Part shown: in pieces, positions 1 through 59,466 of the stretch | How the letters are laid out: every line of letters begins with the position of its first letter | Numbering within the stretch: position 1 is the first letter of the stretch | NCBI GenBank assembly: GCA_026645875.1 | Contig: JAPKMQ010000001.1 | Coordinates: 1-59,466, forward strand | Reading direction: 5' to 3' | From: Longilinea sp. | GTDB lineage: Bacteria > Chloroflexota > Anaerolineae > Anaerolineales > Anaerolineaceae | Length of the DNA: 59,466 bases | Notes under the pieces: generated by a model | What the model was told of the DNA's origin: nothing | What the model saw: the letters and a program-made list of their open reading frames with translations, nothing else | Databases searched by the model: none | Position numbers and translations under genes: made by a program

Positions 1-1
1 T

Positions 2-256
2 CCCGTCCAGCAGATCGAACTCGCCCCCGCCGTAGGCCTCCCCCCCACGGATGTCGAACGCATCGGTCAACACACGGCGCGTTCCATCCGGTAGCCGGGC
101 CATCAAGCGGGTCCCCTGTCCATCTCGCTCCAGCCAGGCCAGGGTGCCCGTGCGCGCATCCCAACGCACATCCATAAAGCGCATGCGCCCGGCGCGCGCA
201 TGCGCACTGATGGGACTGCCCCACAGCCCAAAGGGTCTTCTTTCAACGGATATCAT
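2..256 (-). CDS. S9 family (prolyl oligopeptidase/acyl-peptide hydrolase-like) peptidase, N-terminal part; runs off window edge
   Basis: Manual translation, absent from ORF track: MISVERRPFGLWGSPISAH...RRVLTDAFDIRGGEAYGGGEFDLLDG. The PxGxWxSPI and YGGG motifs are typical of this S9 subgroup N-terminus; co-oriented with trxA and sixA. Confidence 0.7.
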   Translation of the reverse strand, partial: MISVERRPFGLWGSPISAHARAGRMRFMDVRWDARTGTLAWLERDGQGTRLMARLPDGTRRVLTDAFDIRGGEAYGGGEFDLLDG

Positions 257-321
257 GCCATCATCCTGCGCGTTAAAAGAAAAATCGAGGCCAATCGCTG
301 CCAGCCCCGATTATTAAGCCT

Positions 322-636
322 TTAGAGATATGGTTCAAATTTCTCAACCAGCCGTTCAAGAGGTTGGTACCCCATCGCTCGCTGCCTGATTTCACCGTCA
401 ACGAACAAGATCACAGTCGGAACACTCATGACGTTCATGCTCACAGCCAGGTCGCTGCTTTCATCCACATCAATGTGAACCAGGCGCATGCGGCCCTTCC
501 ACTTAAGCACAAGTTTTTCGAGTTCCGGTTCCATCCGTTTGCAGGGCCCGCACCAGGTTGCGCCAAATTCAACCATGACAGGCAAATTGGATTTCAACAC
601 TTGTTCTTCAAATTGACTGCCTTGAATATTATCCAT
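322..636 (-). CDS. trxA: Thioredoxin
   Basis: WCGPC active site and SVPT cis-Pro loop. Start reassigned to ATG 636 (MDNIQG), preceded by GAGGTGAG. Confidence 0.92.
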   Translation of the reverse strand: MDNIQGSQFEEQVLKSNLPVMVEFGATWCGPCKRMEPELEKLVLKWKGRMRLVHIDVDESSDLAVSMNVMSVPTVILFVDGEIRQRAMGYQPLERLVEKFEPYL

Positions 637-710
637 CCAACTCACCTCTTTCTGGTCTTCCCTGAGGGCAACTGCGGGCTCCGTCGAACTCAATCCCCGG
701 ATAATCGGAA

Positions 711-1307
711 CTACTTTTTGGAAGTGCTTTTTGCCTTCGCGTCCTTCTTCTCTTTGGCGGCTTTGTCTTCTTTTTCGGGCTTGTCTTCTTTTTCGGGCTT
801 GGCCACCTTCTCGTCCTTCACTTCATGCGGCTTCCACAACGCCACCAGTTCGCCGGCTTCCTCGTGAGCGCGGATCTCCTTCCAGGAGCGGATCGGCAGG
901 GATAGGTAGGCCACCGCGGATGTCGACAGCGATTCGACCCTGCCGGAGAGGATTTGCAACAGCCCTTCCAGGCCGGGGTTGTGCCCGATGACAAGAATAC
1001 GCTCGACATCATCTGGCATCAACGACAGCAACTCAAGATAGATTTCCGGCTCAGCCATGTAAAGCGCATCGAGGTAGGAAACATCGCCGGTAAAGTGCAT
1101 GGCATCCACCACCGCCTGCGCGGTCATGCGCGAGCGTTCAGCCGTGGAGGCGAGAATCCGCTGCGGCACCAGCTCATTTTCACTGAGCAGGGCGCCCATC
1201 TGCGGGGCATCCTTCTTGCCGCGCTTATTCAGCCCGCGCTCATGATCCTTCAACTCGGGATGCTTCCAACTGGATTTGGCGTGACGCATTAAAATCAATG
1301 TTTTCAT
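711..1307 (-). CDS. sixA: SixA-like histidine phosphatase with Lys/Glu-rich C-terminal tail
   Basis: MKTLILMRHAKS (RH motif), LNKRG and VIGHNPGL motifs. Confidence 0.88.
   Translation of the reverse strand: MKTLILMRHAKSSWKHPELKDHERGLNKRGKKDAPQMGALLSENELVPQRILASTAERSRMTAQAVVDAMHFTGDVSYLDALYMAEPEIYLELLSLMPDDVERILVIGHNPGLEGLLQILSGRVESLSTSAVAYLSLPIRSWKEIRAHEEAGELVALWKPHEVKDEKVAKPEKEDKPEKEDKAAKEKKDAKAKSTSKK
763..798. repeat. 18-bp perfect tandem repeat x2 (TTGTCTTCTTTTTCGGGC) encoding KPEKED repeats
   Basis: Identical copies at 763-780 and 781-798. Confidence 0.9.
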
Positions 1308-1472
1308 ACGACCCATCCATATCAATCATCTTAAGAAAAATAAAAGCGAAATTCGACTAAAAGTATATCACAAGTGATTTCCACCCAAACGCCAAACCAG
1401 GCCCGGGAATCCTGCCTGAACCTTAAAGATTTCAGCGATGCACAAAACCCAAAAATCCAATAAAATGATGGC

Positions 1473-1835
1473 ATGGATGAGCTGTCCGCGCGCTTTATCG
1501 ACGAACCGATTGAACCCCGCTTTGATCTACCCCCGATGCTGGAAAAAAAGCCCACCTGCCCGCAAGGGTTTCTCTGGCGAAACCAGGAATTCCAAGTCGT
1601 GGAAATGCTGGCCGAATGGCAGGATTACCGCAGGCGCGGACGCATGGCCCGCAACATGGCACCCGAACACGCCAGCCGCGCCAGTCACACCGGCTCGTGG
1701 GGCGTGGGGCGTTTCTTCTTCCGCGTCCGCGTACAGGATGGGCGGGTTTTTGAGCTGTACTACGATCGCGCACCCGGCAATGCCTCCCAGCGCAAAGGCA
1801 ACTGGTATTTATTCACCATACGGCAACAACAATAA
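1473..1835 (+). CDS. DUF6504-like hypothetical protein
   Basis: P..F.WR...F.V.E.L.EW ... GR.FFRVR..DGRVFELYYD pattern. Confidence 0.65.
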   Translation: MDELSARFIDEPIEPRFDLPPMLEKKPTCPQGFLWRNQEFQVVEMLAEWQDYRRRGRMARNMAPEHASRASHTGSWGVGRFFFRVRVQDGRVFELYYDRAPGNASQRKGNWYLFTIRQQQ

Positions 1836-1850
1836 ACTAAGTTAAATATA

Positions 1851-1932
1851 AATAATATTGAACTTTTTAGAATAATATTTAATTTTATTCAAATTGCATA
1901 TTGACATTTTGTGAATTCGTGCTAATATTATT
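1851..1932 (+). promoter_or_regulatory. Sigma70-type promoter in an AT-rich block with three AATAATATT boxes
   Basis: TTGACA 1901-1906, extended -10 TG-C-TAATAT 1920-1928 (16-bp spacer). AATAATATT at 1851 and 1871; inverted copy at 1924-1932. Confidence 0.7.
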
Positions 1933-1936
1933 CCAA

Positions 1937-2015
1937 GTCAGCCACCCGTGTAACCGCGTAAGGCGCGTCTCTGGCCCAAGCCAGAAGGCCAACCTGCACA
2001 CTTCCGGGTGCTGAC
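1937..2015 (+). ncRNA. Candidate structured 5' leader RNA, family unknown
   Basis: Closing stem GTCAG-C-CACCCG / CGGGTG-CTGAC encloses hairpins CGCG-taagg-CGCG and TCTGGC-ccaa-GCCAGA. It begins near the predicted +1. Confidence 0.45.
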
Positions 2016-2036
2016 CGAAAAGAAAACGGAGACCTT

Positions 2037-2483
2037 ATGAATCAATTACTCACCAAATGTCCCATCTGCAACGGCGAACTCGCCGTCACCCGCCTGTACT
2101 GCCCGCAATGCGATACCACCATCGAAGGCCACTTCAGCCCAGGGCGCAACCTATTCGCCAATCTATCGCCTGAGCAGATGCAGTTCGCGCTCACCTTCAT
2201 CCGCTGCGAAGGACGCTTCAATCGCATGGAAGAGGAGCTGAACCTCTCCTACCCCACCCTGCGCAACCGACTGAACGATGTCATTCGCACACTGGGTTTT
2301 GAGCCCGGACGGGAAGAACCCCAGCCGCAGGCCGTGCGCCTGAGCGCGGATGACCGCCTGCGCATTCTCGACGATCTCGCCCAGGGCAAGATCTCCTCCG
2401 AAGAGGCGCAGCAACAGCTTCGAGGCGTCAAAAAGACCGAATCCGCCGGCATGGAAACCAGCCCATCGGAAAGGAAGGGATAA
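2037..2483 (+). CDS. DUF2089 family protein (Zn ribbon + HTH + SHOCT-like tail), putative regulator
   Basis: CPIC...CPQC Zn ribbon, SYPTLRNRL HTH, ILDDLAQGKISSEEA tail. Confidence 0.85.
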   Translation: MNQLLTKCPICNGELAVTRLYCPQCDTTIEGHFSPGRNLFANLSPEQMQFALTFIRCEGRFNRMEEELNLSYPTLRNRLNDVIRTLGFEPGREEPQPQAVRLSADDRLRILDDLAQGKISSEEAQQQLRGVKKTESAGMETSPSERKG

Positions 2484-2487
2484 TCTC

Positions 2488-2880
2488 ATGGTACAGACAG
2501 AAGAACGGCTGCGTGTATTAAAGATGCTCCAGGAAGGCAAAATCACCGCCAGCGAGGCCGCTCAAATCCTCGAAGCGCTCGAAGAGACCCCTCCGCCCCC
2601 TCCACCGAAGACCCCGGCGACCTTGGACCTGCCCAGCCGGCCCGGTAAGTGGTTCCGCGTGCGCGTCACCGACACCAACAACGGAAAGACCCGCGTCAAC
2701 GTGCGCCTGCCGCTCAACATGGTTTCGGCTGGCGTGAAGATGGGTATGCGCTTCTCGCCCGAAGTGGAAGGACTGGATGTTAACGAACTGATGACCTTCA
2801 TCAACTCAGGTGAAACTGGCCAGATCGTGGACGTCATCGATGAAGAAGACGGTGAACACGTAGAAGTCTTTATCGAGTAA
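2488..2880 (+). CDS. SHOCT-like domain protein, DUF2089 partner
   Basis: MVQTEERLRVLKMLQEGKITASEAAQILEAL. Start reassigned to ATG 2488. Confidence 0.8.
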   Translation: MVQTEERLRVLKMLQEGKITASEAAQILEALEETPPPPPPKTPATLDLPSRPGKWFRVRVTDTNNGKTRVNVRLPLNMVSAGVKMGMRFSPEVEGLDVNELMTFINSGETGQIVDVIDEEDGEHVEVFIE

Positions 2881-2993
2881 TTCCCCGCCCCAGTCCACCT
2901 GGGAATCTTACAGTTGATTTTTACAAAAGGATAATAAGCCTTCCAACCCGGCGTTGATAAGCTGACTGGAGCGGAAGGCTTTAATTTAAATCC

Positions 2994-4316
2994 ATGACAA
3001 ACTCCGAATACGCACCGATTAACAAAGGTTGGTTAAAAGTATTTATCCCCATCTGGATTGGACAGGCCTTCTCACTGTTCGGCAGCTCGCTGGTACAGTT
3101 TGCCCTGGTATGGTGGATGACTCAGAAAACCGGTTCGGCTGCTGTGCTGGCTACTGCTTCAGCCGTTGCCATGTTACCGGAAGTTCTCCTGGGACCATTC
3201 GTCGGCGCGCTGGTGGATCGCTGGAACCGCCGCAGGGTCATGATTATTGCTGATGGCAGCGTCGCCCTGGTCACGCTCGGTTTGGTGTTGCTCTTCGCCA
3301 CCGGTCGCACAGAAATCTGGCATGTTTACCTGGCGCTGTTCCTCCGTTCGCTGGGCGGTTCCTTCCATTGGCCGGCCATGCAGGCATCCACCAGCCTGAT
3401 GGTGCCCGAAAAGCACCTCGCGCGGGTATCCGGCGCCAACCAGGCGCTGCAGGGTTTGCTGCGCATCGCCGCACCGCCGCTGGGAGCATTGTTGTTGATG
3501 GTGCTGCCCATGTTCGCTGTGCTGTTAACGGATATTGTCACCGCCGCTGTCGCCATCGGCACCCTGGCTGTCACGCATATTCCGCAACCCGTACGGATCG
3601 ATGATAACTCCGCCATCACAGTGCGCCAGGTATTTCACGATGTACGTAACGGCCTGCGGTATATGGCCTCGTGGCCGGGGTTACTAAGCATCATGCTGCT
3701 GGCTTGCATGATCAACTTCTTTCTTTCACCGACCGGTGCATTCCTGCCATTACTGGTTACGGATCACTTCAAAGGGGATGCCTTTCAACTTGGCTGGCTG
3801 GAATCGGCCCAGGGGTTGGGACTGTTGACTGGCGGCCTCATGTTAAGCGTGTGGGGCGGCTTCAAGCGAAAAGTTCTCACCAGCCTGATGGGCGTGGTCG
3901 GCATCGGCGCCGGAATATTGTTGGTGGGTCTGACTCCTGGCAACCTGTACGGCCTGGCGATCGGCGGGATGGCGCTGACGGGAGTGATGCTCTCGCTGTC
4001 CAACGGGCCGTTGTTTGCCATCTTCCAATCCTCGGTTGCGCCTGAAATGCAGGGACGCATATTCACCCTGATCGGCAGCGTGGCAGGCGCCATGTCGCCG
4101 CTCGGCATGGCCATTTCGGCGCCGGTCGGTGAGTTCCTGGGCGTGAGAACCTGGTTCCTGTTGGCAGGCAGTTTGACCATTGTCATGGGCCTGACAGGTT
4201 TGCTCATTCCGACCATCCTGCACATTGAAGATCAGGCCAGAACGCGCAGCCAGAATGGCACCGTGCCACCATATTTGGCGGGAGAGAACGTTGCGTCTCA
4301 GACGGTTGCCGATTAA
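2994..4316 (+). CDS. MFS efflux transporter (DHA3/MefA-like)
   Basis: IWIGQAFSLFGSSLVQFAL, MFS motif A (GALVDRWNRRR), about 12 hydrophobic segments. Confidence 0.9.
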   Translation: MTNSEYAPINKGWLKVFIPIWIGQAFSLFGSSLVQFALVWWMTQKTGSAAVLATASAVAMLPEVLLGPFVGALVDRWNRRRVMIIADGSVALVTLGLVLLFATGRTEIWHVYLALFLRSLGGSFHWPAMQASTSLMVPEKHLARVSGANQALQGLLRIAAPPLGALLLMVLPMFAVLLTDIVTAAVAIGTLAVTHIPQPVRIDDNSAITVRQVFHDVRNGLRYMASWPGLLSIMLLACMINFFLSPTGAFLPLLVTDHFKGDAFQLGWLESAQGLGLLTGGLMLSVWGGFKRKVLTSLMGVVGIGAGILLVGLTPGNLYGLAIGGMALTGVMLSLSNGPLFAIFQSSVAPEMQGRIFTLIGSVAGAMSPLGMAISAPVGEFLGVRTWFLLAGSLTIVMGLTGLLIPTILHIEDQARTRSQNGTVPPYLAGENVASQTVAD

Positions 4317-4332
4317 CAATGCACATAACAAA

Positions 4333-4361
4333 CAGAGCAGGAATTAACAACTCCTGCTCTG
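4333..4361. terminator. Hairpin between convergent genes
   Basis: CAGAGCAGGA-N9-TCCTGCTCTG inverted repeat. Confidence 0.6.
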
Positions 4362-4383
4362 CCTACATTTAGGATCTTTACAG

Positions 4384-5460
4384 TTAAAGCAAATCGTGAA
4401 AACTCAGCATGCGCCCGCGGTTGCGCTCGTCAATCAGCGCCAGGCGCGCCGTGCGCAGCCCCTCGCCAAACGTGATCACCTGTGAATGCATCTGGATCAG
4501 CGGGTTTTCACGGTAGCAGGCTTCCAGGTTGTAATTGGGAATGCGCGGGCTGAGATGGTGGATCTGGTGAAAGCCGATATTGCCCGAAAACCACTGTAGG
4601 ATGCGGGGCAATTTGTAGTACGAAGCGCCCAGCAGCGCCGATGCCACGTAATTCCATTCGTCATCGCGCGCCCAGTACACTCCCTCAAATTGGTGCTGCA
4701 CGTAAAACAGCCAGATGCCGCCCATGCCCGCCAGCCAGATGACCGGCAGAAAAACCAGCGCAAAGTTCCAAAAACTGCCTGCCAGCTGGCTGCCCGCGGC
4801 TGCCACCAGCGAAATGCCCAGGTTAGTCCATAACACGTTCAACGTTTCCTTCCGTCCAAAGCGGGGAAAAGGCAAACGGTGCAGCAGCACAAAGGTATAA
4901 ATCGGCCCAAGACCAAAAATGATCAACGGGAACCGGAAAAGCTGGTAGCCGATGCGCTGGGTCAGCGGTAGGGCTTGGTACTCCTCCACAGTTAACGTGG
5001 TCACGTCACCGGTGCCGCGCTTGTCCAGGTTGCCGCTGGTGGCGTGGTGAACGGCATGCGCGTGCCACCAATGCTCGCTCGGCGTCCACACCAGCACGCC
5101 CAGTAGAAAACCAACGATCTTATTCGCCTGCCGCGAGGGAAAGAACGAGTTGTGCCCGCAATCGTGAAAGAAAATAAACAACCGCACCATGAATCCAGCC
5201 GTGGGCAGTGCCAGCAACAGCGTGAGCCAGTAGGACGCTTCCAGGCTGCGAACCATCAAATACAGCAGGCCAAGGAAGGGCAGCATTGTGTTAACCAACT
5301 GCCAGACCGCTTTGCGCGTATCTGCGCGCTGGTAGGGCGCCAACAGCGGATTCAATGTTTTCATCGTCGGCAGCGCCGGGGCGTCCAAAACGGACACTGG
5401 AGAGGACGGCGCGCCTGGCGTATCTTGTTTGGGGGGTGCGGCAATGACATCAATACTCAT
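4384..5460 (-). CDS. des: Membrane fatty acid desaturase, similar to Bacillus Des
   Basis: Three His boxes HDCGH, HAVHH, HQIHH; FYVQHQFE; IPNYNL. Start at ATG 5460 after AAGGAG. Confidence 0.9.
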   Translation of the reverse strand: MSIDVIAAPPKQDTPGAPSSPVSVLDAPALPTMKTLNPLLAPYQRADTRKAVWQLVNTMLPFLGLLYLMVRSLEASYWLTLLLALPTAGFMVRLFIFFHDCGHNSFFPSRQANKIVGFLLGVLVWTPSEHWWHAHAVHHATSGNLDKRGTGDVTTLTVEEYQALPLTQRIGYQLFRFPLIIFGLGPIYTFVLLHRLPFPRFGRKETLNVLWTNLGISLVAAAGSQLAGSFWNFALVFLPVIWLAGMGGIWLFYVQHQFEGVYWARDDEWNYVASALLGASYYKLPRILQWFSGNIGFHQIHHLSPRIPNYNLEACYRENPLIQMHSQVITFGEGLRTARLALIDERNRGRMLSFHDLL

Positions 5461-5584
5461 AATGTTGATCTCCTTCGTGATATTTATTCTAGCCATTGGG
5501 CCAACCAAAACCATCACCCCGGAATCACATCTCCGGGGTGTCCTCAGTCATATCAATCATGCCGGTCACATGACCGCGTGGCGC

Positions 5585-7237
5585 TTACAGGAACAGGATC
5601 AGCAGCACCTGAGCCAGTAGAATCTTTCCGATCATCGCGATCGGGTACACGGTGGCATAGCCGATGTTGGGCAGGTCGTTGCCGCTTTGCTCCAGCCCAA
5701 AGCCCAGCACAGCTGGTTGAGTCTGCAACCCGGCCAGCACGCCCACCATCACCCCCATCGGGATGCGCATCCATTTATGTCCCACCCACAGCGTCGCCGC
5801 CGCGATGATGCAGGTCAACCCGGCGCCGGCGGCCAGCACCAGCCAGCCGTCACCCTGCCGGAGAGTGGAGAAGAAGGCGTAACCGGCGCGCGTTCCAATG
5901 CCCGCCAGGAAGAAGACCAGCCCCACCTGGCGCAGCGTCAGGTTGGCGCTGTAGGGCATTTCCCAGATAATCGGTCCGGTGCGCCCCAACGCGCCCAGCA
6001 CCAGCGCCACCAGCAGCGTGCCGCCCGCGATGCCCAGGCGCAGCGTCATTCCACCAGGCAGCGGGATGGGGATCATGCCCACCAGCAGCCCCAGCGCGGC
6101 GCCCAGGCCAAATGCCAGCACGTCGATTTCGCTGACCGCGCGGTAGGAATCGCCAAAGAAGGTGGCCACCTGCCCGAGCTGATCGTGCGGGGCCAGCACG
6201 CGCACCTGGTCGCCCAGCGCCAGCACGGTGTCGCCGTGCGGCAGGATCTCCAGGTCGCCGCGCCGCACCCGGCTGACAATCGCGCCGTAACGCTCGCCCA
6301 GGCGCAAATCGCGCAGTTTACGACCGGCCATCGCTGGGTTGGAGATGAAGATGCGGCGTTTGTCATAAACGCTGACGTCAAACTCCAGGTGGTCGTCCTG
6401 CGGTTGTCCCAGCACGGCGGCCACGCGCTCCAGTTCATCCCGCCGCCCCACCACGCTGAGCAAATCGCCAGCCGTCAGAAGGTCCTGCCCGCTGACCAGG
6501 CGCATCTGCCCCGCATGTTTGAGCCGGCTGAAAATCACATCCCAGCCGTGCCGGCTGACCAGCCCGGCGACGGTCACATCCTGGTCGCTCTGCACCCGCA
6601 GGGTGATGTTTTGCAGCGGTTCCTGCGCCACACCGAACTCGCGCGCCTGCTCCAGCTCGGCGCGGTAATCAATTTTCCACACGCGTTGCAGGATGTAGAT
6701 GACCAGCAACATACCCAGAACGCCCATCGGGTAGGTCAGCGAGTAGGCGATCACCGGCTCGGCTGTCATCTGCTCCATCAGCGCGGCCGGCGCGCTGGCA
6801 CGCACATGCTCAATCACGCCCGCCAGCGCCGGTGTGTTGGTCAGGCTGCCGGCGAACATACCGGCCGCCATGGTGGCCTTGAGATTGAACAGTAACTTGG
6901 CCGCGGCCGCCAACCCGCCCGCGAAAACCAGCATGCCCAACACCAGCAAATTGCTCTTCAACCCCTGCCGGCGCATGGACCCAAAAAAGACCGATCCGCT
7001 GCTCAGACCGAGTGTATAAACAAACAGCACCAGGCCCAGGTTGTAGACCACGTCCGGCAATTTGAGATCCGGGTCCAACGCGCCAAATGCCAGGCCAACG
7101 AATAGCACCGCGGCTACGCCCAGGCTGGCTCCGCCAACGCGCAGTCGTCCCAACGGGTAACCGATAGCCGCCACCAAAAACAGTAGCAGGAGAGGATTGG
7201 CGCGCAGGAATTGAACAAACGTATCCAGCGCGGTCAT
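5585..7237 (-). CDS. Aspartate:alanine exchanger (AAE, YidE/YbjL) family transporter with TrkA-C domains
   Basis: AGSLTNTPAL and AGLQTQPAVL duplicated motifs; central soluble domains. Confidence 0.88.
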   Translation of the reverse strand: MTALDTFVQFLRANPLLLLFLVAAIGYPLGRLRVGGASLGVAAVLFVGLAFGALDPDLKLPDVVYNLGLVLFVYTLGLSSGSVFFGSMRRQGLKSNLLVLGMLVFAGGLAAAAKLLFNLKATMAAGMFAGSLTNTPALAGVIEHVRASAPAALMEQMTAEPVIAYSLTYPMGVLGMLLVIYILQRVWKIDYRAELEQAREFGVAQEPLQNITLRVQSDQDVTVAGLVSRHGWDVIFSRLKHAGQMRLVSGQDLLTAGDLLSVVGRRDELERVAAVLGQPQDDHLEFDVSVYDKRRIFISNPAMAGRKLRDLRLGERYGAIVSRVRRGDLEILPHGDTVLALGDQVRVLAPHDQLGQVATFFGDSYRAVSEIDVLAFGLGAALGLLVGMIPIPLPGGMTLRLGIAGGTLLVALVLGALGRTGPIIWEMPYSANLTLRQVGLVFFLAGIGTRAGYAFFSTLRQGDGWLVLAAGAGLTCIIAAATLWVGHKWMRIPMGVMVGVLAGLQTQPAVLGFGLEQSGNDLPNIGYATVYPIAMIGKILLAQVLLILFL

Positions 7238-7989
7238 TTCAAAAATAGCGCCAGCGCGCCGAACAACAGCGCGACCGCGGTGCCCGCAACGATCATGCGT
7301 GAATTGTCGCGCTCATCCGCCAGCTCAAAACCGCCCAGCATCGGGTTCACCTTCCACAGCGGCCCGCCAAACCAGGCCAGCAGCAATCCACCCACCAGCC
7401 CGCCCAGGTGGCCGTTGTTATCCATGTTGCCCACCAGTCCCAATCCCAGGTTGATGGCCACGATGAGGATCACGTTGCCCAACATCGACCGCGCGTTGCG
7501 GAACAACTTGCGGTTCTGGAATATGAAGATACCTTCTGCGGCGACCAGTCCAAAGATAGCCGTCGATGCGCCCAGCGAGGGGTTCGCCGTCAACAAAAAC
7601 GACAGCACGTTGCCGGCAAAGCCGCTCACCAGGTACAGGATGGCGTAGCGCAGGTGACCGTACTGCTGCTCCAGGCCGCGGCCGATCACATAGAGCGCAT
7701 ACATATTAAAGAAAATGTGCGTGATCGAGCCGTGCAGCCACATGGGCGTCAACAGGCGCCAGTATTGCCCGGCGATGATGGCCGCGTTGATTTTCATCCC
7801 GTACAGCGCTGGCAGATCTGTGCCCATGGTCGCATCGGTGACGCGCTGCGCGATATAGACCAGCACGCAGGATGCAATCATGAAGTAGGTCACGTAAGGC
7901 GTTTTGGCGGGCAACCGCCATCGCACCACAGGTTCCGGCGGCGGCGCGCTGGGATACGGATCGCTCCCAGCCGGATAATCCTGGTTCAT
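7234..7989 (-). CDS. Rhomboid intramembrane serine protease
   Basis: WRLLT..LH, HIFFNM, catalytic GAS and GHLGG. Confidence 0.92.
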   Translation of the reverse strand: MNQDYPAGSDPYPSAPPPEPVVRWRLPAKTPYVTYFMIASCVLVYIAQRVTDATMGTDLPALYGMKINAAIIAGQYWRLLTPMWLHGSITHIFFNMYALYVIGRGLEQQYGHLRYAILYLVSGFAGNVLSFLLTANPSLGASTAIFGLVAAEGIFIFQNRKLFRNARSMLGNVILIVAINLGLGLVGNMDNNGHLGGLVGGLLLAWFGGPLWKVNPMLGGFELADERDNSRMIVAGTAVALLFGALALFLK

Positions 7990-8639
7990 ACGATGACCTT
8001 TCGGTGCGGATTGCGCATATGTTCGCTGTCGATGATCCCGATGATCTTGTCGGCAGTTTCCGCCAGGCAGCAGCGCTTATTGATCACAACGTAATTAAAA
8101 ATGGGCAGCGCGTCCAGTTCGCTCGGCGCGGCCGTGATGCGCCGGTCAATCTGGTCGGGCGTATCCGTATCCCTGCCCAACAGCATGGCGCGCCAATCCT
8201 CCTCGCTGGCCGGCGTGATGAAAATCAGCAGCGCTTCCGGGAACAGTTCGCGGAATTTGCGCGCGCCCTGCACGTCCACCCGCATGATCACATCCAGCCC
8301 GCTGGCCATCGCGTCGCGGATCTGTTTGCGCGGAACGCCCTTGAAGTCATTATAGACCATAGCCCATTCGATGAATTCGTTGTTGCGAATCATCTCCTGG
8401 AAGCGTTCGTGGGTCAAAAAGTGGTAATCCACACCATCGCGCTCGGTCGAGCGCGGTGCGCGCGTGGTGGCGGTCACCACCTTGTGCAACGGGATGCCGC
8501 GTTTGAGCAGCTCTTCAATGACCGCGTCCTTCCCCACCCCCGACAGCCCGGAGATGACAATAAAAAGCGGTTCCCGTTTTTGCAGGTTGAAATTCAGAGA
8601 CGAATCACCGTCGGGCATGTTCATCAAGGTGATATCCAC
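7986..8639 (-). CDS. gmk: Guanylate kinase; true start may be a few codons downstream
   Basis: P-loop GLSGVGKD, TTRAPR, DGVDYHF, VDVQGA. Confidence 0.93.
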   Translation of the reverse strand: MDITLMNMPDGDSSLNFNLQKREPLFIVISGLSGVGKDAVIEELLKRGIPLHKVVTATTRAPRSTERDGVDYHFLTHERFQEMIRNNEFIEWAMVYNDFKGVPRKQIRDAMASGLDVIMRVDVQGARKFRELFPEALLIFITPASEEDWRAMLLGRDTDTPDQIDRRITAAPSELDALPIFNYVVINKRCCLAETADKIIGIIDSEHMRNPHRKVIV

Positions 8640-8724
8640 TCCAATCAGGCAGGTTGTTGACGAAATTCTAAGATTAGCATGATTATAATTGATTATTCAA
8701 GTCAAATCACCCGGAGGTTGCCGC

Positions 8725-9114
8725 ATGCCGGCCTACGAATACCGCTGCCTGGATTGCCGAAAACGCTTTGAGGTATTTCTCAAATTTTCCGAATACGGCG
8801 TGAAGAAGGTCGTCTGCCCGCACTGCCAGAGTGAGAATATTCAACGCCGCATCGGCAAAGTGCGTGTGGCGCGCTCGGATGAAAGCCGCCTGTCCAACCT
8901 GGCCGATCCATCCAACCTGGCCGGCCTGGATGAAGATCCACGCGCGCTGGGCCGGATGATGCGTGAAATGAGCCGCGAGGTCGGCGAGGACATGGGCGGC
9001 GAGTTCGACGAGGTGGTTTCGCGGCTGGAATCGGGTCAGGATCCGGAGCAAATCGAGCGCGAATTGCCCGACCTGGGATCCGATTCTCCCGCCGGGATGG
9101 ACGATGGTTTTTAA
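8725..9114 (+). CDS. FmdB-family zinc-ribbon protein
   Basis: MPAYEYRCLDC...CPHC. GGAGG SD before ATG 8725. Confidence 0.85.
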   Translation: MPAYEYRCLDCRKRFEVFLKFSEYGVKKVVCPHCQSENIQRRIGKVRVARSDESRLSNLADPSNLAGLDEDPRALGRMMREMSREVGEDMGGEFDEVVSRLESGQDPEQIERELPDLGSDSPAGMDDGF

Positions 9115-10382
9115 TCTAACCCGGTCAGAGCTTTGAGCTTCTCAAAGGAGGTCAACCAGGAAATTCGGTTGAGGAATTCGGCCAGCGTATCCGCATCGGT
9201 GCGCAGCTTGCGCACTGCCGGGCCCACCGGGTCGCGTCCGGCGGCGCCCACGGGTGCATCGGCGTATGCGCCGTGAAAAGCGAAATAGGCCTGATTCAGG
9301 CGGCGGATCTGGTAGCCGTTTTCCCAGAAGAAGCGCCGGCGCAACTCCATATATTGCTCAGCTTCCTCGATTTTGCCCTCAGCCAGCAGAGCGTCCACCT
9401 GCAGGCGCGTGGTGTGCATCTCGGCGCGGTAATCAAAACTTTGCACGGTTTGCCGGTTGGTTTGCATCCAGGCGGGCGGCGCGATCCGCTCGACATAGCC
9501 GAGGGCGGGCAGTTGGTCGGGGTAGTAGGTTCGCATCACGCCCCGACCCACTTCGCCGCCAACAATGGATGCGGTGGTTTCGTTCATGGTGCGCAGCTCG
9601 CCGCTGGTGGAATAATTCCAACCCAGTGGCCGGAAATCCAGGTAGTTGTGCGTCCACTCGTGGACAATGGTATCGCTGAGCCAGCCGAGATTGGATGAGG
9701 ACGCCACCATGGGCGGATACGTGCCCAAGCCGCCGATTTCCACCACCAACGCCGAAACGCCCAGATCCTTTTCCACGCGCCGCTCCAGCGCGGTGACCTG
9801 CTCCAGGGTCAAATCCGGCAGCAATGTCACAATCGCATCCTGGCGGATGGCGTCGCGCGGCGAAACGATCAATGCCAGCGGCAACGGCGTGACGTGGTAA
9901 ATCAGCGGAGGCAGGGTTTGCCCGCCCAGCGTCAGCCCTACCGCGGCCAACGCCTGGCTGGCCTGCGCCTGCAAAATCGATTCGCAAACTGGCTCCAGTC
10001 CCCGCCGGCGCTCCTGCAGGCCCTCCTGCTTCACCACCAGCTCGTGTGCGCTGGTTTGCGGATCGCTGATTTGCGGGTCGGCGTAGATCTGTTCGATCTC
10101 GCGTTGGGTCTGGTTCAATTCATCGATCAAAGCCATGCATGCCTGCACGGCGGCAGCCTGGTCTTCAGCGGAAAGGTACTTTTGCGGCGCCAATGCGCTC
10201 TGCTTCACCTTCAGGAAGATCGCGTCCCATTCCCAGGCCGCGTAGTCGAACTCCAGCCCGCGCGCATAGCCGAGCACGCGCTCGCTGAAGCTGGCAGGCA
10301 CGTACACGCTGTTGGACAGCATTAGAATGCACACCACGGCGGCGTACAGGATGAGCGGGATAATGCGCAGGACGGCTCTCAT
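9111..10382 (-). CDS. Membrane-anchored hypothetical protein, putative gluzincin metallopeptidase
   Basis: N-terminal hydrophobic helix; HEWTH followed by NETTA. Confidence 0.6.
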   Translation of the reverse strand: MRAVLRIIPLILYAAVVCILMLSNSVYVPASFSERVLGYARGLEFDYAAWEWDAIFLKVKQSALAPQKYLSAEDQAAAVQACMALIDELNQTQREIEQIYADPQISDPQTSAHELVVKQEGLQERRRGLEPVCESILQAQASQALAAVGLTLGGQTLPPLIYHVTPLPLALIVSPRDAIRQDAIVTLLPDLTLEQVTALERRVEKDLGVSALVVEIGGLGTYPPMVASSSNLGWLSDTIVHEWTHNYLDFRPLGWNYSTSGELRTMNETTASIVGGEVGRGVMRTYYPDQLPALGYVERIAPPAWMQTNRQTVQSFDYRAEMHTTRLQVDALLAEGKIEEAEQYMELRRRFFWENGYQIRRLNQAYFAFHGAYADAPVGAAGRDPVGPAVRKLRTDADTLAEFLNRISWLTSFEKLKALTGLD

Positions 10383-10519
10383 GAGAAACAGATTATAACC
10401 TTATGCAACAATGGCAGGAAAGGATCGTCTGGTGTTATGATATCGATAATTGATGAAGTCAACCTTAAGAAAAGCGCTTGCTTTGCTTTGAAATGCATAC
10501 CGGGAAGGGATTTGCCAGC

Positions 10520-11929
10520 ATGAAACGCAGAACTGTTATCACGCTCCTCATCATCGCCGCACTTGCTGTGGGGGGATTTTTAATTTATCGCAGCACCAGC
10601 AATGCCCGAGCTGCCGCGGCTCAGGATTATCAAACCGCCCCGATCGAACGCGGGAACCTGACCGCGATCGTCGGCGCGACCGGCACGGTGCATGCCAACC
10701 AGACCACCGTGCTGACCTGGCAAACCAGCGGACAGGTTGACTCCGTTCTTGTCAAACTGGATGATAAAGTCAAGGTGGATCAGGCCCTGGCTTCCCTTTC
10801 CAAAGACTCGTTATCCCAAAGCATCATCCTGGCGGAAGCCGACCTGGTAAACGCGCAGCGAGCGCTGCAAGAGCTGAAAAACTCCACCAGTTCCGCTGCT
10901 CAAGCAGAGCTGGCACTTTTGAAAGCCCAGACCGCGCTGGAGGATGCACAGAAAAACCGGACGCGCAAGGAATACGCGCGCGCTTCGTCTGACACGATCG
11001 CCGCGGCCCGCGCCAGCTACTACCTGGCCGAAGATAAAGTCAAGGAAGCCGAGGCGTATTTCGACCGGTTCAGCAGCAAGCCTGAGGACGACCCCGGCCG
11101 TGCCAACGCGCTCACCCTGCTGGCCGGCGCCAAGCGCGACCGCGACCGTGCCCTGGCCAATCTGAACTGGCTGACCGGCATGCCCGATTCGGAGGAAGTG
11201 GCGCTGGCCGACGCGCAAATCCGGGTAGCCGAGGCGCAGCTCGCGGATGCCCAGCGCGAATACGACCGTCTGAAGGACGGCCCAGACCCGGCCGACGTCA
11301 CCGCCGCCGAGGCGCGCGTGGCTGCTTTGCAGGCCACCATTAACCTGTCCCGGCTCCAGGCGCCCTTTGCCGGAACAATCACCGACTTAAAAATCCAAAC
11401 CGGCGACCAGGTCACCCCTGGCGTGCAGGCGATCCGAATTGACGACCTCTCCCGCCTGCTGGTGGACGTGCAGATCCCCGAAGTGGACATCAACCGCATC
11501 CGCACCGGCCAGCAAACACGCCTGACGTTCGACGGCATTCTAAACAAGGAATATAACGGCATCGTCACCGGCGTCGGCCGCGTGGGCAACGCGGTCCAGG
11601 GCACGGTCAATTTCACCGTCACCATCGAACTGACCGACGCGGATGAACTCGTCCGCCCGGGCATGACCGCCGCTGTCAATATCATCGTCGAGCAACTCGA
11701 GAACGTCCTCATGGTTCCCAACCGCGCGGTGCGCCTGCTGGAAGGCGAGCGCGTGGTGTACCTGTTGGTCAACGGCCAACCCCAGGCAACCAACATCACC
11801 ATCGGCGCAACCGCCGATACGCACAGTGAAGTGGTTGGAGGAGAAGTCAAGGAAGGCGATACGGTCATTCTCAACCCGCCCAGCACATTCTTCACCGGCG
11901 GCCCGGCCGGATTCATGGGTGGGCGATGA
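10520..11929 (+). CDS. MacA/YknX-like efflux adaptor subunit
   Basis: N-terminal TM, long coiled coil, APFAGTI lipoyl half, IPEVDI, RPGMTA. Confidence 0.88.
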
Positions 11930-12621
11930 GCGCGCCGGATGCCGTTATCCGGGCAGTCGAGCTGACCAAGACCTACCGTATGGGCGAGGTCGACGTCCAC
12001 GCGCTGAACGGTGCATCACTGGAGATTTACCGCGGCGAAGTGGTCGCCATCACCGGACCGTCTGGATCGGGCAAATCGACCATGATGAACATCCTGGGCT
12101 GCCTGGACCGCCCCACCAGCGGCGAATACTACCTGGACGGCGAACTGGTTTCCAGCCTGAACGACGATCAACTGGCCAGCGTGCGCAACCGTAAAGTGGG
12201 CTTTGTCTTCCAGAGCTTCAACCTGCTTTCGCGCACCACCGCGCTTGCCAATGTTGAACTGCCGCTGCGCTACGCGGGCATCACCAAAGGCCGCACCGAC
12301 CGCGCCCGCCAGGCGCTTGTCGCGGTGGGGTTGGCCAACCGCATTCACCACCGCCCCACCGAATTGTCCGGCGGCCAGCAGCAGCGTGTGGCCATCGCGC
12401 GCGCACTGGTTAATGACCCGGCCATGCTGCTTGCCGATGAACCCACCGGCAACCTGGATTCACATTCCGGCAAAGAGATCATGGAGTTGATCCTGACCCT
12501 CAATAAAGAGCGCGGCACCACCATCATCATCGTCACACACGACCCCGCCATCGCCGCGCAAACGCAGCGCACCATCCGCATCATGGACGGCAAGGTCGAA
12601 CAGCCGGAGGCAGCCCGATGA
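11926..12621 (+). CDS. ABC transporter ATP-binding protein, MacB/LolD-like
   Basis: [33 protein letters not shown]. Confidence 0.95.
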
Positions 12622-13844
12622 ACTTTACCCAGGCCATCCGGGAAGCCATCGAAAGCCTGAGCGCCAACAAGATGCGCTCAGGGTTAACCATGCTGGGCAT
12701 CATCATCGGCGTCGCTGCGGTCATTGCCATGCTGGCGGTGGGCGCTGGCGCGCAGAATTCCATCACCGGCTCCATCAGCGGCATCGGCTCCAACCTGTTG
12801 TTCGTCTTCTCGGGTAACATGCAGGAGCAGGTACGCAACGAAAAACCGTTGACGATGGATGACGCCAATGCCATCGCTGACCCATTCCAGGCGCCCTCGG
12901 TTGCGGCCGTCGCCCCGGTGGTGCAGGGCAACGCCGAAGTTACTTTTGCCGGTGAAACAGCCAACACCAGCATCATGGGCGTCACGCCCGATTATCAGTT
13001 GGTGCGCAATTACGAATTGACCGAAGGCGTGTTTATCAGCGAAGACGATATGCTGGCGCGCGCGTCGGTGGCCGTGCTGGGCCCCGACCTGGCCGACAAA
13101 CTGTTCGGCCGCCGCGACGGCATTGTGGGCGAGATCATCCGCGTCGAAGGTCAACCCTTCCGCGTGATCGGCCTGCTGCAATCGAAAGGCGGCAGCACCT
13201 TTGGCAGCCAGGATGACGTGCTGCTTGCGCCGATGACCACCACCACGGCCCGGTTGATCCGGCGCACGCGCGAACGCATCGATGTGATCTACGTCCAGGC
13301 CGTCAATGCCGACCAGGTGTCGCAGGCCAGCGAGGAAGTGGCCGAAGTGCTGCGCCAACGCCACCGCACGCTGCTTGGCGAGGACGACTTTACCGTGTTC
13401 AGCCAGCAGGACTTTGTCGCCACCGCGCAAACCATCACCAATGTGCTGACCATCTTCCTGGGCGGCATTGCCGCCATCTCGCTTCTGGTGGGCGGCATCG
13501 GCATCATGAACATCATGCTGGTCTCAGTCACTGAGCGCACCCGTGAAATTGGCCTCCGCAAAGCCATCGGCGCCCGGCGGCGCGACATCCTCATCCAGTT
13601 CCTGACCGAATCGTCGCTGCTCAGCCTGTTTGGCGGCCTGATCGGCATAGGCCTGGGTTACCTGATCGCTTTCATCGTCGGGCGCGTGGCGGCAGCCAGC
13701 GGAACCCCTTTCGTTCCGCAGGTCAGCCTGGATGCCATTCTGTTGGCGACCCTGTTTTCCACCGCGGTCGGCCTGTTCTTTGGCCTCTACCCGGCCAACC
13801 GCGCCGCGGGACTGGAGCCGGTGGAAGCGCTGCGCTACGAATAA
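12618..13844 (+). CDS. MacB/FtsX-family ABC permease
   Basis: [38 protein letters not shown]. Confidence 0.95.
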
Positions 13845-13941
13845 CCCGCCAGAATCCGGCGGCTTACTCACTTTCGGCATGGAATAAACTCACTTGAAAA
13901 AGTGACGAAGGATATGGCACAATAGAATCATCGGAGGCATC

Positions 13942-14481
13942 ATGAGGCTTTCGGTAGGTGCGGACGAACGCAAACCCGTCGTGGATGCGGTCATCAAACT
14001 GCTCAAACGCGATGGTCACCGGGTGGTTTTCTACGGCCCATCCGGGCGGGGCAGCGTACCCTGGCCTGAAGTGGCGGCCTGCGTGGCGCATGACATCGCG
14101 GGCGGCGGCGCTGACGAGGGCATCCTGTTCTGTTGGACGGGCACCGGCGTCAGCATTGCAGCCAATAAAGTGCCGGGCATCCGCGCAGCCCTGTGCGGCG
14201 ACGCCGAAACGGCCAGCGGCGCGCGCAAATGGAATGATGCCAACCTGCTCTGCCTTTCGCTGCGCACAACCACCGAGGCGCTGGCCCAAGAGATCCTCAA
14301 AGCCTGGTTCACCACCCGGTATCAATCCACCCCGGAAGATGAAGCCTGCCTGGCTGCCGTGCGGAGGCTGGAATATGAAACCAGCCACCCCGACGAAAAA
14401 CCCAAAACACGTTGTCATGGGGAAGGTTCCCCACAAGAAACCGAAACCATTTCGAAGAATAATAAGGAGACCGAGGAATGA
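13942..14481 (+). CDS. rpiB: RpiB/LacA/LacB family sugar-phosphate isomerase
   Basis: GILFCWTGTGVSIAANKVPGIRAA, NDAN. Confidence 0.8.
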   Translation: MRLSVGADERKPVVDAVIKLLKRDGHRVVFYGPSGRGSVPWPEVAACVAHDIAGGGADEGILFCWTGTGVSIAANKVPGIRAALCGDAETASGARKWNDANLLCLSLRTTTEALAQEILKAWFTTRYQSTPEDEACLAAVRRLEYETSHPDEKPKTRCHGEGSPQETETISKNNKETEE

Positions 14482-15419
14482 GTGCTTGGAAGGTCCTGCT
14501 GACAGATGGTCTGGAAGAAAACGGGCAAGCAATTTTGCGCGCCTCGGCGGAAGTGGCCGATAAGACTGGCATTTCGGCCGACGATTTGCTGCAAATTGTC
14601 GGGGAATATGATGCCTTGATCGTGCGGGGGCGCACCAAGGTCACCCCGGCGGTTTTTGCCGCCGCCAAGAATCTCAAGGTTGTTGGCCGCGCCGGCGTGG
14701 GCGTCGACAACATCGACCTGAAAGCCGCCAAGGAAGCCGGTGTAACGGTGGTCAATTCACCGTTGGCCACCAGTGTCTCGGTGGCTGAACTGACCCTCGG
14801 ATTGATGCTTTCGGTCATGCGCGACATTCCCCGGGCCGACGCCACCATGAAGGCCGGCAAGTGGCTCAAGAAGGAATTTGAGGGTGGCGAGCTCTTCAAG
14901 AAGACCCTGGGCGTGATCGGCTTTGGACGCATCGGCGTCGCCGTGGCGGATCGCGCCAAGGCGTTCGACATGGAAGTCCTCGGATACGACCCGTTGATCC
15001 CCGCGGATGAGATTCAAAAACGCGGCGGCATCCCCGTCACCTTCGATGAACTGCTGGCCAAATCCGACGTCATCACCATGCACATTCCGCTCACCGCCGA
15101 ATCCCGCGGCATGCTCAATGCGGATGCCTTTGCGAAGATGAAGGACGGCGTGCGCATCGTTTGCGCGGCGCGCGGCGGCGTCATTGACGAGGAAGCCCTG
15201 CTTCAAGCGCTGGAGTCCGGCAAGGTAGCCGCCGCCGGCCTGGATGTCTTTGTGGCTGAACCGCCCGGCCTCACCCCGCTGGTCAGCCATCCGCGCGTCA
15301 TCTGCACGCCGCACATCGGCGCGCAGACTGGGGAAGCCCAGGGCCGTGCAGCCTATGATATTGCCACCGAAGTGATCGCCGGCTTGAAGGGCGAACCGCT
15401 GCGCTGGAAAGTGGCCTGA
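14478..15419 (+). CDS. serA: D-3-phosphoglycerate/D-2-hydroxyacid dehydrogenase, short form without ACT domain
   Basis: RAGVGVDNID, GFGRIG, catalytic ARGG, DVF..EP and PHIGA. Confidence 0.8.
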   Translation: MSAWKVLLTDGLEENGQAILRASAEVADKTGISADDLLQIVGEYDALIVRGRTKVTPAVFAAAKNLKVVGRAGVGVDNIDLKAAKEAGVTVVNSPLATSVSVAELTLGLMLSVMRDIPRADATMKAGKWLKKEFEGGELFKKTLGVIGFGRIGVAVADRAKAFDMEVLGYDPLIPADEIQKRGGIPVTFDELLAKSDVITMHIPLTAESRGMLNADAFAKMKDGVRIVCAARGGVIDEEALLQALESGKVAAAGLDVFVAEPPGLTPLVSHPRVICTPHIGAQTGEAQGRAAYDIATEVIAGLKGEPLRWKVA

Positions 15420-15441
15420 TATTCACCTGGCAGGTAGAAAG

Positions 15442-15466
15442 ACGGGCGGCCGCTGGCCGCCCGTTT
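15442..15466 (+). terminator. Putative intrinsic terminator
   Basis: ACGGGCGGCC-gct-GGCCGCCCGT followed by a short T run. Confidence 0.55.
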
Positions 15467-15598
15467 GCATTCTAACAGGCTGCACGCACAATCGGTTTGC
15501 AATGAACGGTGGTATTGGAATACAATAGTCCTCATCCCGGATGTTGTGGTTTCTGCCGCAAGGGAATACAGTCATTACACCTACAAGGATCGCGCTCG

Positions 15599-17101
15599 AT
15601 GCAACCGAAAATTGACCAGTTGAAGCGTATCTTGAATGAAGTTGCCGACCTGTCGGCTGCCGCCAGCGTGTTAAGCTGGGACCAGCAGACTTACATGCCC
15701 GAAGGCGGCGCGGAAGACCGCGGCGACGCCCTGGCCACCCTCTCCGAACTGGCGCACAAGCGTTTCACCTCGGAGGAAACCGGCCGGCTGCTCGATGACC
15801 TTACCAGCCAGGTGAACCAGCTCAATCCCGACTCAGATGATGCCCGCTTGATCAGGGTCACCCGCCACAATTACGACAAAGATACACGTGTGCCCTCTGA
15901 AAAAGTGGCCGAATTTGCGCGCGTCACCACCGTGGCGCAAGGCGTGTGGGCACGCGCCCGCGCGGAGAACAACTTCGGTCTTTTCCTGCCGCACCTGCAA
16001 AAAATCATCGAATTGCGCCGCGGTTACGCTTCCCTGTTTGCGCCCTTTGACCATGTCTACGACCCGCTGCTGGATGATTACGAACCCGGCCTGAAGACAG
16101 CTGACGTGCAAGCCATTTTCCACGCATTGCGCCCGCAGCAGGTCGCGCTCATCCAGGCCATTCAGGCACGCCCGCAGGTCAACGACGATTTCATGCGCCA
16201 GCACTACGACGAAGAAAAACAGTGGCATTTCGGCGTGGAGGTGATCACACGTTTCGGTTACGACTGGAAACGCGGCCGCCAGGACCGCTCTGCGCATCCT
16301 TTCACCATCTCCTTCGGCAGCGGCGACGTGCGCATCACCACCCGGTTCGATACCGAACGCGGCGGCTCGGCGCTCTTCAGCAGCATGCACGAATGCGGCC
16401 ATGCCCTCTACGAGCAGGGCGTCAATCCGGCATACCGCCGCACCCCGCTCACACGCGGCGCGTCGATGGCCATTCACGAATCCCAATCGCGCCTGTGGGA
16501 AAACCTGGTGGGACGCTCGCTACCCTTCTGGAAATATTTCTACCCAAAATTCAAGCAAAGCTTCCCGGAAGTGCTGGGCAACCTGGATTTGATGGACTTC
16601 TACCGCGGCATCAACAAAGTGGAGCCCTCACTCATACGCACCCAATCCGATGAAGCCACCTACAATCTGCACATCATGCTGAGGCTGGAGCTGGAAATTG
16701 CAATGATGGAGGGCAGCCTGGAAGCCAAAGACCTGCCCGAGATCTGGAACGCACGGATGCGCGATTACCTGGGCATCACGCCGCCCAACAATAAGACCGG
16801 CGTCTTGCAGGACGTGCACTGGTCCGCCGGCATGTTCGGGTACTTCCCCACCTATGCGCTCGGTAACCTGGTTTCTGTGCAATTATGGGAGTGCATCCGC
16901 CGAGATTTGCCCGACCTGGATACGCAAATCGAACATGGCGACTTCAACGCGCTGTTAGCCTGGCTGCGCCGTAATGTGCATGTTCACGGCTCCAAGTTTG
17001 AGCCGCAGGAGCTGGTACAGCGCGTGACCGGCTCTAAAATTGACCCGCAGCCGTACATGCGCTACCTTCAGGCCAAGTACGGGGAAATTTACGGACTTTA
17101 G
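15599..17101 (+). CDS. Carboxypeptidase, family M32
   Basis: HPF, DVRITT, HECGH, HESQS, LQDVHW, GYFPTY. Start at ATG 15599. Confidence 0.95.
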   Translation: MQPKIDQLKRILNEVADLSAAASVLSWDQQTYMPEGGAEDRGDALATLSELAHKRFTSEETGRLLDDLTSQVNQLNPDSDDARLIRVTRHNYDKDTRVPSEKVAEFARVTTVAQGVWARARAENNFGLFLPHLQKIIELRRGYASLFAPFDHVYDPLLDDYEPGLKTADVQAIFHALRPQQVALIQAIQARPQVNDDFMRQHYDEEKQWHFGVEVITRFGYDWKRGRQDRSAHPFTISFGSGDVRITTRFDTERGGSALFSSMHECGHALYEQGVNPAYRRTPLTRGASMAIHESQSRLWENLVGRSLPFWKYFYPKFKQSFPEVLGNLDLMDFYRGINKVEPSLIRTQSDEATYNLHIMLRLELEIAMMEGSLEAKDLPEIWNARMRDYLGITPPNNKTGVLQDVHWSAGMFGYFPTYALGNLVSVQLWECIRRDLPDLDTQIEHGDFNALLAWLRRNVHVHGSKFEPQELVQRVTGSKIDPQPYMRYLQAKYGEIYGL

Positions 17102-17119
17102 CAGGACCAACAACACACA

Positions 17120-17494
17120 ATGACCCTGATTTTGTTCGTCGACGATGACCTTCTGGCGCTGCACCTGATGGAAAAAGCATCGCAACTGCTCGGCTACCAG
17201 CCGCTGACTTGCGATTCGCCCATCCAGGCGGTCTCATTGGCCGCCGAAGAGCAACCGGATGTCATCGTGGTGGATATGAACATGCACGAAATGAGCGGCG
17301 TTTCCCTGATCCGTGCGCTGCGCAATCAGAAAGCCACCAGCCGCATCCCAATCATTGTCTTGTCGGCCACCGACGCCGACCAGGGCATCTCGCCTTCCAC
17401 CGCGGCCGGGGCCAACGGCTACCTTTCCAAACCGGTCGATTTTGACGAACTGAGCGCCACAATCGACCGCGTCCTGATGGCTCAGAAGCGATGA
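17120..17494 (+). CDS. Single-domain CheY-like response regulator
   Basis: VDDD, phosphoacceptor D in VVDMNM, LSA, KP. Confidence 0.88.
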   Translation: MTLILFVDDDLLALHLMEKASQLLGYQPLTCDSPIQAVSLAAEEQPDVIVVDMNMHEMSGVSLIRALRNQKATSRIPIIVLSATDADQGISPSTAAGANGYLSKPVDFDELSATIDRVLMAQKR

Positions 17495-18360
17495 AATTCG
17501 GTGTTGTGCTTCCCAGCTACGGCGCGCAATCTGGCCGCCTGGCGGCGGTGGATACCACCCTGGCGGCGGAAAGCCTGGGGTATGATTCAGCCTGGACGAC
17601 CGACCACCTGGCGCTTCCACAGGCCGATGCCGCCCGTTTTTCGCCGCTGCTCGAAGCTGTCACCACCCTGGCTTACCTGGCCGGGTTGACCCAACGGGTC
17701 CGCCTGGGCATCTCGGCACTAGTGCTGCCGCAGCGCAACCCGGTTGAAGTTGCCAGGCAGATCGCCACGCTGGACGTGCTTTCCGGCGGGCGGGTCATGC
17801 TGGCGTGTGGGGTGGGCTGGTCGCGCGGCGAATACCAGGCGCTGGGCAGCGATTTTACCAACCGCGGTAAACGGATGGATGAAGCCCTCAAGGTGCTGCG
17901 CACGCTGTGGCGCGGCACGCGCACGGCTTCCTTCCAGGGGAAGTATTACCAGTTCGCGGATGTCGATTTTGCCCCCGCACCCATCCAGCCCGGCGGCCCG
18001 CCCCTGTGGGTGGCTGGCGATTCCGAGGTCACCGTCCGCCGCGCCATGCTGCTGGGCGACGGCTGGCACCCCAACCATACCGATGCCGAAACCCTGGCGC
18101 GCCTGCTGCAACCCGCACGCCCGTTCCTGGCAGCCGGGCGGCCGTTCACGGTTTGCCTGCGCCTGGGCTTGCGCTTCGGCGACGTCGCGGAAGCGGGCAC
18201 GGCGTTGAGCGGCTCGCCCGCCCAGGTCGCCGGACAATTGCGCGCGCTGCGCGACGCCGGCATGAACTACGCGCTCATACATTTCAAGGTACAATCACAG
18301 GCGGAACGCGAACGCGCCATGCGCACGCTGATGGAACAGGTGGCCCCGGAAGTTGCATAA
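17491..18360 (+). CDS. LLM-class flavin-dependent oxidoreductase, probably F420-dependent
   Basis: AESLGYDSAWTTDH, ATLDVLSGGR, GVGW..EY..LG, GDGW. Confidence 0.82.
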   Translation: MKFGVVLPSYGAQSGRLAAVDTTLAAESLGYDSAWTTDHLALPQADAARFSPLLEAVTTLAYLAGLTQRVRLGISALVLPQRNPVEVARQIATLDVLSGGRVMLACGVGWSRGEYQALGSDFTNRGKRMDEALKVLRTLWRGTRTASFQGKYYQFADVDFAPAPIQPGGPPLWVAGDSEVTVRRAMLLGDGWHPNHTDAETLARLLQPARPFLAAGRPFTVCLRLGLRFGDVAEAGTALSGSPAQVAGQLRALRDAGMNYALIHFKVQSQAERERAMRTLMEQVAPEVA

Positions 18361-19387
18361 AAAGATGATCGTTTCCAGACGTTTTTCCAGATTCGGTTTG
18401 TGTCTCGCGGCAGCCTGTCTGCTGCTGACCGCGGGCTGTTCAGGCAGCCTGCCAGGCGCCGCGCTGCTCACACCGCCGGCCCTGCGCACCGAAATCGCCG
18501 CGCAGACAGCTGCTGCCGAAAGCCAGCCTGAACCCGTCCTTGAGACCGCCTCGCCCACCCTGCCGCTGGTAGAGGCGACCGCCGAACCATCGGCTGCCCC
18601 CAGTGACCTGCCAAAACCTTCGCAAACGTCCACGTTAGAAATCCTGCCCACCCAGGGTCCCACACCCACCAACACGCCCTGGTGGCGGCGCACTCCCACC
18701 ATCACACCCACGCCCCAACCGCTCGCGGCCACCATGCTGATCAAGCGTCCCGGGTTGTTCTCCAAGGTTAAATCGCCGCTCACCATCAGCGCCAACGCCA
18801 TGCCCGGCGCGGATGGGCTGGTGTGGGTGGAGTTGATCGGCGAAGACGGCCGCAATCTGTATCAAACCCGCCTGAATTTCTCGGCTTACGCCGGCCGCAG
18901 TATCTCCATTGCGCCGGAAATCACCTTCGAATTGCTTGCGCCGGCCGAACTGGCCCGCCTGATCGTCAGCACGCGCGACCGTTTTGGCCGCATATCCGCG
19001 CTCACATCCACCGACCTGATCCTGATGCAGATGGGCGAGGATCAAATTTACCCGGCTGGTTACGACCGCGAGCCGTACATCATCCGCGCGCCGATCGAGA
19101 AACAGATGATCAGCGGCGGCCTGCTGCAGATCACCGCGTTGGCCCGGCCGGTCAACGAAAACCCGCTGATCGTCGAATTGCTGGATGAACAGGGCGCGGT
19201 TCTGGCCAGCGAGTCGCTGGAATTGATCTTCCCGACCGGCAACCTCAGCCACACTCCCTTTGACGTCATCCTCTCCTACACCGTCAGCCAGTCCACCAAC
19301 GCCCGGCTGGTGTTCCGGCAGGAAAGCACCGGTCGCATCCCCGGGACGGTGGCCCTGACGAGCCTGGAACTGACTTTGCAGCCGTAA
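18353..19387 (+). CDS. Lipoprotein with Pro/Thr-rich linker and two probable Ig-like (Gmad2-like) domains; start may be 18365
   Basis: Lipobox LTAGC, PT-rich stretch, two VEL.xE.G repeats. Confidence 0.6.
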   Translation: MHKKMIVSRRFSRFGLCLAAACLLLTAGCSGSLPGAALLTPPALRTEIAAQTAAAESQPEPVLETASPTLPLVEATAEPSAAPSDLPKPSQTSTLEILPTQGPTPTNTPWWRRTPTITPTPQPLAATMLIKRPGLFSKVKSPLTISANAMPGADGLVWVELIGEDGRNLYQTRLNFSAYAGRSISIAPEITFELLAPAELARLIVSTRDRFGRISALTSTDLILMQMGEDQIYPAGYDREPYIIRAPIEKQMISGGLLQITALARPVNENPLIVELLDEQGAVLASESLELIFPTGNLSHTPFDVILSYTVSQSTNARLVFRQESTGRIPGTVALTSLELTLQP

Positions 19388-19414
19388 TTGCTGCGAGTTG
19401 AAAATTAAAATCAA

Positions 19415-19440
19415 GAGGACGGTCGCTATTGACCGTCCTC
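19415..19440. terminator. Hairpin between convergent genes
   Basis: GAGGACGGTC-gctatt-GACCGTCCTC, 10-bp perfect stem. Confidence 0.65.
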
Positions 19441-19458
19441 ATATGTTTCTGTGCGGGT

Positions 19459-20625
19459 CTATGCCCCACCCGAGCCGTAAAAGTTTGGATCGGTGGGGGT
19501 TTGCCCGGAAGGATCCCAGACGTACACCCAGTCGCCCACCTGCGCCCAATCGAACAGGTAGCGCGAATCGCCAATGGATAGATTGACGCAACCGTGCGAG
19601 GCCGGGTAACCAAACCACGTGCGCCAGTAGGCACCGTGCAGTGCGCGCGCCTCATCGTAATACATCGTCCAGGGAACGTCCTGCAGGTAATAGTAGTCCG
19701 AACGGTCGGCTTCAAACGCGCCGCTCATCGTCTCAAGTTCCAGCTTTTTGTAAATCTGAAATACGCCTGGCTGGGTAAAGAACGGATCCTGTCCGGTGGC
19801 GATCAGCGTGGCAAATTTGAGCTGGCCGTTCTCATAGATCGAAAGGGTCTGCTCGTACAGATTGACCTCGATCCAGCGGTCGTTATCCACCCCCTGCGGC
19901 GGCGTGGTGTTGACGCTCACCATGCGGATATAGCGGCGCTCCACCCAATCGTTCAAGCCGATGCGGTACCATTGGGTGCCGTCCTGCTCGACGATATCAT
20001 ACACCTGCACGGTGGTTTCGCGCAGCAGCGTCACGCCCGTTTCGGGTGATGCATAACCGGGACCGCTGCGCACACCAACCTGGTCGAGGATCCAGCCAAA
20101 ATTGTTGCGCGGCGTGGAGCGGAACTCCAGCCCCTGGAAGCCCGAATAGCGCGCCCGGCCGGCCCGCACCCACTCGCCGGTGGACATTTGCACGAAGGTC
20201 TTTCCATCCACTTCCTGCCAGTTCACGTAGGACACGTAACGGATGTACCCGGGATCGAGCGAGCGTACCGGATTGGTCTGCGCGACCGCGTCGCTCAGCG
20301 TGGCATACACCGGCGCAGCCTCGTAGGTTTCGAGGTTGATCCGCGCAAAGCCCAAATTCACCATCGTCAGGCTGGCATCCGGCCGCGCGGCCGGCAGCGG
20401 GCGCAGCGGGATGGAGAGACCCTGCTGGTCCAACTGGGTCAAGGTCTGAGCGGGCCCGGTCGGCAGGCAGTCGCTGCCGGTCTGGGCGTAGGCTTCCGGC
20501 AAACACAATAAATCACCCATAAAAGTCTCGTTGAGCGCTTCAGATTGCGCCGCCGCCGGATGGGCCAGCAGAGCGCATCCCAGCAACGCCAACGCAGCTC
20601 CCAAAAGAACAATCGATCGTCGCAT
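19459..20625 (-). CDS. Secreted L,D-transpeptidase (YkuD domain) with SH3-like region
   Basis: Signal peptide ending AAA; IEVNLYEQ; ALHGAYW...SHGCVN catalytic motif. Confidence 0.88.
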   Translation of the reverse strand: MRRSIVLLGAALALLGCALLAHPAAAQSEALNETFMGDLLCLPEAYAQTGSDCLPTGPAQTLTQLDQQGLSIPLRPLPAARPDASLTMVNLGFARINLETYEAAPVYATLSDAVAQTNPVRSLDPGYIRYVSYVNWQEVDGKTFVQMSTGEWVRAGRARYSGFQGLEFRSTPRNNFGWILDQVGVRSGPGYASPETGVTLLRETTVQVYDIVEQDGTQWYRIGLNDWVERRYIRMVSVNTTPPQGVDNDRWIEVNLYEQTLSIYENGQLKFATLIATGQDPFFTQPGVFQIYKKLELETMSGAFEADRSDYYYLQDVPWTMYYDEARALHGAYWRTWFGYPASHGCVNLSIGDSRYLFDWAQVGDWVYVWDPSGQTPTDPNFYGSGGA

Positions 20626-20809
20626 TGCAATCCTTTCCTGATAAAAACGTGCGTCCATTGTAACGCACCTCAGCCGATTCTGCACGTCGCGCACTGGCCC
20701 GCGCCAGACGTGCCGTCAACCTCCCAATTGTAAAGCATACGCAAAGTTGCGGCTTACGTCATGGGAAAAAATCGGGTTATACTGTAGCCGTACCGGTTGG
20801 AGTAAACTC

Positions 20810-21724
20810 ATGGACACTTCATCAAAACCATTAACACACGGTCAAATCTGGCTGCTCGCCGCCCGGCCGCGCACGCTTCCGGCGGCGGCAGCGCCGGTCA
20901 TCATTGGATCGGCCATCGCTTACGCCGACGGCAGTTTTCGCCTGCTACCCGCGCTGGGCACGCTGGCGGCTGCGCTGCTCCTTCAAATTGGCGCAAATTT
21001 TGCCAATGACGTTTTTGATTATCAAAAAGGCGCCGACACACCCGGCCGCCTGGGGCCTGTGCGCGTGACTCAGGCAGGCATGCTCAAACCCGGCACGGTC
21101 AAATCCGGCATGTGGATCACATTCGCGCTGGCAGCCCTGATCGGTCTTTACCTGGCCTGGATTTCCGGCTGGCCGATCATCGCCATTGGCATGGCAGCCA
21201 TCCTCGCTGCCCTCCTCTACACCGGCGGTCCGTTCCCTTACGGCTATCGCGGCCTGGGCGAATTCTTCGTGTTTCTCTTCTTCGGCGTGGCTGCCGTGAT
21301 GGGAACCTACTACATCCAGGCGGTCCGCTTCAGCCTGAGCGCGTTCATTGGATCCGTGCCGGTCGGGCTGCTCATCGTGGCCATCCTGGTCGTCAATAAC
21401 CTGCGCGACATCCACACCGACCGCGCCAGCGGCAAAAACACGCTGGCCGTCCGGCTGGGCGCCCAGGGCGCCCGCCAGGAATACTTGCTGGTGGTGCTGC
21501 TGGCCTACCTGATTACATTCTTACAGGCGCTTTCCGGGATGGGTTCGTTCTGGCTGCTGCTGCCCGCGCTGACGCTGCCGTTGGCCGCGGAATTGATCGT
21601 CTTCGTCTACAAGAACGAGGGCAAAGCGCTCAACCGCGCACTGGCACGCACCGGGCAGTTGGTCCTCTACTTCAGTTTGGCATACTCTGCGGCCAGTATT
21701 CTGGCGCGGCTGCTGCCCCTCTAG
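20810..21724 (+). CDS. menA: 1,4-dihydroxy-2-naphthoate polyprenyltransferase
   Basis: ARPRTL, NDVFDYQKGAD, YTGGPFPYGYRGLGE, NNLRDI.TD...GK.TLAVRLG. Confidence 0.93.
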   Translation: MDTSSKPLTHGQIWLLAARPRTLPAAAAPVIIGSAIAYADGSFRLLPALGTLAAALLLQIGANFANDVFDYQKGADTPGRLGPVRVTQAGMLKPGTVKSGMWITFALAALIGLYLAWISGWPIIAIGMAAILAALLYTGGPFPYGYRGLGEFFVFLFFGVAAVMGTYYIQAVRFSLSAFIGSVPVGLLIVAILVVNNLRDIHTDRASGKNTLAVRLGAQGARQEYLLVVLLAYLITFLQALSGMGSFWLLLPALTLPLAAELIVFVYKNEGKALNRALARTGQLVLYFSLAYSAASILARLLPL

Positions 21725-21739
21725 GCGCGCTCAAAAATG

Positions 21740-21763
21740 ACGGCCGGTGGTACCGGCCGTTTT
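21740..21763. terminator. Bidirectional terminator candidate
   Basis: ACGGCCGGT-ggt-ACCGGCCGT flanked by A and T runs. Confidence 0.65.
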
Positions 21764-21766
21764 GAT

Positions 21767-22510
21767 TCAGGCTGCCGTTTTCCACGGGCACAGGCGGCGC
21801 TCCAGCAGATCGACGCCAAAGTACAACCCCAATCCAAGCAGGCTCATCATCACTACCCCACCGTACATGGCGGGATAGTTGAACAGCGTGCTTCCGTTCA
21901 GATAAATATAGTAGCCCAGCCCGCGCTGCGTGGCAAACAGCTCGGCCACGTATAACACCGCCACTGCCGTGCCAACCGACTGGCGCAACGCGGTCAATAC
22001 CGCCGGCAGGCTGGCCGGCAGGTACACGTAGCGAAACAGCGCGCGCCGGCCGGCGCCCAGGCTGCGGACGCTTTGAATTAATTCAGGGCGCAAGCCAGCG
22101 GCCGAATCGCGCACCAGGACCAGAATCTGGAAAAACAGGATCAGGTAGATGATGATGATCTTGGGCACGTCGCCCACGCCAAAAAACAACAGCACGATCG
22201 GCACCAGCACCACCTTGGGGATTGGGTACAGCAGGTAAATCACCGGCGAGAAGATGTCGTTCAGCCGTTTGGATTGCCCCAACATCATCCCGGCCGGTGC
22301 GGCGGTGAGCACGGCCAGCAGCGTGCTCGCAATCACCCGCCAAAAGGAGGCCAGGAAATGATCCAGCAGGTTTCCGCTGGTCAACTCGCGCCACAGGGCG
22401 GCCAGCACAGACAGGGGCGTCGGCAAAATGGGCCGGTTGACGGCCAGCGCCAGCACCTGCCACAGCCCCAGCAGCGCAATCCCGGCCAATAACAGGTTGC
22501 GCCGCTTCAT
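21767..22510 (-). CDS. NitT/TauT-family ABC permease
   Basis: YPIPKVVLVP, EAA-like SVRSLGA..., LPASLP. Confidence 0.88.
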   Translation of the reverse strand: MKRRNLLLAGIALLGLWQVLALAVNRPILPTPLSVLAALWRELTSGNLLDHFLASFWRVIASTLLAVLTAAPAGMMLGQSKRLNDIFSPVIYLLYPIPKVVLVPIVLLFFGVGDVPKIIIIYLILFFQILVLVRDSAAGLRPELIQSVRSLGAGRRALFRYVYLPASLPAVLTALRQSVGTAVAVLYVAELFATQRGLGYYIYLNGSTLFNYPAMYGGVVMMSLLGLGLYFGVDLLERRLCPWKTAA

Positions 22511-23268
22511 GTTTCCTCCAAACGTTCGCGCAGCAGACGGCACATGCGGCCGTAGTCGTCGCCTTCACGGTAGCGCATCTCCGCCGCGCCGGGGTTTTCA
22601 ATGACCTGCGCCGCCCGGTTGGGTGCTTTGCCCAACAGCAGGATGCGCTGTCCCAGAACAGCCGCTTCCTCAATGGAATGCGTCACCACCACCATCGTCA
22701 AAGCCTGTTCCGCCCACAATTCCAGCATCAAGCGCTGCAGGCCCTCGCGGGTGGGCGCGTCCAGCGAGGAAAACGGCTCATCCATCAACATCAAATCAGG
22801 CCGCAAGGCCAGCGTGCGCGCGATGGCGGTGCGCTGCCGCTGGCCGCCGGAGATCTGCCCCGGGAATTGACCAGCCACGCCGCCTATGCCCAAGCGTTCC
22901 AGCCAGGGATCCACTTCCAGCGAAGGCGTGTACCCGCGCGGCGCGTGCGTTCCGTCGGGGCCGTAGAAATTGCGAACGCGCAGACCCAGTTCCACGTTTT
23001 GTCGAACGGTGGCCCAGGGCAGCAGGCCGTAATCCTGGATGATCAGGCCGGTTTGCGGACGCGGTCGGGTCAACGGCGCGCCGTCGATGCACACCTGGCC
23101 CGATTGCACCAGGCGCAATCCCGCCAACAGGTAAAGCAGCGTGCTTTTACCGCAGCCCGAGGTGCCCAGCACGGCCCAGGCTTCACCGCGCCCGACCCGC
23201 CAGGAGAAATCCTGAAACAGCGGTTCGGCGCCGGGATAGGCAAACGTGATCTGATCCAGCGCAATCAT
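22507..23268 (-). CDS. NitT/TauT-family ABC ATP-binding protein
   Basis: GTSGCGKST, ISGGQRQR, MDEPFSSLD. Confidence 0.92.
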   Translation of the reverse strand: MIALDQITFAYPGAEPLFQDFSWRVGRGEAWAVLGTSGCGKSTLLYLLAGLRLVQSGQVCIDGAPLTRPRPQTGLIIQDYGLLPWATVRQNVELGLRVRNFYGPDGTHAPRGYTPSLEVDPWLERLGIGGVAGQFPGQISGGQRQRTAIARTLALRPDLMLMDEPFSSLDAPTREGLQRLMLELWAEQALTMVVVTHSIEEAAVLGQRILLLGKAPNRAAQVIENPGAAEMRYREGDDYGRMCRLLRERLEET

Positions 23269-23286
23269 GCTGATGGCCTGGCGCGG

Positions 23287-24252
23287 CTATTTGGGCAGGT
23301 ACTGGCTGTCCACGCAATCGGCGTAGCGCACGTCCTGTTCAAGCAGCCCCTTTTCCTTCGCCCAGGCAAGCATATCGTTGAATTGCGCTTCGGTGGGCAC
23401 GCCGGCTGTGACAAACGGCGGCACCTGGAAGTTCTCCAGCAGCGGCGCCGGCACAAGGTTCTGCTCAGAGAGCAGGCCTGTCCACCGGCTGCCGTCGGCG
23501 TTGATCAACGCGACGGCTTCCTCCCAGGCCGCCAGGAAATTCTTCACCGTGGTCGGGTTGGCATCCAGAAATGCCTTGCGAAAGGTCAGCGTCGAGAAAC
23601 TGTATTCGGGGTGGCGGCTGTCATCCAGCACCAGGTTCGCTCCCTGCTGGATGGCCAGCGTGGAAAGCGGATCGGGCAACATGGCAGCCTTGAGCTGGCC
23701 GCTGCCCAGCAACGCCATGCGGTCGGAAATGCTGGGCACCGAGGTGGTCTGAATTTCGCCCGGTGTAAACCCTTCGGCCTGCAACAACCGCTCGGTGAGA
23801 TAGGCAATGATGGTGCCATCCGAGACGCCCACCGGCACGCCTTTCAGTTGCTCAGGCGCGGTGATGCCCGCATCTTTCGCGGAAAGGATGCGAAAGACCG
23901 GAGCGGTCGCGGTGGCCGCGCGGGCATAGCGCACAGTCTGAAACTGGATCGACGCCTTGTTGGCGAACATGGTGGACAGCACTTCGTTGATCATGGCATC
24001 TGCCTGGCCCGAAGCGATTAACTGGTCTCGTTCCGGCGCGGATGCGACGGGAATAATTTCCACCGTCACACCATGTTTCTCAAACAGGCCCTCCTGCTGG
24101 GCGACAAACAGAGGCAGCGTGTCCAGCACCGGGATGCGCGCGACGCGCACGGTGGTTGTTACGTTTTTGTCAGCCGGCTGGCAGGCAGTTAAAACCATGA
24201 CTATCAATAAAATCGATGTAAACATTCCTACACCAGTTTTTTGGCGATTCAT
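23287..24252 (-). CDS. ABC substrate-binding lipoprotein, NMT1/SsuA-like
   Basis: Lipobox LTAC, LPLFVAQQEGLFEKHGV, LPDP. Start at ATG 24252 after AAAGGAG. Confidence 0.85.
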   Translation of the reverse strand: MNRQKTGVGMFTSILLIVMVLTACQPADKNVTTTVRVARIPVLDTLPLFVAQQEGLFEKHGVTVEIIPVASAPERDQLIASGQADAMINEVLSTMFANKASIQFQTVRYARAATATAPVFRILSAKDAGITAPEQLKGVPVGVSDGTIIAYLTERLLQAEGFTPGEIQTTSVPSISDRMALLGSGQLKAAMLPDPLSTLAIQQGANLVLDDSRHPEYSFSTLTFRKAFLDANPTTVKNFLAAWEEAVALINADGSRWTGLLSEQNLVPAPLLENFQVPPFVTAGVPTEAQFNDMLAWAKEKGLLEQDVRYADCVDSQYLPK

Positions 24253-24384
24253 GCAAGGTGCTCCTTTGGAAATGCAATCTATCCATTTTCTTCCGATTAT
24301 AACCTTACAGCTGTACCACCTGCCAGAAACGCGGCAGGTGTTTTCAGTTTCTTTACAATCACGCCCGCACAGGCCGTGCTCCGC

Positions 24385-24413
24385 TTGACATGCCATACCC
24401 CCTGTGCTAAATT
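24385..24413 (+). promoter_or_regulatory. Sigma70-type promoter for the roadblock operon
   Basis: TTGACA 24385-24390, 17 bp, TAAATT 24408-24413 with extended TG. Confidence 0.6.
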
Positions 24414-24492
24414 TGACTGTGTCCTCAATTTTTCTTAATATTCCCCGAATACAAGCATGATAAGAATCACCCTGAGATAAAGGAGTGCAGCC

Positions 24493-24864
24493 TTGACAAA
24501 GACACGAACTCAGCTAATGGTGGAGCGTCTGCGAGAATTACAGGCCTCTTCCCCGGATATCGAAGCCTCGGCAATTGTTAGCGTCGACGGTTTGACCATT
24601 GCATCTGCTCTCCCCCAGGGTGTCGAAGAAGACCGGGTCTCCGCGATGTCAGCCGCAATGCTATCGCTGGGCGAACGCATTGCCAACGAACTGGGCCGCG
24701 GCTCGCTCGAGCAGGTCTACATCAAAGGCGAAAGCGGCTACGTCGTGCTCATGTCCGTGGGCGAAGATGCAGTTTTGACTGCATTGGCCCGCGAACAGGC
24801 AAAACTCGGCTTGATCTTCCTCGACATGCGCCGCGCAGCCGAGGCTTTGACCAAACTCATCTGA
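24493..24864 (+). CDS. Roadblock/LC7 (MglB-like) protein
   Basis: IVSVDGL.IAS, RVSAMSAAMLSLGER, AKLGLIFLDM. AAGGAG SD before TTG. Confidence 0.9.
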   Translation: MTKTRTQLMVERLRELQASSPDIEASAIVSVDGLTIASALPQGVEEDRVSAMSAAMLSLGERIANELGRGSLEQVYIKGESGYVVLMSVGEDAVLTALAREQAKLGLIFLDMRRAAEALTKLI

Positions 24865-24875
24865 GGTAGAACAAA

Positions 24876-25508
24876 ATGCAACCTATCCCCAAGAGCGGTT
24901 TGTATTACCCCAATAAGTTTGGGCGGCTCACCATTTTATCGCTGGAAGATGTAATGGGTCGCAATGGCGTGAATGCCATCCTCAACCTGGCAAACCTGCC
25001 CAATCTGATGGAGAATCTTCCGCCCGACAACCTGGAAAAGGCATTTGATTTTGCCGATGTTTCTGCCATCATGGGCGCGCTGGAAGAAATGTACGGTCCG
25101 CGCGGCGGACGCGGCCTGGCGCTGCGCGCCGGGCGCGCCGTCTTTAGCGATGGGCTTCGCAGCTTTGGTGCGCTGGCAGGCGTCGGCGACCTGGCGTTCA
25201 AAGTGCTGCCGCTGCAGGCCAAATTACGGATCGGCCTGCCCGCTATGGCCAAGATCTTCAGCCAGATCAGCGATCAGCTTTCGACGGTTGAAGAAAAAGA
25301 TGACCACCTTATTTACACCATTCACCGCTGCCCGGTCTGTTACGGCCGGCACACCGACAAGCCCGATTGCTACATTGCCACCGGCCTGCTCCAGGAAAGT
25401 CTCAAATGGGTATCCGGCGGCAGCGAATTCCGCGTGAATGAATCGAAATGCATTGCCATGGGGGATCCGACCTGCGAGTTTATCGTTTATAAAGAACCCA
25501 TCGGTTAG
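24876..25508 (+). CDS. V4R (4-vinyl reductase) domain protein
   Basis: CPVC..., C.IATGLLQE, V.E.KC.A.GD..CEF. Confidence 0.85.
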   Translation: MQPIPKSGLYYPNKFGRLTILSLEDVMGRNGVNAILNLANLPNLMENLPPDNLEKAFDFADVSAIMGALEEMYGPRGGRGLALRAGRAVFSDGLRSFGALAGVGDLAFKVLPLQAKLRIGLPAMAKIFSQISDQLSTVEEKDDHLIYTIHRCPVCYGRHTDKPDCYIATGLLQESLKWVSGGSEFRVNESKCIAMGDPTCEFIVYKEPIG

Positions 25509-25522
25509 GATGCCGCGCTCCC

Positions 25523-26386
25523 GTGGAAGAGAAAAACACGCTGCTGGTCGTTGAAGATGATCTGGACGTTGCGGATATGCTCAATGCATTTTTCCGCAAC
25601 CAGGGATATGAAGTCTTGACCGTCAATTGGGGCGAGGACGGCGTGCGCGCCGCCCAAACGAACCTGCCACAGCTTGTGATCCTGGATATTCGTCTGCCCG
25701 ACATCGACGGGTTCGAAGTGGCCCGCCGCCTGCGTGAAAACCGCCGCACGCGCGAGATCCCCATCATTTTTCTGACCGAAAAGCGCGAGCGCAGCGACCG
25801 GCTACGCGGCCTGGAACTGCACGCCGACGATTACGTCACCAAACCGTTTGACATTCAGGAACTTCGCCTGCGCGTTCAGAATGCCATTGAGCGTGCCGGG
25901 CGTATTACGCTCACTGATCCGGTCACCCAGCTTCCGCAAGGCGACCTGGTGGATGAGCAGATGGAAGCGGCCATCAAAAACGGCGGCCAGGCCCTGTTGT
26001 TGGTTTCGATTCTCAACCTGGACAGCTTCCGCGAGATGTATGGCATCGTGGCCGCCGACGACCTGCTGCGCGCCACCGCCCGTATGTTACTTGAACTGCT
26101 GCGCGAACAGAATATCGCCTCCGGTTTTGTCGGCCAGTACGACCGTTCCAATTTCATCGTGCTCACCCCGGCTACCGAAAGCGCAGGCTTGACCGAACGC
26201 ATCCGCAAGCACATCGAACAATCTTTTTCCTATTTTTACAGCGAAGAGGACCGCGCCAGCGGCCGCTTTGGCGAGACCAGCCTTTCCTTGCAGGTTCACC
26301 AATTCCAGCCGGCCGCCTTCTCCCAGCAAGGTCTGGCTTCCCTGAAAGCAGAGTTGGGGAAACAAATCCACTCGAGGCCGTCTTGA
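25523..26386 (+). CDS. Response regulator with degenerate GGDEF domain
   Basis: REC domain (VEDD, LDIRLP, KPF); D.VT.LP; active-site motif replaced by YDRSNF. Confidence 0.82.
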   Translation: MEEKNTLLVVEDDLDVADMLNAFFRNQGYEVLTVNWGEDGVRAAQTNLPQLVILDIRLPDIDGFEVARRLRENRRTREIPIIFLTEKRERSDRLRGLELHADDYVTKPFDIQELRLRVQNAIERAGRITLTDPVTQLPQGDLVDEQMEAAIKNGGQALLLVSILNLDSFREMYGIVAADDLLRATARMLLELLREQNIASGFVGQYDRSNFIVLTPATESAGLTERIRKHIEQSFSYFYSEEDRASGRFGETSLSLQVHQFQPAAFSQQGLASLKAELGKQIHSRPS

Positions 26387-27120
26387 AAACCACCATCGTC
26401 ATTCCCACTTATAACGAAGCGGAGAACCTGCCCAAACTGGTCTCCGCCTTATTTACGCTGCCGTGCCCTGACCTGAGCCTGCTGGTCGTAGACGACAACA
26501 GTCCGGACGGCACCGGCCAGATCGCGGACCAGTTATCGCTCGAAACCCAGGGACGCGTGCAGGTGATCCACCGCGCAGGCAAATTGGGTCTGGGCAGCGC
26601 CTACATTCAGGGCTTCCAGCGCGCAATGGAACTGGGCGCAGAAGCCGTCGGCCAAATGGATGCCGATTTTTCGCACCCGGTCGAAAAAATTCCGGAAATC
26701 ATCGAAACGCTGGCCGGTTGCGACGTGGTGCTGGGGTCGCGCTATGTGGCCGGTGGAAAACTGGATGAGCGCTGGCCGTTCTGGCGCAAAGGACTCTCGG
26801 CGTTTGGCAACTTCTACGCGCGCACTCTCCTCGGTCTGCCCATCCGCGACGTGACCGGCGGGTTTCGGTTGTGGAAACGCGCCACGCTGCAAGGTATGCC
26901 GCTGGAGCGCGTGCGCTCCAATGGTTACGTGTTCCAGGTCGAAATGACTTATGTCGCCAGCCGGTTGGGCTATAAATTTAAAGAAATCCCCATCTACTTT
27001 GCCGACCGGCGCTGGGGAAAATCCAAAATGTCGTTTCGCATTCAAATAGAAGCCGCGCTGCGGGTGTGGCTGCTGCCCGGTATGTACCGCGATATCCAGA
27101 AAAAAGTGACGCTGTCTTAG
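26383..27120 (+). CDS. Polyprenol-monophosphomannose synthase (GT2, Dpm1-like)
   Basis: IPTYNEAENL, VDDNSPDGTG, MDADFSH, D.TGGFR, GY.FQVE. Confidence 0.9.
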   Translation: MKTTIVIPTYNEAENLPKLVSALFTLPCPDLSLLVVDDNSPDGTGQIADQLSLETQGRVQVIHRAGKLGLGSAYIQGFQRAMELGAEAVGQMDADFSHPVEKIPEIIETLAGCDVVLGSRYVAGGKLDERWPFWRKGLSAFGNFYARTLLGLPIRDVTGGFRLWKRATLQGMPLERVRSNGYVFQVEMTYVASRLGYKFKEIPIYFADRRWGKSKMSFRIQIEAALRVWLLPGMYRDIQKKVTLS

Positions 27121-27205
27121 CCTGTCGGGTTTTTAACACACGGATTCTGCAAGGGCAATGCGATCCAGCATTGCCCTTTTTCGTTATTCCAGCGGCGGAA
27201 ATCCG

Positions 27206-28048
27206 TCATGGAGTTTCGCGACGATAGACGCTCACCATTTGCGCCCATTCGTCCAGGCTGAGCGTTTCGGCGCGGCGCATCGGGTCAATGCCTGCCTCCG
27301 CCAGCAGCCCGGCGGCTCGTTCGGGCGGCCAGCGCAGCCCGGCCGAAAGCGTGTTGCGCAGCGTCTTGCGTTTCTGCGCGAAAGCAAGTTTTGCCAGATG
27401 AAAGAATGTATCCAACTGGTCTTCCGGGATGCGCGGCTGCGGATACAGATCCACGCGCAGCACCGCCGAGTCAACCTTGGGCGGCGGGTAAAACGCGCCG
27501 GCCGGGATGCGCGCCGCCGGCCGCGGGGAGCCGTATACCTGCACGCTTAACGCCAGCAGGCTCAGGTCGCCCGGTTTGGCGCAGATGCGCTCGGCCACTT
27601 CCTTTTGCATGGTCAACACCAGGCGGGCAGGCTTCACCGGCGCTTCAAGCAAATGCCGGATCACCGCCGAGGTGATGTAATAAGGGATGTTGGCCACCAC
27701 CAGGTAGCCGGGCTCGTCAATCAGGCCTGCCATCTCCTGCTGCAGGATGTCGCCGTGGATGACGGTCACATTTTGGGCATCACCCAGCGCTTCCTGCAAG
27801 GCTGGCAGGATGTCCGCGTCCAGTTCAACCGCCACCACATGCGCCGCCGCACGCGCCAGGTGGCGCGTCAGGCTCCCCAGCCCCGGACCAATCTCCAGCA
27901 CGGTGGCATTCGCGGGAATCTCAGCAGCCGCCACCACTTTTTCCAGGGCGGTTTCGTCCAATAAAAAATTTTGCCCCAGGCTCTTCCTGGCTGACAGACC
28001 GTGCTTGCGCATCAAGGCCGGGACGGAGAGTGGCTTTAAGTCGGTCAC
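27206..28048 (-). CDS. rsmA: 16S rRNA m6,2A dimethyltransferase
   Basis: KSLGQNFL, EIGPGLG, ANIPYYITS, PPPKVDS. GTG start overlaps the upstream stop (GTGA). Confidence 0.95.
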   Translation of the reverse strand: MTDLKPLSVPALMRKHGLSARKSLGQNFLLDETALEKVVAAAEIPANATVLEIGPGLGSLTRHLARAAAHVVAVELDADILPALQEALGDAQNVTVIHGDILQQEMAGLIDEPGYLVVANIPYYITSAVIRHLLEAPVKPARLVLTMQKEVAERICAKPGDLSLLALSVQVYGSPRPAARIPAGAFYPPPKVDSAVLRVDLYPQPRIPEDQLDTFFHLAKLAFAQKRKTLRNTLSAGLRWPPERAAGLLAEAGIDPMRRAETLSLDEWAQMVSVYRRETP

Positions 28049-29427
28049 GGCAGCCTCACCGGAACGTAGGATGGTACCGGGGTGAGAAAGTACATCGTCA
28101 CGTACTGCGCCCATGGCACGTAATCGTCATCACCGTACGCCACGTCCACCCAGTAGCCGGTCATGCCGCCCGTATCAGCCACCACGGCGGTGCCGTAGCC
28201 GGGAATATAAACGCGCGCCCCAACCAGCAGCCCGTACCAGGCGCGCGGCACGGCGATAACGCCTTTTTGCACCTTCATGCCGCTGGATGTGCCCGGATAG
28301 CAGCGGTCGCCGCCCGACCGGCAAGGCGAGTACGAGGTGACCCATACGGTGACCGCGCGGTAATATTCCAGGTTTCCAGCTTCGGTCTGCAATGTTTTGA
28401 GCTCGATCTTTGTGCCCAACCCGACCGTCTGTTCCTGGGCCTCCTGTGCCACCCAATCGCCATCCGAACTGCGCAGCACTTCCTCGCCATCCTCATAGCG
28501 CACCCGCTCGCGTGAAACTTGCAGCCCCAGCACGCCCGGCACAATCACTTCCTGCCGGTCCAGGGCCACCTGATCAGAATTCTCGTACTTTGTGGTGAAC
28601 GGCACGGCCGTTTGCGCCAAAACCAGTTCCTCCTGCACGCGCACCACACGCAGCCGGCCGTCTTCCGGTAAAGGTTCAGACTCGGAGGGAAGGCTGTAAT
28701 CCAATCCCTGCAATGAAATACCCGCTTCCGCCAGCGCTTCGCCCACCTGCCCGGCCGCGCTGCGCGCCTGAACCGTGAAGCCATCCACCTGGATGGATAA
28801 CGTGCGGGCTTTGCGCAGATCCGCGCTCACAGGGCCCTCCAGGGGCGTATCGGCCGCGGGTGAAAGGCGGTCTGCCGGTTCCATCAGGATGCCCGCTTCA
28901 GCCAACGCTTCGCCCAGCGTGGACGCGCCGGAGGTGATCTGCCGGGTTTCTGAATCGATCGTTAGCGTAACCGTCTGCGCTCGTCGCACCACCAGCGCCA
29001 GCGGTTTTCCAGCCGGCAGTGCCTGGTCCGGCGTGACAGTTGCGCCGTTCGCCCACAGGCGGTCGCCGGCCCCCGCTTCCAGCCCGGCTTCGGCCAGCAA
29101 TTGCGCCGCCGTCTGGCTGGCAGAGACCAACTGCCGCTCTCCGCCATCCGGGAGGAAGGTGATGTTGACGCCGCGCGCGTGCGTGACGCTGATTTCCATG
29201 CCGTTCACCAGCCAGGTCGCTTTCCCTGGTTCCAGCAAATCCTGCGGGGATACCTGCACGCCGGCCTGCCGCAGCGCGCCGCCCACGGTCAGCCCACGCA
29301 CCCGCGCGGATTGCGCCTGCCCATCGATGATCAACGTGACCTGCCGCTGCCTGCCCAGGAAAAGGATCAAAGCAGCCGCCAGGAGCACGCCCAGAATCGC
29401 AAAAGTTATGATTGTCTTACGGCTCAT
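28045..29427 (-). CDS. YabE/RpfB-like protein (DUF348 repeats + G5 + 3D domain)
   Basis: Repeated TVG.AL..AG.....D, G5-like segment, C-terminal IPGYG.AVVADTG...VD. Synteny with rsmA as in yabE/rpfB-ksgA. Confidence 0.85.
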   Translation of the reverse strand: MSRKTIITFAILGVLLAAALILFLGRQRQVTLIIDGQAQSARVRGLTVGGALRQAGVQVSPQDLLEPGKATWLVNGMEISVTHARGVNITFLPDGGERQLVSASQTAAQLLAEAGLEAGAGDRLWANGATVTPDQALPAGKPLALVVRRAQTVTLTIDSETRQITSGASTLGEALAEAGILMEPADRLSPAADTPLEGPVSADLRKARTLSIQVDGFTVQARSAAGQVGEALAEAGISLQGLDYSLPSESEPLPEDGRLRVVRVQEELVLAQTAVPFTTKYENSDQVALDRQEVIVPGVLGLQVSRERVRYEDGEEVLRSSDGDWVAQEAQEQTVGLGTKIELKTLQTEAGNLEYYRAVTVWVTSYSPCRSGGDRCYPGTSSGMKVQKGVIAVPRAWYGLLVGARVYIPGYGTAVVADTGGMTGYWVDVAYGDDDYVPWAQYVTMYFLTPVPSYVPVRLP

Positions 29428-29482
29428 CTTAACGGCATTGTAACAGAAATGGCCAAATCGTGGAAAACGCGGCGGAATGGTA

Positions 29483-29511
29483 AACAAAAACGCCCCGTTT
29501 CCAGGGCGTTT
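29483..29511 (-). terminator. Intrinsic terminator downstream of tRNA
   Basis: Minus strand AAACGCCC-N8-GGGCGTTT followed by TTGTTT. Confidence 0.75.
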
Positions 29512-29514
29512 GTG

Positions 29515-29587
29515 TGCCGAGACACAGAATCGGACTGTGGACACTGCGATTTTCAGTCGCATGCTCTACCAACTGAGCTATCTCGGC
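29515..29587 (-). tRNA. tRNA-Phe (GAA), CCA not encoded
   Basis: GCCGAGA/TCTCGGC acceptor stem, TAGCTCAGTTGGTAGAGC D arm, anticodon loop CTGAAAA, T stem CACAG/CTGTG. Confidence 0.95.
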
Positions 29588-29611
29588 GTGTTCCTTGCAG
29601 AACGTGGCTGA

Positions 29612-29639
29612 ATTTTACCACGCACCCCCGGATTGTCAA
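29612..29639 (-). promoter_or_regulatory. tRNA promoter
   Basis: TTGACA, 16 bp, TAAAAT with extended TG. Confidence 0.7.
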
Positions 29640-29745
29640 GAAATCCGCGCCGCCTGGTTTTCGCAGCGCTGAAAGAATCCTTTGACATAATCCCAGCGCG
29701 CAGCTAAAATGAAAGGATAGTTGTCATAAAGCGCGGAGTTCGATT

Positions 29746-30897
29746 TTGGCAAAATGGGCAGGCAAATACGTTATCGGGCTCACCGGTAACATCGGAACAG
29801 GTAAGAGCGTGGTGCGCCGGATGTTGGAACATCTCGGCGCTTACGGCATTGATGCCGACGCGCTCTCCCATCGCGCCATCGCGCGCGGCGCCCCCGGCTA
29901 CCAGCCCATCGTCGCCGCTTTTGGACGCTGGGTGTTGGGATCGGACGGAGAAATAGACCGCTCCAAACTTGGCCGCCTGGTCTTCAGCGACCCAGAAGCT
30001 CTGATCACCCTGGAACGGATCGTCCACCCGCTGGTCAACCAGGCGGTGAATTTTCTGGCGCAGCGCGCCGGACAAAAGGTGATTGTCATCGAGGCAATCA
30101 AACTGCTTGAGTCTTCTCTGGTGGCCAATTGCGACAGCGTCTGGGTGACCTATGCGGCGCCGCAAATTCAAATCGCTCGCCTGGTTCAAAAACGGCACAT
30201 GAGCGAGGCGGATGCCCGCCAACGGGTGAGCGCTCAGCCCCCACAGGAAGAGAAAATCGCTGCCGCGTCGGTGGTCATCCGCAACGAACTCACTTTTGAA
30301 GATACCTGGCGGCAGGTGCTGGCCGCCTGGCAGCGGGATGTGCCTGAAGCGCTTCAATCTGCGCCGGCAGCCGCCAGCGAAACGCAAGCAGCGGCTTCCC
30401 GCCCGGGTGAAATCCTGGTGCGCCGCGGCCGTCCGCGCGATTCGGAAGAAATTGCTGGCATCATCAACCGCTACAACAAGGAAGGCCGCAAGGTGACTCG
30501 CGACGACGTCATGGCATCCTTCGGCGAGAAGGCCTTCCTGGTGCTGCAGTACAACAACCGCGCCGGCGGCGTGATGGGTTGGAAGGTGGAGAACCTGGTT
30601 GCCCGCGCGACGGATATTTACCTCGATCCCGCCATCCCGGTCGATCAGGCCATCTCGGCGCTCATCGTTGAAATGGAACGCTCGTCGCGCGATTTGCAAT
30701 GCGAAGCCTCACTGGTGTTTGTTCCAACCGAACTGGCCAACCTCACCAACATCTGGCAGGCATTGGGATACGAACCGCGCAAACTGGAAACGCTGGTGGT
30801 GCAGGCCTGGCAGGAAGCCGCCGAGGAAACCAAATCCGCCAGCACCACATTGTTCTTTAAACAACTGCGCGTCGATCGGGTTCTACGCCCAATCTAA
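29746..30897 (+). CDS. coaE: Dephospho-CoA kinase with C-terminal GNAT-like extension
   Basis: IGLTGNIGTGKS, IDAD, IDRSKLG..VF, LERIVHP, followed by about 170 extra residues. Confidence 0.88.
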   Translation: MAKWAGKYVIGLTGNIGTGKSVVRRMLEHLGAYGIDADALSHRAIARGAPGYQPIVAAFGRWVLGSDGEIDRSKLGRLVFSDPEALITLERIVHPLVNQAVNFLAQRAGQKVIVIEAIKLLESSLVANCDSVWVTYAAPQIQIARLVQKRHMSEADARQRVSAQPPQEEKIAAASVVIRNELTFEDTWRQVLAAWQRDVPEALQSAPAAASETQAAASRPGEILVRRGRPRDSEEIAGIINRYNKEGRKVTRDDVMASFGEKAFLVLQYNNRAGGVMGWKVENLVARATDIYLDPAIPVDQAISALIVEMERSSRDLQCEASLVFVPTELANLTNIWQALGYEPRKLETLVVQAWQEAAEETKSASTTLFFKQLRVDRVLRPI

Positions 30898-30948
30898 TCC
30901 AGGCGCGAATTTATCAAAACCACCTCTGAAGGATGAATAGAAAAGCAA

Positions 30949-31830
30949 TTGGCTGATCTGCTGAGCGAGATTATCTTCATATTCCAACGCCTGAACTGGT
31001 TGAGCATCATCGACCTGGCCCTGGTCACGTTGGTATTTTTCATCATCCTGATGGTATTGCGCGATACGCAGGCCAATGTATTGATGCGCGGCGTAGTGCT
31101 GGTGGTCATTTTTCTGGTCGTGCTTACCAGCCTGGTCAACCTGCCCGCCTTCTCGTGGCTGATCAGCACCACGCTGCCCGCACTGCTGCTGGCCATCCCG
31201 GTCATCTTTGCGCCCGAAATCCGCCGCGGACTGGAACGCCTGGGACGCGCCGGTTACGGCAACCTGTTCAACCGGCGCGATGCGGCCGCCATCCTGGCCA
31301 TGCAGCAGACCATCAAAGCCATCGTCACCGCCTGCGCCCGCCTGTCAGCCCGCCAACACGGCGCGCTGATCATTTTACAACGTACCGACAGCCTGCAGGA
31401 ATACGTGCAGACCGGAGTGCTGTTGAACGCGCGTGTCACCCCTGAGCTGCTGCTGCAAATCTTCTATCCCAACACACCTCTCCACGACGGCGCCGTGATC
31501 GTCGCCGAGAACCGCATCATCGCGGCTGCCTGCGTGATGCCACTTTCATCGAGCGGCATTCTCAACCGCTCACCCGAACGGCAAATGGGGTTGCGCCACC
31601 GCGCCGCCCTGGGCAGTTCCGAAGCCTCCGACGCGATCTCGGTGGTCGTCTCCGAGCAAACCGGCGCCATTTCCATCTCCCACAACGGTCGCATGATCCG
31701 GCGATTGGATAGCGAGCGGCTGGAAAATATTTTGCTGGCTTTTTACCAACCCTCAGAAAACGAGTCGAGTGCCAACCTGGGCAGCCGCATCGCGCGCTGG
31801 TTGGAATCATTCCGGCGGCCGGAGGATTAA
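30949..31830 (+). CDS. cdaA: Diadenylate cyclase CdaA/DacA
   Basis: Three N-terminal TMs, F.PEIRRGLE, PLHDGA, GLRHRAALG, VSEQTG. Confidence 0.95.
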   Translation: MADLLSEIIFIFQRLNWLSIIDLALVTLVFFIILMVLRDTQANVLMRGVVLVVIFLVVLTSLVNLPAFSWLISTTLPALLLAIPVIFAPEIRRGLERLGRAGYGNLFNRRDAAAILAMQQTIKAIVTACARLSARQHGALIILQRTDSLQEYVQTGVLLNARVTPELLLQIFYPNTPLHDGAVIVAENRIIAAACVMPLSSSGILNRSPERQMGLRHRAALGSSEASDAISVVVSEQTGAISISHNGRMIRRLDSERLENILLAFYQPSENESSANLGSRIARWLESFRRPED

Positions 31831-31833
31831 ACG

Positions 31834-33081
31834 GTGACTGGGTTGCAACGCATCCTCAAATACATTCCCACCTTCCTGACCGCTTTTGTGCTGGCGCTGG
31901 CTGTTTGGATCTCGGCGGTCACCTCCACCGACCCCACCGAAGAGCGTCAGTTTTCTCAACCCATTCCCATCGAAGTCATCGGGCTGGATCCCGGCCTGAT
32001 GATTACCAACGACCCGCCCGACCAGTTGAACGTGGTTCTGAGCGCTCCGCGGTCGGTGTGGAACCAGCTTGCGGCCGACCCATCCGTCATTCGCGCCGTC
32101 GTCGACCTTTCCGGGCTGGAACCGGGCAACCATGCTGCCCAGGTACAGGTTAACGTCAACCTGCGACCGGTGCAAATCGTTTCCCACGCGCCGCGTTCGA
32201 TCTCCGTCACGCTGGAGCGCCTATCCACCCGCACCGTTCCCATCGACCTGGTGACACGCGGCGAACCGGCGGTCGGATACCAGGCTGGCACGCCCACGCT
32301 CAGCCAGAGCAGCACGGTCGTGAGCGGCCCGGCTTCGATCGTTGAACGCGTGCTGAAAGTGGAAGCGCTGCTCGATCTCACGCAGGTATTTGAAACCGTC
32401 AACCGCACCCTCACACTCCAGGCGGTGGATGCCAATAACGCGCCTGTCACAGGTCTGACCCTGACCCCCGACCGCGTAACCGTCACGCTGCCCATCAATC
32501 AAAAGGGTGGCTACCGCAACGTGGTGGTGAAGGTCGTCACCAGCGGCGAGGTGGCCAGCGGCTACCGCCTCACCAATATTTCGGTCTTTCCGCCCACCGT
32601 GACCGTCTTCTCCAGCAATTTGCAGGCCATTTCAAGCCTGCCTGGTTACGTCGAAACCATGCCGTTTGACCTGGCCGACCTGAAGGATGACGTGGATATC
32701 TCTCTGCCCTTGAATCTTCCGGAAGGCGTGTCAGTGGTCGGTGACCAAACGGTCCTGGTACGCGTGGGTATTGCCGCCATTCAAAGCAGCCTGCCACTGT
32801 CCAACCAAAAAATCACCATTGTCGGGCTGGCCCCCAACCTGATTGCCACGCTCTCGCCCGATACCATTGATCTCATCCTCTCCGGCCCGCTGCCCCTGTT
32901 GGACGCGCTCAAAGCCGGCGACGTGACCATCAGCATCGACGTCACCGGGTTGGGACGGGGAGTTTACCAACTGGAACCGAAGATCGAGATCTCAATCGCC
33001 GAAATTAAGGTAGAATCGGTGCTTCCAGGAACCATCGAAGTGTTGATCACCTTTGCGCCCACACCCACTTCAGGGCGTTAA
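31834..33081 (+). CDS. cdaR: CdaR (YbbR repeats)
   Basis: N-terminal TM, four YbbR-like repeats, directly downstream of cdaA. Confidence 0.88.
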   Translation: MTGLQRILKYIPTFLTAFVLALAVWISAVTSTDPTEERQFSQPIPIEVIGLDPGLMITNDPPDQLNVVLSAPRSVWNQLAADPSVIRAVVDLSGLEPGNHAAQVQVNVNLRPVQIVSHAPRSISVTLERLSTRTVPIDLVTRGEPAVGYQAGTPTLSQSSTVVSGPASIVERVLKVEALLDLTQVFETVNRTLTLQAVDANNAPVTGLTLTPDRVTVTLPINQKGGYRNVVVKVVTSGEVASGYRLTNISVFPPTVTVFSSNLQAISSLPGYVETMPFDLADLKDDVDISLPLNLPEGVSVVGDQTVLVRVGIAAIQSSLPLSNQKITIVGLAPNLIATLSPDTIDLILSGPLPLLDALKAGDVTISIDVTGLGRGVYQLEPKIEISIAEIKVESVLPGTIEVLITFAPTPTSGR

Positions 33082-33096
33082 TGAAAGCAGGAAATC

Positions 33097-34467
33097 ATGA
33101 GTAAACCCGTCGTAGCATTGGTCGGACGACCCAATGTCGGCAAAAGCACCATTTTCAACCGGCTGGTTGGCGAACCGCTGGCCATTGTGGACGATACCCC
33201 CGGCACCACCCGCGACCGTCTTTTCGGCCAGGGCGAATGGCTGAATATTGTTTTCGATTTGATCGACACAGGCGGCATCGATCCATCCTCTACCAAACAG
33301 GGTGAACCGCTTTCGGTCGGTTCGGCTGATTTTATCGAGCAAATTCGCACCCAGGCCCAGATCGCCATCCAGGACGCGGACGTGGTCTTGTTCATTGTCG
33401 ACGCCATCAGCGGCGTCACGCCCGCCGACCAGGAAGTGGCTCAGATCCTGCGCCGCAGCCAGAAAATCGTGGACGGCAAGCCCTACCCACCCGTGCTGCT
33501 GGTAGTCAACAAGGCGGATAGCGAACGGTACCGCAACCAGGCGCCGCAATTTTTTGAACTGGGCATGGGCGATCCCCATCCCATTTCCGCATTGCACGGC
33601 ACCGGCACCGGCGACCTGCTGGACGCGCTGTTGACCGCGTTCCCTGAACAGGTTGAAGACGAAGATGACGATTCCATCAAAATCGCCATCGTTGGCAAGC
33701 CCAACGTGGGCAAATCCAGCCTGCTCAACCGTCTGGTGGGCCAGGAACGATCGATCGTCAGCGACATCCCTGGCACCACACGCGATTCGGTCGATACGCA
33801 TATCGACGTGAACGGTTTGCCCGTCACCCTGATCGACACGGCTGGCATCCGCCGCCGTGGCAAGATCGAACCGGGCGTGGAAAAATACAGCGTGGTGCGC
33901 TCGTTGCGTGCCATTGAGCGGGCCGATGTGTCGCTGCTGGTGCTCGACGCCACCGCTGGCATCACCGCCCAGGACACCCACATTGCCGGGTTCATTCTCG
34001 AGGCGATGAAAAGCGCCGTGGTCATCGTGAACAAATGGGATGCCGTCACCAAGGACAGCTTCACCATGCAGTCCTATACCGAGCATCTGCGCCGCGAATT
34101 GAACTTCATGCCTTACGTACCGGTGCTATTCATATCCGCCAAAACCGGCCAGCGCGTCGATCAGGTGATGCCGACCGCGTTGCATGTCCAGGAAGAACGC
34201 CTGGTCCGCCTGACCACCAGCCAGATCAACCGCATTTTGCAGGAGGCGAAGGAAGCCCATTCGCCCACGACCAAATCCGGCCGTTCCCTAAAGATCTTCT
34301 ACGGCACCCAGGTTCGCAGCGATCCACCCACTTTCCTGATCTACGTGAACGACCCGGAGCTGGCGCATTTCACCTACACGCGTTTCCTGGAAAACCGCTT
34401 CCGGCAATCCTACCCGTTCACCGGCACGCCCATCCGGCTGGTATTCAAGGGCCGCCGCGACAAGTAA
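33097..34467 (+). CDS. der: Ribosome biogenesis GTPase Der/EngA
   Basis: Two G domains (GRPNVGKS and GKPNVGKS; GTTRD; DTGG and DTAG) and a KH-like C-terminus. Confidence 0.97.
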   Translation: MSKPVVALVGRPNVGKSTIFNRLVGEPLAIVDDTPGTTRDRLFGQGEWLNIVFDLIDTGGIDPSSTKQGEPLSVGSADFIEQIRTQAQIAIQDADVVLFIVDAISGVTPADQEVAQILRRSQKIVDGKPYPPVLLVVNKADSERYRNQAPQFFELGMGDPHPISALHGTGTGDLLDALLTAFPEQVEDEDDDSIKIAIVGKPNVGKSSLLNRLVGQERSIVSDIPGTTRDSVDTHIDVNGLPVTLIDTAGIRRRGKIEPGVEKYSVVRSLRAIERADVSLLVLDATAGITAQDTHIAGFILEAMKSAVVIVNKWDAVTKDSFTMQSYTEHLRRELNFMPYVPVLFISAKTGQRVDQVMPTALHVQEERLVRLTTSQINRILQEAKEAHSPTTKSGRSLKIFYGTQVRSDPPTFLIYVNDPELAHFTYTRFLENRFRQSYPFTGTPIRLVFKGRRDK

Positions 34468-34502
34468 GCAAACCAGTGGCCCCTGACCGGGCGGCCGTTG
34501 GC

Positions 34503-37500
34503 TTATTTTTCTTTTTGTTTGTCCATCTGGTCAAGCATTTCAAAGAATGCCTTGACCACCTTTGGATCCAGCTGCTTGCCGGACAACTCTTGGATGTAAT
34601 CACGGATTTTCTGCTCCTCCCAGGCCGCCTGATAGGGCCGGTCGGAGATGAGCGCGTCCCAGATATCCACCACCGAGAAGATCCGCGCCGAAAGGGGAAT
34701 TTCCTCGCCTTTTAGGCCGAGCGGATAACCGGTCCCATCCCAGCGTTCATGGTGGCTGTAGGGAATCTCCAGGGCTGGCTGAAGGTAATCAATCGGCGCA
34801 AGCAGTTGATAGGCATGCACGGGATGCTGACGCATGATCTCCCACTCATTTTCATCCAGCAGCCCAGGTTTAAAGAGAATGCCATCCGGGATACCCATTT
34901 TGCCGATATCGTGCAGCAGCGCGCCCCGGCGCACATGCACCAGTTGTTCTTCGCTCAGGCCCATCTGGCGGGCCAGGTTCATGGTCATGGTGGTCACGCG
35001 GCGCGAATGGCCTTCCGTCTCGCGATCGCGCAATTCCAGGGCCCGCGCCCAACCCTCCAGGGTGGTGTCGTAAGCTTGCACAAGCTCCTGGTTTCTTGTT
35101 TGCAGGCTCTCAAACAGCGCGGTGTTATTAATGGCAATCGCCGCCTGCACCGATAGCGCGTCCATCAACTGCAGCCATTCATATTCCGGATCCAGCGGCG
35201 AGCGGTGGAAAATCTCCAGCACGCCCATCAGTTGACCCTTGGCGACCATCGGCAGGCCAAAGTAAGCCTGGATGCCTTCCTCCGCCAGGAAATCAGAGCG
35301 CGCAAACTCCGCATCGGGGGCCAGGAAGTTCATAACGCTGATTGTACGGCGTTCCTGTGCCACCTTTCCGGCCATATCTTCCCCCATCTTGTAACTTTGC
35401 CGCGGAACCGCCCGTGAGCGGAAGCCCAACCCGGCGGTATATTCCAGCCGCTGCGTTTCGGATTTGTAGAGCAGGATATCCGCGGCATCGACGCGCAACT
35501 GCACCATGACTTGATCCAGGATGATATGCAGCGTCACGCGCAGGCTCATATCCGCTGTGATGGCCATGTCAATGGTGCGCAGGCTTTGCACCTGCCGCAA
35601 ACGTTTTTCGGTTTGCTCGAAGAGGTTAGCCCGCTGAATCGATCCAGCCACAATGTCCGCGATGGTCTCCAGGATGTGCAACTCGTTGGCGGTGATCGCC
35701 TGGGTCCGGCCAATCGCCAGGGTACCGATGGTGTGCTCCTGGGCGATCAACGGCACGCACCCCAAAGATTGCAAACCAGAAGTCAGGCGCGTTGATTCCT
35801 CCAATTTGGTGTTGGGAAGATCATTGTTCAAAACCGAGATGCCGGTGGAGGCAACCTGTCCAAAAATGCCTTTCCCGGCAGAAAAACGCCGCCCCGAAAA
35901 CGCCAGCCATGTGCCGCGGCTGGCCTCCACCACCTGCTCGCCGGAAAGCGGATCTTTTAGTGTGATCAAAGCACTTTCAGCTCGAAACAACTTCATCAAA
36001 CTGTTCAAAACCATTGGAATCACTTCAGCCCGGGTCAATGCCGCGCGCAAATCGGTGGTCAATTGCACCAGCATTTCCATCTCATGCGCCCGTAGGCGCG
36101 TATCTTCGAAAAGGTGAATGTTCTCCAGAGCGACAGCCATCTGGTCGGCCAGCACGTTGGCTACATCCAGATCCGATTTATCAAAACCCTCCACCTCGAG
36201 GGATTGCAGGTCCACCACGGCAACCACCTGATCGCCCAATTTGACCGGAACAACCAGTTCCGATCGAGTTTCTGGGAATATTTCCCAGAGGATGTAGCGA
36301 TCATCGACTGTCACATTTGGCACAAGGATGGGTTTTCCCTCCAGAGCGCAGGTGCCGATCAGGCCTTCACCGGGTTGGATCAGGATCTCCAATGGGGTCA
36401 TGTCCTTTAGGTTTCCCCCATCACCGCCAGCCCACCGGTACGCCCCATCGCTGGCGATGAAAACGTTGGCGCTGTAACATAGGGTCGCCTCGCGCAGGGA
36501 ATCCGTGATCAAACTGGCCAGTTCCGGGATATCCATCAAGGCGGTGATATTACGCGCCGCCCGGCTGACCACGTGCAACTTGGTGGATAAGTTATGCAAT
36601 TCGCCTGCGGTCCGTTTCCGATCCGACACGTCGCGGATGACGCTCATCATCATCGTCTTCCCGCCAATCAAGACGGTCCGAAAATGAATTTCAACCCAAT
36701 AAGGCTGGTCGTTGGCATCCTTGATCATCCATTCAAAGACGTGGAATCCCTGATCCTGCGCATTCTTGACCCTGCGCTGCAACGACTGAAGTAAAAACGG
36801 CGCATCGCTGGCGATCAATTCCAACGCCGGAGTCTGCATCAACGTCTCACGGTCGCGATTCCACAATTCGCACATGCGGGCGTTGACCATATCGATGCGC
36901 GTCGTTTCGGGGTCAAAGGTGAAAATCGCGTCAAAGGCAGCTTCAAAAATGGTGCGGTAATTGTCTTCCGAACCGTGCATGTCCAGCTGGTCCTGTGCAG
37001 GATCGGCAACCACCTCCATCATCACCGTTACACCGGCCGCGGCCGGATAGGCCTTACAGGCCAGCAGGCGGTCGCCGCTGGGATGAGGCCACGCCAGCAG
37101 ACGCGATTGGGTTGTTTGCTGCCCCAGCGCCTCGGCGCAAAACGCATGAAGGTCAACCCCCAGGGGCGATCCAAAAGCATCGCCCAGCGCAGAGCCGACC
37201 ACCTGTTCAGAGGAAATTTGAAACCATTCCGCGCACGGCTGATTCCAGTATCGCAAAGTGAGTTCACGATCGACCGTAAAGATGCCAGCTTGAATTTGGT
37301 TGAGCGATTCAAGTGAGATGGCAGCGTTTTGCCGGGCAACGGCAAGTTCGGCAACAGCGCTGGCCTGGCTGGCTTCCAATTCTCTACGCACCTGATGCAG
37401 CCGACCGTATCGGTAGCCTGTCCAGCCGGCAGCGGCCATCACCAGCAAAGCGCTGGCGATCAGCCAGCCGTCGATCAAAAACCTGGCTGATAAGAAAAAT

Positions 37501-37610
37501 GTCGCAAGCACCAGGGCCGCCGTCATAGCCCACAGGCACGCCACAATCTCCGGCCGATTGATCCACCGGCCGATGGTTTGGTAAAGCCTGCCTGGCGTGA
37601 TGTCCTTCAT
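34503..37610 (-). CDS. Membrane PAS-PAS-GAF-GAF-GAF HD-GYP phosphodiesterase; start uncertain, up to 37667
   Basis: Two N-terminal TMs, PAS and GAF motifs, GHS.RV, LLHDIGK, HHERWDGTGYP. Confidence 0.88.
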   Translation of the reverse strand: MKDITPGRLYQTIGRWINRPEIVACLWAMTAALVLATFFLSARFLIDGWLIASALLVMAAAGWTGYRYGRLHQVRRELEASQASAVAELAVARQNAAISLESLNQIQAGIFTVDRELTLRYWNQPCAEWFQISSEQVVGSALGDAFGSPLGVDLHAFCAEALGQQTTQSRLLAWPHPSGDRLLACKAYPAAAGVTVMMEVVADPAQDQLDMHGSEDNYRTIFEAAFDAIFTFDPETTRIDMVNARMCELWNRDRETLMQTPALELIASDAPFLLQSLQRRVKNAQDQGFHVFEWMIKDANDQPYWVEIHFRTVLIGGKTMMMSVIRDVSDRKRTAGELHNLSTKLHVVSRAARNITALMDIPELASLITDSLREATLCYSANVFIASDGAYRWAGGDGGNLKDMTPLEILIQPGEGLIGTCALEGKPILVPNVTVDDRYILWEIFPETRSELVVPVKLGDQVVAVVDLQSLEVEGFDKSDLDVANVLADQMAVALENIHLFEDTRLRAHEMEMLVQLTTDLRAALTRAEVIPMVLNSLMKLFRAESALITLKDPLSGEQVVEASRGTWLAFSGRRFSAGKGIFGQVASTGISVLNNDLPNTKLEESTRLTSGLQSLGCVPLIAQEHTIGTLAIGRTQAITANELHILETIADIVAGSIQRANLFEQTEKRLRQVQSLRTIDMAITADMSLRVTLHIILDQVMVQLRVDAADILLYKSETQRLEYTAGLGFRSRAVPRQSYKMGEDMAGKVAQERRTISVMNFLAPDAEFARSDFLAEEGIQAYFGLPMVAKGQLMGVLEIFHRSPLDPEYEWLQLMDALSVQAAIAINNTALFESLQTRNQELVQAYDTTLEGWARALELRDRETEGHSRRVTTMTMNLARQMGLSEEQLVHVRRGALLHDIGKMGIPDGILFKPGLLDENEWEIMRQHPVHAYQLLAPIDYLQPALEIPYSHHERWDGTGYPLGLKGEEIPLSARIFSVVDIWDALISDRPYQAAWEEQKIRDYIQELSGKQLDPKVVKAFFEMLDQMDKQKEK

Positions 37611-37821
37611 CGATGACGATCCCTTGGAACTGTCAGCCTGTGAGCATTCCCCCTGCTCAAAGCACAAAACAAATTATGGGGGGGGTAAATCAGGAAAAAT
37701 TACACCCTTTGCAACCCTCAATCGGTAAGTAAATGCCAATCATGATTATAGCGAAAAGCGAACCACAAACATACTATTTTTCAAGCTTTTTTACTTAACA
37801 AACGGCTAACCAACCCGGGAA

Positions 37822-39069
37822 TTAATCCGGTGGGTCTGCCGGCTCGGCCGCTTGAACACGGTCAATTTCAATCTCTTCTAGCGATTTTTCGATGTGTGCC
37901 TGCAGAGTCTTTCGACCTGGTTTCCGGCTCCCCAACGACTTCAAACCCTGCAGCAGCGATTGAGTCACCTGTCCGGTCAGCTTTTTGAGCGACTCGGCGG
38001 ACATGCGCTCGCCGCGGTCAAACCAGCGTACTGCGGCATACCCCATCGCCACGGTGGTGGAGGATGCCACCGCCGCACCCAGCACCCAGCCCGGAATGCC
38101 GCCCAGCTTGCTCAACTGGTAAAAGATCGTTCGGCCCAGGTAGGCGACCCCGAAGGTGGCCACCAGTTCGCGCGCGCGCTCCAGGGTGATCTGGTAATTG
38201 TAAATGCGTGCAATGCTCAACACCATCATCGATTGCGTCGCCGCCAACGGGATGAAGTCGATTACCGGCAGCGGGGTCAGCGCGATCCCCGCGGACAGCG
38301 TCGCCGCGCTGATGATCGAACGCCAGGCAAGCTGCCACCGGTATTGCGGCAGCGCCGCGCCCAGCGCGGCTACAATGGACGGCTCAGCCATGGCCACCGC
38401 CGCCAGGAGCTGATTGATATTTTCGCCGCTTTTGGCCGCCACTGGGATCACCTGGGCAGGTTCCAGGTGCAAATTGGCCGCCGCCTGCTCCACCACGGTC
38501 CGCTTTTCCTTGCGCACCAGATCGATCTTGTTGAGCACCACCACGTGTGGTTTTTTCAACGAACGGATATGCTGGTATAGCTCCAATTCCGTCTGTTTGA
38601 CGCCCTGGATGGCGTCAAAAACCACAATAAGAATGTCTGCCCGCGCCGCCGCGTCCAGCGCCAGCTTGCGCTCGCGCTCACCCACCTCGCCCACCGCGTC
38701 CGCGCCGGGTGTATCCACCAGCGCGAACAATCCCGCGTCGGTTTCCTGGGTTTCGCGGGTGGTGCCTGGCAGCGGGCTGACCGCCGCGCGTTCGGCGGGC
38801 ACGCGCACAAACTGGTTGTACAGCGTCGATTTGCCCACGTTGGCAGGTCCGATGATGGCCACGCAATGCTTGCGTCCAAACGCCAGCTTAAGCTGGTTTT
38901 CGGCCATCTCCAACAGTGAGCGGCTGATTTTCGGCTGCCCGGGCATGCCCTTCAACAGGCTGGTCAGGCTGGCCTGTTCTTCCGGCGTCAAAGCATCCCA
39001 GATCGCGCGCATTCCGCGTGAACCGGAAGGGAGTTGCTCATTCTGCGGCAGGGCATCTTCGGGCATCAT
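37822..39069 (-). CDS. Era-like GTPase with C-terminal DUF697/YcjF-like domain
   Basis: GPANVGKS, PGTT, DTPG, NKID; PLPVIDFIPL..Q..M...IA.IY. Confidence 0.82.
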   Translation of the reverse strand: MMPEDALPQNEQLPSGSRGMRAIWDALTPEEQASLTSLLKGMPGQPKISRSLLEMAENQLKLAFGRKHCVAIIGPANVGKSTLYNQFVRVPAERAAVSPLPGTTRETQETDAGLFALVDTPGADAVGEVGERERKLALDAAARADILIVVFDAIQGVKQTELELYQHIRSLKKPHVVVLNKIDLVRKEKRTVVEQAAANLHLEPAQVIPVAAKSGENINQLLAAVAMAEPSIVAALGAALPQYRWQLAWRSIISAATLSAGIALTPLPVIDFIPLAATQSMMVLSIARIYNYQITLERARELVATFGVAYLGRTIFYQLSKLGGIPGWVLGAAVASSTTVAMGYAAVRWFDRGERMSAESLKKLTGQVTQSLLQGLKSLGSRKPGRKTLQAHIEKSLEEIEIDRVQAAEPADPPD

Positions 39070-39128
39070 ACACCTCATGGATCTTCCCCAAGCATATCAC
39101 ATTCCATCACAGCCGGTATAATCAGCGC

Positions 39129-40598
39129 ATGAGGAAAGCTGTCCTGGCCTTGTTCGTGATACTGCTGGCAGCCTGCCAGCCGGTTTCGCTTGCGACCATG
39201 CCGCCTGGCCCAGCGCTGCCCACAGACGCGCCGCCGGTGGAGGAAACCACATCCCTGCCAGCCGCCACGCCGGTAACTCTGCAGCCGCCGGCCAATACTG
39301 AGCCGGCCGGCGCCGAAAGGCCGCAGTATCACATCAGCGCTGAATTGGACGATTCACAGCGCAACCTCCTTGTGGTGGAGGAAATCCACTTCACCAACCC
39401 AAGTGGCTCCGCGCTGGAGAGCCTGCCGTTGGCGGTGGAAGCCAACCGCTATCCCGGCGCGTTCGAGTGGCTGGGCGCATCAGCGGAGCAACGCAAGGTC
39501 ACGCTCGAATCGCTGGATGCCAACCAGCTTCTCGTGCGGCTTTCGCCCGCTCTGGCTGCCGGCGCAGCGATGACGCTCAGGCTGGAATTCCGGCTGCAAC
39601 TCCCGCCCATTCTAACCGGGCAGCCGCACATCTTCGGCTATACATCCAGGCAGATCAACCTGGCGGACTGGTATCCAATCCTGCCGCAATTCAACCCGGT
39701 GGATGGCTGGCTGCTTCACCCGCCCGGTGCGGTAGGTGAGCACGGGGTTTATCCGGCCGCCAATTTCGATATTGAGTTGCATTTGCCGCCTGTGCAGCCC
39801 GCACTGGTGGTGGCTGCCTCTGCAGCAGGCGATCCCATCCCGGGCGGCTACCGCTACCACGTTGAAGGCGCGCGCAATTTTGTCTGGTCGGCCTCGCAGG
39901 AATATATCGTCAGCACGCAGCAGGCTGGCGATACCACTGTCGCCAGCTACGCCTACCCGGCCACCGAACTGGCCGCCCGCGCCGCGCTGGATTACACCGT
40001 CCAGGCGGTGAATTATTTCTCGAAACAATTCGGCGCGCCGCCGCGCGGCAGCCTGAGCATTGTGCAAGCCGATTTCCCCGACGGCATGGAATACGACGGG
40101 TTGTTCTTCCTCTCCGACCGCTTTTACTATGGCTTTGACGGCTCGCCGCGCTCCTACCTGGCCCTGATCGCCGTGCACGAAACCGCCCACCAGTGGTGGT
40201 ATGCGCGCGTGGGCAGCGACCAGGCGCTGGAACCCTGGCTGGATGAAGCCCTGTGCACATACAGCGAGCTGCTCTTTTACGAAAGCCTGAACCCCGAATT
40301 GGCCGGCTGGTGGTGGGGCTTCCGCGTCGAACCGTATGCCCCGGATGGCTCGCTGACCGCGACCATCTATGATTTTTCGCAGTTCACGCCCTACCGCAAC
40401 CGCGTCTATCTGCGCGGCGCGCTATTCCTGGGTGCGCTGCGCCAGGCCATGGGCGACGGTGCCTTTTTCGACGCGCTGCGGGCTTACCTGGAGCGCTTCG
40501 ACGGGCAAATCGCCACCCGTTCGGATTTTCTCGACGTGTTTCAACAGGCCACTTCGGTTGATCTGTCAACGTTGATCGTGGACGCCTTCAAGCCCTGA
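39129..40598 (+). CDS. M1-family metallopeptidase, lipoprotein
   Basis: Lipobox LAAC, GMEY, HETAHQWW, WLDE, VY.RG. Confidence 0.9.
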   Translation: MRKAVLALFVILLAACQPVSLATMPPGPALPTDAPPVEETTSLPAATPVTLQPPANTEPAGAERPQYHISAELDDSQRNLLVVEEIHFTNPSGSALESLPLAVEANRYPGAFEWLGASAEQRKVTLESLDANQLLVRLSPALAAGAAMTLRLEFRLQLPPILTGQPHIFGYTSRQINLADWYPILPQFNPVDGWLLHPPGAVGEHGVYPAANFDIELHLPPVQPALVVAASAAGDPIPGGYRYHVEGARNFVWSASQEYIVSTQQAGDTTVASYAYPATELAARAALDYTVQAVNYFSKQFGAPPRGSLSIVQADFPDGMEYDGLFFLSDRFYYGFDGSPRSYLALIAVHETAHQWWYARVGSDQALEPWLDEALCTYSELLFYESLNPELAGWWWGFRVEPYAPDGSLTATIYDFSQFTPYRNRVYLRGALFLGALRQAMGDGAFFDALRAYLERFDGQIATRSDFLDVFQQATSVDLSTLIVDAFKP

Positions 40599-40602
40599 CC
40601 GC

Positions 40603-43008
40603 TTACAACCAGGCTTCCACCTGAACGTCGCCAGCCTGCGCGGGCAGCGGAATGAGCGCGCCCTGAATTTCCAGGCCATCCACCAGCAGCCGCCGGATGC
40701 CCTTGCTGGCGTGCCGCGGGTTATGCACGCGGATGTGATAGCGGCTGCCGCGGAACTGGCGCGTCACCTCGAACCCGTTCCACTGCGGCGGGATGCACGG
40801 ATCGAGGCGCAGCCCGCCGTATTCCGGTCGCAGCCCAAGGATGTATTGTGTCCCAGCCTGGTAGGCCCAGGCAGCCGTGCCCGAAAGCCAGGAATTGCGT
40901 GCCAGCCCGAACTGGGGATGTTCGTCGCCAAGGATGTTTTGTGGATACACGTAGGGCTCGCACTCGTATACTTCAATCAGATCATTTCGCGCAGCTGGGT
41001 TGATCTGGTGGTAATACTCATAGGCGCGGTCGCCCCGCCCCAGCTTCGTCTCGGCGATTACCGCCCAGGGGTTGGTGTGCAGGAAGATCCCGCCGTTCTC
41101 TTTGGCACCGGGCGGGTAGGTAGTGATTCCGCCGACAGACGGATCAAACCCATCGTAACCCGGTGCGCTCAGCTTGAGCCCGTAGCGCGTGTTCAACCAT
41201 TCCCGGGCCGAGTCCATGGCCACCTCGCCACGTTCAGGCGCAGCCAGGCCTGAAATCACCGGCCAGGTCTGCCCGTTCAAATGAATCTTGCCGGCATGGT
41301 TGTGCTGAGATCCAATCGGGCTGTCGTCGGCATCCAGGTAACTCACGTACCACTTACCGTCCCAGGCGATTTCCTCGACGCGCACCCGCAGGCGGACGAA
41401 TTCCTGCCGGTAAGCTCGAGCCATCTCTGAATCCCCCAATGCGTCGCACAGGGCAGCCATTTCCTGCAGCGCACAAGCGTACAAGTTGGCCGTGAACAGC
41501 GATTCGGCGCCGGTGGGCAGGTTGATGGTGTCATTCCAATCTGCAAAGCCCAGCAGCGGCAACCCATGCACACCCAAATCCTGCCGGGTAAAGTCCAGCG
41601 CGCGCCGCAGGTGCTCCAGAACTGTGCCCGCGTCCTCAACCCGGCCTTTACTGTCATTGGGATAATACGGCAGGACCACGTCCAGAAAGACCATATCGCC
41701 CGTTTCCTTCAGGTACGCGGTCACAGCGAGAACCGCCCACAGATGGTCGTCGCTGTAGTAATGCGGCCGGTCATCGCGTTCCAGCGAATCGCCTTCACTG
41801 GCGACCATGCTGAGCGGATTGAACTGGTGCATGGCCGAGCCGTTTTGGCGCTGCACGCTGAGAAGCTTGCACAGCAAGGCGCGGGCCGTTTCCGGCGCGC
41901 TGGCCAGCACCGCCATCACGTCCTGCGAGCTGTCGCGGAAACCGATGCCGCGCGCGCCGTAGCCGAGTTGGTAGAGCGACAGGTAGCGCGACCATTGGGT
42001 GGTGATCCAGCACTGTCGTGGGTTGTGCACGTTGATCATGCGGTCGAAATACGCATCCGGGGTACGCGCCTGCAGCGTCGAGAGGTGCCGGTCCCAGAAG
42101 CGCGCCAGCCCACTGAACGCCGCATCCACCGCTTCAGGGTCGCGGAAACGGCGGATGGTCGTGCCGGCATCCTCCAGGCTGGCCGCCTGCCCCAGCAGCG
42201 TGGTAAACCGCACCGATTCACCGGGCAGAAGCGTTCCCAGCCGCAGCAACAGCGCCGCGATGTTGTCGCCGCGCAGCGCCTCGTGGTTGCCTAATTCCTC
42301 CTGCTCCAATACCAGCGGCCGCTGCCAGCTTCCATAACCGTTGGCCCCCAGGAAGGCGCGCCGGTCGGTTTCAAACGAACTGGCCTTGAGGTTGGCTGTG
42401 AAATAATTCATCTGCGTGCCGCGCAGCATGAAGGGATACTGACACAGCACAGTGCAGCCATCCAGCAATTCGGCACGCGATTGCATCGTCTGAGGCACCC
42501 AGTCGGCGTTGGTGAGTTGCTTGAGCGCGTCCGGGTGGGTATATTCCACCACCGGCAGCGCGTCCACCTGCACCGCCACCTCGCCCAGGTTGGTGATGCA
42601 CACATCGCGGATCTCCACCGGCGCGTCGTGAGGGACAAAGACGGTGATTTCGCAGCACAGGCCTTCCAATTCGCTGCGCCAGCGCGAATAGCCCAACCCG
42701 ACGCTGCACTCAAAATGGTCCAGCGGCAGCAGGGTGGGTACAAAAAACGGCGAATAAACGCGCTGTCCTCCTTTGGCGCGCACGCGCAGGTACATCGTTT
42801 CACCCTTGAATTCACCATCTGGCATTTGCGAGATGTACTTGGTGATGCGATTGAGCGCCGGGTCGCGCGCGCAAAGCAGCGCGCCGCCGGTGTGATCCAC
42901 AAAGCCGCCAAAGGCCAGCGTGCCGAGATAATTGATCCATTTCACCGGCGTGCGCGGATCTGTGATAACGTACTCACGGTGTTGGTCGTCAAAATAGCCG
43001 AAGTTCAT
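40603..43008 (-). CDS. GH94 glycoside phosphorylase, cellodextrin/chitobiose phosphorylase-like
   Basis: GIGFRDSSQD, ADWND, KENGGIFLH, WLSGTA. Confidence 0.88.
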   Translation of the reverse strand: MNFGYFDDQHREYVITDPRTPVKWINYLGTLAFGGFVDHTGGALLCARDPALNRITKYISQMPDGEFKGETMYLRVRAKGGQRVYSPFFVPTLLPLDHFECSVGLGYSRWRSELEGLCCEITVFVPHDAPVEIRDVCITNLGEVAVQVDALPVVEYTHPDALKQLTNADWVPQTMQSRAELLDGCTVLCQYPFMLRGTQMNYFTANLKASSFETDRRAFLGANGYGSWQRPLVLEQEELGNHEALRGDNIAALLLRLGTLLPGESVRFTTLLGQAASLEDAGTTIRRFRDPEAVDAAFSGLARFWDRHLSTLQARTPDAYFDRMINVHNPRQCWITTQWSRYLSLYQLGYGARGIGFRDSSQDVMAVLASAPETARALLCKLLSVQRQNGSAMHQFNPLSMVASEGDSLERDDRPHYYSDDHLWAVLAVTAYLKETGDMVFLDVVLPYYPNDSKGRVEDAGTVLEHLRRALDFTRQDLGVHGLPLLGFADWNDTINLPTGAESLFTANLYACALQEMAALCDALGDSEMARAYRQEFVRLRVRVEEIAWDGKWYVSYLDADDSPIGSQHNHAGKIHLNGQTWPVISGLAAPERGEVAMDSAREWLNTRYGLKLSAPGYDGFDPSVGGITTYPPGAKENGGIFLHTNPWAVIAETKLGRGDRAYEYYHQINPAARNDLIEVYECEPYVYPQNILGDEHPQFGLARNSWLSGTAAWAYQAGTQYILGLRPEYGGLRLDPCIPPQWNGFEVTRQFRGSRYHIRVHNPRHASKGIRRLLVDGLEIQGALIPLPAQAGDVQVEAWL

Positions 43009-43039
43009 TCGGTCCACTCCTCGCTGGCCGCTCCAGACC

Positions 43040-45484
43040 TCACGAAAGGATGGCCAGCACGCTCACCTCGCGCACACCCTCCGCGGGGATGGGAATGACA
43101 TTACCAGTCACCGGCAGGCCGTTGACCTGTAACTGCACCTGGTTGCCACCGCCGCGCCGTTCCACATGGATTTTATAGGTCACGCCACGGTACAGGCGCA
43201 GCAGGTCCACTTCCTTCCATGCCGTGGGGATGGCAGGCGCAATTTGCAGCCCATCCAGGGTCGGCCGCACGCCCAGGATCCATTGCGAGATGGCGGTATA
43301 ATTCCAGGCCGCCGTACCGGTGAGCCACGTATTCTTCGCCTCGCCAAAGGTGGGCGCTTCCTTGCCAGCGATGGTCTGTGCGTAGACATACGGCTCGCCG
43401 CGGTGCACGTCGCTGACCGCCTCGCGCGCTGATGGATTGATACGCAGGTAGTAGTCGTGCGCCTGATCGCCGTGCCCCAGGCTGGCCTCAGCCGCCATGA
43501 TCCACGGGTTGGTGTGGCAGAAGACGCTGCCGTTTTCTTTGTAACCGGGCGGGTAGGAGGTGATTTCGCCCAGGTTGAGATAATAATGCGTGAAGGCCGG
43601 GTGCAGCAGGACGATACCGTGCTTCGAGGCCAGGTGTTGGCGCACTGAGGCCAGCGCCTGTTCGGCGCGGCCATCGGCCGTGCCCAACCCCGCCAGCACG
43701 CAAATTCCCTGGGGCTCGATGAAGATTTTGCCTTCATCGCACAGCCTTGAGCCCACCGGCTGCCCCAGCGCGTCATAGGCGCGCAGGAACCACTCGCCAT
43801 CCCAGCCGTGTTCCATCACGGTCACGCCCATCTTCTGGGCCGAAAGCCGGTAGAAATCCGCGTCGGCGCGCCGGCCATAATGCCGCGATAACACTGCCAT
43901 TTCGTTCGCTGCCAGCACAAACAACCCGCCGATAAAGACTGATTCGGCGACTTTGCCCTCCCGATTGGTGGTGGTCTGGAAGGACTGGCCAGGCGTTTCG
44001 GAGAAGCAGTTCAGGTTCAGACAATCGTTCCAATCGGCGCGCCCGATCAAGGGTAGCCCGTGCGGTCCCAACCGGTCGAGCGTGTAGCGCAGGCTGCGCT
44101 GCAGGTGCTCATAGAGCGGCTGCTCGCTGCCGGGCTGGTTGTCGTACGGCACCAACTCCTCAAGGATGCCCCAGTCGCCGGTCTCCTTGAGATAGGCCGA
44201 AACCGCCAGTACCAGCCAGAGCGGATCGTCGTTAAAGTCGCCGCCCACATCGAAGTTGCCGCGCTTGGTAAGCGGCTGATATTGGTGGTAGGCGCCGCCG
44301 CTGGGCAGTTGCGTGGACGCCAGATCCAGGATGCGCTGGCGCGCCTTGGCGGGGACCATATGGACGAAACCGAGCAAATCCTGGTTCGAATCGCGGAAAC
44401 CCATGCCGCGGCCAATCCCGGATTCGAAGTACGAGGCCGAGCGAGACATATTGAATGTCACCATGCACTGGTAAGCATTCCAGATATTCACCATGCGGTT
44501 GGTATGCTCGTCTGGTGTGCTCACCTGAAAAACGCTTAGCAACCTGTCCCAATGCCGGCCCAGTTCCTCGAAGGCCGCGTCCACCGTCTGGGGTTTGAGA
44601 AAACGGTCAATGACCGGCTGAATAGCGCGCTTGTTGACCGTTTGCGTTCCGGCGGGGTCGAATTTCTGGTCGCGCGGATTTTCGGCGTAGCCCAGCAGGA
44701 AAATGACCGAGCGGCTTTCGCCCGGTTGCAGGGTCAACTGCACGTGATGCGAGCCAACAGGCGCCCAACCGTGCGCAATCGAATCCATCGACCTGCCCTC
44801 GGCTACCGCGCGCGGCCGGTCCCAGCCGTTGTAGGCGCCCAGGAAGGCCTCGCGCTGTGTATCAAAGCCGGCCAGCGGCTCGGAACAGGCAAAATAGGCA
44901 AAGTGATCGCGGCGCTCGCGATATTCGGTCTTGTGGTAGATGACGCTGCCCTGCACCTCCACCTCGCCGACGTTGAAGTTGCGCTGGAAGTTGGTGGCAT
45001 CATCCAGGGCATCCCACAGGCAAAATTCCACCGCCGAAAAGAGCGACAGCCGTGCGGTTTGATCCCGCCGGTTGGTGATTTGCGCCTGCCACACCTCCAG
45101 GGTCTGCCCCAACGGAACAAAGTACCGCGTCTCGGCCTGAATGCCCTGATACGCAGACGAAATGACCGTGTAGCCCATGCCGTGCCGGCAGGCATAGGCA
45201 TCCAGGTCGGTTCGCGTAGGCTGCCAGGTGGGCGACCAGAAGGAACCGCTGGCATCATCGCGCAGGTAGAGGTAGCGGCCGCCCGTGTCGGCGGGAACGT
45301 TGTTATAACGGTAACGCGTCAGGCGGCGCAAACGCGCGTCGCGGTAAAAACAATACCCGCCGCCCGTGTTGGAAATCAGTCCGAAAAATTCTTCGCAGCC
45401 CAGGTAATTGATCCAGGGCATTGGGGTGTCAGGACGCTCAATGACGTATTCGCGCCGGGTATCATCAAAATGGCCGTATTTCAT
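43040..45484 (-). CDS. cbp: GH94 cellobiose phosphorylase
   Basis: MKYGHFDD..REY, SRSASYFESGIGRGMGFRDSNQD, ADWNDCLNLNCFS, WLTGTAAW. Confidence 0.9.
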   Translation of the reverse strand: MKYGHFDDTRREYVIERPDTPMPWINYLGCEEFFGLISNTGGGYCFYRDARLRRLTRYRYNNVPADTGGRYLYLRDDASGSFWSPTWQPTRTDLDAYACRHGMGYTVISSAYQGIQAETRYFVPLGQTLEVWQAQITNRRDQTARLSLFSAVEFCLWDALDDATNFQRNFNVGEVEVQGSVIYHKTEYRERRDHFAYFACSEPLAGFDTQREAFLGAYNGWDRPRAVAEGRSMDSIAHGWAPVGSHHVQLTLQPGESRSVIFLLGYAENPRDQKFDPAGTQTVNKRAIQPVIDRFLKPQTVDAAFEELGRHWDRLLSVFQVSTPDEHTNRMVNIWNAYQCMVTFNMSRSASYFESGIGRGMGFRDSNQDLLGFVHMVPAKARQRILDLASTQLPSGGAYHQYQPLTKRGNFDVGGDFNDDPLWLVLAVSAYLKETGDWGILEELVPYDNQPGSEQPLYEHLQRSLRYTLDRLGPHGLPLIGRADWNDCLNLNCFSETPGQSFQTTTNREGKVAESVFIGGLFVLAANEMAVLSRHYGRRADADFYRLSAQKMGVTVMEHGWDGEWFLRAYDALGQPVGSRLCDEGKIFIEPQGICVLAGLGTADGRAEQALASVRQHLASKHGIVLLHPAFTHYYLNLGEITSYPPGYKENGSVFCHTNPWIMAAEASLGHGDQAHDYYLRINPSAREAVSDVHRGEPYVYAQTIAGKEAPTFGEAKNTWLTGTAAWNYTAISQWILGVRPTLDGLQIAPAIPTAWKEVDLLRLYRGVTYKIHVERRGGGNQVQLQVNGLPVTGNVIPIPAEGVREVSVLAILS

Positions 45485-45561
45485 ATTTTTCTACCTGTCA
45501 GAAATGAATGAATGCACTGAAAAACGGATGGGTTTGAAGCATTGGATCGAATTGGGAGTTA

Positions 45562-45590
45562 TGGAAGCGCTCCCAACATTTATTATAACA
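45562..45590 (-). promoter_or_regulatory. Extended -10 promoter with LacI-family (CelR/CebR-like) operator
   Basis: Minus strand TG-T-TATAAT (45590-45582), then TGGGAGCGCTTCCA (45575-45562). Confidence 0.75.
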
Positions 45591-45730
45591 ACATTCTGCG
45601 AAAACGCATCCGCTTTTTGTGGATCTTTGCGATCAGAAAATTGCGGTAAACTTCCCGCGTACGCCCGGCAGCCGTCCAGAAACCCTGCCGAGGACTGTCC
45701 CAGACGGTATAATACAGATAGGAGCATGCC

Positions 45731-47354
45731 ATGACCGCTAAACCTGCCTGGCTGGAAACAGCCGTCTTTTACCAGATCTACCCGCAAAGTTTTTCGGATT
45801 CCAACTCCGACGGCGTCGGCGACCTGCCGGGCATCCTGGCCAGGCTGGATTACATCCAGTCGCTGGGCGTCACCGGCATCTGGATTAACCCGTGCTTTGC
45901 CTCCCCCTTCCAGGACGCCGGTTACGATGTCAGCGATTATTACCGCATCGCGCCGCGCTATGGCACCAATGCCGACCTGCAAAAGTTGTGCGCCGAAGCC
46001 GGAAAGCGCGGAATGCGCGTCCTGCTGGACCTGGTGCCCGGGCACACCTCCATCGAGCATCCCTGGTTCCAGGCCTCCTGCCAGCACGAGCGCAACGCTT
46101 ATACCGATTGGTTCGTGTGGACCGATTCGCCCTGGGCCCCGGCGCCTGCCGGTATGCAGAACGTGCGCGGCTACGCCGAACGGGAAGGCTCGTACATCAC
46201 CAACTTTTTCTACTTCCAACCTGCGCTCAATTACGGCTTTGCCGTGCCGCAGGAACCCTGGCAGCAGCCGATGGACGCGCCCGGCCCTCAGGCCGTGCGT
46301 GCCGAGATGCGCAAGGTGATGAAGTTCTGGCTCGACCTGGGTGTGAGCGGGTTCCGCGTGGACATGGCCGGCTCGCTGGTCAAAGGCCCCGGCGGGGGTG
46401 AGGCCACCGCGCGCTAGATCCGCGCGCTTCTGGAGCGAAATCCGCGCCTGGTTGGACCAGGACTACCCGGAGGCCGTACTGGTGGCCGAATGGGCACAGC
46501 CGCACCTAGCCATCCCGGCCGGCTTTCACATGGATTTCATGCTGCCCTTTGGCACACCGGGCTACATCTCGCTGTGGCGCAAGGAACACGGCGACGGCGG
46601 CAACCACGACCCCTACGGCGCCAGCTACTTTGACCCCTCCGGCCGTGGCAACATCAACGAATTCCTCGACAATTACCTGTTCCATTACAATCGAACCAAA
46701 GAGCAAGGGGCCATTGCCATTCCCACCGGCAACCACGATTCCGGCCCGCGCATCGCCACGGGCCGCAGCGTGGAGCAGGTCGAACTGATTTACCTGTTCC
46801 TGCTTAGCATGCCGGGCACGCCTTTTATCTACTACGGCGACGAGATCGGCATGCGCTCGGTGGACGGGCTGCCCTCAAAGGAAGGCGGCTACCAGCGCAC
46901 GGCCATCCGCACGCCCATGCAGTGGGACGGCAGCCCCAATGCGGGCTTCTCCGGCGCGTCAGCCGAAAAGCTTTACCTGCCGATCGATCCCGACGCTGCC
47001 CGGCCGACTGTTGCCGCGCAGGAAACCGACCCGGCCTCGCTGCTGCAGCGCGTACGCCGCCTGATCTCACTGCGCAAGGCACACCCGGCGCTGTGCGCCA
47101 GCGGCGAGTTTGAGGTGCTTCACAAAGGCGCCACCGGTTATCCTTTCCTCTTTAAGCGGACGGCAGACGGAGAAAGCATCCTCGTAGCGCTCAACCCGTC
47201 CGCGCAAACCGTTGAGGCTTGCTTACCCGCAGAATACTTTTCCAACGTGCCCCAGGCGCTTTACGGCCATCCGCAACCCTTCTCGCGCGCCGACGGCGGC
47301 TGGAAACTCAGCCTGCCTGGCGTTTCCGGCGGCGTTTACCAACTGTTGGATTAA
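45731..47354 (+). pseudogene. GH13 alpha-glucosidase/alpha-amylase-family gene interrupted by a 13-bp insertion (real or assembly artefact)
   Basis: 5' ORF has DLVPGHTS and GFRVDMA; 3' ORF has VAEW, NHD and YYGDEIGM. Removing 13 bp at 46416-46428 gives one 536-aa ORF. Confidence 0.8.
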
Positions 47355-47377
47355 TGCACCAATTGAAGGAGGAACCC

Positions 47378-47935
47378 ATGCCGCAAAATTGGACCCGCAA
47401 AATTGCCGTCACCGGCGCGCTGAGCGCCATTGCGATCATTCTCGGGCTCACCCGCTGGGGGTTCCTGCCCTGGCCCACGGGCGTGGCTGTGACCATCATG
47501 CACATTCCGGCCATCATCGGCGTCATCCTGGAAGGGCCGATCGTGGGCGGCGCGATCGGGCTGATCTTTGGCTTGTTTTCGATGCTGCAGGCGGCCGTTG
47601 CACCCACCGGCCCCGGCGACGTGATCTTTACCAATCCGCTCATTTCCGTCCTGCCGCGGTTGCTCTTCGCACCGGCCGCCTGGCTGGTGTGGGCCGCGCT
47701 CAAGCGCTGGCCCATCGTCGGCATGATTGCCACCGGCGCGGTTGGCAGCCTGCTGCATTCCGGCCTGGTACTTGGTATGATCGGCCTGCTCGGGCTGTTC
47801 CCCTGGCCGGCCATCGGCGCAACCTTCATCGCCAACGGCATCCCGGAAATGATCGTCTCGATCGTGCTGGTCACCGCCGTCACCGGCGCCTGGATGGGCA
47901 TTGCCGTAGGACGCAAAAAAGGCTCGGATTTGTAA
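47378..47935 (+). CDS. ECF transporter S component, PanT-like
   Basis: TIMHIP.IIG.ILEGP..G...GLIFG, SVLPR, NGIPE. AAGGAGG SD before ATG 47378. Confidence 0.82.
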   Translation: MPQNWTRKIAVTGALSAIAIILGLTRWGFLPWPTGVAVTIMHIPAIIGVILEGPIVGGAIGLIFGLFSMLQAAVAPTGPGDVIFTNPLISVLPRLLFAPAAWLVWAALKRWPIVGMIATGAVGSLLHSGLVLGMIGLLGLFPWPAIGATFIANGIPEMIVSIVLVTAVTGAWMGIAVGRKKGSDL

Positions 47936-47970
47936 TTTTCCGCGCCGGCGTCGAAAATGCGAGTCGATAC

Positions 47971-48004
47971 AGCCCTTCGCACGAGCATTCTGCGAAGGGC
48001 TTTT
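47971..48004 (+). terminator. Intrinsic terminator
   Basis: AGCCCTTCGCA-N9-TGCGAAGGGCT followed by TTT. Confidence 0.75.
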
Positions 48005-48020
48005 CTATTACGCCGTTGTT

Positions 48021-48842
48021 TTATAAAAGGATGATCGCCGCCGCGAGACCCGCGCAGGCGATGACCGCAGCCGTGTCCGTCCACATCAAGCGCGTCGACA
48101 TCATCATTGTGCGCCGGCGCGTGCTGCCGTAGCCGCGCGCGTCCATCGCCAGCGCCATGCGCTCGGCCTTGCCCAGGCTGGAAACGAACAACGGCACCAG
48201 CAACGGCAGAATGCGCCTGGCGCGTTTGATCAGGTTGCCGCCTTTTGCGGACCAGTCCACACCGCGCGAGGCCTGCGCCTTGACAATGCGCTCAGCGGCC
48301 AGCGCCATGAATGGGATGAAGCGCAGCGTGACCTGCGCCATCATGGTCAAATCCTGCGTTGGGATGCGCAGCCAGCGCAGCGGCTTGAGCAGCGCGTCCA
48401 CACCGTAGATCATCTCCGAGGTCGAGGTCACCAGCGAAAGCAGGCTGATTCCGAGGATCAACACGCAAAAGCGCAGCACCAACATGCCCGCCACGATCAG
48501 ATCCGAAGCATAGATTTGCACCACGCCCCACCAGGCTACCAGCGGCGGCTGATTTTCCTGGGCATTGAAGAACACCTGCAGCACCGCCAGGAACAACAGG
48601 AACGGCAGCGGCGGCAGCAGCCCGCGCAGCAGGAAGCGCCACGGCAGGTCGGTCAGCGTGACCAGCGTCATCACCACCAGCAGCGCCAGCCCCAACCCGG
48701 CCGGGCGCGGCGCAAAGGTGATCGCGGTCAGCAGCAGCAGCGCGGCAATCAGCCGGGCGCGCGGATCCATGCGGTGCAGCGGCGACACGCCTGGAACGTA
48801 CTGCCCGATGGTGACGCGGTCGAGGAATTCGAATTCACTCAC
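48021..48842 (-). CDS. ecfT: ECF transporter T component
   Basis: GQY.PG.S.LHR.DPR, LRFIP, AQASRG and MDARGY motifs. Confidence 0.92.
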   Translation of the reverse strand: MSEFEFLDRVTIGQYVPGVSPLHRMDPRARLIAALLLLTAITFAPRPAGLGLALLVVMTLVTLTDLPWRFLLRGLLPPLPFLLFLAVLQVFFNAQENQPPLVAWWGVVQIYASDLIVAGMLVLRFCVLILGISLLSLVTSTSEMIYGVDALLKPLRWLRIPTQDLTMMAQVTLRFIPFMALAAERIVKAQASRGVDWSAKGGNLIKRARRILPLLVPLFVSSLGKAERMALAMDARGYGSTRRRTMMMSTRLMWTDTAAVIACAGLAAAIILL

Positions 48843-50593
48843 GCCGCTGCCTCCTTTGCCGCCAAGCCAGCCATGGCCGCCACCAACCCCTCGGTGGTGA
48901 TGGCCTCGCGCGGCACCGGCCAGCCGCGTACGCGCAGCCGGTCAGCTACTTGCACGGCAATTGGCGCTTCAAGGCCCCAATCGTGCAATTGCTGGCCCTC
49001 GCTGAAGATCTCAGCCGCTGTACCGGTGCGCACGTCGCGCCCCTCGTGCAGCACGGTGACGCGCTCGGTCAGGCGCGCCAGGTCGCCCATCTGGTGCGAT
49101 GAGAGCACCAGCGTCATCCCGTCACGCTGAAAATCCTGCAAATGGCGCAGGACCTCGCGCCGCGAAAGTGGATCCAGTCCAGCGGTGGGCTCGTCCAGCA
49201 CAAGGATTTGCGGCTGCAGCGCCAGCACCGAAGCCAGCGCCACCTTGCGGCGCTCGCCGCCACTTAATGAATAAGTCAGCCGATCCTTGTACTGCTCGAA
49301 ATCCAAACCCACCAGGCCCATGGCCCACTGCACGCGCTCGCGCAGCGCCGGTTTTTCCAGCAGCGGCCGCGGGCCGTAGGCGATCTCGTCGCCGATATAC
49401 TGTTCAACGAACTGCGCCTCTGGATTCTGAAACACCAGCCCCACCACCTGAACCATCTGCTTGACGGTTACGTTCGGGTCGTTGAGCAGGCATCCAGCCA
49501 CCCGCACGCTGCCCGATTGCGGCCGCAGCAGCCCGTTGAAATGCTGCAACAGCGTCGATTTACCCGAACCGGTCGCGCCGATCAGGCCGTGCACTGCGCC
49601 GCGCCCGGCAGTCAGGGTCACATCCTCCAGCGCAGTATGCGCCAAAGGGGTATCTTTCATGTAGATGTACGCCAGGTTGCCCACCTCGATAACCGCCTCA
49701 CGGGCCGGTTGCGGAGCGCCTGCGGGCAACCGGCGCGCGCGTTGGATTGTGTCCGGGTCAGGGACGGCATCCGCCAGTTCCTCCGGCGTCAGCGCGCCCA
49801 CCGGCACCCCCGGGAAGAAATCCTGCAGACCCTCGGCCAGCGCTGTCAACGGCGGCAGCTCCAGCCCCAGCCCGGCCAGTCGCTGGGGGTCCGAGAAGAC
49901 CTCGCGCGGAGCGCCGTCCAGCGCCACCTGCCCACGGTTGAGCACCACCACGCGGCCGGCCAGCAGTGCCTCCTGCATGTAGTGCGTGATGTACACGATG
50001 GTCATGCCCTCGCGGTTGAGCCGCTGCATCATTTCCATCACGTTGCGCCGGCCGGCGGGGTCGAGCATGGCGGTGGTTTCATCGAACACGATGCAGCGCG
50101 GCCGCATGGCCAGCACGCCGGCCAGTGCCACCCGCTGCATCTGCCCGGCCGAGAGTTGATGGGGCGGGCGTTTGCGCTCTTCCCACATCTCCACCGCGCG
50201 CAGGGCTTCGTCCACCCGGCGGCGGATTTCCTCCGGCGGCAGCCCGGCGTTTTCGGCAGCGAAGGCAGTATCGTCCTCCACCGTCGTCGAAACCAGTTGG
50301 TCTTCCGGCGATTGGAACACCATTCCGACCGCCGTGCGGATCGCCGGCCAATTGCGCCGCTCGCGCGTGTCCATACCCACCACACGCACGTTGCCCTGGG
50401 TGGGCAGCAACAGCGCGTTCATATGGCGTGCCAGCGTGGTCTTGCCAGAGCCGTTGGCGCCGATCAGCGCCACAAATTCGCCCGCTTCAATACTCAGCGA
50501 CAGGCCGCGTAAAGCCGGTTCAGCGGCCGCCTCGCGGCCGCTGTGAAAAAAGGTTACGTTGTCGATCTCAATCAACGGCGGGTTGCTCGTCAT
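48839..50593 (-). CDS. ecfA: Fused ECF ATPase A-A'
   Basis: Two NBDs (GANGSGKT, GATGSGKST), FQSPEDQ and FQNPEAQ Q-helices. Confidence 0.92.
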   Translation of the reverse strand: MTSNPPLIEIDNVTFFHSGREAAAEPALRGLSLSIEAGEFVALIGANGSGKTTLARHMNALLLPTQGNVRVVGMDTRERRNWPAIRTAVGMVFQSPEDQLVSTTVEDDTAFAAENAGLPPEEIRRRVDEALRAVEMWEERKRPPHQLSAGQMQRVALAGVLAMRPRCIVFDETTAMLDPAGRRNVMEMMQRLNREGMTIVYITHYMQEALLAGRVVVLNRGQVALDGAPREVFSDPQRLAGLGLELPPLTALAEGLQDFFPGVPVGALTPEELADAVPDPDTIQRARRLPAGAPQPAREAVIEVGNLAYIYMKDTPLAHTALEDVTLTAGRGAVHGLIGATGSGKSTLLQHFNGLLRPQSGSVRVAGCLLNDPNVTVKQMVQVVGLVFQNPEAQFVEQYIGDEIAYGPRPLLEKPALRERVQWAMGLVGLDFEQYKDRLTYSLSGGERRKVALASVLALQPQILVLDEPTAGLDPLSRREVLRHLQDFQRDGMTLVLSSHQMGDLARLTERVTVLHEGRDVRTGTAAEIFSEGQQLHDWGLEAPIAVQVADRLRVRGWPVPREAITTEGLVAAMAGLAAKEAAA

Positions 50594-50651
50594 GAGAATG
50601 CGAATTCGTCCTCAGGGGGAATTTGCGGTGAAGTACCGCGCACTTATTTTA

Positions 50652-51491
50652 CTACGCCAGCGGCCGCAGGTAGCCCGGCAGCGGTGACTGATTTACCCAG
50701 GCGCGCACAGTTTCAGCAAAACGGTCCGGTGCAAACAGGCACCAGTTGTGCTGCTGCGCCAGCGTGCTGTTCTCGTTCAGGTCAATCAACCGCACGACCG
50801 CCCGCGGCAGCACTGCTCCCAGGTCGGCAGCCGATTGGCGCATGGCGGCGTATTCCCGGCGGCCGGCCAGCGCCAGCACAGGCACGTTCACATTTTCCAG
50901 CCCGCGCGGCAAACGGAAGCGCTGGTTTTCCAGCATCACATGGGTGAAACCATCCTCGGTCAGCGTCTGAAAATCGCGCTTGAACTGCGCGTAATATGCT
51001 TCCGGCACGCCAGCAGCATGCTTCATGTTCAGCTGGATCCACCAATCGTTGTTGCGGAAGGGAGGCACCGACAGGCGATACGACCAGCGGATCGCGTTCG
51101 GAGTCATCATCCATGCACCTGGCAGCGGCCGCAACAGCGCGCTGCTGACAACCGCCGAAGTCATCACATCCGGCGCATTCGCCAGCATGGCCACCGCCAC
51201 CTGCGCGCCCTCTGAAAGCCCCACCACAAGCGCCTTTCCACCCGGCGCATGCGTACGGATCAAATCCGCCAAGCGTTCGGCCGTCTCTGAGATGCTGAAT
51301 GGCCGGACGGCCGCGCTGCGCCCATGCTCGGGCAGGTCCGGCGCCAGGCAGCGGAACTCTGCCAGCCGTTCGATCACTGGCTGCCAGGTCCAAGCCCCCG
51401 CGCCGCCGCCGTGCAAAAACAGGATCGCTGGCGCATCCGTGGGGCCGCAGACATCTACATGAAGACCGTTTACGCTGAATCCATCCGCCAT
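50652..51491 (-). CDS. Alpha/beta-fold hydrolase
   Basis: LHGGG, PDLPEHGRS, nucleophile GLSEG, C-terminal His (QHNW). Confidence 0.85.
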   Translation of the reverse strand: MADGFSVNGLHVDVCGPTDAPAILFLHGGGAGAWTWQPVIERLAEFRCLAPDLPEHGRSAAVRPFSISETAERLADLIRTHAPGGKALVVGLSEGAQVAVAMLANAPDVMTSAVVSSALLRPLPGAWMMTPNAIRWSYRLSVPPFRNNDWWIQLNMKHAAGVPEAYYAQFKRDFQTLTEDGFTHVMLENQRFRLPRGLENVNVPVLALAGRREYAAMRQSAADLGAVLPRAVVRLIDLNENSTLAQQHNWCLFAPDRFAETVRAWVNQSPLPGYLRPLA

Positions 51492-51637
51492 GCTCGCCTC
51501 TTTGTTTCTAGAAATAATTCAGGGTAACATTGAGATTGTAACATAAGCGCCCATCAGAGCGCGCAACCATCCCTGCGGGAATGGGTTATCATCTAATATT
51601 GGTTCTCAAAACCTTACCAGAGGATTCTTACAACCCC

Positions 51638-53266
51638 ATGATTTCTCAAACACTCTCGTCCCACGGTCTGGCGGCCGGCATGCAAGGGCTGGGCTGGCAG
51701 GGACCCACTTCGGCGTTGGAATTAGAAGAAAAGGGCATGCTCCAGCGCTTGCTGGACCTGGGAAGCCCACTCTGGGCTGTCTCGGTAGGCAATCGCACCG
51801 CGCTGACCGCGGCTGGAAACCTCACGGCTGCTCCCGGCGACGCAGCCCTGCTGGCGTTTGCGCCAGCCGTGCCGCTCGAATCGCTGGGCGACCCCGCGTT
51901 TTGCGCCACCTACGGCACGCGCTACGCTCTCTACGGCGGGGCGATGGCCAATGCCATTGCATCGGTGGAGATGGTCATCGCGCTCGGCAAAGCGGGCATG
52001 CTGGGTTCGTTTGGCTCGGCTGGCCTGGGCACTGAGCGCATCGAGGATGCCATCAAGCAGGTGCAGGCCGCCCTGCCAAATGGACCGTATGCCTTCAACC
52101 TGATTAACAACCCCTTCGAGCCGCTCATGGAGCAGCGCGCCGCCGACTTGTTCGCGCGCTACCATGTTCCGGTGGTCGAAGCCTCAGCCTATCTCGGCAT
52201 CACCCTTGGGCTGGTGCACTACCGCGCCGCGGGGCTCAGCCGGGCAGCCGACGGCAGCGTGACCATCGGACACCACATCATTGCCAAGCTCTCGCGCAAG
52301 GAAGTGGCCAAACGATTCCTCTCGCCCGCGCCGCAGGACCTGTTGGACCAACTGGTGGCGGAGGGCAAAATCACCGCCGCTCAGGCCGAAATGGCCGCGC
52401 TCGTCCCGATGGCCGACGACATCACCGTCGAGGCTGATTCAGGCGGTCATACCGATAACCGCCCGCTGGTCGGGCTGCTGCCCACCATGATCGCGCTGCG
52501 CGACGAGCTTCAGGCGCAGTTTCACTATCCCGTGCCAGTGCGCATCGGCGCCGCGGGCGGCATCAGCACCCCGCAAGCCGCGCTGGCGGCCTTCATGATG
52601 GGCGCGGCCTACGTGGTGACCGGCTCGGTCAACCAGGCCTGCGTCGAGGCCGGTGCATCCGCGCACACCAAGGCGTTACTGGCGCAGGCTGAAATGCCCG
52701 ATGTAGCCATGGCGCCGGCCGCCGACATGTTCGAGATGGGCGTGCGCGTGCAGGTGCTCAAGCGCGGTACGCTCTTCGCCATGCGTGCATCAAAACTGTA
52801 CGAGCTGTATTCGCGCTTCAACGCCTGGGAGGAAATCCCGCTCGAAGAGCGCACCCGCCTGGAATCCACAGTTTTCAAGCGCACTTTCGATGAGATTTGG
52901 ACCGACACCGTGCAGTTCTTCCGCGAGCGCGACCCGCGCATGGTCGAGCGCGGCGAAAAGGACGCCCGCCAAAAGATGGCGCTGGTCTTTCGCTGGTACC
53001 TTGGGATGTCTTCGCGCTGGTCCAACCGCGGCGAGCCTGGCCGCGAGATGGATTACCAGATCTGGTGCGGGCCGTCGATGGGCAGCTTCAACGACTGGAC
53101 GCGCGGCACCTACCTGGCTGAACCTGCCAACCGGCGTGTGGCCGACGTGGGGCTGCAAATCCTCACCGGAGCGGCCTACCTGGCCCGCCTGCGCGCTCTG
53201 GCATTGCAGGGCATTCGCCTGCCCGCCAGCCTGGACATGTACCGGCCACAGTCGCCGTTGCTCTAA
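51638..53266 (+). CDS. pfaD: PfaD-family FMN-dependent trans-acting enoyl reductase
   Basis: GAMANAIAS, VEASAY, AKLSR.EVA, EADSGGHTDNR, MAPAADMFEMG, DYQIWCGP. Confidence 0.93.
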   Translation: MISQTLSSHGLAAGMQGLGWQGPTSALELEEKGMLQRLLDLGSPLWAVSVGNRTALTAAGNLTAAPGDAALLAFAPAVPLESLGDPAFCATYGTRYALYGGAMANAIASVEMVIALGKAGMLGSFGSAGLGTERIEDAIKQVQAALPNGPYAFNLINNPFEPLMEQRAADLFARYHVPVVEASAYLGITLGLVHYRAAGLSRAADGSVTIGHHIIAKLSRKEVAKRFLSPAPQDLLDQLVAEGKITAAQAEMAALVPMADDITVEADSGGHTDNRPLVGLLPTMIALRDELQAQFHYPVPVRIGAAGGISTPQAALAAFMMGAAYVVTGSVNQACVEAGASAHTKALLAQAEMPDVAMAPAADMFEMGVRVQVLKRGTLFAMRASKLYELYSRFNAWEEIPLEERTRLESTVFKRTFDEIWTDTVQFFRERDPRMVERGEKDARQKMALVFRWYLGMSSRWSNRGEPGREMDYQIWCGPSMGSFNDWTRGTYLAEPANRRVADVGLQILTGAAYLARLRALALQGIRLPASLDMYRPQSPLL

Positions 53267-53292
53267 TTTGCGCCAAATGTCAAAAAAGTTAT

Positions 53293-53317
53293 CCGGCGGG
53301 TCAAGACCCGCCGGTTT
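53293..53317. terminator. Bidirectional terminator candidate
   Basis: CCGGCGGGT-caag-ACCCGCCGG between convergent pfaD and PPTase. Confidence 0.7.
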
Positions 53318-53320
53318 GAT

Positions 53321-54031
53321 TCAAACGCGCAGTTCTTGAACGTGCAGCGCTGAGAAGTTCAGGGCCTGACCGCACACAGCCAGCGTGATGAGGAATTCGC
53401 CAGCCGGGGTCCAGCCCGCCCACCAGTCCAGGTCCGGCCGCGACAGGCAGCGGACGGTCAGGCCGCGCCAGCCGTCACTTTCTTCATGAATGGCTATGCG
53501 CAACACCTCAACGGCGCGCGTATCCAACCGCAGGCCCCTGCCCAGCGCTTTCAGCATGGCTTCCTTGGCGCTCCACACCAGCACGGCATCCCGTTCCCGC
53601 GCCGCGCCTGCGATTAACGTCTGCTCCGCCGCGGTGAAATAATCGCGCACGAACGCCGGGCTGCGCGGCTCAATGCGCTCCAGATCGATCCCCAGCCCCA
53701 CCCCCTGCGCGGAGGTCCACGCGCACACGGCCTGCCCGCCGCGGTGACTGATCGACAGGCATCCTGCCAGACGCTGATCGCCAATCAAAACATACGGCTG
53801 GCCATCGGCTTCATTGGAGATTGTCCATTTAATCGGCAACGTCCCGGCCAACGCCGGAACCGCAGCGGCCAGCAGCCGCTTGGCCGTCCAGCGGCCCAGC
53901 AGCCATTCCTCACGCCGGCGCAGAAAGCGCATCTGCGCCAGCTTTTGCAACTCAGCATCCGAAAGGAAATCTTCCGGGGGGGCGCCGACTGAATCGCAGC
54001 GCATCCAGGCAATTTCAACAAGTACTGGCAT
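53321..54031 (-). CDS. Sfp-type 4'-phosphopantetheinyl transferase
   Basis: FLS..E, GR..AK, LSISH, GIDLE, WSAKEAMLKALG.G. Confidence 0.9.
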   Translation of the reverse strand: MPVLVEIAWMRCDSVGAPPEDFLSDAELQKLAQMRFLRRREEWLLGRWTAKRLLAAAVPALAGTLPIKWTISNEADGQPYVLIGDQRLAGCLSISHRGGQAVCAWTSAQGVGLGIDLERIEPRSPAFVRDYFTAAEQTLIAGAARERDAVLVWSAKEAMLKALGRGLRLDTRAVEVLRIAIHEESDGWRGLTVRCLSRPDLDWWAGWTPAGEFLITLAVCGQALNFSALHVQELRV

Positions 54032-54096
54032 GATGATCGCATGAATGTGCGCAGCGGGTAGGGTACCGCTGCGCACATTATTCTTCCGTGAATCCG

Positions 54097-57000
54097 CTAC
54101 TTCCCCTGCACCAGCGTCTTGAACGGCTGGATCAGCTCGTCCTCAGCGCTGTAAGGCAGCGGACTGGTGCGGTAGTTGTCGATCTCAAGGTAAACGCGGC
54201 CTTTGGCATCCACCACGCGCGCGTCAAACATCAGATTGCCGTCCGCCGATCTGCCCGGCGTCACCTCAGCGAAGATGGCAACCCCATTGGTCTTCTGGCG
54301 GTGAATACGCAACTCACCGATCGAGCTGGGCAGCGCCAGCGTGCCGGTCAGGCCGGCCTCCCACACACCGGCGGTCTGCAGGCACAGCTCCAGCAGGATC
54401 GGCGTGCTGAGCAGGGCATGCCCCTGCGAGGTGATCGCCGGCAGGTTGCGCTGCAGCTTGCCAAGTACCACCTCGCCCGAGCGTTGCACACCCTCCAATA
54501 CCTGAAAAGCCGGCCCGTGGAAATATAATTTGTAGATTTCCGCAGCCTGAACAGTGTATGCCCCGTTCCAGTGCGGCGGCTTCACGGTCATTTCTTCCTG
54601 TGTTATGTGCGGCTGCAAAATGACCCGGCCGGAAAAGTGCCGCATGTGTTCTACGTTGCGATTATGCAGCAGCATGTCCGATTCCAGCAGCACATCGGCC
54701 GTCAATCCATCGGCTGTGCGCACCGCCCGCGCCTTCCACGACGCGCGCCGGGGTTGGTTGCGGTAGAACTTGAACGGCGCCAGGAATTGGATATCCTCCA
54801 GGCGTGCCACATCGAAACCAGCTTTGGCTGATCCCAGAACCGAGGCAATGTGCCTGGCGGCCACGCTGAAACCCTCGATTCCCATCACCCCCGGCAGCAC
54901 CGGAATGCCGTTGAGGGCATGATCTTTTAAAAACGGTTCGTTGTTCGGGTCCAGTTCCGCTTCCAGCAGCACGCCCTCGTTCAGGCTCATGCCAGTCACG
55001 CGGCTCAGCATCGTGTGGATGGGCTTGCCGTCACGCAGCGCGCGGTTGGCCCGCTCCAGGTCCAGTCCGCCCTCCGCGCTGACCGGATGATCCAGTTGCC
55101 CCAGCGCGCCTGCCAGCACCACTTCAGACACTATGCCGCGTTCCAGTTCGGCGCGGACCAGAGGCGCAGCTGCTTGCGGGTCGAGCATCTCGATGCCGGC
55201 CATCTGCATCAGGCGCGGGATGTAGCCGCGCGCGGCCATGCCCACCTCAGCCCATGCGCCCCAGTCCAACGCCACGGCATGGATTTCAGGGTGTTCCATC
55301 CGGACGGCTGCGACCATTCGGGCGGCCAGGTCGTTGGCGGCGCTGTAGTCGGTCTGCCCGCCGTTGCCAAAACGTCCGGCGATCGAAGTGAAAACGGCCA
55401 GATGCCCAGGCAACGAACCGCGGTTTTCCAACGCCTTCCACAGGTGGAACAGCCCGCCAGCTTTCACCGCCACCACCTGGCGGAATTCTTCGACCGGCTT
55501 GCTCTCCAGTTTGCGGCTGTGGTCAATCCCGGCGGCATGAATCAGCACATCCACCCGGCCTTCGGCGTCCAGCACCTGCTGGATAGCCGCATCAACCGCC
55601 TTCGGAGAGGTTACATCACATGCGATGTAAACCGCCTTGCCGCCCATTTGCCGCACCTGAGCCATCGTCTCGATCGTTGCGGCAGCCCGTTCCAACGCGG
55701 CAAGTTTCGCATCCACCCGCGAGGGTGTGGCGCGTTCACCGGCATCGGCCAAGCGGCGTGCAATTTCACGTTTGAGTGCTTCGCGGTCGTTGCGCAGCAG
55801 CGCCAGGTCAGCATCCTGCGGCGAAGGCAGCTCCGACCGGCCCAGCAGGTAGAAGCGCCCGCGCGTCGCCCGCGCCAGGTCCTGCACCACCGGTGCGGTG
55901 ATGCCGCCGCTGCCGCCCGACACGATGAAGACAGCACCCTTAGGCAATTCTGCCATTACTTCGATTCCCGTCGACTGCGTTGAAAGGGCCTGCCCTGTAA
56001 GGGCTACGCCGAAGCGCAAATCGCCTTCCCGGCCGACCTCGACCAAAGACGAGTCGCTCAAGGTCTCTTCGATCAGGCAATTGGCAACCTGAGCATGGCT
56101 GGCAACGGATTCAAAATCGACCACCTTGACCAGCATGCCCTCGCGTTCGCGCGCAATCGCCTTGGCCAACCCGCGCGTGCTGCCGCTCATGGCAGCCGCG
56201 TCAGGTTGTGGCCCGTATCCGTGCAGCCCGCCCATGCGCGTGGCGCACACCAGGAAAGCTTTTTCAGGCAATCCCCGCAGCACACCATCCAGCGCGAACA
56301 GGCGCGTTTCAAGCAAATTATTCCACTCTTCGAGGTTCATTTCGGTTATTGCCGGTTCACCGTCCAGCCCCGGAAGGAAATAAACGCCGTCGAAAGGGCC
56401 TTCCTTTTGCAAGTCAAGTAATTTTTGCCGGAATTCATCCGAAGAATCCGGCTGCACTTTAACGACCGCTGCCTTGCGCCCGCGCAGCTTGCGCGCCAGC
56501 GCGACCGCCGCGCCGCCCTCGTCGGCCACCACCAGCACGCGGCTGCTCTCGTCCAGCGCCACGCCGGTCGGCAGGCATAGTTCCAGCCGCGGTTGCAACA
56601 CCGGAACGGGGATACGGCGGGAGATGGATGCATCATGAGGCGTGGAATGTGAATCGTGAGCCGTTTCTGCTAACGGTGAAGTATCTACTTCCGATTCATG
56701 CTTCACCTCTGCTTCACGTTTCAAGCCATCCTTCACAAACGACATCACTTTTGCCAGCGTATTGTAGTCCGACAGGCGCAGATCTTCCCTCCGTGGGATG
56801 CCGTAATTCTCGCGCACCGCGGCAAACAGCTCGGCCTGCTTGACCGTGTCAATGCCCAGATCGGCTTCAAGGTCGAGATCCAACTCGAGCATTTCCGGGG
56901 GGTAGCCGGTCTTTTCAGAAACAAGAGAGAGGAGATGCTGTTGGATTTCGGTATCGTGAATCGTGAGCCGTGAGTCGTGAATCGTTTCTGGAACCGGTGA

Positions 57001-59466
57001 GGTTTCTTCCTCCGGTTCACGCTTCACATCTTCACGCTTCACCCCTTCTTTTACAAACCCCATCACTTTCGCCAGCGTATTGTAGTCCGACAGGCGCAGA
57101 TCCTCCCTTCGCTGGATGCCGTAATGCTCGCGAACCGCGGCGAACAACTCGGCCTGTTTGACCGTGTCGATGCCCAGGTCGGCTTCGAGATCGAGGTCTA
57201 ACTCGAGCATCTCGGGTGGGTAGCCGGTCTTTTCGGAGACAAGGGTGAGGAGATGCTGTTGGATTTCGGAATCGTGAACCGTGAGGCGTGAGTCGTGAAC
57301 CGTTTCTGGAACCGGTGAGGTTTCTTCCACCGGTTCACGCTTCACCTCTTCACGCTTCATACTGCTCACAGCCCACATAGTCGGCCCCTGGCCGTACTGC
57401 CACACGGATTTCCGCGGTTCGTGCTGCGGTGCGCCCAGGTCGCAGATGCGCAGCGTGTGTTGAACCACCTCGGTCTCTGCGTGGTCATACCCGGCCACAG
57501 CCGCCATCCAGCGGCTGTATGCCTGCACGTCGATGCGCTCGCCCACGCCGGGCACCCGGCGGGTCAGCGACATGGCAATCTGCGAGCCAAAGCCCGCCCC
57601 CAGCCGCAGCGCGAATTCGGGCTGGTACGTCCCGCCGCGTGAGAGGTTCAGGTCGCCCAGCTCGGGGTCTGGGTCAAAGCCGTCATCGATGTGCGCAATG
57701 GGCGGCACCTGGCCGGTTTCCAACGCCTTGACCGCCACCACGTCCTCGACGCCTACACCCATGGTATGCCCGGTAAAACCCTTGGTATTTGAAACGATCA
57801 CCTGGTTGGCCTGCGGGCCAAAGGTGGAACGCAGCGCGTGGATCTCAGCCGCTGCCGATCCGCCGCGCGCCGGGGTGTAGGTTTCATGCGACATGAACAT
57901 CATACTGCCGGCCATTTCCGCGCGCTTCAAGCCAAAGCGCTGCTCGGCCACCGACACCAGCCGTTCCATCACCTCGCTGATGTGCTGCACGTTCAGACGC
58001 GTGCCGTGATATGCACTGTTGGCAATCTGGGTGGAGAGAATCTCGCAGATGGCGCGTACGCCGCGCTCGCGGGCTGCGTCTTCGCTTTCCACCACCAGCG
58101 CGGCCGCGCCCATGCCCATGATCATGCCGTTGCGGCGGCGGTCAAAAGGCAGCGCTGCCATGCGCAGGTTCTCCTCGGTGGTGGTCGCGCCGCTGGCCAG
58201 CAGACCGGTGCCGATCCAGTTCACCAGGTTGCCGTCAGTCACGTCGTCGCCGGCGATGACCACCACGCGGCGGCAGCGCCCGGTGCGGATCCAGTCTTCG
58301 GCAATACTGACCGCGTGAGTGGTGGTGGCGCAGGCGGCATTGACATAGGTGTTCGGGCCGCGCGCGCCGATATACTCGGCAAATTGCGAATGGCCCATCG
58401 CCAGGATGCGGAAGATGAAACGCCGGTCAAAGTGATAATCCAGCTTGGCCAGTTGCGCTTCCAACTCTAGCACGCGCTGGTCCAGCGCCTGCCGCACTTG
58501 TGCCTGGTCCGCGAATTGGGCCTGCATGGCGCGCACCTCTGCCAGTTGGTTGGTCAGCGATTGGTGCTCCGAGAAGCGCGCCGATTCTTCCGCCAGCCGC
58601 TCCACGCCCGGGAAGGCTGAACCGAAGATCACGCCGGTCTCATCCGCCAGCGCTTCCGGCAGCATCCAGCGGTCGGGCAGGTACGAGCCCGTGCTGGTGC
58701 GCTTGTATCGCATCACCAGCGGGATGCCCGCATCGCGCAGCGCCTCCACCCCGGCGGCAATGGCAAGCTGGGTGGAAATGTCGGTGGCTTCCACGCGCTC
58801 GAGCGGCACACCGAATTCGGCTGCCAGGTCAAAGTCACCGCTTTGCCCGGCCAGTTTCACCGTCTGATCCAGCGAGTCGATGGTCACCATCTGGGCGCCA
58901 GACTCGCTTTTCTCCAGGCGGGTCACGCGCCGTTCCAGCATGGCGGCGCGGGCCTCATCTGGCAGCGGTTCAATCATCTGTTCGCCGCGCAGAATGCGCG
59001 CCACATTATCTTCCTCAAAGACGTGCTTGCCTCTGCCGGGCAATCCTAACCCCGCGCCAGTGATCACCACCGAGCCAGTCAACGGCAGGCGGCCGTCGGA
59101 AACCGCGGTCGGTTCTGGAGTGGCAACCACCGAAATCTCCAGCGGCAGTTCGCGCTGTTCCATGCTGGCACGCGGCCCCACCCCAGCTGCATACAACCCG
59201 GCCAGGGCTTCATTGAAGCTGGTGCGCGCACCCTTGCGCGGATGGTTGGTCGCCACAATGGTGATGCCCTCGGTTTCTTTGAGGATATCGGTCGTCAGCG
59301 CGCTCAGCACGCGCTTGGGACCCACTTCGGCGAACACGCGCGCGCCCTGTTCGTACAGGGTCTGCACGCCGCGGATGAACTGCACCGGCGATGCCACCTG
59401 CCGGGCCAGGATATCGAGAACTTCTTCTTTGCCGGTCGGGTACAGCCCGCCGGTCACGTTGGCGAC
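54097..59466 (-). CDS. PfaA-like iterative type I PKS/FAS, 5'-truncated: (AT)-KS-ACP-ACP-KR-DH
   Basis: Frame is open to the window edge (VANVTG). AT end SPVQF...EVGP; KS NAAC, HET, KGFTGH; two LEADLGIDTVK ACPs; KR GGSGGI and GQTDYSAAN; DH H.L.G.PVLPG. Confidence 0.9.
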   Translation of the reverse strand, partial: VANVTGGLYPTGKEEVLDILARQVASPVQFIRGVQTLYEQGARVFAEVGPKRVLSALTTDILKETEGITIVATNHPRKGARTSFNEALAGLYAAGVGPRASMEQRELPLEISVVATPEPTAVSDGRLPLTGSVVITGAGLGLPGRGKHVFEEDNVARILRGEQMIEPLPDEARAAMLERRVTRLEKSESGAQMVTIDSLDQTVKLAGQSGDFDLAAEFGVPLERVEATDISTQLAIAAGVEALRDAGIPLVMRYKRTSTGSYLPDRWMLPEALADETGVIFGSAFPGVERLAEESARFSEHQSLTNQLAEVRAMQAQFADQAQVRQALDQRVLELEAQLAKLDYHFDRRFIFRILAMGHSQFAEYIGARGPNTYVNAACATTTHAVSIAEDWIRTGRCRRVVVIAGDDVTDGNLVNWIGTGLLASGATTTEENLRMAALPFDRRRNGMIMGMGAAALVVESEDAARERGVRAICEILSTQIANSAYHGTRLNVQHISEVMERLVSVAEQRFGLKRAEMAGSMMFMSHETYTPARGGSAAAEIHALRSTFGPQANQVIVSNTKGFTGHTMGVGVEDVVAVKALETGQVPPIAHIDDGFDPDPELGDLNLSRGGTYQPEFALRLGAGFGSQIAMSLTRRVPGVGERIDVQAYSRWMAAVAGYDHAETEVVQHTLRICDLGAPQHEPRKSVWQYGQGPTMWAVSSMKREEVKREPVEETSPVPETVHDSRLTVHDSEIQQHLLTLVSEKTGYPPEMLELDLDLEADLGIDTVKQAELFAAVREHYGIQRREDLRLSDYNTLAKVMGFVKEGVKREDVKREPEEETSPVPETIHDSRLTIHDTEIQQHLLSLVSEKTGYPPEMLELDLDLEADLGIDTVKQAELFAAVRENYGIPRREDLRLSDYNTLAKVMSFVKDGLKREAEVKHESEVDTSPLAETAHDSHSTPHDASISRRIPVPVLQPRLELCLPTGVALDESSRVLVVADEGGAAVALARKLRGRKAAVVKVQPDSSDEFRQKLLDLQKEGPFDGVYFLPGLDGEPAITEMNLEEWNNLLETRLFALDGVLRGLPEKAFLVCATRMGGLHGYGPQPDAAAMSGSTRGLAKAIAREREGMLVKVVDFESVASHAQVANCLIEETLSDSSLVEVGREGDLRFGVALTGQALSTQSTGIEVMAELPKGAVFIVSGGSGGITAPVVQDLARATRGRFYLLGRSELPSPQDADLALLRNDREALKREIARRLADAGERATPSRVDAKLAALERAAATIETMAQVRQMGGKAVYIACDVTSPKAVDAAIQQVLDAEGRVDVLIHAAGIDHSRKLESKPVEEFRQVVAVKAGGLFHLWKALENRGSLPGHLAVFTSIAGRFGNGGQTDYSAANDLAARMVAAVRMEHPEIHAVALDWGAWAEVGMAARGYIPRLMQMAGIEMLDPQAAAPLVRAELERGIVSEVVLAGALGQLDHPVSAEGGLDLERANRALRDGKPIHTMLSRVTGMSLNEGVLLEAELDPNNEPFLKDHALNGIPVLPGVMGIEGFSVAARHIASVLGSAKAGFDVARLEDIQFLAPFKFYRNQPRRASWKARAVRTADGLTADVLLESDMLLHNRNVEHMRHFSGRVILQPHITQEEMTVKPPHWNGAYTVQAAEIYKLYFHGPAFQVLEGVQRSGEVVLGKLQRNLPAITSQGHALLSTPILLELCLQTAGVWEAGLTGTLALPSSIGELRIHRQKTNGVAIFAEVTPGRSADGNLMFDARVVDAKGRVYLEIDNYRTSPLPYSAEDELIQPFKTLVQGK
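56725..57360 (-). repeat. Tandem duplication of a 318-bp linker+ACP unit; a partial third linker extends to about 56630
   Basis: Equivalent Thr codons at 57163-57165 and 56845-56847; near-identical protein with many synonymous differences. Confidence 0.9.

Follow-up and report, generated by a model that had tools for sequence, protein, structure and literature searches.

The Type R secondary lipid synthase was described by Shulse and Allen in 2011 (PMC3098273) for Koribacter, Solibacter, Elusimicrobium minutum and Roseiflexus. A single pfaA homologue, ordered KS-MAT-KS-like-ACPn-KR, is followed by a PPTase whose P1b' motif is hShxH, and ACC genes are neighbours. The accessible part of the paper gives no product and treats it as a secondary lipid; the words 'threonine' and 'serine' do not occur in its main text as far as accessible.

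The Ser that accepts phosphopantetheine is treated as invariant in the carriers of FAS, PKS and NRPS, and its exchange for Thr serves as an inactivating control. The known substrates of PPTases are Ser carriers. According to the accessible text of PMC3340395, E. coli ACP S36T cannot be modified by 4'-phosphopantetheine and is non-functional, and the available part of PMC13343975 uses S36T as a loss-of-interaction variant.

The locus and its relation to described synthases

The window, i.e. the whole stretch of 59,466 nucleotides from Longilinea sp. that was analysed (contig JAPKMQ010000001.1), contains the 3' part of a megasynthase gene, a PPTase gene and a convergent gene for an enoyl reductase. 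The following features were located:

54097..59466, minus strand: Type R megasynthase, 3' part (1789 aa, open at the contig end), with the end of AT, KS2, ACP, ACP, KR and DH
57487..59094, minus strand: second ketosynthase KS2 with the Cys-His-His motifs NAACATT, SHETY and TGHTM
57058..57255, minus strand: ACP domain 1 (PF00550)
57163..57165, minus strand: acceptor codon of ACP1, ACG (Thr)
56746..56937, minus strand: ACP domain 2 (PF00550)
56845..56847, minus strand: acceptor codon of ACP2, ACG (Thr)
55246..55935, minus strand: KR domain (GGSGGI, YSAAN)
54151..55017, minus strand: PKS-type DH domain (DHALNG.PVLPG)
53321..54076, minus strand: Sfp-like PPTase (SISH, GIDLE, WSAKEAMLK; PF01648, E-value 1e-18)
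53293..53314, unstranded: 9-bp hairpin between the convergent PPTase and PfaD genes, with a terminator-like score on both strands (pattern match only)
51581..53266, plus strand: PfaD-like enoyl reductase, convergent with the synthase

The stop codon of the synthase lies 20 nt from the start of the PPTase, provided that the listed GTG is the start. A full-length, near-identical protein (P0001, 2619 aa) has the order KS1-AT-KS2-ACP-ACP-KR-DH, and contig C372 of the source genome (G000) encodes KS1 and most of AT, equal to the first 806 residues of P0001. Neither P0001 nor C372 contained a further ACP, with Ser or otherwise; thus, the upstream part of the gene, which the preliminary description had proposed to inspect for a Ser-ACP, holds none. 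The KS, KR and DH motifs, said there to be intact, were all present. The gene was contained in five RNA runs from three studies, whose contigs cannot show transcription, and the Thr codons were not spanned by long RNA pieces among those listed.

The window gene is a Type R synthase (KS-AT-KS-ACPn-KR-DH plus PPTase). As in the published description (PMC3098273, available part), there is a single pfaA homologue in KS-MAT-(KS/CLF)-ACPn-KR order, as seen in P0001 and in the window together with C372, and a downstream PPTase with the motif hShxH, here LSISH in 53321-54076. It differs from that description, as far as accessible, in three respects: KS2, which is called CLF there, keeps its Cys-His-His residues, a DH is present that is not listed there, and PfaD is part of the locus. 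The five genomes of 2011 had three to six ACPs according to the same text, compared to two here, but relatives carry one to six, so that the count is descriptive and not defining. A homologue with 47% KS2 identity (KS2 E-value 3.5e-158) and four Thr-ACPs was found at a locus titled Elusimicrobium minutum (L029), while the nearest named relatives of the synthase belong to Longilinea (86% over KS2), Bellilinea and Anaerolinea.

The locus is also similar to PfaA of PUFA synthases and to the tandem ACPs of PigH (PDB 5y08), with which it shares tandem ACPs of the pattern KTGY...DLG(I/V)Dx, KS-AT, KR and a PfaD-type ER. In canonical PfaA, however, the acceptor is Ser. Twenty other synthase loci of the source family served as control and gave 47 Ser domains, read as DLGIDSIKRVE, one truncated domain and one with Thr. 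This sole Thr among the 49 control domains belongs to a Type R-like chain without KS2. Canonical Pfa clusters furthermore lack a KS2 between AT and ACP and have separate PfaB/C-like genes. Given its Thr-ACPs, its inserted KS2 and a source genome without a FabA-type match, the locus does not belong to the canonical PfaA/PUFA synthases (Types A, B).

The acceptor residue in the window and in relatives

Both ACPs on the minus strand read LEADLGID-T-VKQAELF with ACG at 57163-57165 and 56845-56847, as re-reading of the sequence confirmed. Over 76 codons, 19 synonymous and 6 non-synonymous codon differences separate the copies, in agreement with the many synonymous differences noted before. Two DNA runs, each from a different study, gave contigs that cover both Thr codons without any differing letter; one of the runs may be the source sample. 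The window Thr aligned with the acceptor Ser of PigH and of other solved ACPs without a register shift. In an AlphaFold model of the ACP (pLDDT 93), Thr is the first residue of helix II, and the top Foldseek matches of the model were all ACPs with a TM of about 0.8-0.9. No substitute conserved Ser or Cys was found in 262 ACPs of the family, the column maxima being 35% for Ser and 7% for Cys. A register shift or an alternative Ser/Cys acceptor was ruled out by the alignment to solved ACPs and this column survey. With the predicted helical fold and an acceptor at the start of helix II, but with Thr and not Ser at this place, the variant is likely ACP-like in function.

A genome scan with the ACP region, for which ~2700 matching stretches were estimated, returned 80 loci from Chloroflexota, Acidobacteriota, Myxococcota, Gemmatimonadota, Actinomycetota, Elusimicrobiota, Calditrichota and archaea. 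Thr was found in 269 of 269 ACP motifs of these loci. All four ACN codons occur in the loci (ACG 131, ACC 96, ACT 25 and ACA 20). The 269 are a biased count because the query contained the Thr motif, and sets selected by KS2 were therefore relied on instead, namely the best 120 close proteins and, after clustering at 50%, the best 150 representatives, whose KS2 identity is about 38-78%. The 353 carrier matches in the close proteins consisted of 349 with Thr, none with Ser, three truncated and one degenerate. Among the 363 matches in the representatives, 337 had Thr and 13 Ser (11 intact), five were truncated and eight had other residues in visibly degenerate domains. Pooled over the 270 KS2-selected proteins, the intact motifs comprised 685 T, 11 S and no other residue (n=696). 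The possibility raised in the preliminary description that homologues mostly carry Ser was thus not borne out. At the level of sequence, the Thr acceptor is confirmed as a trait of a widespread bacterial and archaeal synthase family.

A KS2 tree was calculated with FastTree for the window and 122 of the 150 representatives with KS1-type domains as outgroup, after exclusion of rows in which the carrier motif was missing or KS2 was short. Ser members (P0242, P0171, P0225, P0226 and P0248) were nested among Thr members at five separate places. The 'ST' label of P0131 in this tree was due to a chance motif near the N-terminus and was left out of the count. About 24% of the single-base changes from ACN give Ser if all are equally likely, which results in a rough p of about 0.0008 for five out of five. 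The restriction to S and T suggests that a hydroxyl is required, without telling which group this hydroxyl carries. Ser and Thr are both favoured at the N-termini of helices. Such a helix-capping preference could account for some of the S/T pattern and may contribute to the five out of five. S and T domains were also mixed within one chain under one fused PPTase (P0225, G486, G443 and G607).

Gln was present at position +3 from the acceptor in 928 of 930 distinct Thr domains compared to 5 of 15 Ser domains, in a pool that includes the 80 motif-selected loci. In canonical PfaA, this position is occupied by Arg or Lys. As it covaries with Thr, Gln at +3 is a candidate partner of this residue. 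When metagenomes were scanned for the exact motif with a residue other than Thr, using a pattern blind to AGY-coded Ser, ten loci were obtained that all had Ser. A KS2 match was found in none of the stretches examined, and the longer ones were AT-ACP-KR-type synthases.

The linked PPTase and competing explanations

The intact PPTase that had been described directly downstream of the synthase was found at the place listed above. It has the features of the Sfp type, with His, D-x-E and W-x-x-K-E-x-x-x-K motifs in a chain of ~230 aa. SH, GIDxE and WxxKExxxK align with those of Sfp from Bacillus subtilis (PDB 1qr0, 4mrt; E-value 5e-4), but the overall identity to Sfp is low and Type R PPTases share features of their own. 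These are KRRxEWLxGRxxAK, ExRSxxF and GLxxDT, which are common to the subfamily including two PPTases from Ser-bearing chains. The PPTase adjoined the synthase in 70 of the 80 loci, and five of the ten misses end at a contig edge at most 21 bases from the carrier ORF. It was fused to the chain in 41 of the 150 representatives (37 all-Thr, one all-Ser, one mixed and two without a motif read). The motif residues were largely retained in 106 Thr-linked PPTases with His in 104, Asp in 106, Glu in 103, Trp in 105, Glu in 106 and Lys in 106 cases. No Thr-specific residue or clade was found in an alignment and tree of Thr-linked and Ser-linked PPTases. In this tree, which was made by a quick method and leaves most deep forks open, the few Ser members have PPTases that fall among the Thr-linked ones. 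The earlier notion of a dedicated PPTase thus holds with respect to linkage and shared sequence features, but not with respect to a Thr-specific residue or clade; accordingly, a confinement of the Thr trait to one PPTase clade, suggested as a check, did not emerge from the poorly resolved tree.

KS2 was detected in 38 of 201 sampled genomes of Asgard archaea, the phylum of a locus titled Heimdallarchaeota. Carriers were sought with PF00550 and TIGR00517, and each stand-alone match was read. These genomes are mostly incomplete bins without a completeness figure, and absence means 'not found' only. The synthase carriers consisted of 93 Thr, six Ser and eight degenerate domains, with two more genomes read separately. 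In 30 of the 38 genomes with KS2, no Ser carrier was found and the intact domains were all Thr; a small ACP-like ORF that lacks the acceptor Ser occurs in 16 of these 30, and the other 14 gave no further match. Some of the 16 small ORFs have a Ser or Thr one place upstream. Eight genomes were set aside, as they contained mixed S/T domains (G443, G486, G607), a separate Ser carrier ORF (G414, G453, G592), a degenerate Ser domain (G545) or no carrier (G500). A PPTase was present in 36 of the 38 genomes, mostly inside the synthase chain. In G612, a single contig of 4.36 Mb, a chain of 3819 aa with the order ER-KS-AT-KS-ACP(T)x5-KR-DH-PPTase holds the only PPTase match and the only carrier matches of the genome. 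A fused, intact PPTase without a reachable Ser substrate is hard to explain unless Thr is modified. No work on Asgard synthases was found in the literature searched.

Judged from these comparisons, the linked Sfp-like PPTase likely places 4'-phosphopantetheine on the acceptor Thr in nature, with a probability of roughly 85%. The phosphopantetheinylation of Thr by the cluster PPTase, as put forward in the preliminary description, is supported by the conservation of the residue, the exchange for Ser only, the fusion of the PPTase and the genomes without a Ser carrier. The PPTase would transfer 4'-phosphopantetheine from CoA onto the carrier Thr, and the Thr carriers would then act as ordinary thiol-armed carriers of an iterative synthase that probably makes the fatty acyl chains of the cell. 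AT would load malonyl units, ACC genes being frequent neighbours, KS1 and KS2 would condense them, and KR and DH would process the chain. Enoyl reduction may be carried out by PfaD here and elsewhere by an acyl-CoA-dehydrogenase-like enzyme, FabI or a fused FMN-type ER. Gln at +3 is a candidate cis-determinant for the modification of the bulkier secondary alcohol. FMN is covalently bound to Thr or Ser of NqrB, NqrC and RnfG via ApbE. Here, too, a cofactor is attached to Thr through a phosphodiester and S and T are interchangeable, but cofactor, transferase and fold are different, and the likeness is a chemical precedent only. E. coli S36T counts against Thr modification, since it indicates that AcpS-type enzymes, at least, use Thr poorly as an acceptor; the exchange is the same, but S36T is engineered and, by the accessible account, unmodified, whereas Thr in Type R is a conserved natural state.

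The Thr domains could instead have a structural or docking function, the intermediates being carried in trans by a stand-alone Ser-ACP that receives its arm from the cluster PPTase or from AcpS. This is in line with the unmodified S36T (PMC3340395, accessible part) and with the source genome, which encodes a stand-alone Ser AcpP (C377), AcpS (C22) and two further small carrier ORFs. A Ser-ACP outside the window, the alternative offered in the preliminary description, is thus conceivable for this genome. However, AcpP was present in 119 of the 121 genomes of the source family, including those with Ser-Pfa or without a synthase, and, though available, it does not track Type R. A family-built HMM found no stand-alone ACP in the 80 loci. 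Moreover, an unmodified domain should tolerate Ala, Val, Asn or Asp, none of which occurs in the 696 intact motifs, and the 30 Asgard genomes including G612 offered no Ser carrier despite the fused PPTase. A trans-acting Ser-ACP is therefore considered improbable.

It is very unlikely that the Thr hydroxyl is used for something other than phosphopantetheine, be it that acyl groups are bound to it as oxyesters or that the synthase works on CoA thioesters next to a PPTase-like protein with a different job. The S/T-only pattern would suit such a use as it calls for a hydroxyl and is silent on the attached group, but the CoA/Mg motifs of the PPTase are complete and the enzyme is fused to the chain, and the Ser versions resemble ordinary PfaA carriers. 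It also speaks against such a use that Cys-His-His ketosynthases normally depend on malonyl thioesters for decarboxylative Claisen chemistry. Hardly credible is an artefact or a dead enzyme, that is, a sequencing error, a degenerate gene or the conversion of ACN to Ser by recoding, mischarging or RNA editing. No point in its favour was found, and it is already largely refuted: the agreement of two DNA runs at both codons and Thr in the homologues rule out a sequencing error or strain quirk, the trait occurs in many phyla and with each of the four ACN codons, the catalytic motifs are conserved and the distribution is complementary to that of FabF.

Role in fatty acid synthesis and implications

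In the source genome (90.6% complete), the synthase provided the only ketosynthase and AT matches, and neither FabA nor FabZ was found. A FabH-family match was rejected, as it looks by its neighbours like an HMG-CoA-synthase-type enzyme. The 121 genomes of the source family include 49 with Type R, 28 with a Pfa cluster with Ser-ACP and FabA-type DH, one with both and 42 without any KS match. None of their PF00109 matches resembled a stand-alone FabF, though not every short frame was checked. The 121 genomes of Elusimicrobiota comprised 41 with Type R, 72 with FabF-size matches only, three with another megasynthase and five with nothing. A FabF-size match was absent in 38 of the 41 Type R genomes and present in 72 of the 80 others, although kin are not independent and Fisher values overstate the effect. 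The Type R synthase thus largely replaces FabF in Elusimicrobiota. As FabF is replaced in this group and none was found in the source family, the synthase is likely the main fatty-acid synthase there. Outside the source family, seven of nine Type R genomes in a phylum sample of 301 had further KS matches. Together with the 42 genomes without KS, this indicates that a role as primary FAS is not universal. The unpublished genome G263 from the sample of 301 gave a weak match only.

The AT Ser motif was present in all 158 full-length Thr synthases, and carboxyltransferase genes were found within the locus in 42 of the 80 cases. The reductase slot was filled by PfaD in 20 loci, by an acyl-CoA-dehydrogenase-like gene in 36 and by FabI in one, never by two together, and some chains contain a fused FMN-type ER. 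Together, these findings point to a complete de novo fatty-acyl synthase.

The wider proposition has somewhat better than even odds. It holds that a PPTase subfamily naturally forms O-phosphopantetheinyl-Thr on co-evolved DT(V/I)KQ carriers, that this pair is insulated from AcpS, and that it is part of a self-activating type I synthase. Many Anaerolineae and Elusimicrobiota would have this synthase as their main FAS, and about one in five of the sampled Asgard archaea would have it as a carrier-dependent route to fatty acids.

No report of Thr phosphopantetheinylation was found in the literature searched, which was that outside subscription journals. In the texts as far as available, work that touches on a Thr near the ACP acceptor concerns the Thr after the Ser. 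New here is the acceptor Thr in an already catalogued synthase family, a residue so far undescribed as far as the literature searched and its accessible texts go. A PUFA-synthase-like fatty acid synthase has reportedly been found in Leptolinea tardivitalis, which is said to lack FAS II; this report might count as prior art with regard to the FAS role and perhaps also to Thr.

If a natural Thr-armed family exists, carriers that were scored as dead for a missing Ser may be live. The family could then also provide a PPTase/carrier pair that is orthogonal and thus of use in labelling and in the insulation of pathways. In practical terms, attempts to express Type R carriers may fail if only Sfp or AcpS is supplied. 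In two bacterial groups, the synthase seems to be a substitute for FAS II, and its presence in 38 of 201 Asgard genomes bears on carrier-protein fatty-acid making by the closest archaeal relatives of eukaryotes.

Domains of the Type R chains

The second ketosynthase domain (KS2) of the window's synthase lies at:
57487-59094 (-), KS2, the domain called CLF in 2011

It has retained its Cys-His-His motifs. Among 158 full-length proteins, the His motif of KS2 was present in all (158/158) and the strict Cys motif in 128. Some members (loci L002, L007, L008, L016, L042, L043 and L059) carry additional Thr-ACPs, located at the KS1/AT or the AT/KS2 junction. At L124 (G375:C2), the Type R-like chain as assembled has one Thr-ACP directly after the AT and is without KS2.

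Reductase and carboxylase genes next to the synthase

At the 80 loci listed in the genome scan as matches to the window's ACP region, an acyl-CoA-dehydrogenase-like gene was found upstream of the synthase in 36 (e.g. L010:3443-5089), PfaD in 20 and FabI in one; neither of the latter two ever occurred together with the acyl-CoA-dehydrogenase-like gene, which is a candidate enoyl reductase. At L018, L034, L037, L045, L053, L057, L078 and L079, one ORF of approx. 1600-1950 codons between synthase and PPTase combines biotin carboxylase, biotin carrier and carboxyltransferase.

Asgard genomes

Within the sampled Asgard phylum, 38 of 201 genomes (including G612, G486 and G469; loci L184-L218) contained a Type R synthase, as a rule a single chain of 3.2-3.8 kaa with fused PPTase and frequently with a fused ER. 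It usually lies next to carboxylase genes, and its archaeal neighbours include genes for archease (L064) and CDC48 (L076).

Other carrier-like and KS2-like ORFs were observed in Asgard genomes:
L225, L226, L228-L230, L232-L237, L249, L256-L259: ACP-like protein, stand-alone and conserved, with a length of 82-101 aa (16 genomes)
L219, L220, L222, L223, G557:C197, G545:C190: stand-alone KS2-like ORFs of approx. 500-560 aa, distant from the synthase (some genomes)

The ACP-like protein lacks the acceptor Ser and has E, K, N or D in its place.

The window's family

Elsewhere in the window, ORF translations gave:
40603-47354 (-), two large genes resembling those of glycoside phosphorylases, plus an alpha-amylase-family-like gene apparently broken across two frames near 46400

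In the window's family, 42 of the 121 sampled genomes gave no ketosynthase match, and the stand-alone Ser carrier AcpP was retained in 119 of the 121. The genomes without a ketosynthase match may belong to fatty-acid scavengers.
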